Assembly (NCBI RefSeq): GCF_963921235.1
Contig: NC_086097.1
Location: forward strand, 161,698,001-161,762,000
DNA length: 64,000 bases
Source: Mobula hypostoma
Taxonomy: Eukaryota
Reading direction: 5' to 3'
Position numbers and translations under genes: made by a program. Under the pieces are notes generated by a model. That model ran no database searches, was not told where the DNA came from, and worked only from the letters and a program-made list of their open reading frames with translations. Of this stretch, positions 1 to 64,000 are shown piece after piece (within the stretch, counting starts at the first letter, position 1; every line of letters begins with the position of its first letter).

Positions 1-20
1 CATGGATTAAAGTCCATTAA

Positions 21-136
21 TTGTCTTGTGTTTCTGTGATATCATTCTGGAGGAACATTGTATCATTTCTTAATGCATGCATTACTAAATGACAATCAAA
101 GAGGACTGCGTGTCCTCATAATCTAATCTAATCTAA
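21..136 (+). mobile_element. 3' end of a short non-autonomous retroelement, same family as 35977-36613
   Basis: ttgtcttgtgtttctgtgatatcattctggagga...gaggactgcgtgtcctcataatc recurs at ~36520-36606; ends in an (atcta)n tail. Confidence 0.7.
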
Positions 137-179
137 ATGTGATTGAAGTCAAAAGCCTATAGAAACTAGAGATGTAATA

Positions 180-870
180 AAGTATTTATTAACAAAGTAC
201 ATATATGCCACCATATACAACCCCGAGATTCATTTTCTTGCAGGCATACTTAATAAATCTATAATAGAATAATAACTAGAATAGAATCAATAAAGGACTG
301 CTCCAATTTGGGCATTCAGCCAGTGTGCAAAAGACAACAAACTGTATAAATACAAAAAGAAATAAATAATAATAATAATTAAGCAATAAATATCAAGAAC
401 ATGAGATGAAGAGTCCCTGAAAGTGAGATCAAAGGTTGTGGGAACATCTCAGTGATGGGGCAAGTGAAGTTCAGGGAAGTTATCCCCTTTGGTTCAAGAA
501 CCTGGTAGTTGAGAGGTAATAACTGTTCCTGAACCTGGTGGTGTGAGTCCTGAGGCTCCTGTGCTTTCTTCCTGATTGCAACAGCAAAAAGAGAGCATGA
601 CCTTGGTGGTGGGGCTCCCTGATAATGGATGCTGCTTTCCTGCGACAATGTTCCGTGTAGATGCTCTCAATGGTGGGGAAGGCTTTACTTGTGGTGGGGA
701 AGGCTTTACCTGTGATGGAGAGGGCCATAGCCACGACTTTTTGTTGGATTTCCCATTCAAGGACGTTGGTGTTTCCATACCAGGCTGTGATGCAGCAAGT
801 CAATATACTGTCCAAGTTTGTCATAGTTTTAGATGTCATGCCAAATCTTCACAAACTCCTCAGAAAGCAG
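180..870 (-). mobile_element. Rex1/Babar-type LINE, decayed 3' fragment (ORF C-terminus and 3' UTR)
   Basis: ORF 480-839 SILTCCITAWYGN...RKAASIIREPHHQGHALF...SGRKHRSLRTHTTRFRNSY; related copies near 16.1-16.4, 35.2-35.6, 43.1 and 60.5 kb. Confidence 0.8.
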
Positions 871-1019
871 AGGTGTTACAATAGTGAGTTCATCACAGAT
901 TGGATAATGGAAATTAAGAAAATTTTGTCTCTTTATAAATGCTATTCACACTAAAAATATGAGTAATTGTAACATTACTACAAATTTACATTTTTTTTTA
1001 CAAATAAAAAGACTTCATC

Positions 1020-2560
1020 ACTGTGGATGTAAGTGCTACTGGGCAACAGTCATTTAGGCAGGTTACATCACTCTCCTTGGGCACAGTATGATTGAAGCCT
1101 GCTGGAAGTAGGTGGGTACCACACACTGCCGAAGCAAGAGGTTGAAGATATCGGTGAACACACCAACCAGTTGGTCAGCGCAGGTCTTCAATACTCGACC
1201 AGGTACTCTATCTGGACAGGATGCTTTCCTTGGATTCATTCTCTTGAAGGCAGCCCAAAAGTCATCTACAGATACTGTGACCAAGGGATCACTGGGGGGC
1301 ATGGGGGTGTGTGATGGTTCCTCCTGTTCTGGTGGTCAAAGTGAGCATAGAAGGCATTGAGCTCACCTGGAAGAGAAGTTCTGCTGTCCCCTATGTTGCG
1401 AGATTTAACTTTGTAGGAGGTTGTGGCATTCGAACCCTGCCACAGCTATCAAGCATCCCTCATTGATTCCAGTCTTGTCCGGAATCTCCACTTCACTCCT
1501 GAGACGGCTTTCTAGAGATAATACCTGCACCTCTTATAGCATTCTTGAACGCCTCTGATCTAGCTCTCAGCAAGTTCCGGGTTTATTGTTCATGCGGGGT
1601 TTCTGATTGGGGTAAACCCTGAATGATTTTGTGGGGACACACTCATCCACAGCTGTTTTAATAAAGTCCGTTACAACCCTGGCATAATCATTCAGGTCCC
1701 CAGATGAGTTCTTGAACACGGCCCAGTCCACTGTCTCAAGACAATCATGTAATTGTTCCTCTGCCTCCCACAAACACCTCTGAGTTGTCTTGATCTTTGG
1801 AGCCTTGTATGTATGCAGGTAGCAGGAATACAGCCAAATGGTCTGATTTGCCAAGATGTGGTCTCAGAAAGGAATGATAGGCAATCCTTATCATAGTGTA
1901 GCAATGGTCTAGTGTGTTGGGACCTCTGGTGCAATAGGTTATGTGCTGGCAAAAATTGGGCAAGGTTTTCCTCAAACAGGCCTGGTTAAAGTAACCAACT
2001 ATAATTTAAAATGTGTCAGGATGAGCTGTTTCTTGCCTGCAGACAACATTGTGCAGTTTTGTGAGTGCTTGTTTATAATCAGCTGCTGGTGGTATACTAA
2101 CTGCAGTCAGGATCACAGATGAGAACTCACAAGGCAAAAAGAATGGTCTAGATTTAATTGTTAGGTGTTCTAAGTCAGGGGAACAAAATGTCAACATAAC
2201 TCCGACGTCCGAATGCCAAAGAGAATTGACTAAAAAGCAGACACTGCCTCCATTTTCCTTACCAGAGTACATGGTTCAATCCATTCTGAAAATCATAAAA
2301 CCTTTGTATCACTGCATCCAGAGTATTTGCCATTAACCAAGTTTCATTGCAACAAACAATTGAGATCTGCCTCATCTGCCTCTGATACAGCAGCCTTGGC
2401 CTGAGATCGTTAATCTTATTTTCCAATGACTGCACATTCACTAACAAGATGCTGCATAGAGGAGGCCTCATCCCTCTGCACTTCAGCCTGGTTTGAATTC
2501 TGCCTCTTCTGCCATGTTTTTGCCCATAGCATTGACCCTTACAGGTGCTGTGCTCCTGCT
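1020..2560 (-). mobile_element. Rex1/Babar-type LINE, APE endonuclease to start of RT, frameshifted
   Basis: Fragments LLVNVQSLENK, CCNETWL, GGSVCFLVN, SPDLEHL, TRGPNTLDHCY, HLGKSDH, RKASCPDRVPGRVLKTCADQL in collinear order. Confidence 0.85.
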
Positions 2561-2868
2561 GCTAATGGAGCTCATGACTGTTCTGAAACAGTTAAATTTG
2601 TTTTTCTTTCCATAATTCTCCGGCCTGAAGAATGTTCTCAACATTTTCTCCTTATTTCACATTTCAAGCATCAGCATTAAAACAAATCATTTACTGATGA
2701 GTTTTATCTGCTTGACTGATTTTGTTTCATATCATTAGATTAGACCATAAGACAAAGGGACAGAATTTGACTATTCAGCCCATTGGGTCTGTTCCACCAA
2801 TTTTGAAAGATTCTGTGTTTATTTCCAGGGAAAATGCAACTATTAATACAAACAGTACATATGCTTAC

Positions 2869-2906
2869 AATTGTAATTTTGGTTCATCGGATAATTTAAA
2901 AAATAG
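2869..2906 (-). CDS. Candidate internal coding exon (38 nt, LFFKLSDEPKLQ) of an unidentified host gene
   Basis: Minus strand tatatgcag|CTATTT...CAATT|gtaagc; in frame with exon 3018-3050; lies in sequence I do not recognise as repetitive. Confidence 0.65.
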
Positions 2907-3017
2907 CTGCATATAAGTTATAAATACAATTCTTTCCTTCTTTTGCACAAATCCTTATGATTATCCTGCCAACATCTAGTTATCCTTATAGTTGAAATAA
3001 AATAAAACAAAATTAAC

Positions 3018-3050
3018 CTCCATGGCGCGAGAATTCTGGCAGTGGCCAAT
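3018..3050 (-). CDS. Candidate internal coding exon (33 nt, IGHCQNSRAME) of an unidentified host gene
   Basis: Minus strand atatttcacag|ATTGGC...ATGGAG|gttaat; GC-richer patch in AT-rich DNA; 111-nt intron to the next exon. Confidence 0.65.
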
Positions 3051-3183
3051 CTGTGAAATATTATTGACAAATGGCCAAACAAGCACAGTTCGTTTCAGTA
3101 TTTTATTTCCATTTTAATTACATAGCTTTCTATGATTCAAAACCTGCCATTTTCTATGTAATGTTATAGATCTGACAAACTAC

Positions 3184-3260
3184 CTGGGCATAAGTTGCTC
3201 CTTGATTAGGCTTATCAATGTGAAATCCTACACTTTGCCAAATATGTTTATGAGTGAAGT
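3184..3260 (-). CDS. Candidate internal coding exon (77 nt, xFTHKHIWQSVGFHIDKPNQGATYAQ) of an unidentified host gene
   Basis: Minus strand cttaatattag|ACTTC...GCCCAG|gtagtt; open frame, phase 1 in and phase 0 out; a weaker alternative acceptor would start the exon at 3227 in the same frame. Confidence 0.55.
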
Positions 3261-3639
3261 CTAATATTAAGTATATTAAACATTTTATTAAAAGAAACAA
3301 TTTCTCTCCTATTGTCAGGGGAACACAAATCTGTTCTTAGCTTCTGACTTGGAATACTCTCTGTCATTCAGGCTGCGTAAGTCAAACATACAGATCATCT
3401 CTACTCCTAACTCAATCCATGTGTTGATGAAAACTTAATCCTTGCCATTTAATTTTAATTTATTCCAGTACCACTCTGATATCCTGTGCTCTCCCCAGAT
3501 TTCAGCTAAATCATGCATCTGATGTCTCTGTTCTCTCCTGCCTTTTGACTCCACTTCTTTAATGCTTGGATTTTAAGTTCTCACCCTCCTGTTTAATACA
3601 AAACCAAACAGTGGATGGATTCTGGTAATCGGAAATATA

Positions 3640-4145
3640 AAGCTGTGCGTAGACAATAAGAAGGATGCAGAGTGGCTTTCAGAGGATGTTAAGTGAATGG
3701 ACAAGGACACAACAGATGGAAAATAATGTGGTAAAATGTGAGGTATTAGATCGAAAGGTGTTGATGCTTAAAGCAACCTGGGTGTCATTGTATATCACTG
3801 AATGTTGACATGTGTGTTCAGCTAAGAATCATAAAGGCATACAGTATGTCCAGCTTTATTGCAAAAGGATATAAGTAGAGAAATCTTGTTCCAAATATAC
3901 AGAACCCCAGTAAGAACACTTCTGAAATATTGTGTATTATTGTGAATATGATGGCATATTCTCTGGTCCCTCAATCTGAGGAACAATATTCTGACAATGG
4001 AGGGAGTACAGAAAAGGTTCGCAAGATTACTTAGCGAGGCTGTGAGTTTGTGATGTGAAATGGGACTTAAAAAAACTGGGGCAACACTCTCTTGGGGTTA
4101 GGAGAATAAATGACTGTCTCATTTGAAATGTACAAAATTCTTCCA
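3640..4145 (+). mobile_element. Highly decayed CR1 LINE 3' region
   Basis: Residual similarity to the intact CR1 ORF at 28482-29540 (aatgtggtaaaatgtgaggt, tggagggagtacagaaaaggttc). Confidence 0.6.
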
Positions 4146-5470
4146 TCTTTTAAAGGGAAAATATATCTAATTAAATATGTCTAATTATTGGTTCTCCTCC
4201 AAGTCAGGGTAAGGTTATTCTACAATAGGGATTATCATGTTTTTTATTCAGATTTTTTGTTCCTTGTCACTGCCGTAGTTGACAGACAATTGGTAGCTCA
4301 CTAAGCTCAGCATAAATAAATAAACTCAGTTTTCTCTTTTTGTTATAAAAAACAATAAGACAAAAACGTTCCTGAACTGTTCACATCAGGTAGAATAGAT
4401 CTGTAATCCTTTTTTCAAAAAAAAACAGGGCATGCTGGGAGCTGGTGGGGATGAGGGAAGTAAGCTCAAGATGGAAAGTCGAACAATAGTGTGCAAAGAA
4501 GGAAAATACGAAATAAAAGACAACTGTTAACTCTCAGATCGAAATCTGGAATGAATAGTGCAAAATATTACATTTCTTTGCTGCAAACACATTAATGATA
4601 AAGGTAAACAGGCCAATCTTAATCAGTGTTGAAGAAGTTCCTATGTATAGTAAATGAGAAATTTGCTGAGCCCCAGAGAAATTTAGTGGCAAAACATTTC
4701 AGAAATTCATTTATTTGTTGAGGAATTACTTTTAATCTAAAAAAGATTTAAGTTCATGTGTGGTTACCAAAATATAAAACAGTGGCAAGATATGTGGTCA
4801 AGCTGAGGAAAAGTATCACAAGTCTGTAATTATGGCAGAAGTCAGTGTATAAGATTCATTTTGATAGGTTTCGAAGATGATTGTTATCATTATATTAACT
4901 TTGAAAATTGACAAAGCAGGGGATAGTAGTTGCAAGGGAAACCATGGACTGGTTGCACAGGAGGCAAACTGCAAAATACCTTGTTCCAAAGTAAACCGAA
5001 CATCACTTTCAAAAGGGTATTACTGCTGTTGGAGGGGAACACATTCCACCACAATGCTGGTTCAAACAAGACCACTGTTACATTTGTGGTTTAAAAGGCA
5101 TGTGGTGGTTTAAAATAGATACTAATATTGAACAAGAAGTGGAGTCCTGCACCAAGTATCAGAGAAATATGGATGTATCTGGCTGTACTCCTTGCATTCT
5201 TAGAAAAGCCTGACCAGCCGTAGAGTATGCTAAATCAGAATCAGGTTCATTATCACTGACATGCAGTATGTTGTGAAATTGGTTATTTCGCGGCAGAGTA
5301 CAGTGCAAGCTGTAAATGTTACCTAAGAGCAGAATTAAGCATTCAACTCACCAAGACTACTCTAACGTTCAATCTTGGCTGATTTATTATCCCTTTCAAC
5401 TCCATTCTCCTACCTTCTCCCCGCAACGTTTGACGTACTGACAAATCAAGAACCTATTAACCTCCGCTCT

Positions 5471-5891
5471 TTTGAGTTAGTGGTGGAGAGGAAGTCACTA
5501 AAAAACTGTTATCCGTAATGGACAATCTGGCACATCCTCTCCATGACCTACTGAATAAGCAGTGGAGCACCCTTTCGAACAGACTCATTCAGCTCCGCTG
5601 TCACAAGGATCGTTACAGAAAATCTTTCCTACCAAATGCAATAAGCATATACAACAGTTCATCTCTGTGCAATAGAACACACATCATAGCACAATAGTAC
5701 TATTAGTACTATTTTATTATTTCATAAGTTATTATTGCACATTATTACACATTGGTAAATTGTTATTGTGTATATTATTATTCTGTACTTTATTATTAGT
5801 TAAGTCTGCACACTGCTAAGTGTGTTTTTAAGTGTTGCTGCTGTAACAAAAGAATTTCCCACTCAGGATCAATACAGTACTTATTATTATT
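5471..5891 (+). mobile_element. Short 5'-truncated Rex1/Babar-type 3' end inserted in CR1
   Basis: Splits CR1 aacctccgct|taaatatacc; encodes HPLHD...RLIQLRCHKDRYRKSFLPNAI; ends atcaatacagtacttattattat. Confidence 0.7.
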
Positions 5892-8377
5892 AAATATACC
5901 CGATGATTTGGCCTCTATAACCATCTATGGCAATGAATTCCACAGATTCACTACCCTCTGGTCAAAGAAATTCCTCCTCATCTCTGTTCTAAATGGAATT
6001 CCCTCTATCTTGAGGCTGTATTCTCTGGTCCTAGACTTCTCCCGCTGTAGAAAACAGCCTCACCATGTCCACTCTATCTAGCCCTTTTAATATTCAATAG
6101 GGTTCAATGAGATCTCCCCCTTCATTCTTCTGAACACCATCAAGTACAGGCTTAGAGCCATTGAACGCTCCTCAGACATTAACCCTTTCATTCCTGACAT
6201 CATTCTTCTCTGGACCTTCTCCAGTGCTTTAGGTGTGGTCTGACCAATGCCTTATAAAGCCTCAGCATTACATCCTTGTTTTTATATGTTAGTCCTCTTG
6301 AAATTAATGTTAACATTGTATTTGCTTTCCTTAACACTAACCCAAATGGCAGGTTAACCTATAGAGAATCCTGCATAAGAGCATGACCATAATTTCCCTA
6401 TATTCCATTCGCACTTCTTTGCCCATTTTTCCCATCTGTCTAAGTCTTTCGGTAGACTCCCTGCTTCCTCAACACTACCTGCCTCTCCACCTATCTTCGT
6501 AGCATCCACAAACTTGGCCACAAAGCCATCAACTGCATCATCCAAAACACTGACATATAATGTGAAAAGAAGCAGTCCCAACACTGACCCCTGTGGAACA
6601 CCACTGGTCATCAGCAGCCAGCCAGAAAAGGCTCCTTTATTTCCACTCTTCGCCTCCTTGCAATCAACCAATCTTTGATCTATACTAGTATCTTTGTTAT
6701 ACGATGGGTTCTTATCTTGTTAAGCAGCGTCATGTGTGGCACCTTTTCAAAGGCCTTCTGAAAATCCAAGTATACTGCATCCACTGACTCTCCTTTGTCT
6801 ATCTTGTTTGTTATTTCCTCAAAGAATTCTAACAGATTTGGCAGGCAAGATTTCCCTTTAAGGAAACCATGTTGACTTTGGCCTATTTTATCATGTGTCT
6901 CCAAGTATTCTGAAACCTTATCCCTAATAAAGGACTCCAACGTATTTCCAACCACTGTATTCAAACTAACTGGCCTATAGTTTCCTTTCTTCTGCTTCCC
7001 TTCCTTTTTAAGGAATGGAGTGATATTTGCAATTTTGTCCTCTGGAACCATTCCACAGTCTAGTGATTCTTGAAAGATCATTACCAATTCCCCCACAATC
7101 ACTTCAGCTACATCTTTGAGGACCCTGGGTGTAGTCCATCTAGTCCAGGTGACTTATCTACCTTCAGACCTTTCAGCTTCCAAAGTACCTTCTCCTTAGT
7201 AATAGCAACCACACTCACTTCTGCCCCAATACTCTTGATATTTTAGCATACTGCTAGTGTCTTTCAAAATAACGACTGACACAAAATACTTATTAAATTC
7301 ATCCACAATTTATTTGTCCCCTATTCCTACCTCTTCAGCATCTTTTTCCAGTGGTCTGATATCCACTCTTTTCTCTTTATATATCTGAAAAAAAAGTGTG
7401 GTACTCTTTTATATTATTGTCTAGCTCACCTTCATACTTCATAATTTCTCTCCTAATGGCTTTTTGAGTTGCTTTCTGTTGATTTTTAAAAGCTTCCCAA
7501 TCCTCTAACTTCCCACTAATTTTTGCTATATTATATGCTTTCTCTTTTACTTCTATGCTGTCTTCGACTTCCTTTGTAGCCACAGTTGCGCTTCCAACCT
7601 GTAGAATACTTTTTCATCTTTGGGTTGCATCTATCCTGTGCCTTCTGAATTGCTCCTAGAAACTCCAACCATTGCTGCCTGCCGTCATCCCTGCTAATGT
7701 TTTGACTTCCGTTTTTACCAGCAGAGTCACCCCACCCCGCTTCTGCCTACCTGTTTGTCTTTTTGATACAAACTTTATCTTCGAATGCTAAGCTCCCAAT
7801 TATGATCTTCCTTCAGCAATGACTCAATGATACCCACATCACACCCGCCAATCTCTAGATATACTACAAGATCATCTAATCTTATTCTGTATACTTTGTG
7901 CATTCAAATATAACATCTTCAGTCCTGTATTCATCACCCTCTTCAGTTTTGCACCCATGTTACATTCCAAATCATCCTACTGACTGCAATTTTTCCCTAA
8001 CATCTACCTGTCTTTCCTTACAGTGTCACTATACACTGCATCTATTTGTTTACCAATTCTCCCTTCCTCAGTCCTATTACACCAGTTCTGTTCCCCCTGC
8101 CAAGTGAGTTTAAACCCTCTCCAGCAGCTCCAGCAATTCAGCCCACAAGGATATTGGTCCCTCTCAGGTTCAGGTGTAACCATCTCTTTTTTACAGGTCG
8201 TACCTTCCCCAGAAGTGATCTCAGTGATCCAGAAACATGAAACCCTTCCCCCTGCACCAATTCATCTACCACACATACATCTGCCAAATCACCTTATTCT
8301 TACCCTCACTGTCCGTGACACAGGCAGCAATACAAACATTACTACTCTGGAGGTCCTGCTGTTCAGCTTACTATCTA

Positions 8378-8564
8378 CAGTGTAACATTGGATCATTTTT
8401 CTCCATAAACAAAAGAACAAGTATAGTGTTTTTGTGTTATTTATTTAATTGGGTTCTCTTTATCTAGTTTTGGAACCTACAAGATCTGATCACATTTTAG
8501 GTGATCAGAAAAATGCAGAAATAGAGAAAATTTTACAGGGTTCACAAACTTTCTAGCACCGCTG
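8378..8564. mobile_element. Tc1/mariner remnant with TA target duplication
   Basis: TA|cagtg...aaactttctagcaccgctg|TA interrupting CR1 sequence ctatcTA...actccct. Confidence 0.75.
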
Positions 8565-8985
8565 TAACTCCCTATATATTCTCTCTTCAGGATCTCCTCC
8601 CATTCCCAATATGTATCATGACTTCTTGCAGTTCACCCTCCCCCTTTCAAATGCTGTGTACCTGATCCAAGACATCCATGACCCTAGCCCCTGACAGGCA
8701 AAATGTTTTCATTATTGAAAATCTTACATTGATCCTTAATTCAATGTTGACTGCTCTGCTTTGTTTGCTGATATGCATTGTATCCAGGAGCTTTCTCTAA
8801 TTAGAGGTAATTGGTTTTCAATTTTTCAGCATCTGCTATAGTAAGTCTGATGACCTGCTTCTCTGAAAGAGTTTCCTGTCCTGTGCTGCACATCCTGTTT
8901 ACAGACTTCTGATTTAAAGACTCATGGGACCTTCTGATGGATACCCAATATGCAAAGGCTCTTTGAAAAATGGGTGGTTCTATAA

Positions 8986-9185
8986 CAACACACACATCAC
9001 ACTGGAGGAACTCAGCAGGTCCGGCAGCATCAGTGGAAACGATGAGTCGATGTTTTGGGCTGGAACCCTGACGAAGGGTTCCGGCCCGAAACATCGACTC
9101 ATCGTTTCCACTGATGCTGCCCGACCTGCTGAGTTCCTCCAGCGTGCTGTGTGTGTTGCTTTGATCCCCGCATCTGCAGGTTATT
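8986..9185. mobile_element. Foldback element derived from a Penelope-like terminus, hammerhead core at the apex
   Basis: 84-nt inverted arms 8986-9069 and 9075-9158 with 5 mismatches; CTGACGA-a-GGG..CCC-GAAAC at 9068-9092; arms match the PLE terminus at 46900-46995. Confidence 0.8.
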
Positions 9186-9609
9186 TTGTGTTTATGGTTC
9201 TGTAACAAACTGTCAAGAGCCCCAAATACCAAGCACAACAAACAGAATGTTTCTTAAAACTGATGGAATAAATCACATTGTTAACTGAGTTGCCTGATTG
9301 GTATGGTTAAACTAACATATTTTTCTATTTCAAAAAAATTCATTCTAATACATGGATTATATTACTAGATTTAAGATTGTGGACTAATAATCGATAGTAT
9401 ATACTTTAATTCTCATGGTAGTATATAGATCATATGAATTTTGCTATGCCACGTGGATATGAAGGATACTTATGTGCTGAAAAATATCTTGAGGGCATAG
9501 TAATGAAGTTCAAAAATATCTACATAAACACAGTTATATTGGAAATTATTGGCTTTGGTGTAAATAGGAAAATGCACCATAATATTTAATCCATTTTAAA
9601 TTAATTCCA

Positions 9610-10590
9610 TAATCAGGTTTATTATCACTGAAATATGTTGTGAAATTTGTTGGTTTGTGGCAGTACAGCGAAAGATAAAAAAAATGACTACAGGTTACAA
9701 TAATAAATAAATAAATAGTGCAAAAGAGCAATAGGGAGGCAGTATTCATGGGACTGTTCAGAAATCTGACAATGGAGGCAAAGAGGTTGTTCCCAATGCA
9801 TTGAGTACTGCACTTTTTTAGGATCCTGTGCCTCCTTGATGGTAGTAACGAGAAGAGGGCTTCTCCCAGATGTTGGGGGTCTTTAATGAGGGATGCCATC
9901 TTCTTGAGGCACCACCTTTAGAAGATGTCCTCAATGGTAGTCAGGGAGGTCTGTGCCCATGATGGAGCTAGCTGAGTTGACAACCTTCTGCAGCCTATTT
10001 TGATCCTGTACATTGGAGCCTCCACACTACTCAGATACTCTCATTGTGCATCTGTAGAAATTTGCCGGACATATCAAATCTCCACAAACTCCTAATGAAA
10101 TAGAGCTACTGGTGTGCTTTTTTCATGACTGTATCAATCTGTTGGGCTGACAATAGATCCTCTGAGATTTGACACTGCTTATCCTTTCCGTCACCGACCT
10201 CTCAAGGAGGACTGGTGTGTGTTCTCCTGACTTCTCCTTGCTAAAGTACACAATCAATTCATTGCTTTTGCTGTCACAAGATATATCAGATATATCACAA
10301 ACTCTTACTGAGGTAAGTGCATCACCACTCAAGCAGCTGATAAATCTCACTCCTGTATGCCTCCATGTAGCTATCTGAGATTCTGCCAACAACAGCAGTG
10401 TCATCAGCAAATTTATAGACAGTGTTTGAACTGTGCCTAGCCACACAGTTTTGAGTGTAGGGAAAGTAGAGCAGTCAGCTAAATGCACATTCTTGAGTTG
10501 CACCTGGTTTGATTGTCAGTGAGAAGTCGTTATTATCAATCTGCACTGACTTTGGTTTCCTGATTAAGAAGTCAAGAATCCAGTTTTGAC
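9610..10590 (-). mobile_element. Rex1/Babar-type LINE, decayed RT to 3' UTR
   Basis: GATQEC, tgtcatcagcaaattt (FADD on the minus strand), SLIKDPQHLGEALFSLLPS. Confidence 0.75.
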
Positions 10591-10699
10591 TGCTAGCTAT
10601 CTGCTCATAGACATAGACATACTTTGTTGATCCCGAGGCCTGAATGTTATCTAGATATTGTTGCATGTAGGCATAAGTCAGTGAATTTAGTCAGGAGTT

Positions 10700-11100
10700 G
10701 TGAATAAACTGGGGTCATGGACTGGCTGGAGTTTAGAAGAATTAGTGGGGGGGAACCTTTTTGAAGCTAGTTGAATATTAAAAGGCCGGAATATTAAAAG
10801 GCGTGGAGAGGATGTTTCCTACAAGCATGTCCCTTTATAAAAAAGATAAGGAGGAATCTCTTTAACTAGAGGGTATGAATCTGTGAATTCATTGTTGCAT
10901 CTCGCTGTGGAGGCCTAGACATTTGGTATATAGTGTATAAAGCGAAGGTTGATAGGTTGTTGAATAGTAAGGGCATTAAAGAATACAGGGAGAAGGCAGG
11001 AGAATAGGGTTGAGAAGGATAATAAATCAGTCATGATGGAATGGTGTAGATTTAATGGGCTAAACAGCCAATTCTTCTCCTAAGTCTTATGGTTTAACGG
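10700..11100 (+). mobile_element. CR1 3' fragment
   Basis: ctggagtttagaaga...aatgggctaaacagccaattcttctcctaagtcttatgg resembles the other CR1 3' ends in the window. Confidence 0.7.
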
Positions 11101-11129
11101 TCTAACATTGAGCAATAAGCATCTCAGCT

Positions 11130-12720
11130 TCTTTCCTTATTATGAAATGGAGGTCACTGATGGCAAAGTAAAGATGGAGTAGAACACTGCCCTGAGGAAT
11201 TCCTACAGTGATGTCCTGGGTGTCGACTTCCCTCAGCCAAAGGACTTTAGATTCGGACCAAGGGAATAATTGTCAAACACAGTTTACCTAAGATTACATA
11301 CTGTTTATTAGCAAGCTTGTGTCTCAGTTGATACTACAGAGCCCCCGCTCATAGAACCTGGAAAATCTGTAATAAAGTGAGCCACAAGCACTGCCTGGGG
11401 CTGCTTGTCAAACATTTATTTTCACATAGTACTCTGATCATTGCCAGGCATCCTTGATTAGTGGTTACACAAAGCAGCTTTCTCATGCAACAAGCTCTCC
11501 TTTGTTCCTTGGTTATCTTACAACATTATTCTCACAGCGCAACTAATCAAGCTGCCAATAAGTCAGTTAGATTTTAGCTCTTTTAATTCTGTATGCAATT
11601 CCTCACTGGGCTGTGACAATATGCCCCCAATGACCATAATCATCTTCCTTTGTCTGAGGTGAGATTCTAAACATTGTAATGTTTTTCCCTTAACTTTGTT
11701 TTCCTAGGTCTCTTTGATGCCACACCTTGCCAAATACTACCTTGATATTAGGGACATGTTTGGTTTAAATCTGAATAGTCCTGCAAACCCAAAATTGCAT
11801 TGATAAACCAGTCAATGGTAAGTCGATGCCATTTGAGAGCACTGTTAAAGAGACCTTGAACACCTTAATGAAGACTGAGAATAGAATGATTGGGTGGATT
11901 GTCCATGAGCTGTCTTTTGTCAACAAAATGTACTTGGGCAATTTTCCACATGGTCAGTTAAATGCCAGTGCTGCAATGAAACTTGAGCAACTTAGCTGGA
12001 GGTGCAGCTTATCCTGGAGCAAAGGTCTTTGGAACTGCAGCCTCACGCAAGATCAGTGGAGTAGGCCAACTGGCCTTTCAAACCAGCCCAGCCATTCAAT
12101 AAGATTGCTATTTATTAGTACAGTTTCTTTAATCAGCATATTGTTGAGTTAGTGATTGAGGAGTTTTTCATAGAGTTCCCTAGTGTTTTAGTTTCTGCAT
12201 TATGATTCAGGCAACTGTCATCAGGCTTAATGGGACATATCCTGTGTGTTTCCCTTCCATCCTAATCAGATATATTCTGACCCACCCGCAGTCTTGCTTG
12301 TGTCATGCTCCTGGGAATTGACAGCAGACTAGTCTACACAAACTGTCTTGGCTCTAGTCTCTGCTGACTGGTGCTGATGTGGCTATACTCTATGCTCTGT
12401 AGATGGTGCACATTTGTCAGCACTGGCTTCATCACATAATTGCTCATTTTCCTGTGCAATGACAGCACTTGCCTCAATCAATATATGTAGGATTGTACTC
12501 TTATTATTTGGACATTCCCAACATTCAACTGGAAGGCATACACTCCCATCTCATGAAACTGGGACCTGCTTCCCTCAGATTTTATTGTTTCTCCTTATGC
12601 CCATTAGTTGGTGAGAATAGGTTAGTGATCCATACCACTCTCCTATGTCCACTAAAGTGTTGCATTGCCAGCACCTAATAATCTGTAGGTCATTAGGGCT
12701 GATGGTTAAGGTCAACTCAA
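11130..12720 (-). mobile_element. Ancient decayed LINE (CR1/L2 group) hosting the solo LTR
   Basis: agaacactgccctgaggaattcctacagtg reads as a GIPQGSVL RT motif on the minus strand; no long ORF. Confidence 0.45.
11221..11605 (-). mobile_element. Solo LTR (385 bp), ERV-like or LTR retrotransposon
   Basis: TG...CA termini flanked by perfect 5-bp direct repeat ctggg (11216-11220 and 11606-11610); interrupts an older repeat; minus-strand AATAAA near 11305; orientation tentative. Confidence 0.8.
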
Positions 12721-12899
12721 AACAATCCTGAGCAATTACAGGATCTGGTTCATAGTGTATGCATATAATGAAAATTAACTTGAAGGGATGCTTAGATTCT
12801 GCCCTGTTTCTTTCTATCTTAGTGGGTGATCTTCATGCCCTCTTCTTCTCACACAGCCTTCCACGGATGTTACATGTTATATCCTCCGGTTTTATATGC

Positions 12900-13915
12900 T
12901 AAATCTGGTAACGCCTTGCAAGATGCCTCAGCAAGGTTCCAGTGCCCTAAGAGTGACCACACCCACCATGGCAACCTTGTGATCTCACTTGCAATCTATC
13001 TACAAGAAACATCACTACTATGGAGTCTGTGGCTCACATAGTAACTATTCCAAGATCTGACACCTACTGGTGTCAAGCTTTCTACACCACCCCTCCTCCA
13101 CTCCACTGATGACTTTTTCTCCCATCTCTGGCATTCCTTTTTCAGTTGGACTTCCCCTTCTGGCTTATTACCCTCCCTAGATCTTTTTATTACCAATTGA
13201 CAAATGACTCAATCACAATTAGTCCATTTCCTGCAATTCTGCTCTCTCTCTTTTCTCTCCTGTTAGAACAACAGTCTTCTAGTCCTTCACCTTTCACCCC
13301 ACCAGCCTCTCCATCCAACACACATGCTCTACTATTTCAGCTAACCACTAGTTGCACCTTTCCCATCCCTCCCATTTTTGCTTTCTGCAGGAACTACTCT
13401 CTTCCCTAACCTGAACTCTGTCCATAATAGCCATCTCAAGATTCCAAATATATGTTACTTTAACTCTCCTGTCCATTCCCACACCAATCTATCAGTCCTC
13501 AGCCTTCACCATCACTATGGAGAAGCCCAAGAATAGCATCTCATATTCCATGCATGTAGCTTACAACCAATGTTATGGACACTGAATTTTCCAATTTCAG
13601 ATAACCCCCACCCCCCACAATCCCAGTGTTCATACTGTCACCAACTCACCTTGTTTCCTTCTCCCTTTGTTCATATTTCACATTCCCTCTCCTATCTAGT
13701 TCCATCTATCACCTACCAGCCTCAATCGTATAACTACCCCCTTGTATTGCTAATATACCAGCAATCTACCTACCTCCCTTTCAATCCTGATGCGGGGTCT
13801 TGACCCGAAATGCTGACTTATACATGCAGCCTTCACAGGTGCTGACTGACGTGCTGAATTTCAGTATTTTCTTTTTTTTGTTACAGATTCTAGTTTGGAG
13901 TCTCTTTTGTCTTTT
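12900..13915 (+). mobile_element. Penelope-like element, decayed RT C-terminus, GIY-YIG tail and terminal repeat
   Basis: ctagtccttcacctttcaccccaccagcctc (LVLTFHPTSL-like), HLIF...LQP...EFSNFR*-like tail at ~13535-13605, pyrimidine tract, degenerate hammerhead at 13783-13818. Confidence 0.7.
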
Positions 13916-14184
13916 CCTCCTAAGAAGTTGAGCTCAGGCCCTTTGAGCATTTAAGAAGATTTCATTATCCCTCCCTTCATTTTCCACCCTGAGTGCTCTT
14001 TACATATCCAACGTTCACTCTTTACATCACCCAGGGTTCTGAAAAATGGACATAATTATTCTTCCCCTTGGTTACATTTCAATTCTTATAATTGTGATAC
14101 CGTTCCTTGTGTCTAACATTCTTTTCAATCGTTCACACCTGGACTGAGCCAAATAGTCCCATATATTTTTTGGACCCACAGAAA

Positions 14185-16530
14185 ACATCCAGCTGAGATG
14201 TGGAACCTGGCCAAGTACTAAAGACCTGTACTGGTCAGTGAAATCAGTGAACTGGAGTGTTCACTGATACCTTTAAACTCTTGCTTCGGTAGTCTAAGGT
14301 ACTCCCTGCCTCAACCAGGCTTTTATTATAACAGCGCCTAAGAAGCATGTGGTAACCTGCCTCAGTGACCATCATCCAACAGCACTTCCATCCACTGTGA
14401 TCCACTGAGAGGTTGATAATGAAACACATCAACCCTTACCTGAGAAGGAACTTGGATCTGCTCCAATTTGCCTACTATCACAACAGGTCCACAGCAGATG
14501 CCATTTCACTGGCTCCTCCCTCAATTCTGAAACATCTGGACAGTGAAGATGCATACATCAGGATGCTTTTCATTGAGTACAGCTCAGCATTTAACACCAT
14601 CATCCTCTCAAAACTAATCAATAAGCTTCAATACCTTAGCCTCAATACCTTCTTATGCAATTGGATCCTTGACTTCCTCATTTGCAGACTTGTCAGTCTG
14701 GATTGAAAAAAAATCTCCTCCACAATCTCCATCAGCACACATGCACTACAAGGCTGCGCACTTAGCCCCCAGCACTATTTGCTTTATACTTATGACTATG
14801 AAGCTAAGCACAACTCCAATGCCATATTTAAGTTTACTGATGACACCACTATCAGCAGCATTTTGGGCTGCTGCTCGTGAAAATCACCATGAAATTTCCT
14901 TACACATACCATTTCTTGAAATTTCAATTCAAAATTCAAGTCAATTAAAATGTTGCCCACGATGTAAGCTGAAAATGATGCATGAGCCAGAAAAGGAAAC
15001 TGACACCGATACTAATGCAGATTTTGAACTCTTTATGTCAAGTAAGCCTCATCTAATAACGCAATCTGAGTTAAATGACCAGGTCAGAGACTTGGGTTTG
15101 TCAAAAGCAAAAGCAGAATTACTGGGTTCAAGACCGCAAGGATGGAATCTGCTGTTGCCAGGCACAAGAATTTCCATGAAGGATTTCAGTATTTGAGGCA
15201 GATGTCTCCCAGAATAACTGATGCCAAAATTAAGGAAGGCATTTTTGTTGGTCCACAATCAAAAAGTTTATCAATGACAGGTAAACCGAAGAACTTGCTG
15301 TGGGATTGGAGAAAATCATATGGAAGACATTCAAGGATGTTGTCAAAAATTTTCCTGGCAACTACAAAGCACCAAGCTATGTGCAGCTGATTGACAACAT
15401 GGTTCAAGAATACAAAACCACGAAGTGCAAAACGTCACTAAAGATTCATTTTCTACATTCCCATTTAGACTTCTTCACAAATCTTGGTGCTGTCAGTGAT
15501 GAAAATGGTGAAAGGTTTCACCAGGACATTGCAGTCATGAAGACATGGAATCAGGGCAAATGGGATCCACCAGTGCTGATTGATTATTGTTGGACATTTA
15601 AGCCAGGAGCCTTAGACACCGGATACAAATGGAAACCATCAACAAAACATTTTTAACTTAGTTGAACTATTTCAAAGCATCAGCACCATTATGCAATTAA
15701 ATGCATTATATTCAATAAAGGATAATTTCTTGTTTCTCTATATTCCTATGTGATACGAGTAGTCTGAAAGAGTATTTGTGTTCAGCATTGATGTTCTATC
15801 ATAACCACAAAATAATTCTGTGGAAGCAACAGTTTCAAAAAAATTGCTGTCCAGTGTTATTGACTTCAGGAGGAGGAAACCCAATGTCCATGAGCCAGTT
15901 CTAATCAGGGGATTAGAAGTGGAGAGGGTCAACTTTCAATTCCTCAGTGTTATAATTTCAGAGGATCTATCCTATGTCCAGCACATAAGTGCGGGTACAA
16001 AGAAAACATGGCAGTGTCTCTACCTCCTTGGATGTTTGCAAAGATTTGGCATGACATCTGAAACATTGACAAACTTCTATAGATGTGTGGAGAGTATATT
16101 GACTGGTTGCATCATAGCCTGCTATGGAAACAGCAATGCACCTGAATAGCAAATCCTACAAAAAGTAATGGACATGGCCCAGACCCATCACCGGTAGCAC
16201 CCTCCCATTCACTGAGCACTTCTACATAAGAGTGATGTCACAAGAAAGCAGCATCCATCATCAACGATTCCCACCATCCAGGTCATGCTCGTTTCTCACT
16301 GCTGCCGAAAGGAAGAAAGTACAGGAGCCTCAGGACCCACACCACCAAGTTCAGGAACAGTTATTACCCCTTATCCATCAGGTTCTTGAACCAGAGGGAA
16401 TAACCACTCAACCTCACTCACCCTGTCACCGAACTGCATCAACTGCCTACTGACTTATTTTGTTTGTTCGTTTATTTATTATTTTGTATTTGCAGTTTGT
16501 TGTCTTTTACACATTGGTTGTTTGTTTGTC
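14185..16530 (+). mobile_element. Rex1/Babar-type LINE RT and 3' end, interrupted by a DNA transposon
   Basis: [37 protein letters not shown], then resumes IDFRR...ESILTGCIIACYGN after 15856. Confidence 0.85.
14860..15856 (+). mobile_element. DNA transposon remnant, probable Chapaev3 (CMC) transposase, internally deleted
   Basis: QSELNDQVRDLGLSKAKAELLGSR, DAKIKEGIFVGPQ, SLKIHFLHSHLDFF..LGAVSDENGERFHQDI...DYCW; right end aaaaattgctgtccagtg followed by tta. Confidence 0.7.
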
Positions 16531-16539
16531 CTATTGTTT

Positions 16540-19150
16540 CTTTAAGGGGAAATCTGTTGGTCCTTGCTTGACAAATCTGTTGGAATTCTTTGGAGAAATA
16601 ACAGGCAGGATAGATAAAGGAGAGTCAGTGGATGCTTTTAACTTAGATTTTCAAAAGGCCTTTGACAAGGTGCTGCACATGAGAATGCCATGGTATTACA
16701 GGAAAGATACTAGCATGGATAGAAGATTGGCTAACTGGCAGGAGACAAAAGTGGGAATAAAGGGGGTCTTTTCAAGTAGGCTAATGGTGACTATTGGTGC
16801 TCTGCAGGGTTTGACGTTGGGACTGATCCTTTTCCTGTTATATACCAATGATTTCGATGGCGGAAAAGATGACTTTGTGACCAAGTTTGTGGAAAATATT
16901 AAGACCGGTGGAGGGTCAAGTAGTACTGAGGAACCAGGAGCCTGCAGAAGGATATAGACAGATTAAGAAAATGAGCAAAGAAGTGACGGATGGAATATAG
17001 TATAGGGAAGTATATGGTTATGCATTTTGGTAGAAGGACTAAAAAGATAGAGTATTTTCTAAATGGGAGGAAAATTCCAAAATTAGAGGTGCAAAAAGAC
17101 TTTGGAGTCATCATGCAGTATTCCCCAAATTTTAACTTGCAGGTTGAGTCAGTGGTAAGGAAGGCAAATGCAATGTCAGCATTCATTTCCCGAAGACTAT
17201 AATATATAAGGATGCATGTAATGCTGAGGATTTATGAGGCACTGGTCAGACCACATGAAGAATATGTAGGCAGTTTTGGTCCTCTTATTTAAGAAAGGAT
17301 AGAAACACAGGAACATAGAAAACCTACTGCACAATACAGACCCTTTAGTCCACAATACTGTGCTGAACATGTTCTTACTTTAGAAATTACCTTGGTTTAC
17401 CCATAGCTCTCTATTTCTCTAAGCTCCATGTACCTATCTAGAAGTCCCTCAAAAGACCCCACTGTATCCACCTCCACCACCGTCACCAGCAGCCCATTCC
17501 ACGCTCTCACCACTCTCTGCATGAAAAACTTACCCCGACAACTCCTCTGTACCTACTTCCAAGCACCTTAAAACTGTGCCCTCTCATGTTAGCCATTTCA
17601 GCCCCGGGAAAAAGCCTCTGACTATCCACACGATCAATGCCTCTCATCATCTTATACACCTCTGTCAGGTCACCTCTCATCCTCCGTCACTCCAAGGGGA
17701 AAAGGCCAAGTTCACTCAACCTATTCTCATAAGGCATGCTTCCCAATCCAGGCAACATCCTTGTAAATCTCCTCTGCACCCTTTCTGTAGTTTCCACATC
17801 CTTCCTGTAGTGAGGTGACCAGAACTGAGTACAGTACTCCAAGTGGCATCTGACCAGGGTCCTATATAGCTGTAACATTACCTCTCAGCTTTTGAACTCA
17901 GTCCCATGTTGATGAAGGCCAATGCACCGTATGTCCTCTTAACTACACAGTCAACTTACGCAGCAGCTTTGAGTGTCCTATATTCTCGACCCCAAGATCC
18001 CTCTGATCCTCCACACTGCCAAGAGTCTTACTATTAATACTATATTCTGCCATCATATTTGACCTATCAAAATCAACCACCTCACATTTGAACTCAATTT
18101 ACCACTTCTCAGCTCAGCTTTGCATCCTATTGATGTCCCGTTGTAACCTCTGACAGCCCTCCACACTATCCACAACACCTCCAATCTTTGTGTCATCAGC
18201 AAATTTACTAATCCATCCCTCCGCTTCCTCATCCAGGTCATTTACAAAAATCATGAAGAGAAGAGGTCCCAGAACAGATCTTTGAGGCACACCATTGTCA
18301 CCAACCTCCAGGAGGAATATCACCCGTCTACAACCACTCTTTGCCTTCTGTGGGCAAGTCAGTTCAGGATCCACAAAGCAAGGTCCCCTTGGATCCTACG
18401 CCTCCTTACTTTCTCAATAAACTTTGCATGGGGTACCTTATCAAATGCCTTGCTGAAATCCATACACACTACAACTACTGCTCTTCCTTCATCAATGTGT
18501 TTAGTCACATCCTCAAAAAATTCAAACAGACTCGTCAGGCGCGACCTGCCTTTGACAAAGCCATGCTGACTATTCTTAATCATATTATGCCTCTCCAAAT
18601 GTTCATAAATTCTGCCTCTCAGGATCTTCTCCATCAACTTATCAACCAGGGAAATAAGACTCACTGGTCTATAATTTCCTGGGCTATCTCTACTTCCTTT
18701 CTTCAATAAGGGAACAACATCTGCAACCCTCCAATCCTCCGGAACCTCCCCCGTTCCCACTGATGATGCTAAGATCATTGCCAGAGGCTCAGCAATTCTC
18801 CTCCTTCGCCTCCCACAATAGCCTGGGGTATATCTTGTCCAGTCCTGGTGACTTATCCAACTTGATGCTGTCCAAAAGCTCCAGCACATCCTCTTTCTTA
18901 ATGTCCATATGCTCAAACTTTTCAGTCTGCTGTAAGTCATCCCTACAATCACCAAGGTCCTTTTCCATAGTGAATACTGAAGCAAAGTATTCATTAAGTA
19001 ATGAATTCATTAAGGATATGCTGGCATTGGAGAGGGTGCAGAGAAGGTTCATGAGAATGATCCAAGCAATATTAAATCAGCCATGGATTGAATAGTGGAT
19101 CGATATCAATGGGCTGAATGGCCTAATTCTGCTCCTGTGTCTTATAGTCT
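16540..19150 (+). mobile_element. CR1 LINE RT and 3' end, host of a nested antisense CR1
   Basis: CLTNLLEFF, LDFQKAFDKV, MHFGRR; breaks at 17301 and resumes KDMLALERVQRRF at 19012. Confidence 0.85.
17302..19011 (-). mobile_element. 5'-truncated CR1 LINE nested antisense in another CR1
   Basis: ORFs NEYFASVFT, PGNYRPVSL, KFADDTK, LEYCTQFWSP; flanked by aaggata at 17295-17301 and 19012-19018. Confidence 0.9.
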
Positions 19151-19159
19151 GACGGTCTA

Positions 19160-20085
19160 GCGGTGAAGGAGAAGGATAGGATTGAAGCCAAAATATCATC
19201 AAAGCTTGAATAAAGAAAAAAATGGCAGATTGTGCCATGTATGGAGAACTGGAAATAAAGCATGGCTTGAAAAAAGTAGGGGAAGATTGCAAGAATGTTT
19301 ACAAAATGAAATTGGGAGGGTAAAGAAGGAGAAAAGAATATCATGTTGCTCAAAAATAAGGAAAATTACAATGCATTTTATACTTACAGTAACAAGATTA
19401 CCAGGAAAAGACTAGGGCCAGCTATTGATCAATGGAGCAATATGTGAGTGGATCCAGAGGACATAATGAATACTTCTCACTTATAATGACTGATGAGAAG
19501 GACAACACAGTCTTTGAATTCGGGGAGGGGAAGCAGCAAGTTACCGTTAAAAAGGAGAAGTAGATGAATTAGTAAGATTATATTTGAATAAATCTCCAGA
19601 GCCTGATAAAATACATCCTAGGCTGCTGTGGGAGGCAAAGGAAAGATTGCTGGTGGTTTGGCAGAGTCTTTGCTAAAAGTAAATGAGGTGCCAGATGATA
19701 GAAGAACAGTAAATGTGGTACCCTTTTTCAAAAACATCAACAGGTACAGAACAAAGAGTCTATGGATAGGGTAAATGCAAGCAGACTTTTTCCACTGATG
19801 TGGGGTGGGACTATAATGAGAGGTCATGGGTTGAGGGTGAAAGGTGAAAAGATTAAAGGGAATATGAGGGGAAATGGCTTCACTCAGAAGATAGTGAGGG
19901 TGTGGAATGCATAAGTGGTACATGCAAGTGGTGATTTCAATGTTTAAGAGAAGTTTGGAGAGGGACATGGATAGTCAAGATTTGGAGGACTATGATCTGG
20001 GTGCAGGTCGATGGGAGTACACAGTTCGGCATGGACTAGATGGGCCAAAGGCCCTGTTTCTGTGCTGTACTTTTCTATGACCCTG
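19160..20085 (+). mobile_element. Decayed CR1 fragments
   Basis: aatgaatacttc, aaatctccagagcctgat, aggctgctgtgggaggcaa and a CR1-type 3' UTR ending ttttctatgac. Confidence 0.65.
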
Positions 20086-20844
20086 AGAAAATTAGGGGAA
20101 AAACTCATAGGTCAGGCCTTTTTTGTAGAGAGAAAACAAAATAAACTTTTCAGTTGATTTTGTCAGATTGATCCATGTTAATGAAAATTGGAATGGGAGT
20201 GATATCAAAAAATCATGGAAACCGTTAAAGTAATTATTTAGAAATGCATAGATCAATCAACAGTAGTCCAAATATTTTATGACAAATTGGATAGGGATTC
20301 TTGTAATCTTCAAATGGATAGAAAAAAGTGAAGTAAGAATAGTGGAGTGACTGCCGTAAATGGACAGTTGACGGACTTTGACATGGATAAACATGAGATA
20401 ATTTCCATAACTGGAAAGATACTTAAGTGTAGAAATGAAAACAGAAAACTGCAGATTTAAAAACACAGTTCCCAAAGTGTGAAAGCAGTTAGGTAACTGC
20501 ATGAAGATGGCAACAACTTGTATTTAACATACCAAAATGCCCCAAGGAATTTAAGCATTTTTTACACAAAGTTAAATGAGATACTATAATTTCAGTAGAG
20601 TTCATAAGTTGAAATTTGGCAGAGCTTGGGGACTGTAAATTTATGTTACTAACTAGACTAAATTATAATTAATATTATGTATAAATGATTGAAGACCTAA
20701 ATCTTGCAGAAATTAAAGTATGACACACATGGCAGGGTAGTTGATGTCCTGTTGTTGCAGCATAATGAAGCTGGTGGAGACCACCATACCTAACTACAGC
20801 TACAATATCGAACATTACCTGGAAGAATTTAAATTCGATCAGAT

Positions 20845-23800
20845 TATAAGACATTGGAGCAGAATTAGACCATTTGGCCCATCGAGTCTACTCCACCATT
20901 CAATTATGGCCGATCCTTTTTAACCCTCCTCAGCCCCACTCCCAAGCTTTCTCCCCGAAACCTTTGATGCCCTGTCCAATCAAGAACCTATCAAGCTCTG
21001 CTTTAAATACACCCAATGACCTGGCCTTCACAGCTGCCAGTAGTAAAAAATTTCACAAATTCACCATCCTCTGGCTAAAGAAATTTCTCCACATCTCTGT
21101 TTTAAATAGACACCCCTCTATCCTAAGGCTGTGCCCTCTTGTTCTAGACGCCCCACCATGGGAAACATCTTTTCGACATCTACTCTGTCTAGGCCTTTTA
21201 CATTCGAAAGTTTCAAGGAGATCCCCCCTCATCCTTCTAAGTTCCAGCAAATACAGACCCAGAGCTATCAAACATTCCTCGTATGATAACCCTTTCATTC
21301 TCAGAATTATACTTGTGAACGTCCTCTGAACCCTCTCCAATGCCAGCACATCTTTTCTTCAATGAGGAGCCCAAAACTGTTCACAATACTCATTGTGAGG
21401 CCTTACCAGTGCCTTATAAAGCCAGAGCAGCACATTCCCATTCTTGTATTCTAGACCACTTAAAATGAATGCTAATATTGCATTTGCCTTCCTCAGCACC
21501 GACTCTACCTGCAAGTTAACCTTTAGGGTGTTCTGCACGAGGATTTCCAAGTCCCTCTGCATCTCAGATTTTTTGGATTTTCTCCCCGTTTAGAAAATAG
21601 TCTGCACAGTTATTTCTTCTACCAAAGTGCATGATCATGCATTTCCCAACATTATATTTCATTTGCTACTTTCTTGCCCATTCTTCTAATCTGTCTAAGT
21701 CCTTCTGTAGCCTACCTGTTTCCTCAACACTACAGCCTCTCCACCAATCTTCGTATCATCTGGAAACTTGGTAACAAAGCCATCTATTCCATCATCTAAA
21801 TCATTGATATGCAGCATAAAAAGAAGTGGTCTCAACACCAACCCCTGCGGAACACCACTAGTCATTGGCAGCCAACTAGAAAAGGATCCTTTTATTCCCA
21901 CTCACTGCCCCCTACCAATCAGCCAATGCTGTAACCATGCCAATAGGTACACTTAATGTCAGAGAAATGCATAAAATATACATCTTGAAATTCTTATTCT
22001 TCACAAACATCCACGAAAACAAAGTTCCCCAAAGAGTGAATGACAGTTAAATGTTAGAACCCCAAAACCCCCCAGCTCCCCCTCCCACGCATAAGCAGCA
22101 GCAAAGCAACACCCCCCCACCATCAAAAAAGCATCGACACCCCCCATTGAGCACTTAGTCGTGCAAAGTGTCAATAAAGACACAGACTTGCAGTACCCCA
22201 AAGACTACTCATTCACCTGGTAATTCGGCATACCACAGGCTCCCTCTCTCCCTAATAAGGGAAAAAGAGGTGTCCCTGTTTCACAGTAACTTTCCTGTAA
22301 TACCATGAGCTCTTAACTTGGTAAGCAGCCTCATGTGTGACACCCTGTCAAAGGTCTTCTCCCCTTTATGTATCCTACTTATAATCTCCTCAAAGAATTC
22401 CAACAGATTTTTCAGGCAAGATTTTCCCTTAAGGAAACTGTGCTGACTTTGTCCTATCTTGTCTTGTGTCACCAAGTGCTCCATAACCTCATCCTTAACA
22501 ATTAACTCCAACATCTTCCCAACCACTGAGGTCAGGCTAACTGGCGTAATTTCCTTTCTACTACCTTCCTCCTTTCTTAATGTGTGGAGTGACGTCTGCA
22601 GTTTTCCAGTCCCCTGGCATCATGCCAAAGTCCAATGATTTTTGAAACATCATTACAAATGCCTCCACAATCTTTACTGCTACCTGTTTCAGAACCCTAG
22701 GGTGCAGTTCATCTGGTCAGGGTACCTTTAGGTCTTTCAGCTTTTTAAGCACCTTCTCCCGTGTAATACTGACTGCACTCCCTTCTCTTCCCTCACACCC
22801 TTCAACATCTGGTACACTGCTCGTGCCTTCACAGTGAAGACTGATGCAAAGTACTCATTTAGTTCATCTGCCATCTCCTTGTTCCCTTTTATTATTTCTC
22901 TGGCCTTATTTCCTCGCAGTCCTATATCCACTCTCCTCTCTCTTTTATTTTTTACATACTTGGGAAAGCTTTTACGGTCCATTTTGATATTGTTTGCTTG
23001 CTTGCTTTCATATTTCATCTTTTCCCTCATAATGATTCTTTTAATTGCTCTCTGTAGGTTTTTAAAAGCTTCCCAATCCTCTATCTTCCTGCTAATTTTA
23101 GCTTTGATGTATGCCCTCTCTTTTGCTTTTACATTAGCTTCAACTTCCCTTGTCAGCCACAGTTGTACTATTTTGCCATTTGACTTTATTTTCTTCCAAT
23201 CAAATTTCAAGTTGAACCCAATCACATCCTGATCACTGCCTCTTCTTTTACCACAAGCTCCCTAACCACCTCCAGTTCATTACATAACACCCAATCCAGT
23301 ATAGCTGATCCCCTAGGCTCAACAACAAACTGCTCTAAAAAGTCATTTCATCGGTATTCAACAAACTCACTCTCTTGAGATCCATTACCAACCTGATTTT
23401 CCCAATCAACCTGCATGTTGAAATCTCCCATGACTATCATAACATTGCCCTTTTGACACACCTTTTCTATTTCCCATTGTAATGTGTGGTCTACATCCCA
23501 GCTACTATTGGGAGGCCTGTATATAACTGCCATGAGGGTCCTTTTACCCTTGCAATTTCTTAACTCAACCCACAAGAATTCAATATATTCTGATCCTATG
23601 TCACATCTTTCTAATGACTTGATGCCATTTTTTACTGGCAGAGCCAAGCCATCCCCTCTGCCTACCTTCCTATCCCTCCAATACAAAGTATAACCTTGGA
23701 CATTCAACACCCAACTATCCTTCAGCCATGATTCAGTTATGGCCACAACATCATACATGACAACCTGTAATAGTGCAACAAGATCATCCACCTTATTTCT

Positions 23801-24305
23801 TATACTCCGTGCACTGAGATCTAACACTTTGAGTGCTGTATTTGCTTCCCTTTTTGATTCTGCATCCCCAATGCACTGATACTCACCCTGCTGCCTGCAG
23901 TTTTATCCTATCATTTGCCTGCTCTTCTTGACGGGCTGAATGCATGCTATCTTTGCTTTTTTACCATCTGCCCTATCCTGAGTCCCTTCAATCCACTTCC
24001 CAACCCCATGCCAAATTAGTTCAAACCCTCTCCAACAAACCTGCCCACAAGAATAATGGACCCCTTGGGCTCAGGTGCAACCCGTCTCTTTTGTACAGGT
24101 CATACCTCCCCCAGAAGAGATCCCAATAATCCCAGAACCTGAAGCCGTGCCCCCTGTACCAGCTTCTCAGCCATGCGTTTATATGCCAGGTCATCCTGTT
24201 TCTACCCTCACTGGTGCTGGCACAGGCAGGAATCCAGAAATTAGTACCTACAAGGTACTGCTTCTCAGCTTTCTACATAGCTCTCTAAATTCTCTTTTCA
24301 GGACC
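20845..24305 (-). mobile_element. Long CR1 LINE (ORF1 tail, APE, RT, 3' UTR), disabled
   Basis: ORF 23348-23827 ARSIRNK, AITESWL, IYRPP, MGDFN; RT motifs in 22281-22526 and 21695-21901; internal deletion and frameshifts. Confidence 0.9.
21955..22285 (-). mobile_element. Short non-coding insertion in CR1 (SINE-like or LINE 3' UTR)
   Basis: Interrupts CR1 between aaccatgccaa and agtaactttcctgtaatacc; no RT similarity. Confidence 0.6.
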
Positions 24306-24439
24306 CACAGAGAATCAATTCAGCGTTGAACTGAAATCCAGATTTCAAAGAATCTGATTTAGTAGGAAGGGAAAATGTTATCTAGTCATTTTGTTCTAGG
24401 CGGCAGTCACACCCTTAAGTTAAGTACAGTGGATTTGGT

Positions 24440-26630
24440 TACTTCTCAGTCACAAGAAGGTGTGGCAATGAATGAAACAGGCATGAGAATCCAGAATGTT
24501 GTGTTGAAGAAGACTTAGTACTCGCAGTTTTTCAATGGTTATAGCAACCTGTCTGGAGGATAACGTTTACATCGTTACACGGAAAGCCATTCAAATTAGG
24601 GGATAAGAAAGAAGAAGGAAAGCTGTATTTGTAGGGACAGTGTGGTTAAGGAGTTGTCCGCATTGAGAGAGCCACACTTGAGGCAGGAACAGTTTTATTG
24701 GTGCCAGGATCAAGTAGGTTTCCTTGGAGCTGGAGAGAAACAGAGTAGGAGGGGAAGATCCAGTTATGGTGGTCCATGTGGCAACTTATCTAGGTCGTCA
24801 CCTGAGCTACATGCAAATTAGCATAGAGTCAAAAAAATCTGAAGACCTAACTCGAAGATCGGTGTGAAAAAAAAAGGTTTCAATGCAAAGGAACCGTTTC
24901 CAGTAGCTAGAAAGGAGCTGTATCATTGGCAAGATATTCACACTTTAATAAAAGGAGAGGTTTGTATGCTAATGAGAAATATTCTTCCCTCAAAAGTTCT
25001 AATGTTCACAATGAGCTGAAATTTGACTGTGAAGGAAAGAAGACACTAGTGAGAGTAATCTGTAAACTCCTAACAATAATATCATGGGGTACTATAAATT
25101 GATCATGGAGACCAGTCTGCAAGGTGCTCCAATAATCCTGGATGACTTTAGTTTACATATACTGGAAAATTCAAATTGGTGAATGTTGTCTTGAGGAACA
25201 GTTCATGGAGTGCACCTAGAATATTCTCTTTGGTTATCTTAGACTCAAGAGATACTGCAGATGCTGGAAATTGTGAGCAACACACTCAAAATGCTGGAGG
25301 GATTCTAACAAGTCAGGCAGCATCTATGTTAAGGAATAAACAGTCACTGTTTTGGGCCAAGTCTCTTCACCAGGTCTGGAAAGGAAGGAGTTTTGGAATT
25401 TCTGAAAGACAAGATCCACTATCACTTGGATCATCAAAGCTTGATCAAGAATAGTCACCATGGGAGGTCATGTCTGATAAATCTTTTGGTGTTTTTCAAA
25501 GAGGTAACTAAAGGCATAGATAAAAGTAGGGCAGTGGGTGTTGTCTTCATGGACTTTAGTAAGCCTTTTGACAAGGTCCTGCATGGTAGGCTGATCTGGA
25601 GTTTAAGTCACATGAGATTCGGAGAGTAGTAGTGAAGTGAATTCAGAATTAGCTTCATGATAGGAAGTTGAAGGGGATGGTTGAAGGCTGATTTTCTGAC
25701 TAGAGGCCTGTGACTAGTGGGGTGTTCCAGAGATCAGTGCTGGGACCTCTGTTACTCATTATTTATGTAAATAATTTGGATATTAATATACATGACACAA
25801 TTAACTAGTTTGCTGATGGTACTAAATAAGGGGGTCTTACTGACAGTGAAGCACATTACAATGAATTACAAAGATATCTTCATCAGTTAGGGAGATAGGC
25901 TGAGGAATGGCAAATGGATTTCAACTTAGATAAGACTGAAATGATGTACTTTGGACAGTTAAATCATGGTAGGTCCTGTACACTGAATGGCAGGTCACTG
26001 CTGAGTGCGGTAGAACAGAGGGATCTGGGAGTACAAGTACACAGAGTGGTAAAGAAGAAATTCAGCATGCTAGCCTCCATCAGTCAGGGCATCAAGATTA
26101 GGAGTAAGAACATTATACTGCAGTTATACAAGTTGCAGGTGTGGCCATACTGAAGTATTATGTACAGTTTTTGTCACCCTGATATAGGAAAGACAGTCAA
26201 GCTGGAGAGGGTACCTGGACTAGAGAGCCTGAGTTATATGGAGATGTTAGCAATGCTGAATTTTTATTCCCTTTAGTCCAGGAGAATGAGGAGTAACCTC
26301 AGAGAAGTTTCTAAAATGATGAGGGGTCTGGATAAAGTCACAGTATTTCCTCCAGGGTTGGGAAGTCCAAACCCAGAGTGCACAGATACAAGGTAAGTGG
26401 GGAGAGATTTAAAAGAGACCTGAGACGTAACTTCTTTATACAGAGGGTAGTGAGTACCTGGAATGAGTTGCTACAGTGAGTGGTTGAGGTGGGTACAATT
26501 GCATAGTTTAAGAGGCATTTTGATAGGTATATAAAGGGAAGGGGCTTGGAGGGTTATTGGGCTGAGTACAGACAACTGGAACTAGCCGTGAAGATGTTGT
26601 GGTCAGCATGGACTGGTTGGGCACTTGTGT
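24440..26630 (+). mobile_element. Decayed CR1 (ORF1 esterase-like remnant, APE remnant, RT, 3' end) with a Penelope terminus at 25245-25390
   Basis: gtagggacagtgtggtt and ccagttatggtggtccatgtg (SGNH-like blocks), HGRSCLINL, FMDFSKPFDKV. Confidence 0.7.
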
Positions 26631-28459
26631 AACGGAGGACTGAAAGCATACATATCTGACAAAGATGGGGGTATTCTTTGCCACTGTTTTGACAAAGAAT
26701 ATCAAGGTTATCTGTGGGATCATAACTAAAACTTGTCAAATATTTCTATAAAACCATAACTTGATTATGATGTTTGTGGATGGTTGATTTACACAAATTA
26801 CTGCATTGCAACAGTGACTCACTTACAATACCTGCAATACAGGAAAAAAAAGGTCCATCTGGTCCATGGCAGCTGCTGGGAGTGCAATCTCATTCCTCTT
26901 CTCATATTTTCCCATAATCTTACAATTTACTCTCTCTCATGTCCAACTCTTTGATTCTTTGGACATTTCCCTACATTACAAAGCAATTTACAAATTTAAG
27001 TAGCAATTAAAAGTCTAAACTTCAAAAGTACTTTATTGCCTGCAAAGTACTAAGGGCATTTTGAAAAGAATGTGAGGGTATTATCTACATGCAAATCATT
27101 TGTTTGGAGTAAGGAAGGTTAGCCAGCAGTGCACTCAAACTGATATTTATTGGCAGCAGAACCAGGGACTGTGTTATGTGATGTTAGAATAATGAAAATA
27201 ACATTTGTGGATATCTGGTCTGAAGGTGATCATGGAATACTGTACAATGTGGCACTAAGAAAACAAATCAGATAGCTGCCATCGAGAAAGATAAAGTTGG
27301 AGCTTGTGAATATTATCTGAATGATGGTATTGAATGATGCTGTGAGGCACTACATAGATGAAAAATAGAAGGGAACCAAGGACAGATTTCCGCAATGTTC
27401 AAGAAATAATGTCATAAATGTGGAAAGAGACTCAACCATTTCAATGGTCTTCTGGCTGGCTTCCCATTCTGCAACTTCCATAAATATGAAGTTATCTGGA
27501 ACTCTTACACAGATGATCCTATCCAGTACTGAAATGCTATACCTCAGCGTCACCAATCTATCTGCCCCACAGCACCTGCAAGTCATTAAGCACAGTGGTG
27601 ATTTAAAGAATCATTGAATTCCTTATTGAATTTACATCCTCACCAGTTGTATTACCTGACCTTACAATACATTCTATTTTTATTTGAGCTTCTTGGTCCT
27701 TATTTGTAATCCTTTCATTTTCTCAGCTTTCCCAAATGAAGTTACCTCTTCAAGTTCCACAACTACATCCCTCTTAGTCATTGCCATACAGCACACAAAC
27801 ACATCCTTTGACCCAAATAGTGTATGACAATTGTGTTGCCCAGCAAGCTAGTCCAATCTGCCTGCATTTGGCCCACTGCTCGCTAATCCTCTTCAATGCA
27901 CGTGCATACCTAGCTGGTTTTTAAACATTGCTAAATATGCCCACCTCAACCACTGCCTCAGGCAGTTCATTCTAAATTTCTCATTTCTGATTTCAAACTT
28001 ATTGTTTACAGCATCAAAACCTTTGTCTGACTCTGGTCTCTGTATGGTCATCTCTTCCTGGATAAATGAAATAGACAGTGTCTTCAGCTGCTTGTCTCAA
28101 ATTCCCTTCCTAACTCCTCTATCTCTCACTCCTTTGATATACTGTATTTGTTGAAGCCAGGAAAAAGGAAGTGGGGCTTCTGAGCAGAACGGATGTGATT
28201 AAATATATTTATAGATTTACAACTGGTTGGTCTTCAAAAAGATAAATATGCAAAGTAATTCATTTGAATAACATATCTTAATCAAGTTACTCAATTAAAT
28301 TGAAAGTTTTATTTAAACTCTTGCGCATAATATTATAAATCAATAATTTTTTTGCTGGTGGTAATAAAATGTAAGGCACTTTTTGGATGATTTGTCATTT
28401 TCTATTAATCAAAACTCATCCAAGCAATGGAAAAATGTCATTTGCAACTGTTAAATACA

Positions 28460-29628
28460 AAAGGTCCCACACAGGAGATTAGTGTGCAAACTTAAAGCAC
28501 ACGGTATTGGGGGTAAGGTATTGGTGTGGGTGGAGAATTGGTTAGCAGACAGGAAGCAAAGAGTGGGAATAAACGGGACCTTTTCAGAATGGCAGGCGGT
28601 GACTAGTGGGGTACCGCAAGGCTCAGTGCTGGGACCCCAGTTGTTTACAATATATATTAATGACTTGGATGAGGGAATTAAATGCAGCATCTCCAAGTTT
28701 GCGGATGACACGAAGCTGGGTGGCAGTGTTAGCAGTGAGGAGGATGCAAAGAGGATGCAGGGTGACTTGGATAGGTTGGGTGAGTGGGCAAACTCATGGC
28801 AGATGCAATTTAATGTGGATAAATGTGAAGTTATCCACTTTGGTGGCAAAAATAGGAAAACAGATTATTATCTGAATGGTGGCCGATTAGGAAAAGGGGA
28901 GGTGCAACGAGACCTGGGTGTCATTATACACCAGTCATTGAAAGTGGGCATGCAGGTACAGCAGGCGGTGAAAAAGGCGAACGGTATGCTGGCATTTATA
29001 GCGAGAGGATTCGAGTACAGGAGCAGGGAGGTACTACTGCAGTTGTACAAGGCCTTGGTGAGACCACACCTGGAGTATTGTGTGCAGTTTTGGTCCCCTA
29101 ATCTGAGGAAAGACATCTTTGCCATAGAGGGAGTACAAAGAAGGTTCACCAGATTGATTCCTGGGATGGCAGGTCTTTCATATGAAGAAAGACTGGATGA
29201 ACTGGGCTTGTACTCGTTGGAATTTAGAAGATTGAGGGGGGATCTGATTGAAACGTATAAGATCCTAAAGGGATTGGACAGGCTAGATGCGGGAAGATTG
29301 TTCCCGATGTTGGGGAGGTCCAGAACGAGGGGTCACAGTTTGAGGATAGAGGGGAAGCCTTTTAGGACCGAGATTAGGAAAAACTTCTTCACACAGAGAG
29401 TGGTGAATCTGTGGAATTCTCTGCCACAGCAAACTGTTGAGGCCAGTTCATTAGCTATGTTTAAAAGGAAGTTAGATATGGCCCTTGTGGCTACAGGGGT
29501 CAGGGGGTATGGAGGGAAGGCTGGGTTCTGTGTTGGATGATCAGCCATGATCATAATAAATGGCGGTGCAGGCTCGAAGGGCCGAATGGCCTACTCCTGC
29601 ACCTATTTTCTATGTTTCTATGTTTCTA
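28460..29628 (+). mobile_element. Young 5'-truncated CR1 LINE with an uninterrupted RT C-terminal frame
   Basis: 352-aa ORF 28482-29540 (SGVPQGSVLGP, KFADDTK, LEYCVQFWSP, RGHSL) without stops; (tttctatg)n tail. Confidence 0.95.
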
Positions 29629-30167
29629 ATTCAACTCCAAATCCATTCTAATGTCACTTTTGACTACAATACAGCCTCTATATATTTTAATACATTTCAC
29701 TTCCAATAGCATAGATCGCTATTTTGCGTACGTTAATTTTCGCTATTAAAAGGGCAAAATTGCCTACAAATCTGGAAAAAAATAAATTAGCTGATACATT
29801 CCATCCAAAGATTTTTGTCACACATTTTGTTAAATTGGTGGAAGCACAGAATGCATTCACTGCGCTATTTGGCTCACCATGTCCATCGTGCTTTATAATT
29901 ACCTAGGGCAGAATGGAGGGCAATAGGAGGTCAGGGAGCTGTGGCAAAGCAGGTAGCGCTCTTAACTGTATAAAAAAAAGATGGACCGAATGTCCTATGA
30001 ACATATTGCATCGTTCTAATCGCCGAGAAGCGATAAACCACCTCTAAGAGGTACAATATCAGTGTTTCCCGTTGTTTTATGAGGATGGATGAATCCTCTT
30101 CAACGCCGCCACATACCCGGAATCGAGCGGATACAGTACTAATATCGTCTTCAACCCGCGTTCTTAC

Positions 30168-30183
30168 TCTCCTTCGCCGCCAT
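30168..30183 (-). CDS. Candidate first coding exon (MAAKE plus 1 nt) of the minus-strand gene
   Basis: caacATGGCGGCGAAGGAGA|gtaaga; strong Kozak context; unspliced frame stops after 10 codons; phase 1 matches exon 3184-3260. Confidence 0.55.
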
Positions 30184-30269
30184 GTTGAAATGCCTCCCGG
30201 CGTCCACCAGAGCGGGTGGTGGGCGAGCGCGTGGGCAGTCGGCGGTTCTGCTGAGCACGCGCACTGCGC

Positions 30270-30495
30270 GGGAGCGAGCGACGGAGGTGTTGGTGGCAGT
30301 GGTGAGGGCGGTCGCGCGCGTTTGTGTGTGTGTGTGTCTGTGTGCCGCAGCTGCAGCTACTCATCAAGAAATCGCGGCCGGATTCTAAACTCTTCATGTT
30401 TTCATTAAGTGCTTGGAGAAAAAGGAGCACCGTTTGTTGACTGAAACCTGCAGTCCAAAGGAGCAGCGCGATTTCTCCCCTTAACTGAAGGAAAA
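30270..30495 (+). other. Candidate non-coding first exon (5' UTR) of a plus-strand gene, start approximate
   Basis: Inside the CpG island, ends AAA|GTAAGT (consensus donor); contains uORF 30396-30440 MFSLSAWRKRSTVC*. Confidence 0.6.
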
Positions 30496-32009
30496 GTAAG
30501 TGTGCCTTTTCGAAACAAGAGCTAAAAGGGTCTGATCTTTTTTTCTCTCTCTCCCTCCCTCCCTCCCTCACCCTAACGACGACAAGAAAGAAATCCCGCA
30601 GTTAGAAAAAGGTGGTTCAGTAACTGACGGCGGAGTGGCTAAGTTTGCAGCGCCTACATGGATGGGAAGGAAGAGTGGCGCCTAGTGTCGCCCGCTGTCC
30701 TTGTTCTCCCTGTTTGCCCCTTAGTAAAAGGGAGGAGAAATTGACTTTTACATTTTAAATCTTGCATGGAATGTAATACGGCCGACATGCACGGACGGTT
30801 ATATATTTGTTTTTCGTTTTTACTGTCGTGGCACACAGTTCATTTTGGTCTTGATAGTCGAAAGCAAAAATCACAATAAGTGTTTATGTAAAATGTTGCT
30901 GTTTCATTTTATTTGGCCCTTAGGTGGCTCTGTGTGCGTGACTAACATCGTATATTTTTTACTGCATTAACAAAAAAGCTTGCCATCACTGTAGCCTGTG
31001 TATTGAGTGCGTACCTTAATTCGTTCTATGTTGCAGAATATGCAGAGGAGATCTGCGGGTTTTCAGCTCCACAACCTGATTGATTCCCCCCAACATTTTG
31101 AGACGAATAATTTTTGTCGAGCCTTGCCTAAAACGTTTATAATTTTGGACAGAGGAGTTTCATTTCACTTATCTTAAAAAGTGATCCCCCACCCCGATAT
31201 CCACTGCAATGTTTTCACACATCTGATTCAGTGCTTTTTTTTATTCTGCTTTCTAGTTAATGACTTGATGTTTGGTAACATTTATAGGACAGTTTTTATT
31301 TTTACAACGAGTTGTAAAACTGGTATCGTGCAGAATGAACGTACAACCTCATTAACATGTAGTCAAGATTGAGACCCAAGTGTCTCGCTGTGTTGCTTTC
31401 AATAAACAATTATGAATTGGAGTATTTACTACTACTAAATTGAGAAAACTCGCATTTGTCTTTAAATTTAACTTTAAAAAAATTTTATTCTTGCAACTAG
31501 TTTAAAAATATTGCTACAATAAGCCTTAATGACTCCAGTCACGTGTATTAATTGTAAAATATAGCTTTCGTTTCAAGTTTGAACGCATGTAACTGTATTT
31601 TACCAGAAGTTGAATGAAGTGCATCGCTTTACTGCATTGCTTTGAAATGAAAATAAATGATTTGGGGAAACTTTAACTTATGAACACTGTCATCACCATA
31701 CTGAGACCAAATTGATCCCACTGCAGACCACCATAGCAGTCAAAAATTTCTCAGTTGAAAATGTAAATGATAAGGAAAACTGACAATTTCAAGAATTAGA
31801 CTAAATTACTGTAAAATCACTGGTACCTGGAGAACACATTACTATGCAACTACACTTAAAAAGAAACAAAATATTGAATATTTGATTACTCAAGTCAAAC
31901 CTGGCATCCAAATACTTTGAAATGAAGGGTAACATCTTCCCAGTAGAGTTTAATGGAAATATGAAGGAGTATTTATTATTGTCTTAATTTTTGTACTATG
32001 ATGTGATGG

Positions 32010-34455
32010 GAGATTTTTTTTAACTTTCCTAATATTGATTGGCATCTCCTTAGCACAAGGGGTTTAGATGGGGTGGAGTTTGTTAGGTGTGTTCAGGAAG
32101 GTTTTTTTGACACAATATGCAGATAAGCCTACAAGAGGAGAGGTTGTACTTGATCTGGTATTGGGAAATGAACCTGGTCAGGTGTCAGATCTCAGTGGGA
32201 GAGCATTTTGGAGTTAGAATTGTGATCACTATCTCCTTTACCAGAGCAATGGAGAGAGATAGGAACAGACAAATTAGGAAAGCATTTAATTGGAGTAAGG
32301 GGAAATATGAAGCTATCAGGCAAGAACTTGGAAGCATAAATTGGGAGCAGATGTTCTCAGGGAAATGTACTGCAAAAATGTGCAAATGTTTGGGGAATAT
32401 TTGCATGAAGTTCTGCATAGATATGTTCCATGAGGCAGGGAAAGGATGGTAGGGTTAAAGAATCATGATGTACAAAGTATGTAGAAAATCTAGTTGAAAA
32501 GAAAAGCTTATGAAAGGTTCAAGAAACTAGGTACTGTTAGAGCTCTAGAAAATTACAAGGTTGCTATGAAGAAGCTTAAAAATGGAATTAGGAGGGTTTG
32601 AAGGGACCATGAGAAGGGGTCTTGGTGAGCAGGATTAAGGCAAATCCCCAAGGCATTCTATGAGTATATGAAGAGCAAGAAGATGAGCTGTGTGAGAATA
32701 AGACCAATTAGGTGTGATAGTCAAAACTTGTGCATGGAAACGGAGGAAGTAGCAAAGGTACTTAATGAATACTTCGCTTCAGTATTCACCAGGGAAAAAG
32801 ACCTTGGCAATTGTGGGGATGACTTCCAGTGGATTGAAACGCTTGAGCATAGAGACATTAAGAAAGAGGATGTGCTGGAGCTTTTGAAAAGCATTAATTT
32901 ATGTAAGTCAATGGGACAGGCTGAGATGTACGGCAGGCTACTGTGGAAGTGAGGGAGGGGATTGCTGAGCCTCTTGCGATGATCTTTGTGTTATCAATAG
33001 GACGGGAGAAGTACCGGAGGTTTGGAAGGTTGCAAATGTTGACCTCTTGTTTAAGAAAGGGAGTGGAGATAACCCAGGAAATTATAGACCATTGAGTCTG
33101 ACTTCAGTGGTGGGCAAGTTGTTGGAGAAGATTCGGAGAGGCAGTATTTATGAGCATTTGGAGAGACATAATCTGATTAGAGACAGTCAGCATAGCTTTG
33201 TTAAGAGCAGGTCATGCCTTATGAACCTGATTGAATTCTTTGAGGATGTAACAAAACACCATTGATGAAGGTAGAGCAGGGTAGTGTATGTTGATTTCAG
33301 TAAGGCATTTGATAAGGCTCCTTTAGAAAGTAAGGAGGTATGGGATCCAAGGAGACCTTGCTTTGTGGATCCAGAATTGACTTGCCCACAGAAGGCAAAG
33401 GGTGGTTGTAGATGGTTCGTATTCTACATGGAATTTGAAGACATTGTGTAATATAAATGGTAAGGCTTTTGGCTGTGTGGCGGACCCCAAGATCTCTCAG
33501 ATCTGTATTGATAGGACACTTAAAGCTGCTGTGCAGGTTGACAGTGTTGTTGAATTGACCTTATTTCTTACATCCTTCACATACATGAGGAGTAAAAATC
33601 TTTACATCATGTCTCCGATCCGTCTAAATGTGCAATCATAGTAATTTATAATAAATTGAACAGTCAATGTAACTAACATAGCTTGAGTTAATCAGTCTGA
33701 TGGCATAGTGGAAGAAACTGTCCTGGAGCCTGGCCTGGCTTTTATGCTGCGGTACTGTATCCCAGATGGTAACAGCTGGAATAGATTGTGCTTGAGGTGA
33801 CTCGGGTCCCCAGTGATCCTATGGTGTTAAGAAGGTGTACGGTGTGTTGACATTCATCAATTGTGGGATTGAGTTCAAGAGCTGTGAGGTAATGTTACGG
33901 CTATATAAGACCCGTGATCAGACCCCGCTTGGTGTACTGTGTTCAGTTCTGGTCACCTCACTACAGGAAGGATGTGGCTACTATGGAGAGAGCACAGAGG
34001 AGATTTAAAGGATGTTGCCTGGATTGGAGGGCATAGTTTATGAGAATAGGTTGAGTGTACTTGGCCTTTTCTCTTTGGAGCAACAGAGCTTGAGATGTGA
34101 TCTGATAGAGGTGTACCAGATGATCAGGGGCATTGATTGTGTGGATAGCGGGAGGCTTTTTCTCAGGGCTAAAATGGCTAACATGAGAGGGCATAGTTTT
34201 AAGGTGCTTGGAAATAGGTACCGAGGGAATGTCAGGGGTAAGTGGTGGGTGCGTGGAATGCACTGCTGGCGACAGTGGTGGAGGTGGATACAATAGGGTC
34301 TTTTAAGGGCCTCTTAGATAGGTACATGGAGCTTAGAAAAATAGAGGGCTATGGGCTAGGGAAATTCTAGGCAGTCTCTAAAGTAGGTTACATGGTGGGC
34401 AGAAAATTGTGGGCCGAAGGGCCTGTAATGTGCTGTAAATTTCTATGTTCTATCC
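32010..34455 (+). mobile_element. CR1 LINE, decayed, with internal deletion, microinversion and an antisense Rex-type 3' insert (~33555-33825)
   Basis: NEYFASVFT, PGNYRPLSLTSVVGK, RGHSFKV; 3' UTR ending ttctatgttctat. Confidence 0.9.
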
Positions 34456-35676
34456 ATTATGCTTAAACATCTGTGTCTATGCATCTTTGTACTTTTATAC
34501 GACTGGATTAGATTATACTGCACTCTTCACTGGAAAAATAGATTGAAAGGAAAGGTTCATTGAAATACAAATATTTTGTATGTACTTTCTAGCATTTTAT
34601 GTGTACAATCATTTAAGTATGTGATTACAGATCTGTGAATGCAACCTTTGTAGTATGGCTGAAATTTGTGGAGGAGACCAATGAATTTAATTTTTTTGAG
34701 ACCAAGTATTGTACATAGTTCTTTGTATTAGTTGATTAGATTTTCTGATGCCCTTAATCTTTTTGATAATGTAGTTGTTAGTTTAAATGGAATTGGTACA
34801 ATAAATGTGTTTTAGGAAAAAATTGCCTATGATAGTCATAGTCATACTTTATTGATCCCGGGGGAAATTGGTTATGGATATGCTGTATACTTTCAGTCCA
34901 AACTGAGATTTATTTTTGTTCTTAATCTAGTATTGAACCTGGTGGGATTTGTACTTGCATCTGACAGTTTCTTCATTTGTGCATCCTTTTACACAGAAAT
35001 GATTCTAACAGGACAGCACTTGTTATTCATTTCCAGTTGTTAGCTGGTGGTAATCTACCTGAACTACTGACTTTTTGATCTGGTGGTGCTTTGCTTGATC
35101 ATGAGCTTGGAATATTGTTAACTGAGACATGATCAAAGATCAAAGTGCATATGTCACCATATTGCAAACCTGAGATTTGTTTTCTTGTGGGCATACTCAA
35201 TGAATCAATGATAGAATAATAACCATAATGTAATCAATGAAAGACCACTTGTTCGTTCAACAAGTGTGCAAAAGACAACAAACTGTGCAAATACAAAAAG
35301 AAGGAATTAATAGTAAACAAATTATCATTAAATATGGAACATGAGTTGAAGAGTCCCTGAAAGTGAGTCCATAGGTTCTGGAAGGAATTCAATGATGGGG
35401 CAAGTGAAGTTATCCCCTTTGGTTCAAGAAACTGATGGTTGAGGGGTTAATAATTGTGCCTGAACCTGGTGGCATGAGTCCTGAGGCTCCCATACCTTCA
35501 TGATGGCAGCAGAAAGAGGAGAGAATGTCCTGATTGCGGGCGGGGGGGGGGGCGGGGAGGTCCCTGATCATGGATGCTGCTTTCCTGTGACATTTCATGT
35601 TGATGTACTCAGTGGTACACTACATATCTATGGAAGTCTGACAAAATTTTAGATGTCAGACTGAATCTTTGCAAAC

Positions 35677-37188
35677 AGTTGGGGGTGTTGTGGATAGTGT
35701 GGAGGGCGGTCAGAGGTTACAGCAGGACATCGGTAGGATGCAAAACTGGGCTGAGAAGTGGCAGATGAAGTTCAAGTGGGAGGTGGTTCATTTTGGTAGG
35801 TCAAATATGATGGCAGAATGTAGTATTAATGGTAAGACTCTTGGCAGTGTAGAGAATCAGAGGGATTGTGGGGTCCGAGTCCATAGGACACTCAAAGCTG
35901 CTGCACAGGTTGACTGTGTGGTTAAGAAGGCGTACGGTACGTTAGCCTTCATCAAACGTGGGATTGAGTTCTAGAGGATGGCGGCGTGATGCAGCGCGCG
36001 CGGCCGCTCCAAAATGATATCGTATTTGTAAGTAGGTACTGTGCACAATCCTGATTTGATGGAGATAGATGTGAGAAGCACGGAGGAACATCTGGAGAAA
36101 CTTCTGAAATGCCTGCTTCGCTGCCGTTGCTGCTGTGCGATCGAGAATCTCCGGTGGGGAAGGCCCCAAATCCTTGGCTTTGCCTGTTGCCGGGGCCAGG
36201 GTCGAAGCGCCCGGCAGAGATGGTGCTCGTGTTGGAGGGCTGGTCGGAGACTCTAAGTTTCAGACGGACTCAAGAGTCGGCTGTGGTCGGGTGCTTCCAG
36301 GGTGCTGCATTGGTAAGTTTGCAGCGCTGGAGGTTCATGGCAGGAAGAGAGTTTCTCTTCCTTCTACTGTTTGTGTGAGATGATGGGACTTTTGAGAGAC
36401 TTTGAGATTTTTTTTATCGTGCCAATGGTCTGTTCTTTATCAAATTATGGTATTGCTTTGCACTCTTGTAACTACATGTTATAATTATGTGTTTTATGTC
36501 AGTTTTTTTAGTCTTGGTTTGTCTTGTGTTTCTGTGATATCATTCTGGAGGAATATTGTATCATTTACTAAATGGCAATAAAAGAGGACTGTGTGTCCTC
36601 ATAATCAAAATCTGAGAGGTACTATTACAGTTATATAGGACCCTGGTCAGACCCCACCTTGGAGTACTGTGCTCAGTTCTGGTCACCTCACTACAGGAAA
36701 GATGTGGAAACTATAGAAAGGATGCAGAGGAGATTTACAAGGATGTTGCATGGATTGGGGTGCATGCCTTATGAGAATAGGTTGAGTGAACTCAGCCTTT
36801 TCTCCTTGGAGCGATGCAGGATAAGAGGTGACGTGATAGAGGTGTATAAAATGATGAGAGGCATTGATCATGTGGATAGTCAGAGGCTTTTTCCCAGGGC
36901 TGAAATGGCTAACATGAGAGTGTACAGTTTTAAGGTGCTTGGAAGTAGGTACAGAGGAGATGTCAGGAGTAAGTTTTTAACCAAGAGAGTGGTGAGTGCG
37001 TGGAATGGGCTGCTGGCGATGGTGGTGGAGGACGATACGATAGGGTGTTTTAAGAGACTTCTGGACAGGTACATGGAGCTTAGAAAAATAGAGGGCTGTA
37101 GGTAACCCAAGGTAATTTCTAAAGTAAGTACACGTTCAGCACAACATTGTGGGCTAAAGGGCCTGTATTGTGCTGTAGGTTTTCTATG
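35677..37188 (+). mobile_element. 5'-truncated CR1 nested in a Rex-type LINE
   Basis: ORFs 35669-35974 and 36659-37105; flanking tttgcaaac and tttgtaaac as probable TSD. Confidence 0.85.
35977..36613 (+). mobile_element. ~640-bp non-autonomous retroelement nested in CR1
   Basis: Begins gatggcggcg (CpG-rich head), AT-rich tail shared with 21-136; CR1 sequence is continuous across it. Confidence 0.75.
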
Positions 37189-37369
37189 TTTGTAAACTCC
37201 TAAAGAAGTAGAGGCTTTCTTTGTAATTGCTATTTGCATGTTGGAGCTTTTCTCTTTAACCGCTGCTTGTATGCAGTTAAATGAAGGACAGCTAAGTGAT
37301 CTGATTTGCTGAAGTGCAGTTGGGGTTTGGAGTGGTATTCATTCCTTATTCGAGCATAACAGTGATCTA

Positions 37370-37640
37370 GAGTGTTGGGACCTCTGGTGCTACATGTATT
37401 TGGGTGGGGTTTTCTTCAGGGTTGAAGTTCCCAACTATGATTTGAAAGATGTCGGGATGGACTGTTTTTTTTGTTTGGAGATGGCATCATGCAGTATCTG
37501 AAGTGCTAGATTATAGTTGGCCGCTGGTGAACTGCATTCAGGAGGAGAACTCCGTGAATAAACAGAACAAATGGCATTTGACCGTTTGGTGTTCAAGGTC
37601 GGAGGAACCCGAGTTCGACAGAACTGCCACATTGGAGCAG
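37370..37640 (-). mobile_element. Rex-type APE endonuclease remnant
   Basis: agtgttgggacctctggt (TRGPNT on minus) and similarity to 1900-2200. Confidence 0.55.
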
Positions 37641-38143
37641 CACTGTGAGTTTACCATGAAACACACCTCCACCTTTTGTCCAGTTGCCTCAAATTAAGGG
37701 AGTGAGAGAGAAAGGAACTAATTACTAGGCCATCATATCAGTCATTACCCAGGATTATTCTTTACTAGACTGTGCATGATTTTCTATTACATTACATTTT
37801 AAAGAGTGTTGTTTGCTTACAAAATACTTGATCACAAGCAGCTTTTGGTTGAACAAACAGCTTTGAAATGCTGAACAATTGTAATATGACCTTGTCTATC
37901 CTCTTTCTTTCTATGCTTTTTGTTATTTCAGGTTATTCAATATGTTCCTCATACCCATGTTTGCTTTTTTCAATTTGTCTTCTATTCTGCATGGCCATTG
38001 TTCTCTGTGAATGTGACAACTGTATATGGCTTTATTCCCTATGCTTTCTAAATTTTGTTTATCAGCTGTAGATGTCAATGTTTCGTGTCCTAGTGCAACT
38101 GGCAAACACTTGCATTTGCTTTGCCCATAAAAATCACTAAATA

Positions 38144-39711
38144 CAGGTTCCCCCCGCCGTCCGAAGGTAGAATGTTCCTATGAAACGGTTCGTAAGCCGA
38201 AATGTCGTAAAGCGAAGAAGCAATTACCATTTATTTATATGGGAAAATTTTGTGAGCGTTCGCAGACCCAAAAATAACCTACCAAATTATGCCAAATAAC
38301 ACGTAAAATCTAAAATAACAGTAACATATAGTAAAAACAGGAATGATATGATAAATACACAGCCTATATAAGGTAGAAATACCTTTCCACAATCATTACT
38401 GAACTGTTCTCTGTAGCGAAAATCTCACGCAAGCGTCATCTGCAGAAAATCTCACGCAAGTGCTGTTGGCAAGAACACTCTCTCCAGTAACCTTTAAGCT
38501 ATGAAGCTGCCAAGTCATACCAAATAACACGTAAAAATACACAGCCTATATAAAGTAGAAATAATGTATGTACAGTGTAGTATCACTTACCGGAATTGGT
38601 TCAGCTCTGAGCACACTGATGATGGTGTGTTAGAGTGAGTCGTCGCAGGTTGGGTGGTGCAGTGGCCCCCACCCTCCGGGCCGCCGAGCGATACATTGCC
38701 GCAAAGCACGCAGGGGTCCAGCGGTAGCTGGGAGGTACACAGCACATCTTTAAGAAAAAAGCCGAAATAAACAAGCTAATTAATTAGGTGCCGCCGGACA
38801 CGTAATTGTCGGCCCAGATCAGTGCCGATTTCCGATTGCGTCGTCTCTGATCTGGACCGACAATTACGTGTCGGTGGCACCTAATTAATTAGCATGTTTA
38901 CTTCGGCTTTTTTCTTAAAGATGTGCTGTGTACGTCCCGGCTACCGTTGCATTTTCCGCGATTCGGTATCTGTCCGTGTCCTGGGGGTTGGGGTGGTGGG
39001 ACACTCATGTGTCATCTCATCGTCCCTTTCCATTAGAGCAGGCAGCTCATCTTCTTCTATCTCTCCCTGCCTTGATGTCGAAGGTCGAGGTTCGTCATCT
39101 GCTGTGGCCGATGTGGAAGGCTTGCTTGACTGCTGAGCCTTGCGCATTTTTCTATCACACAGTTCTTTAATAAGGACTCAAACCATCCTGCAGATATCTC
39201 CTAAACCGACGTACCCTTACAAAATTAAAGTCGTACTTTATCATTACTCATTCGGCTTCGATTGTTATCCTTTTTTCTTCCAATTGCATCAGCTCTTCCT
39301 CTGTCAGTTCTTGGTGATGGGATGCCAAAACCTCTTCAACATCGTGTTCGTCAGCTTCCACAAGCCAAACTCACGTTGTCCTTACTTCGTTCACCACGAT
39401 CAAAACGCTTAATTATGTCTAGTTTTACCCTAAGTGTAACACCCTTACGAGCTCTTTCAGGCTTTTCCGATACCACAGAATTCATCTTGCAAACGGCTGC
39501 TCACAGGCATGTGTTTAAGCAATGCCGGCGAGAATGCAGTTCTGAATCCGGGGGAGAGCGGCTGCTCGGGGCGCGCTCTGCCTTTTATCGCGCGGTGAAT
39601 TTTTTTTCGTAACACTGAAATCACCTTCTGAAAGCAAAAACGGTACTGATGTAGGTCTTTCGTAACAGTGAGGTTTCGTAAAGTGAACGTTCGAAAAGCG
39701 GGGAACATCTG
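38144..39711 (-). mobile_element. Internally deleted Tigger/pogo (TcMar) DNA transposon
   Basis: TA|caggttccccccgcc...gcggggaacatctg|TA imperfect TIRs; minus strand RARKGVTLRVKLDIIKRFDRGERSKD (psq/CENP-B-type HTH start) joined to DVEEVLASHHQELTEEELMQLEE (C-terminal region); no DDE core. Confidence 0.85.
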
Positions 39712-39849
39712 TAACTTCAAACAATTTGTTTTCTGACTGACATGCATTACTTCCGGTGAATTGACACAATTAACTTTTGAGCTCTTGAAGTCTTTTGGAA
39801 TATGCATATTCAAGAGAATTTTCTCTCTGAAAATCAAAAGAAAAATTCA

Positions 39850-40060
39850 GGTACTAGAATTCTGAAGTCAAAAAAAAAAACTGGAAGTACTCTGGTTTGA
39901 CAGCATCTGCAGAGAGGGAAACAAGAGTTAATGTAAATCATGGAGCATTACACAAATGTTGAGTGTTTATTCCCCTCCATGGATGCTGCCTGACCTGCAG
40001 AGTTCTGCCAGTATTTTTTGTGTGTTGCTCAAGATTTCCAGCATGTGCAGAATCTGTTGT
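39850..40060. mobile_element. Degenerate Penelope-terminus foldback
   Basis: ctggaagtactc...cagcatctgc on the left, gatgctgcctgacctgcagagttctgccag...ttccagcatgtgcaga on the right. Confidence 0.55.
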
Positions 40061-40549
40061 ACCTTGTATATCAATGACCTTTTGTCAGAAATTCCCAAAG
40101 ATTCTTTCTTAATTTTCTGTTTTCTCTTTGGTCTAAATAATCCTGAAATGTTTCCAAAGAATAATAATATTAGGTTTTTGAAGTAGAGTTATCGGACATG
40201 CTTGAGGGGCCTGTCATTATCAGCTTTCTCTCAAACTATGAGCATTATTTCCTTCATCACTGCTATGAATTGCATAATAAATTGTAGCAAGGGATTAAAT
40301 CAATTTGAAAGCATTATTCATCCTCCTTCAGAAAAAGTGTTCTCTGTTTAATATTACAGGAGATGTGCAAGTCAAAATGGTATCCTGGCACTTTGGCAAT
40401 GTGGTGTCGGTAATGTGCTAGAATAGAGGGACAGAGAGATCATTCTGTGTGATCCATACTAATTCTATTTCTGCAGTTTTCACCAAGTGGATTGAATCTT
40501 TGAATCTGGATTGTCACCTGCAATCTTTATCAAACCTTGGGTGGTCTAA

Positions 40550-40702
40550 AGTAAGACCATAAGATATAGGAGCAGAATTAGGCTATTCGGCCCATCGAGT
40601 CTGCTCCACCATTCAATTGTGGCTGATCCAATTCCTCCAGTTATCCCCCACTCTCCTGCCTTCTCCGCATACCCTTTGATGCCCTGGCTAATCGAGAACC
40701 TG
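40550..40702 (-). mobile_element. Very short CR1 3' end
   Basis: accataagatataggagcagaattaggctattcggcccatcgagtctgc matches CR1 3' UTRs such as 20845-20990. Confidence 0.8.
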
Positions 40703-41866
40703 CGATGACATGGTTTACAGTGATGGGCCTCCAAAGATTATGTGTATATGCAGGCACCTTTTTGGGATTGTTATTAAAATGAGGTAAACAATTACAACTT
40801 TTAGCACCTAAAATTGCTAATTATAATCAAAGTACTAATCTTAAAAAATCTTCATATCTGCAGCCCTCTGATTCAACATTAAGTTCAGTTACAGTGAATA
40901 TGCAGGCAGTACTCTGAAATTGGCTTTGGCAGCACATGTAGTAAAGGTTTTGCACTTGCATTCAACTAGGCAAATGCCAGTGGTTCTGTTCAGAATTGCT
41001 AGCATTTGCTGACAAGATCTAGGCCATCTTTGTCCATCATTTTCAATGCTGTATTGGTATTGATCCTGTTAAGATGCGTTTCCTTCCCCAATTCTACATT
41101 CCTTGCTCTTCCTGTCACCAACATCCCCTCCAAAAAAAGCTGTGATCAAAAAGGTTTCAGTAATATTGCTGTCAGATTTTTTATTTCTCCCCAAGGTATG
41201 CAGAAAAACCAACTTCATCCACCACTTAACTTTAATTTCTTAGTGGCCAATTGGTGGAAGATTGCGTGGGTGTGTTTCTGTGCAGACTGCTGAGGGCTTG
41301 TTTTTGCCGACAGCATTCTGCACCATCAGTTTACAGGACATCACTCGGGACTTGGGAGATATTGGATTTTTTTGTGTGTGACTATGTTTTCTGCAATCTT
41401 ATGTGCTAAATGTGCCTTGTGCTGTGTATGACTGTTGGCACTGTTTTGCACTTGGTGCTGCAGGAATGCTGTGTCATTGGCTGTATTCATGAGTATTTGT
41501 GTACGGTTGAATGATTATTAAACTTGAACTTGTATTGAATTTAGTTCCAAAAGTGTGTACTGCACCATTAGTTAAGCGATTGTCCCTTTCTGATATTCCA
41601 ACCATTTACACTGAATTGTTTGAAATAACAATATGAATTTCACCTTCAGCATTAATAACATAATTGTTGATTACAACATGAATATAACCGAAGGGTAAAT
41701 TTGTATCCATTATTTCAAAGATGCTTCTCTGGATTAAAATTTTCCAGAGCTGTCAACATCAAAACTTCAACTATAGATATGAAACTAAAACTCAAACCTT
41801 CCTTGTAATTTTCATTTTAGTTATGGAGAAAACAACATCCATCAAGGATTCCTAATGTCCAGTCAT

Positions 41867-42039
41867 CCTCCTCCCTCCTCCCTCCTCCCTCCTCCCTCCT
41901 CCCTCCTCCCTCCTCCCTCCTCCCTCCTCCCTCCTCCCTCCTCCCTCCTCCCTCCTCCCTCCTCCCTCCTCCCTCCTCCCTCCTCCCTCCTCCCTCCTCC
42001 CTCCTCCCTCCTCCCTCCTCCCTCCTCCCTCCTCCCTCC
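41867..42039. repeat. (CCTCCCT)n heptamer array, ~24 copies
   Basis: Directly visible; explains the GGGRREE and PPPSSLL pseudo-ORFs. Confidence 0.98.
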
Positions 42040-43059
42040 GCCATTTATTGCTTCTGAAGCATCTAAATCCTGGAATGCTGAACTGCCAGTACTGCCCTTC
42101 CACAGCCTGTATTAGATACAACATTGTAGTTCCATGTATAGGTCAGGCCTTGAGTCCCTCTGCCTTACCTGTAATACTCCTTGCATGGAAATAAATACAT
42201 CTCAGCCCACTCTACTTTCTTAAGCTGGTCCTGTCTGTCTTTCCTTTTGGTCTTATTTGTCCTAACTGATAGCTTCCCCTCAATCCCTCTCCATTGGGTA
42301 GTAGAAACAAAAGCCTAAAGGCGTGTACCACCAGCCAAGGGTGAATTCTGTCTTTCTTTTGAATGATTCCCTAGTATGATAAGATGGACACTTAACCTCA
42401 CCATCTATCTTGTGACCTTGCATCTTCCAGTCTACCTGCATATATTTTCTCTGTAATTGTCGCACTTGATTTTGCATTCTGTTGTTTATCTTGAGCTACT
42501 TCAATGCACTGTGCAATGCATTGATCTGCATGAACAGTATGCAAGATAAGCTTTTCACTGTATCTTAATACATGTGACTTGATTAAACCAATTTCATTCC
42601 AGAGGTTCTGCTTTTTACATAGTGCCTAACTCCCTTAATTTACTTTATATGGTCTCATCTCTCTTCCTTCTTGTGTTGCTAGTCCCAATATGGACCATGA
42701 CTGCTGGTTGCTCACTCTCCCCTTTCAGAATATCCTGTTCCCACTCAAGAACCTCCTTGACCCTACACGACTACAACTATCCTGTTCAAGTTTGTTGTTT
42801 TTTTTTGAAATTATCAAATTTTGGAAACTCTTATTTGCATTTTGTTGCCACCAAAAAAAAACTTGAATCTAAAAATTTAAATGATAGAGGCAACATAGTT
42901 GTATCTTTTTGATGTTTTTGAAGGTTCCATCCAAAATGTTTTTTTTGTTCTGCTAAATCTTTGCTTAGATCAAATTTTAAATTCACTCAGTAATGGTATT
43001 TATGGATCCCTGGGAAGAATACAGGTATTTCATAAATACAAGAGATGTATTGATTTCAC

Positions 43060-43490
43060 TATTGAGCACATGACATGAAACATTGTTGTAGGAAGGTAAC
43101 ATCCATCTTCTGAGATCCTCACCACCCAAGCCATACTTTTTTTCTCACTGTTACTATCAGGTAGAGGTACAAGGGCCTCAGGACTTGCACCACCAAGTTC
43201 AAGAACAGTTATTACCCCACAACCAATAGGCTCTTGAACAAAAGGGATAACTACACCTATTTGCCCATCCATTGAGGTGTTCCCATAACCAATTATCTCA
43301 CTTTAAGAACTCTTTATCTTATTTCATGTTTTTGTTATGTATTGCCTTTTATTTGTATTGGCATTTGGGCAGATTGTTGTCTTCTGCACTCTGATCTTTC
43401 ATTGATCTTGTAGATGCTGAGTATGCCTGCAGGAAAATGAATCTTAGGGTTGTATATGATGGCGTACTTCTTAAAATTTTATTTTGACCT
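43060..43490 (+). mobile_element. Rex1/Babar-type 3' end
   Basis: caccaccaagttcaagaacagttattacccc...gcctgcaggaaaatgaatcttagggttgtatat is the reverse complement of the 200-560 family. Confidence 0.75.
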
Positions 43491-43499
43491 TTGATCTAG

Positions 43500-46400
43500 C
43501 AAGAACCTAGTGAAAACCAGGAGATAGTGTAAAAGAGAGGTGAGAGTGGATATGGACAGCTGGAAAACCATGCTGGAGAGGTAATGGGGGCAATGAAATA
43601 GTGAGCGAACTGAATAAGTATTTTGCATCAGGGTTCACTGTGGAAGACACTAGCAGTATGATGGAAGTTCCATGTGTTGGGGGCTTGAAGTGTGTGAAGT
43701 TACCATAAATTGAACGAAGATTCTTGGAAGCTGAAAGGTCTGAAGGTAGGTAAGTCATCTGGATCAGATGGTGTACATCCCAGAGTTCTGAAAGGGGTGG
43801 TTGAAGAAATTGTGGAAGCATTAGTAATGATCTTTCAAGAATCACTAGATTCTGGAATACTGGAAAATTGCAAATGTCACTTCATTCTTCACGAAGGGAG
43901 AGAGGCAGAAGAAGGGAAACTATGGGCCTGTTAGTCTGACCTCGGTGGTTGGGAAATTGTTGGAATTGATTATTAAGGATGAGGTCTCAGGGTACTTGGA
44001 GGCAAATGATAAAATAGTCTGTAGTCAGCATGGTTTCCTCAATGGAAAATCTTGCCTGACAAATCTGTTGGAATTCTTTGAAGAAGTAACAAGTGGGATA
44101 GGCAAAGGAGAATCAGTTGATGTGTACTTGGATTTTCAGAAGGCCTTTGACAAGGTGCTACACATGAGGCTGCTTAACATGTTGCAAGCGCATGGTATTA
44201 CAGGAAAGATTCCAGCATGGCTAAAGCAATGGCAAATTGGTAGGAGGCAAAGAGTGGGATAAAGAGAGCCTTTTCTGGCTGGTTGCTGGTGGCTAGTGGT
44301 GTTCCAAGTGGGGTCTGTATTGGGATGGATTCTTTTTACGTTATGCGTCAAAGCCTGTGCCCCTCAGTTATGTGGAGTACTTCGCCATGTATTCAACCTG
44401 AGCCTGAGGCTCCGGAGGGTTCCTGTGCTGTGTAAGATGTCCTGCCTCGTCCCTGTGCCGAAGACGCTGCGCCCCAGCGGCCCCAATGACTACAGACCGG
44501 TGGCATTGACCTCCCACATCATGAAGACCCTGGAGAGACTTGTTCTGGAGCTGCTCCGGCCTATGGTCAGGCCACACTTAGATCCTCTCCACTTCGCCTA
44601 CCAGCCCCGACTAGGAGTTGAGGATGCCATCATCTTCCTGCTGAACCATGTCTATGCCCACCGGGACAAGCCAGCGAGCACTGTGAGAGTCATGTTTTTT
44701 GACTTCTCCAGTGCATTCAATACCATCCGCCCTGCTGTGCTGGGGGAGAAGCTGACAGCAATGCAGGTGGATCATGGATTCTTGATTACCTGACTGGCAG
44801 ACCACAGTACGTGTGCTTGCAACGCTGTGTGTCTGACAGAGTGATCAGCAGCACTGGGGCTCCACAAGGGACTGTCTTGTCTCCCTTTCTCTTCACCATT
44901 TACACCTCGGACTTCAACTACTGCACAGAGTCTTGTCATCTTCAGAAGTTTTCGGATGACTCTGCCATAGTTGGATACATCAGCAAGGGAGATGAGGCTG
45001 AGTACAGGGCTACGGTAGGAAACTTTGTCACGTGGTGTGAGCAGAATTATCTGCAGCTTAATGTGAAAAAGACTAAGGAGCTGGTGGTAGACCTGAGGAG
45101 AGCTAAGGTACCGGTGACCCCTGTTTCCATCCAGGGGGTCAGTGTGGACATAGTGGAGGATTACAAATACCTGGGGATACGAATTGACAATAAACTGAAC
45201 TGGGTCAAAGAACACTGAGGCTGTCTACAAGAAGTGTCAGAGCCGTCTCTATTTCCTGAGGAGACTGAGGTCCTTTAACATCTGCCGGACAATGCTGAGG
45301 ATGTTCTACGAGTCTGTGGTGGCCAGTGCGATCATGTTTGCTGTTGTGTGCTGGGGCAGCAGGCTGAGGGTGGCAGACACCAACAGAATCAACAAACTCA
45401 TTCGTAAGGCCAGTGATGTTGTGGGGATGGAACTGGACTCTCTCACAGTGGTGTCTGAAAAGAGGATGCTGTCTAAGTTGCATGCCATCTTGGTCAATGT
45501 CTCCCATCCACTACGTAATGTACTGGGTGGGCACAGGAGTACATTCAGCCAGAGACTCATTCCACCGAGATGCAGCACAGAGCATCATAGGAAGTCATTC
45601 CTGCCTGTGGCCATCAAACTTTACCACTCCTCCCTTGGAGGGTCAGACACCCTGAGCCAATAGGCTGGTCCTGGACTTATTTCATAATTTACTGGCATAA
45701 TTTACATATTACTATTTAACTATTTATGGTTCTATTACTATTTATTATTTATGGAGCAACTGTAACGAAAACCAATTTCCCCCGGGATTAATAAAGTATG
45801 ACTATTTGGAAGATGGAATTGATGGATTTGTTGCAAAGTTTGCATACAGTATGAAGATAGGTGGAGGGCAGGTAGTTTTGAGGAAGAAGAGAGGCTACAG
45901 AGGGCAGACACATTAGGAGAATGGGCAGGGAAATGGCAGATAGAATACAGTGTTGGAAAAGTGTATGATCATGCATTTTGGTAGAAGAAATGAAAGGGTT
46001 GACTATTTTGTGAATGAAAAGAAATATAAAAATCTGAGGTGCAAAGGGACTTGGGAGTCCTCGTGCAGGATTCCCTAAAGTTTTACTTGTAGGTTGAGTC
46101 TGTGGTGAGGAAGGCTAATGCAATGTTAGCATTCATTTTAAGAGGACTAGAATATAAAAACAAGGATGTAATGTTGAGTCTTTATAAAGCACTGGTGAGG
46201 CCTCACTTGGAGTATTGTGAGCAAGTTTGGGTCCCTTATCTTAGAAAGGGTGTGCTAAAACTGGAAAGGGTTCTAAAGAAGTTCATGAAAAAGATTCCAG
46301 GATTGAATAGCTTGTCATTTGAAGAGCATTTGATGGCTCTGGACCTGTATTCACTAGAATTCAGAAGAATGAGGGATGACCTGATTGAAACCTATCAAAT

Positions 46401-46745
46401 GGTGAAAGGCCTTAATAGAATGGATGTGGAGAGGATGTTTCCTATGGTGAAAGAGTCTAAGACCAGATGACACATCCTTAGAATAGAGGAGTGTCCTTTT
46501 AGAATGGAGATGAGGAATTTCTTCAGCCAGAGAGTGGTGAATCTGTAGAATTCTTTGCCACAGACAGCTGTGAAGGGCCAAGTTTTTGTCTGTTTTAGGC
46601 AGAGGTTGATAGATTCTTGGTCAGGGCATAAAGAGATACAGGGAGAAGGCAGGAGATTGTGACTGAGAGGAAAATTGGATCAGCGATGATGAAATGGTGG
46701 AGCAGACTCAATGGGCCAAATGGCCTAATTCTGCTCCTATATCCT
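43500..46745 (+). mobile_element. CR1 LINE RT to 3' end, interrupted by a Rex-type LINE
   Basis: GSDGVHPRVLK, QHGFLNGKSCLTNLLEFF, resumes ttggaagatggaattgat at ~45806, RPHLEYC. Confidence 0.9.
44346..45805 (+). mobile_element. Relatively young 5'-truncated Rex1/Babar-type LINE
   Basis: NDYRPVALTSHIMK, FFDFSSAFNTI, GAPQGTVLSPFLF, KFSDD, KYLG; few frameshifts; tail ataaagtatgactat. Confidence 0.9.
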
Positions 46746-46864
46746 CTGGACTGATTAAAGCTGATACGATTTGAAACTCAGTGCGAGAAGAACATCTGTT
46801 GTTTGGACTGCATCAGTTGTGCCTTCATTTGCTGGATGCAGCAGTGTGCAATTTAAATCACAAA

Positions 46865-47600
46865 TCATAAACGCGAAAGATTTTGCAGATGCTGGAAATC
46901 CAGAGCAACATGCACAAGATGCTGGAAGAACTCAGCAGGTCAGGCAGCATCTATGGAAATGAATATACTGTCGACGTTTCAGACCGAGACCCTTTATTGG
47001 GACTGGAAAGGAAGGAGAAGATGCCAGAATAAGATGGTGGGGGGGGGGGGATGGGAAGGAGGATGCAAGAAGGTGAAGCTGGGGATTGTGGGGGGGAATA
47101 AATTAAGAAGCTGGGAGGTGTTAGGTGGAAAAGGCAAAGTGCTAGAGAAGAATAATTCTGATAGAGTGGACCGTGGGACAAATGGAAGGAGGAGGGGCAC
47201 CAGGGGGAGGTTATAAGCAGGAGAGAAGAAGAGGTAAGAGGCCAGAGTGGGGAATTGAAGAAGAGGGAATGGAAAGTTTCCGTAACTTGGAGAAATCAGC
47301 ATGCGCAGCATCAGGATGGATTACTAGATGGAATATGAGTTGTAGCTCCTTTAACCTGAGTTTCCTCATTGTGGCAGAAGAGCAGGCCATGGATTGATAT
47401 GTTGGAACAGGAATGGGGATAGGTTTTCAGATGGTTCGCCACTGGGGAAATTTGGCTTTTTGCAGATGGAGCAGAGGTGCTCTACAAAGAGGTTCCCCAA
47501 TCTATGTTGACTCACCTATGTAGAGGAAGCCACTTTGGAACCACTGGATACAGTGAATGATCCCAATTGATTTGCAGGTGAAGTGCTGCCTCACTTGGAA
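46865..47600 (-). mobile_element. Penelope-like element 3' part (GIY-YIG tail, pyrimidine tract, terminal repeat)
   Basis: Minus strand ttccaagtgaggcagcacttcacctgc (FQVRQHFTC), ctcatattc (LIF); degenerate hammerhead at 46968-47005. Confidence 0.8.
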
Positions 47601-50600
47601 ATTTCAGATATTTCAATTCAGTTCAGTAACTTCTGTATATATTGCATTCAGATTCTTATTTGGTAAACTTAGATTATGCCTTTTGCAAACAAAATTTATC
47701 ATAAATTTTAGCAGAGATTTGGTGTATTATGGGCATTCAGGAATTATCTTTCTTTATTTTTGAGTTGGCTTTTGTTCCTTGGGTTTGAACCAGTAGTGAT
47801 TGGATGTAAGAATGCATTTTCAGTTATGTGAAACCTTTTTTCCCCCCTTTCCCTCATTTGTTTGAAGTGATTAGCTGTGAAAGCATGTTGAGTTACGTTA
47901 GGAAGTTTCTGATTGTTGAGGTTTCTATTACATATTGTTCTAATTTATCCCATGTAACAAAGGAAAATTAGGGAGAGTTCAAGTTGAATCTTGGGTAATG
48001 TCTTAACATGTATTTGGACAAATTTACTTCAGGGAAGCATTCATGAACAATTCTTGCCCCTCAGGTAAATTAAACCTTCAGTAAATTTATGTTCTTGTAT
48101 TAAACAATTAATGACTTACTTATCATCATCCCTACTGGGCATTGGCTAGCTGCTATGGGCAGCCTGAGTCCTCTTCTGGGCCACTCTTCCAAGTTGTCCC
48201 CAGATGTAGACTATCTTTTTGGTGTATCATTCCTCTTCCAGGGATGAGGGCTTTAGAGCTTCTGTTGGCATTTCTGTAGCGCTGTATTTTTATGGCATAG
48301 AGTTGTTGGCCCCATGTCGTTTTGCAGGTGGGCTTGAGACCGTCTATGGCAGAGTCGTAGTAAGCAATAAGTTGTATTAATGCCTGTGGAAAAGAATTAT
48401 TCTTATTGCTACTTTAATGCATATTTTGATAGTTTTGATGTAACTGTTGCACTCTACCAGCCAGGGACCAACACAGCTTTAAGATCTGATTCTACTTGAA
48501 GGTGAGATTAAGTTGCATAATGTAAAAGAATGGAAATGAATTTGGCTGCTGTTGTGATCTTGCAATTACAGATGTCTTGAGGCTTTGTAAAGAATGTAAC
48601 AGATAATAATTCCATTATGGAAAGAATATTTTATGTGGCTGTGTTTATAATTTCATGATATTAACCTACTTCAATGGAGAAAAGTTGAAGTTGCTCGGCG
48701 TGAAGAAGAGATGCTTGTAAATTTAACCTTCCCCAGAGATCTGGATGCTGTTCTCCTTCATATTTGAGGCTTTATGCACTCAACTGTTTTATTGAGTTAA
48801 ACTCAATTCCAAAGGATGACCAAAGGATAAGAATTAAAAATATTTTGTAAAATTTGCTATTTTAGTATGGTAATATTCCTTCTGTTCACTCTGATTCTTG
48901 CTCCACCGATCATCTGAGTACCTTCAATATTTTCTGTTTTTGATTTGGGATTTCCAGCATCAGAAGCATAAGCTTTACTGTGTCCCTCTGTCAAATGTAG
49001 TTTGACAGTGCTTTTATTAAGTGACTTCAGATAGTTTATTAGATACGTGAATTCAATTTGTTATTACATAGGTCTGAAAATTATCGAATACTTAATGCTA
49101 TTCAGATTCTGCTGCAGGCTTGATGGATTGTATTTTTTGGAATAGATACATATGGAATTGATAACAAGCAATTATTAAACATTTTGACTTCTAACCTTTT
49201 TAAAGAGGGAAAAGGTTAAGCAGTCAATTGTTCTCCAAGGAATCCTTGCAGTGACTTCTTATAGTTCTTAACTTGGTAATTTTGAATTTTCTTTATCATA
49301 TAGATTTTTGTTATTGTCTTTTCTTTATTTTAGGCCCATTTCTCTTTGCCTTATATCTGAGTCTGACTTCATTTCTCAACTTCTTTCCCAAATCCTTTTC
49401 CTTTACTGTGATAATCTTACAGTGGGTATTTTGACTCATTGACTGTTAAAATTGGAAGAGCTAGCCAATAAGTTACTGTAGAATCTCTTTCTATTACCCT
49501 TTCAGGGAGTGCATTGCAGATCATATCGTACTTAAAGAGAAGAAATTGCCCACGATTCATTTGTCATTTATTGTAAATATGTACATTCAGTGATTAGCTT
49601 TATGCTTTTTTGCTGTGAATCGGGTATGCTGATCTACAGTATCAGTTCATGACTTTGAAATGGGAAAAAAACTTGTAATCATATTGCTCACAGAATTATA
49701 CAGCAGGGAAATTGTCCAAAGGACCAGTGGGCACCCATCTCAATTTATCCCATCTTGTAGAGGAATATTTAGTGTTCTTTAATATTGTGACATAGAAGAA
49801 GGCCATTCAAATCAATGCTGAATCCTAGAGCAATTGATCAATCCTTTTATTGTCTTGTCATCTTTCTTTGATGCTTATTTATTCCCTCCACATGGAAATA
49901 CATCCCCTTTGTATCCACTTTCTCTGCTTTGTTCAGAATCTTGTATGTTTGAATACGCCCTTCTTATTCTTTTAAAACTCCAATGAATCCAATGTACTCA
50001 ATATATTTTCAGATTTAATACCTTGGACTCATTGGAATTTGAGAAGAATAGTTCTAATGTGCTGGATATATTTTCATATGTCAACCATTTTATCCCAGGA
50101 ATCTCTGGAGAACCTATTTCACACTGCAATACAAATATGTTATTCTATAAATATGGAAATTAAAACCATGTACAGAACTCAGAAATGATCTTTCCAATGC
50201 TCTGCAAAATTGCACCAAAACTTCCTTTACCCCATTTCCTTTTAAAATAAGGGCAATGTTCCATTAGTCTTCCTCATTACTGGCTGTGCCTGCTTACTTG
50301 AGGGGTCAAGAACATGGCTACAGCCTCATAACAAAGGGCAGGCTGTTGAGGACTTGAATGATAAATTTATTTGTTCAGAGTTGGTGAATCATTTAGACTT
50401 CTTTATCCTGGAGGACGGAGAAATCTTGGTCATTGCGCTTGTCCACACCAGATTGATAAATTTCAGGTCAATTTTAGGGACTAGAAGGTTTTGGGAGAGT
50501 GCAGGAAAATTGTGCTAGGATAGAAGATCATTCGGCAAAGTGGACGAGAAGGGTCTATTGGCCCCCTATGTATATTCTTGTGTTCTTAAATTACTGAAGT

Positions 50601-51254
50601 ACTCTTGTGGTCTCAGCTTGTGATCCAGAAGAATAAGTTCAAATCCCATGACAGTTGAGGAAAATTTAAATTCAGTTAATAATCCATCAGTGAAAATAAC
50701 TCATCAGTAATATTGACTGTGAAGCTACCAGATCGTTGTAGAAGTTTTTCTAGCTGGTTGTCATCATGGTGCCTTTATGTTATCTACTCCATAGCCAGAG
50801 CAATACTTGCCAGAAGTAGTAGTCTGGAGGAGTGATTGAGAAGGAGAGATTGAGAGCGAAGAAAGAAGGGAGGAAAATCCAATGTGGAATTTTGACAGAG
50901 AACATTTGTTGGAGATTTGAAGTGAGAGCATACTTGAAAATCCGAATAATCGGAACAACTGAAAAGGAAAAACTCAGTTTAAAAAAAAAAATGTGATCTT
51001 GGGTTACTTTAAAACGTTAGAAGGAGAGTGGTAGATAGGCCTGGTAGTGGCATCTTGTTAAAGGTGGCAGAAATCATAATCCGTTGAATGTGGTTGAAGA
51101 GGGACTATCTTTGCTCTGGTTGGAGAAAATGGGATGAGAATGTGAACGTAGAACAGTATAGTATAGCCCACAATGTTGTACAGCTCAGCCTTTTAAAGGT
51201 AGAGGAGGTGGAGTATGCTTTATGATGAACTCATTGTGGTGCACAGATGTGGCG

Positions 51255-53560
51255 GTTCCTGCTCACGCAACCTGGAACATCTAATAGCCAAATGTTGTCC
51301 ATTTTATCTGCTGAGCAAGTTTCTTGCTATCATCTTGGTAGAGGTCTGAGCAACTGCTACCAACCTCACCTGAGGAAGCAGAGGAGCCACACAGTTGACC
51401 ACTGTTATACCACCAATAAGAATGCTTACTGTCCCATCCCACGCCCACACCTTGGGAAGTCCGATCACCTGGCTGTACTTCTACTCCCAGTGTATAGGCA
51501 GAAACTAAAGACAGCAGCACTATTGGTGAGGACCAAGAAGGGAAAGAAATGTTTAGAGGATTACTTTGAGTCATTGGACTGGACAACATTAACGGATTCA
51601 TAAAATCGGAATGAATGTGCCACAGTTGTCACCAACTTCATCAAGACCAATGTGTGGGTGAGTATGTTCCTTTGAGAACATGTTGGACATGGCTAAACCA
51701 AAAGCTGTGGCTGAACCAGGAGATTCATAGTCTGGTGAGGGCTTGATCTGTGGTATTCAAGACCAGTGATTCAGAACTACACAAGTAGTTCAGGTATAAA
51801 CTACTGAAGATTATTTTAAGGGCGAAAAATCAATTCCATTTGAAGTTGGAGACAAAATTGGGTGCTCATAATTTTTGGCAGGGTTTGAAGACTTACTTCC
51901 TACAAAGCAAGACCTAACATGAATGGCTGTGATGCTTCTCTCCCAGATGAGCTCCATGCTTTTTATGCACAATTTGAAAGGGAGAGTAAAACTACACTCA
52001 TGAGAATCCCTGCAACATTTGGTAACCGTGAGATCTGTCTGAGGCCATCATCAGAATATCTTAAGAGGGTGAACTTTTGCAAGGCATAGCGGGTAGAAAA
52101 CTGAAAACCTGTGCCAACCAACTGATGGGAGTGTTTAAAGAAATCTTCAATTTCTCACCGCTACAGTCGGAGGATCCTACATGCTTCAAAAGGGCAACAA
52201 TCATACCAATGCCCAAGAAGAGCTGGGTGAGCCTCAATGACTAACATCTAGTTACACACACATCTACTGCAATGAAGTACTTTGAGATGTGTGTCATGGC
52301 TAGAATCAACTCCTCCAAGGACCTTGATTTGCTGCAAATTGCCTCTTGCCACGAAAGATCTACAGCAGATAAAATCTCACTGGGTTTCCACTTGGCCTTG
52401 GATCACCTGAACAGTAGCAATACCTACATCAGGCTGATTACAGCTCAGTGTTCAACAGAATCATAGCTTCAGTTCTAATCAACAAGTGCCAAAACCTGCA
52501 AATGGATCCTTGACACCCTCATCGGAAGAACACAGTCAGTGGGATTGGAAATAGCATTTCCTCTTTGTTGACAGCCAACACTGGTGCACCTCAGTGCATG
52601 CTTAGCCCACTGCTCCACTCCCCCTACATGCATGACTGTTTTGCTAGGCACAGCTCAAATGCCATCTATGAACTTACCGAAGACACAACTATTGTTGGCA
52701 GTATTTCAGATGGTGATGAGGACTGATCAGCTGGTTGAGTGATGTCACAACAACAACTTTGCATTCAATTTCCAATAAGACCAAGGAATTGATTATGGAC
52801 TTCAGAAAGGGGAGGTCGAAGGAGCACACACGTGAGTCCTCATTGAAGGGTGAACAGTTTCAAGTTTCTGGGTGTCAACATCTGAGAATCTATCCTGGGC
52901 TCAACATATCCATTTACAAACAAGGTGCAACAGCAGCTGTATTTCATTAGGAGTTTGAGGAGACTAGTTGTGACATCAAAGACTCTCTCAAATTTCTACA
53001 GATTACCATGGAGAACATTCTGTTTCCATCACTGTATAGTAATGAGGGGTCACTGCACAGGATTTAGAAAAAGCAGCAGAAAGTGGTAAACTCATTCGGC
53101 TCCAGAATAGACACTGTCCTCCCTGGCATTGAGGGTACCTTCAAAAAGCGATGCCTCAAAATGGTGCCATTCATCATTAAGGACCCCCTCACCCAGGACA
53201 TGCCTTCTTCTCATTGTTACCATCAAGGTGGTGGTTTAGGAGCCTGAGACCCTTGATTAGAAAGTACATCTTGTGAAGAAAGGTTAAGCGAACTAGGTCT
53301 TTTCTCTTTGGAGCAAAGGAGGAGAGAGGTGACTTGCTAGAGATGTATAAGATGATAAGGGGCATAGAGTGGACAGCCAGAGAATTTTTTTTTCCCAGGG
53401 TGGAATTGACAAATACAAGAGGGTATAATTCTAAAGTGATTGGAGGAAAGTATAGGGGGATGTCAGAGGTAGCGTTGGAGAAGCTGTTCCTCAACGTTTC
53501 AGGAACCGCTTTTTCCCTTCTGCCATAAGATTTTTAAATGGACAATGAACTCATGAACAC
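51255..53560 (+). mobile_element. Long decayed Rex1/Babar-type LINE with a CR1 3' insert (~53255-53470)
   Basis: DHCY..PRPHLGKSDH, MKYFE, KTKELIMDFRK, HAFFSL in collinear order. Confidence 0.8.
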
Positions 53561-54175
53561 TAGCCCTTCCCTCCCTCATTGCCCTCCAATTTCCTTTCAT
53601 CTATGTGCCTAAGATTCTCTTAAATGTCCTTAATTTATCTGCCTCTGCCACCACCCCTAGCAGCATGTCGCATACACCCACCACTCTCTGTATAATAAAA
53701 CACTACCTATTGCATTGATCATTAACGGTAACTCTATGCACTAACCTTTCATTAAGTTCCTTGGGCATTATGTCATTTGCTTACTTGTTTAAATTGCACT
53801 GTTATTCTCCATTTTAAAGCTAAATTGAGTTGATGTAAAATGCAGCAAAAATAAATCTAACTAAACTCTACATCAAATGAAGTGCTCAGTCTTCAAAGCA
53901 AATGTTACTGTTAATTAGCCTTCAATTGCACTGTCCTTGTATTAATGTAATTAAACAAAAATGAAGGCAGCTCTGTTAGCTGCATCACTGTGCCATGCTC
54001 TTGAATTAAAGGAAATATTGGTGGTTGAAGCCATTATTGGATTTTTACTTTGAATATTTTATTCAGCAGTATTGACCACCATAATTGATGAAGTAATAAT
54101 GAGGATGACATATTTTAAGAGTGAAGTTTAATATTTGTTGGAATCAAATAATTGATCTTTTACTTTGTTTTCTAG

Positions 54176-54317
54176 CTAGATATAAAGATCCACTATGGAA
54201 GTGAAGCATGGGCCTGAAAGTTTTTAACTTAAAAGAGAGCGAGATGCAAAGTTAACTGTACAAAGTGGTTTCTATTTAATTTCCTCCATCCATGGGGGAC
54301 AGTCAGTTTTTCTCTTG
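54176..54317 (+). other. Possible second (5' UTR) exon of the plus-strand gene
   Basis: Strong acceptor cttttactttgttttctag; candidate donors A|gtcagt (54302) or G|gtatag (54318); several short ATG-initiated frames; non-repetitive context. Confidence 0.35.
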
Positions 54318-56349
54318 GTATAGGCCTATATTAAAAAAAAAGGACACGTGAAACAGCAGTAGTGGGTAATATGGTCTCCTCAAACTGAATCTACTGTTCA
54401 TTAACACCTTTGAACAGATATTCCCCTTAATAGCAGTTTTCCTTATGTTTCTCATAACTTTGTTCATTCCCTCTCAGCCTTTAATAAATTCACCTATTCA
54501 GGATCCACAGCTCAATACAGTGGGCAGAAAATTCTGAAGAGTTAGGTGCTCTGAAAAAGGAAATTGCTGCCTAGTTCAATCTTAATATGAATGGCTCCCT
54601 AGTTTGCTGTTTCCCCATGAGGGTAGACATTCTCATGCCATCTAACATACGCAGCTCCCTCAGAATCCCTATGTTGCAATTAGATCATCTAAACACGTAG
54701 AAATGCAAGTCCAATTTGCTAAACGTTTCCTCGTCAGGAAAAGCCTTCATCATAGGAATCAACCAAGTGAGCTGGCTCCAATGCAAGTTTATTGCATCCT
54801 AAGTAGTACTGCACAATACTCTAGACATCTCATCAAAGGACTGTGCACTTGGAGCAAGATTTCTTGATACAGTATTCCTATTTTTTGTACATAATTGCCA
54901 AGTAATTAAGACTAACATTCCATTTGCCTTTGTCATTACTGTGTGCTAATTTTGTTTCGTGTAGGAGGATCCTTCTGTACAATAGCATTCTGTTGTCAAT
55001 TTCTGCTTAAACAATATCCTGTTTTTCTACCAAAGAGTAGTAAAACTCCTATTTCCCTACATCATATTCTATTTAAATTCTTGCTCACTTGATTGATTAA
55101 TAATTGTCTCATTGTATGCTTGTTTCTCCTTGCAACTTATTTTCTCAGACTAACCCAGAATTTGGCTATGATACATTATTTTTGTCTAAGTCACTTAGAG
55201 ATTCTAAATATTTAACACCCCTGCACTGTGGCATCCCACTAGTTACAGCCTGGCAATCAAAAAATGCTTTGTTTATGAGAAAGGCTAGATAGACAAGGCT
55301 TCAATCTGCTGCAACTCAGAGGAAGGAGTGAGTGGAAACATAAAATGCTGAGGGATGACAGAGGGATGAGAGAGAATGTTTTCTTATTTAAGAGAGTTAA
55401 GATTTGGAGACATGCCCTTAGAACTTTATTAAGCTAGTTATATAATTTATGGATAATGCTTAGCATGGGTAGATGAGAGAGCTTGAAGTTTTAGTTAGAT
55501 GAAACACGATCTTTGTTAAATAGTGGGAAAAAAACTTGCTCCAAATCTGTACATTTATATGACTCTGCCTTAATTTATTTTGAATCTGGAGAAACGTTGA
55601 TTGTTCTATATACTTTTGAAGTAAAGTATAGTGCATTTATTTGAATTAAGTACAGGAAACCCCTGTGTAGTGGGGGTTGGAGGAGTGGTGTGGTTCTACT
55701 CTTAGATGCTCCATATTGTGATTTTAACATAACGCAAAGCTGAGTTAAGTGTCAAAAACTGTGATTTGAAAAATACACTTTGTGTTGATTTTATTTTTGT
55801 ACATAAATGCTGTGTGAGTAACTTTATTCTACATCTCAACTTTATGGTAGTGATATATGAATTGTGTAAAGGGTGTATTTCTCTGAAAGACTGCAATGCA
55901 TGGCCTGCGTATATACCTAAAACTATAGTGTGTGTACTTCCATGTTATATAGTAAACAAATCCTGCCCCACCCCCATTTTGCTCCCAGAACAAATTAAAG
56001 ATGGAAGTTGGGGCTAAATTTGCCTTCGCAAGAATTAGCCCACAGAGACGTTTGCAACCGGAATATTTCTGTTTGGCTGTTAATGATGGTTCTTAATTAT
56101 AGCTGTTTTACTTTGTAGCTTGTGATAGTTAAATGGTTCCAACTCTGCAACTCTTCCTAAATTCAGGATTCTGGATTTTTAAAGCTATCTGAATTTGTAT
56201 GCCATAGGGTGAAGCGGAGGTGAATCAAAAATGTTTGTTTGCTTCTCCTGCCTTCTGCTAATGAATCAGCAAATGACTCTTCAAGGTATGACTTGAATCC
56301 AAATTTCCATCAAAAATAGCACAAAGGGAAATAATATGTGGATGTGTTT

Positions 56350-56475
56350 TTATACAAAAATGCTGGAAATATTCAGCATTCAAGCATTATCTGTGGAAGG
56401 ACTTTTTCAGTTGAAAGGTTGACTCTTTTCACAGATCCTGTCTCACCTGCTGAGTTTTTCCAGCATTTTCTATTT
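56350..56475. mobile_element. Old Penelope-terminus foldback
   Basis: aaaatgctggaaatattcagca on the left pairs with tgctgagtttttccagcatttt on the right. Confidence 0.55.
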
Positions 56476-56949
56476 CAGGTTTTCATGTAGGTGTGTGTTA
56501 CTTAATATGCATTCTGTCAGTTAGTTGAGAATTTGAAATTATTTTTGACAAATTGCATAATTTAATTCAATAAATCTGGTATTCAATAAATCACCCTGAT
56601 GAGAAAATGACAATGGAACCTACCCAGTTTCTTTAAAAAAATGTTTAATTATTCATTTTATGGGATGGAACCTGTCACTACTACTTGGGATGATTGTGAG
56701 TTTAGTTAGTGTTTGACTTTTTAACAGCTCAGTGTAGCTTGTGATGCATGAGGAAAACTGCCTTAATGTGTGATGCCACCCTGAGGACAAAAAAATGTGT
56801 CTTTTAAGAGACTCCTGGATAGTATATAGAGCTTGGAAAAGTAGAGGGCTATGGGTAACCCTAGGTAATTTCTAAGGTAAGGACATGTTTGGCGCAGCTT
56901 TGTGGGCTGAAGGGCCTGTATTGTGCTGTAGGTTTTTTATGTGTCTGTA

Positions 56950-57110
56950 TAAGCAATTCTGCAGATGCTAGAAATCCAGTGACATACATGAGATACTGAG
57001 GAAGGTCAGGCAGTATCCATGGAAATGAATAGCTGACATTTTGGGCTGATGTGATGACTGTTCATTTCCATGGATGCTGCCTGACCTGAGTTTCTCCAAC
57101 AATTTGTGTA
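56950..57110. mobile_element. Penelope-terminus foldback
   Basis: aggtcaggcagtatccatggaaatgaa pairs with ttcatttccatggatgctgcctgacct; apex at gacattttgggctga. Confidence 0.7.
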
Positions 57111-57241
57111 CATTAGTTGAGTAAAATATTGCTGCTTTAATTCCTAGAGCAAGTGTAACAGATACTTTTGTTATTTTACTGCGTTATGTTGTTTTACTAA
57201 TTAAGAACGTGGCTTGCAACAGTCCCCTGGTCCGTCTAGAG

Positions 57242-57645
57242 CAGGGGTCCCCAACCTTTTTTGCACCGCGGACCAGTTTATTATTGACAATATTCTTGCA
57301 GACCGGCTGACCTGGGGGGGGGGCGTGGTATGGTTGCCAACGGACAAAAGTAGCAGTCAAATACGTTGTGTTTACCCTGAGAAAGACTACCTTGACCATG
57401 AAGCCTTGCGCGGGCACCTGTGTGCACATGGGTGTACGTGCTGATTTTTTTTTTTCTCTCTCTACAAATCGTTTTTGGCGATTCTGTTCGGGGAGGGGGT
57501 GTTAATCACGACCGGACTATAGGTGATAAGTGGCTAATACACTCAATTTCTTTTTTAAAAGGGTTTATGTATCGAATTTACAAATGTAATATTAAACACA
57601 CAACACATATTTTCCTTGCATGAATATAGTGATAAGTCAATTATT
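57242..57645. mobile_element. hAT/Charlie-type MITE, one terminus only
   Basis: caggggtccccaacctttttt terminus preceded by gtctagag (NTCTAGAN target preference); second terminus not found. Confidence 0.75.
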
Positions 57646-57861
57646 GGGGAGGACAGGGGAGCTTGAAGTAAGTGTTGAATGAACTTCCAGTAGAAGTGGT
57701 TCGACATTATCATTTAGAGAAAAATTGGACAGCTATATGGACAGGAAAGGAATGGAGGGTTATGGGCTGAGTGCAGGTCAGTGGGACTAGTGAGAGTAGT
57801 GTTTGGCACGGACTAGAAGGGTAGAAATGGCCTGTTTCCGTGCTGTAATTGTTATATGGTT

Positions 57862-57974
57862 ATCACAGATTTTTTCCATATAAATTAATGGTAATTGCTG
57901 CTTCGCTTTATGACATTCTGGCTTACGAACTGTTTCATAGGAACGCTCTACCTTCAGATGGTGAGGAAAACCTG
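57862..57974 (+). mobile_element. Terminal fragment of the same Tigger family as 38144-39711
   Basis: Reverse complement of ~38144-38256; ends aacctg|TA. Confidence 0.8.
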
Positions 57975-57977
57975 TAT

Positions 57978-58172
57978 TGTAAATGTATTGCTTGATTCTG
58001 TTTACCTAATGCATTGTGGGCTACAGGTAAAAGTACATAAATGGCATATGTCATCATGTCGCTATGTCATATGTATGCACCTTGGTTAAAGTAAAAATGA
58101 AGTTGGACTCTCATTCCCGGCTCCCATATTTTCTTTTTAATTAATTTTATGTTTTGGATTTACATAATATAA
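57978..58172 (+). mobile_element. Possible small solo LTR (Gypsy-like)
   Basis: tgt...aca bounded ~195-bp segment with agtaaa-type signal; no clean TSD seen. Confidence 0.3.
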
Positions 58173-58299
58173 GTGTGAGGTAATTGTGGGGCATGAATCA
58201 ACACTGCAAAATAATCTTGTCTAACAGTTATAGAATGTTTCTGACTCCTGAAGGAACTTTAAGTCACAGCTGAAGTTGCACATCACTCTAGCTGCCTGT

Positions 58300-60380
58300 G
58301 AGGGCAGGAATGGAAAGAAGGATGAATGCATGGATGGTGCAAGGATGGCCTCTATAAGAAGGATGGGTTGCACTTCAACTAGAGGAGAACTAATATCCTG
58401 GCTGGGAGCTTCATTGGTGCTACTTGGGAGGGTTTAAACTAGTTTTGCAGTAAGGCAATGAAAACCAGAGCACCAGGTCAGAAAGTGGAGTGATTAAGAG
58501 GAAAGTAGATGTGTTGACCATAACTCCAAGTCTCTAAGGAAAGCAGGGCAGGAGCAAGGTAATGTATATGATGGGGCATACTGGCTGCTGTGTTCATTTT
58601 AGAGCTTGGTGTATTAAGGGTGTTGAACTTAGTGCATGGATCAAAACATGGAAATATGATGTTGTGGCCATTAGAGAATTGGTTGAGTGATGGGCAGAAC
58701 TATATGCTGAATGTTGTAAAGGGTTTTGATGTTTCAGAAGAGATAGGATAGAGTTGCACAACTGATCAAGATTCGATGTCACAATTACACAAATTCAGAG
58801 ATCTGATAAATTTTATTTTGAACTTTGAGTTTGTACCTCGAGTTGATAGTTCTTTGGCAAAAATGTGCAGCTGGGGAGTATTTAGGCACCTGAGACAAAC
58901 TCTTTCTGGGTGCACATTAATTCAGTTTATTGTCAAGAATGTATATTGCAGCAGCCAGGTGAATGTGTACCAAATTGTATGATTAGTCATAACTTAAAAT
59001 AAACTTCTGTTTCTAAACAAAGTAACCACTGGTCAATTATTGACCTGGGGGATAATGTTTAAAGGTTCCCAAGAGATGATATTTTCCATGCAGAGGGTGG
59101 TGAGTATGCGGAATGACTGTCGGAGAATGCGGTTGAGTCAGGTATTAAAGCATTTCAGTTTAGTGTGGTTACCTCTGCTCACTGTAATGCTGTTACATCA
59201 GAAGAGATAGATGAGAGATTTTGGAGGGGTATCTGGAGTGTTGCATTCAACTTTAATCACCACATTGCAAGAAGGATGAGCATGCTTTGGAGAGGATACC
59301 AGAGGTTTTGCTGGATGCTGCCTGGATTAGAGGGCAAATGCTATACAGAGAGGTTGAACAAACTTGAGCTGTTTTCATTCGAGTGGTAGATGCTAAGGGG
59401 AGACCTGATAAATGTTTGAGATTGTGAAATGCATGTATTTAGTAAACTGACTAGTACATCCCAACATTGAAATTTCTAACACTAGAGAGTATTCATTTGA
59501 GGTGAGAGGGGGTAAGTTCAAAGGTTCTTCTTCTTTTCCAGATATCCATTAAATGAAGAAAGAAAAGAATGGTAGCATGATCATCAACCCTCAAATCCCT
59601 CTTCCCCACACATCAAGCAAAAACAGGACAGGCACATTGACCCCGCCCTTCCCCTGTGCACACAAAAACAAGAAAGATCTGTGGGGGACAAAAAACTATC
59701 AACTCAGGGGGAGGGGGAAGTCTGTAGTCAAAGTCCGTATCCAAAACGCAGAAAACCTGGGTAATATTTTCTGGGTACAGCAGCAGGCCTTTCGCTCTGT
59801 GTAGCAGAGTGATCCCACCAGTGATTAAAAGGCAGGCTGCTGGCACTGACCTGCCTGGATGCTTCAGTCTCCCTTGTCACTTTAATCAGTAAACAGTGGA
59901 AACTTTTTAATTGGCGCAATGGAGTCAGACATTGGCCTACAGCCTTATTGCCACAAGATTTGTGTACTCTGCCTCTGCCTCCCAGAATCCTCTCGGAGAC
60001 TGCAGAGCGCTGGAACGCCCAAATGATCTCCAAACTGTAAATCACAGGCCTCAACAGTTCCAGAATCACATTCAAGATAAAAACAAACGTAAGAGACATA
60101 AGAAATGAAATACATGGTTTCATGATCTATCTAGAAGATTGCGCAGGTGCAATGTTGATCTGAAGTTTTGTACACAGTGAATGGAGGATGCTTGAATGTG
60201 CTGTCAAGGCTGGTGGTGGAAGCAAATACAATGGGGGGCATTTGAGGTTCTTAGAAAGGCACATGAATGTTGCAGAGAATGGAGCGATATGGATACTGTC
60301 GGCAGAAGAATAGTTAGGCTTTAACTGCTAGTTTAATTGGCATAACATTGTAGGCTGAAGGGCCTGTTACTGTGTTCAAT
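58300..60380 (+). mobile_element. Mosaic of decayed CR1 pieces with an unclassified insert (~59525-60170)
   Basis: gatgggttgcacttcaac, atatgatgttgtggccatt, MLPGLEG..Y.ERLNKLELFS. Confidence 0.6.
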
Positions 60381-60419
60381 CAGCCATTCCTCTAAAAGAT
60401 GCTGTTTTTTTTCTAGGTA

Positions 60420-61225
60420 TTAGTTTAGCAAACATTGCTTGAACAACTGAGAGTATGAGATGAGCAGTCCTTGAAAATGAGTCCATAAATTGGAGCATGT
60501 CAATGATGGTGAAGTTATCCCCTTTGGTTCAAGAGCCTGATGGTTGAAGGATAATAACTGCTCCAGAACCTGGCGCTGAGAGTCTTGAGGCTCCTGTACC
60601 ACCTTCCTGAGGCAGCAGCGAGAAGAGAGCATGTGCTGGGGATCCCTGATGATGGATGCCACTTTCCTGCGGCAATGCTTCATGTAGATGTGCTCAATGG
60701 TGGGGAAGGCTTTACTTGATGGACTGGGTCATATCCGCTACTTTTTGTAAGGTTTTCTGTTCAAGAGCATTGGTGTTTCCATACCAGGCTGTAATGTAGC
60801 CAGTCGGTATACTCACCACTACATATCTATGGAAAATTTCTAGATGTCCCGCTGAATCCTTGCAAACTCCTAAGGAAGCCCAGAACGGGTCCTCTGAAAT
60901 AGTATCACAGAAGAATTTAAAGTTGCTGACCCTCTCCACCTCTGATCCTCTAATGAGAACTGGCTCATGGACCTCCAGATTCCTCCTCCTGAAGGTAATA
61001 ATCAGCTCCTTTGTCTTGCTGACATTGAGTAAAAGATTGTTGTTATGGTACTACTCAGCCAGATTTTTATTCTCCCTCCAAAATGCTAATTCGTCACCAC
61101 ATTTGATTTGGCCTATGAGAGTGGTGTTGGCAGCAAACTTAAATATGGCATTGGAGTTGTGCTTAGCCATGCAGTCCGAAGTGACTTAAGCAGGAGGCTA
61201 AGCACACAGCCTTTTGCACCTGTGT
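60420..61225 (-). mobile_element. Rex1/Babar-type RT C-terminus and 3' end
   Basis: ERVSNFKF, TGYITAWYGN, RKVASIIRDP. Confidence 0.85.
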
Positions 61226-61734
61226 TGATGAGAAAATTGGTGATGTAGGTATCAAGAAAGGTAGGATATCAATCAACTGAGAAGTTTGGTGGAGCAATGG
61301 TAAATGGAATTTAATTCCAACAGCTGCGAGCTGATGCATATGGAAGGCAAACAAGTCAGTCTTTTTGTCCAGGGGGAATGTATGAAGGAAAAAGGGCATG
61401 GGTTTAAGATCAGAGTTAAAGAGATTTAAAAGGGACTTACGGGCAGATTCTTCACCCAATGGGTGGTGCAGGTTTAGAACTAGCTCCCAGAAATAGTGGT
61501 TAAGGCACTCACGTTAGTAATATTTAAAAGCCATATAATTTAGTCCATGGATCAGAGAGGGTTAAGGCCAAATTCAGACAGATAGGACTTGCTTGTTTAG
61601 TATGATCAAACAGTTGAAAGACCAATATATACAGAAACTAATGCTTATCAAGATGGATGGTGGGAAATTGGGAGATAAAACACTTGTATGGCATTTTCTT
61701 TCAAAACTTCAGTGTATACTCAGCTTCTGAATTA

Positions 61735-62200
61735 TTATTATTATCATCATTATTTTCTGAGGTAGTCCCTTGGGTTGAGCATGGTTCTACCTCCTGTGCA
61801 TCTGAGGTAGCTAGTAGAGCTGATGTGATGGGTGGCTTGGTTGGGATGATGTATGTTCTGTCTGTTGTGTAAGTTTGACCTCTGCATGCCCTGATTATGG
61901 GAACTTGTTTCTCCATGCTGCCTTGTATGCTAATTTCCATCTTAATCAGTCACAAGCTTGGTATTCTAATGAGTCAGAGAGGATGTTACATTTTTTTCCG
62001 AGCAGGATTTGAGAATGTTCATGATGTGGTGCTTTGTCCTGGAAGAAAGGGGCCTTGAGCAAAGTGCTGTCTTTAGGAATCTGATGTAAGGTTTGAAGGT
62101 GATGTGATCTGTACTGGATCTGGATGAGTACGAGCACCCTGTTGATGGGAATATTGGTTAAAGGAAGAACGCGGCCTCTAGATTTATAAATTTGTCTTGG
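61735..62200 (-). mobile_element. Decayed LINE 3' end, RTE-like
   Basis: (tta/tca)n tail at 61732-61755 followed by degenerate sequence; family assignment weak. Confidence 0.35.
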
Positions 62201-63449
62201 TGGTACTTAGCCAGTGTGCTGAGATTTTACTGTAATTCTGTCTGTGAAGCATACTGGTGTGTTTGGACCACTATTCTTAAGCAAGTTTAAAAGTTAGTGC
62301 TTGCTTTGAGGATTGGTCTTTGAACACACTTTTTTTTCTGTTTGGAGACTGTTAGCAAAATGGAGGCAGAAATGAGTTTTGTCATAATGATGTGCCTTAG
62401 CTGAGACATGCTCCCATAGTACGGATGGTCTTTCAGATTCTCAGTGTCAGTTTGCAGATATGGTTTGCATCAAAAGCTGAAGCTTTAAGCCCTTGTTGAT
62501 TCCTACATTGAAACATGATGGAAATGGCCCTTAATTGTTTCCAAGCACAGTGCTGATGCAGAAATACTGTAAAATCTGAAATATTATTCACATTAAAATA
62601 AACACCTAAATTATGCACTGCATCTGTATTCACAGCATTAATTACATGCAGTGGAAGTGCCTGTATATCAACAGTATGCAATTGTCAATGTCGCTAGATG
62701 TATGTGGAGTGATGAACTAAAACCTAAATATTGTTTAAAATCTTCCAGGTAACAGCAGTAACAGCAGTTCATTCAAATCAAACTGATTGTGATTTGTGAA
62801 TAAAGTTGATTTTAATGGTGAACCTACGGCCAGGATTGCAGTGACACCAGAGTACTCTGATCTCTAAGGCCTTTCCTTCCCCATGTTGCATCACCAGCTT
62901 TTTGGAGGGGTTTGTGCTGTCAGTGCCCTGATGAGGTCAGTGACTGCTGTCAACGGCTATACTTAGTACAAGTGAAGGCTAATGAAACCACTTCAGTATC
63001 TGTGTCCAGAGTGTGAGGTTCGCCTTAGCTCTAATATTGATCTGAACAGAGTACATGAGCCAGAGTGTAAGCTTTACCCAGATCCTTGTCAACCCTAGCA
63101 ATACCTGGCATTGAGCCGTTTGCTTATGATTTCTTTTACAGAGCAGATGTCAGAAACCTGTTTCTGGAGATGGAAAACTCTCGACTGGTGTTTTCTATTT
63201 AGCTTTTTGAGAAGGTAGAACTCTGAGTGGGCAAGTGGATTCTTCCTTGATTATTTCAAAAGGTGGTACAAACAATGGCATCCTGTGAGTTCATGATTTG
63301 TCATGCTGTTTAGTGTCTTTGGAGTATTTCAATCCTCCATCCAGAATGGCATCTACTAAAGCATTCGGATGTTGTTGGGATTATTTCACTCTGGAGTGGA
63401 ACCTATTCTCAGACCCAACTCTACCAAAGCTGTCTAATAATTACTGAGA

Positions 63450-64000
63450 AGTTTGCAATCTTTTCTTTAACTGAATTGTTGCAATACTAGGAAGTATGTT
63501 TAGGTTGATTCTTCCAGCAGAAAACTATTTGGATAGATTATGGGTGAATGTTCAGTCTTTTTCCTGGCCTCACCTTGGCAGAGGAGGCCAAGCACAAACC
63601 AGAAGAACAGAACCTCATTTTGCCTCAGTTTATAACCCTGCAACACTGAATTCTCCACTTTCATGTGACCTATTTGCCTCTGTCCCCTTTTCTCTATTCC
63701 TGGATTCTTCCACATACCCTTATTTTCCATAGCCTCCACCCCTCACTTCTCTACCTATCACCCACACTCTCCTCACAACTGGGTCCTTATTCATTCCTCT
63801 CTTGAACCCACATCCCCACTATTCCAATCTAACCACCATCCCTCCTTTATTTGGTTCCGTTTCACCCTTTTTAAAAAAAAAAAATCAAATTCTATATTCG
63901 GCAACTCTTGTTGCTACTTACCACCTCTCAGCCTCTGTCACCATATCTACCCTTTCCACTGGCACAAGTCTCCAATTCCGAATGAACACATCACCTGTAA
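63450..64000 (+). mobile_element. Decayed Penelope-like GIY-YIG tail and pyrimidine tract
   Basis: gaggccaagcacaaaccagaagaacagaacctcatttt (EAKHKPEEQNLI), actgaattctcc, then C/T-rich tract as at 13.6 kb. Confidence 0.6.

Follow-up and report, generated by a model that had tools for sequence, protein, structure and literature searches.

A 206-bp hairpin in Mobula hypostoma is one insertion of a Penelope-like element end whose head-to-head junction lies inside a hammerhead motif

Complex insertions of Penelope-like elements (PLEs) have been described as comprising a pLTR, an adjacent inverted copy truncated at its 5' end, a palindrome at the junction, an optional tail of 30-40 bp, and a target-site duplication (TSD) (PMC3846280; PMC8557442; PMC8969392). 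Minimal hammerhead ribozymes have been published in the repeats of these elements (PMC4209133; PMC6765202), and a palindromic sequence at positions 15.2-16.2 is given as a consistent feature of metazoan PLE hammerheads, for dimer formation (PMC4209133). For PAc, a Poseidon element of the green anole, in vitro experiments showed that both target strands are cut and extended and that reverse transcription starts at two internal sites bounding the tail; this element inserts without the need for hammerhead cleavage (PMC11167929). In addition, non-LTR retrozymes have been reported in one chondrichthyan (bioRxiv 10.64898/2026.07.22.740005). The comparisons made here refer to the accessible text of these publications.

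The hairpin described in this study lies in a stretch of 64,000 nucleotides of Mobula hypostoma DNA, hereafter the window, and represents a single insertion of a PLE end; its parts and the related copies are listed in Table 1. The inverted truncated copy, the junction palindrome, the one-sided tail, and the TSD found here are an already published PLE architecture, as far as the accessible text goes. The inverted repeat pairs 8986-9069 with 9075-9158, with 79 of the 84 bases complementary, three of the five mismatches located at CpG sites, and a 5-nt loop, GACGA, at 9070-9074. It was the top short-loop inverted repeat within the window, with a score of 69 compared to 24 for the runner-up. The 84-nt arms, five mismatches, and 5-nt loop proposed in the first-pass annotation were thus recovered by the inverted-repeat search. 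Its reading of the core sequence, CTGACGA, also holds, although the C and T (9068-9069) that it placed in the loop are bases of the left arm, and the extent that it gave, 8986..9185, has to be revised to 8989-9194, as 8986-8988 are bases of the target duplication. The two ends do not form symmetric terminal inverted repeats, the tail being confined to the right side, where it ends at the same point as in the linear copies 46868 and 25240. Searches against Rfam returned microRNA-type hairpin matches only, below the gathering score; the match to mir-1791 (41.7 bits, gathering 75) was rejected as a generic hairpin.

Table 1. Coordinates of the insertion, its parts, and the related copies within the window.
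Feature	Positions	Strand	Basis
Left TSD copy, 14 bp, one base changed since insertion	8975..8988	+	Direct-repeat comparison, empty site
Inverted, tail-less short arm; PLE terminus 5'-truncated, from stem II onward	8989..9069	-	Arm alignments
Junction overlap, CCT / 5-nt loop / AGG micro-inverted repeat	9067..9077	+	Sequence, linear-copy alignment
Direct (sense) arm of PLE terminus	9067..9158	+	Arm alignments
Incomplete minimal type I hammerhead	9068..9100	+	Descriptor scan, folding, linear-copy alignment
One-sided tail, 36 nt (39 nt with 3-nt target overlap)	9159..9194	+	Copy alignments
Right TSD copy, matches empty allele	9195..9208	+	Direct-repeat comparison, empty site
Older linear copy, behind decayed endonuclease C-terminus (13390-13632)	13390..13889	+	tblastn
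Linear 5'-truncated copy, start ~17 nt upstream of core	25240..25390	-	Copy alignments
Older fold-back, arms poorly matched, different junction	39873..40055	.	Inner-end mapping
Linear copy behind decayed GIY-YIG endonuclease C-terminus (about 47600-47280; frameshifts, stops)	46868..47600	-	tblastn, phmmer
Older fold-back, different junction	56352..56469	.	Inner-end mapping
Second fold-back, tail on left, junction downstream of core boxes	56956..57108	.	Inverted-repeat search, inner-end mapping

The boundaries of the insertion were established by comparing direct repeats and by aligning to 8800-9400 the contigs of four public runs (X1, X9, X12, and X17, of 24 listed). A search for TSDs, suggested in the first-pass annotation, revealed the 14-bp duplication that bounds the unit and that had been overlooked; its two copies are identical at 13 of 14 positions, a match equalled by 1 in 2000 random window pairs, and the last three bases of the left copy also pair with 9156-9158. 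In run X1, both insertion junctions were matched without differences, and 93% of the words sampled from 8700-9500 were present. One contig each in X9 and X17, which carry other species labels, runs directly from 8974 to 9195, the intervening 220 nt being absent; the empty site was found in two of the three other species, X12 having no coverage of the flanks. Based on the exact X1 junctions and on these two contigs, the insertion comprises 206 bp (8989-9194) plus one duplication. Its flanks show single-copy contig depth, and those of X9 differ from the window at 13 of ~373 bases. With the X9 flanks diverged and the site empty, the insertion is younger than the split from that species. A second TSD search, covering five other window copies, found none for four of them and a weak candidate (10/12) for the fifth.

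With one duplication bounding the whole unit, an empty allele that lacks all of it, and the X1 word coverage and exact junctions, it is highly improbable that the hairpin arose from two independent insertions, from a later inverted duplication or conversion, or from an assembly artefact. Such origins would be in line with the ability of PLEs to insert into their own repeats (PMC11167929), with the poorly matching arms of the fold-back at 39873-40055, and with the observation that the whole element is spanned by none of the contigs listed.

At two places in the window the terminus is preceded by a decayed GIY-YIG endonuclease end, and for this reason the hairpin is assigned to the end of a PLE, not to a DNA-transposon MITE. 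In these two linear copies the terminus proper occupies 46868-47030 (minus) and 13764-13889 (plus), starting 150-250 nt behind the decayed reading frames, and a profile built from the window copies located about ten further arms. When seven relative proteins were compared with the window by tblastn, matches fell at the endonuclease remnants only (two places; five of the seven proteins gave matches, E 1e-13 to 4e-4). By phmmer, protein P0008 showed 69% identity over 32 residues to a read-through of the 47600-47280 remnant; the other four of the five phmmer matches, to two immunoglobulin-repeat proteins, a zinc-finger protein, and a repetitive protein matched in 34 stretches, were rejected as spurious. 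The relatives of P0008 come from rays and sharks, judging by their NCBI names, with GIY-YIG plus reverse transcriptase (RT) matches: PF01541 was above the cut-off in three of four relatives and below it in one, and RVT_1 was detected in P0015, P0023, and P0027 at E values of about 1e-4 to 4e-5, below the Pfam cut-off. A CX2-5CxxC motif precedes the GIY-YIG region in all seven relatives checked; this linker has been tied to Neptune PLEs (PMC8557442), and the Neptune clade may be taken as a lead for the present element. In the window copies, however, RT is absent and the linker cannot be read in the endonuclease remnants. The three frames of the window remnant matched neither GIY-YIG nor anything relevant in Pfam, and a word-indexed search with it gave no match. 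Pattern scans for further copies returned 0 in viral contigs, 0 in metagenomes, and 0 in prokaryote genomes; the 49 metagenome loci obtained with a looser pattern were rejected as chance matches, none aligning over more than 34 nt (median GC 0.65). Four ray gene models named as host proteins such as mucin-2, a kinase, or a chitinase-domain protein (P0008, P0011, P0018, and P0026) contain PLE endonuclease sequence, probably through mis-annotation or exonisation.

The TSD, the empty site, and the GIY-YIG endonuclease link bear out the retro-derived, Penelope-like origin initially proposed. A DNA-transposon MITE with long terminal inverted repeats, resembling a hammerhead by chance, would also be ~200 bp long, non-coding, high in copy number, and hairpin-shaped, and a contrast with the ends of autonomous DNA transposons had been suggested at the outset. 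That contrast points to a GIY-YIG element as the partner and makes the DNA-transposon origin scarcely credible: the tail is one-sided, the linear copies are joined to GIY-YIG remnants, the hammerhead descriptor match described below is rare by chance, and the duplication is 14 bp long, whereas cut-and-paste DNA-transposon superfamilies produce fixed TSDs shorter than this.

Comparison with the complex insertions of EN+ PLEs showed that this insertion shares with them an inverted copy placed head-to-head and one TSD around the unit. The junction overlap is 11 nt, compared to 15 bp in Pen2a_Av, and the tail found at one end only is 36-39 nt, compared to 31 bp. However, the insertion has no ORF and no second direct pLTR, both copies are shorter than 130 nt, the TSD of 14 bp exceeds the 8-10 bp of rotifer PLEs, and the junction is located inside the hammerhead core, a position unmentioned in the accessible text on published PLE complex insertions. 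As in PAc, the tail is bounded by two end points (PMC11167929); its end is located 119 nt from stem II, and the RT start of PAc is at +111-118 from the start codon at stem II. PAc belongs to another clade, though, and has a complete hammerhead that cleaves with protein help (PMC11167929). The non-LTR retrozymes are likewise short, non-coding, PLE-derived, and hammerhead-bearing (bioRxiv 10.64898/2026.07.22.740005), but they are head-to-tail tandems with complete hammerheads, whereas the present insertion consists of one head-to-head unit and its hammerhead is broken. In the literature searched, subscription papers and Repbase aside, nothing was found on junctions inside the hammerhead core, nor were such fold-backs found for cartilaginous fish.

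The hammerhead consists of CTGACGA, an extra A, stem II (9076-9087), GAAA (9088-9091), CATC, and the 3' strand of stem I (9096-9100), with a predicted cut after 9095. It contains the elements of a minimal core, namely CUGANGA, GAAA, NUH, the extra base, and the G10.1-C11.1 pair. Like the minimal type I hammerheads previously described (PMC4209133), it has the core boxes and the G10.1-C11.1 pair, an extra base between positions 9 and 10.1, and no helix III loop. Unlike them, it has no 5' strand of stem I, carries CA at positions 15.2-16.2 of helix III (in both arms, and non-palindromic), has a stem II of only three G-C plus two wobble pairs, and is buried as a whole in an 84-bp hairpin. The missing strand is replaced by the inverted arm, and 1 bp of stem I remains; in the linear copies, the strand adjoining C3 forms pairs with the bases that follow the cut site, and the copy at 46971 keeps four of the five stem I pairs next to C3. 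A descriptor combining the core boxes, a stem II with a G-C first pair, and NUH gave a single window match, at 9068, and any match at all in 2 of 200 block shuffles. The bare pattern CTGANGA-N8-24-GAAA was in no excess over chance in the window (7 matches compared to 4.66 expected, with at least 7 in 16 of 100 shuffles), the Rfam hammerhead families gave no match up to E=1, and no hammerhead core was detected on the minus strand. In the predicted fold of the whole element, the pairing probability of stem II is 0.0, and forcing stem II with an open core changes the energy from -163.4 to -131.4 kcal/mol, a cost of ~32 kcal/mol. These models suggest that the ribozyme of the insertion is probably inactive. 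The descriptor scan and the folding are in agreement with the earlier claims of a missing 5' strand of stem I, a competing long hairpin, and probable inactivity, and the copy was likely dead on arrival.

The first-pass annotation had further claimed that the inversion point is fixed at the ribozyme core. This was not supported by a comparison of four fold-backs plus contig tables, in which the other three window fold-backs turn elsewhere and the contig junctions of relatives vary. Mapped on a linear copy, the inner ends are at -1/+6 from C3 in this insertion, +35/+37 in the fold-back at 57000, +13/+42 in that at 56400, and +21/+48 in that at 39900, and the older fold-backs may have lost their centres by later deletion. 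What stands of the claim is a looser clustering, since all four window junctions are within ~50 nt of the core. Among 12 of the 44 rows listed in the joint table, several joints between left and right arm were observed, with sense letters starting near GAAAC or elsewhere; copies with the same apex cannot appear in this table, which so shows variety, not frequency. Cleavage as the cause of this apex was rejected: the cut falls after 9095 and the apex is at 9070-9074, ~25 nt upstream, so that ribozyme cleavage likely did not set it.

The same data bear on whether a fold-back with a fixed apex spreads as a non-autonomous unit (a retro-MITE), or whether the apex is an inversion point set by the ribozyme. 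Copies with the same apex would account for the X9 piece (9002-9099) that crosses it in a species where the locus is empty, and for an X1 depth at 9066 that is ~200 times the single-locus depth; the clustering of the four junctions is also compatible with a fixed apex. However, this piece is the only one of the 32 listed that crosses the apex, three of the four fold-backs turn elsewhere, and the predicted cut site is away from the apex. Moreover, relative to 9067-9072, the depth at 9066 (bin means) amounts to no more than 1.1% in X1 and 0.21%, 0.16%, and 0.10% in the other three runs, a rough bound that assumes a depth at 9052-9066 no greater than at 9051, counts one-arm contigs too, relies on summed contig depth, a poor measure of copy number, with linear and truncated copies in the denominator, and may be lowered by hairpin loss in short-read libraries. 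Taken with these counts, such an origin appears quite unlikely.

We consider it somewhat probable that reverse transcription of the element RNA was primed by the two target strands, each of them nicked, and that two short cDNAs were linked in head-to-head orientation. The tailed arm would derive from priming by the bottom-strand nick at the outer start site, and the tail-less arm from priming by the top-strand nick at the inner one; the 3' ends of the two cDNAs could then anneal at the 3-bp CCT/AGG micro-repeat native to the hammerhead core, which alignment with the linear copies shows to be common to direct and inverted copies. The outer ends are bimodal relative to C3, with tail-less arms ending at about +78 to +90 and tailed arms at +120 to +132, the short arms failing to reach the tail end by some 35-40 nt. 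Head-to-head products are unreported in the accessible account of PAc in vitro, which counts against two-strand priming (PMC11167929). The same PLE origin is shared by a possible but less favoured route, in which one cDNA stopped near 9067, folded its 3' AGG onto CCT, extended itself, and was joined to the target. Palindromic PLE junctions have been interpreted as self-priming in print (PMC3846280), the CA change at helix III is common to both arms, as this route would have it, and a minus strand ending at 9067 can form a 3-bp hairpin in the predicted minimum-energy fold. In the junction and the 3-nt target match that they predict, self-priming and two-strand priming do not differ. However, the predicted hairpin is marginal, with 6% of the ensemble and an unpaired centroid, and the regular end of the short arm, 35-40 nt before the tail end, is left unexplained.

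In two of the linear copies (47005-47030 and 25375-25390, both minus), a splice-acceptor-like pyrimidine tract ends in CAG two bases before C3; the corresponding tract of a third (13770-13787, plus) ends in CAA. The sense arm of the 206-bp insertion begins at the second base after the CAG position (one case), and the 5' end of helix I is where the intron has been mapped to end in Drosophila virilis (PMC4209133). It is conceivable, though we regard it as doubtful, that the Penelope RT has a stop-and-turn hotspot at the 5' edge of the hammerhead, set by a splice acceptor overlapping stem I and not by cleavage.

The family is very abundant, with 17,028-29,906 contigs per run matching the stretch. 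The arms of the insertion are 94% alike and 63-76% alike to other window copies. A sequence shared by both arms and different from the copy at 46971 had been attributed to copying between the arms or homogenisation. Neither is needed, given an abundant short-spacer subfamily and a common CA-for-CG change, and a likeness of 94% is expected of one insertion from one template. The depth at 9100 reached 355,531 in X1 (about half with the base of the insertion), compared to ~5,000 in X9 and 4,300 in X17; since the X1 depth is far above the others, a subfamily recognisable by the short spacer has expanded in the best-matching species. In loose-end lines of three runs the CA form occurs as well, and at the mirror position 9051 the canonical C accounts for 6793 of the 9985 depth in X1. 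On the simplest reading of these sequences, the spacer and CA changes would already have been present in the source from which the two arms were copied.

Other features were observed in the window. The arms of the fold-back at 39873-40055 may stem from different subfamilies. A second, unrelated long palindrome at about 38720-38950, with ~100-nt arms and a 12-nt centre at 38829-38840, is possibly a DNA-transposon-derived fold-back. Two open frames at 14618-15656 (plus), without a Pfam match, presumably recall a Chapaev-type DNA transposase, and the sequence from 57243 onward, just after the second fold-back, has a start that we take to resemble a hAT-type MITE terminus. LINE remnants with RVT_1 and AP-endonuclease matches are dense, including 28455-29540 (plus), 44263-45663 (plus), 23348-23902 (minus), and many more.

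As a dead retroelement scrap, the single copy matters little, and annotation can mistake hairpins of this kind for MITEs or microRNA precursors. Nevertheless, the locus is a clean, dated example of an inverted-plus-tail PLE insertion, with an empty site in two relatives and a 14-bp duplication, for a class of insertion whose mechanism, self-priming or two-strand priming, is unsettled in the field. With 17,000-30,000 matching contigs per run, there are enough copies to decide this mechanism by counting junctions. If the 5' edge of the hammerhead were indeed a turning point of the RT, hundreds of thousands of such scraps would map the 5' boundary of the RNA template and would show in vivo twin priming from two known RT start sites.
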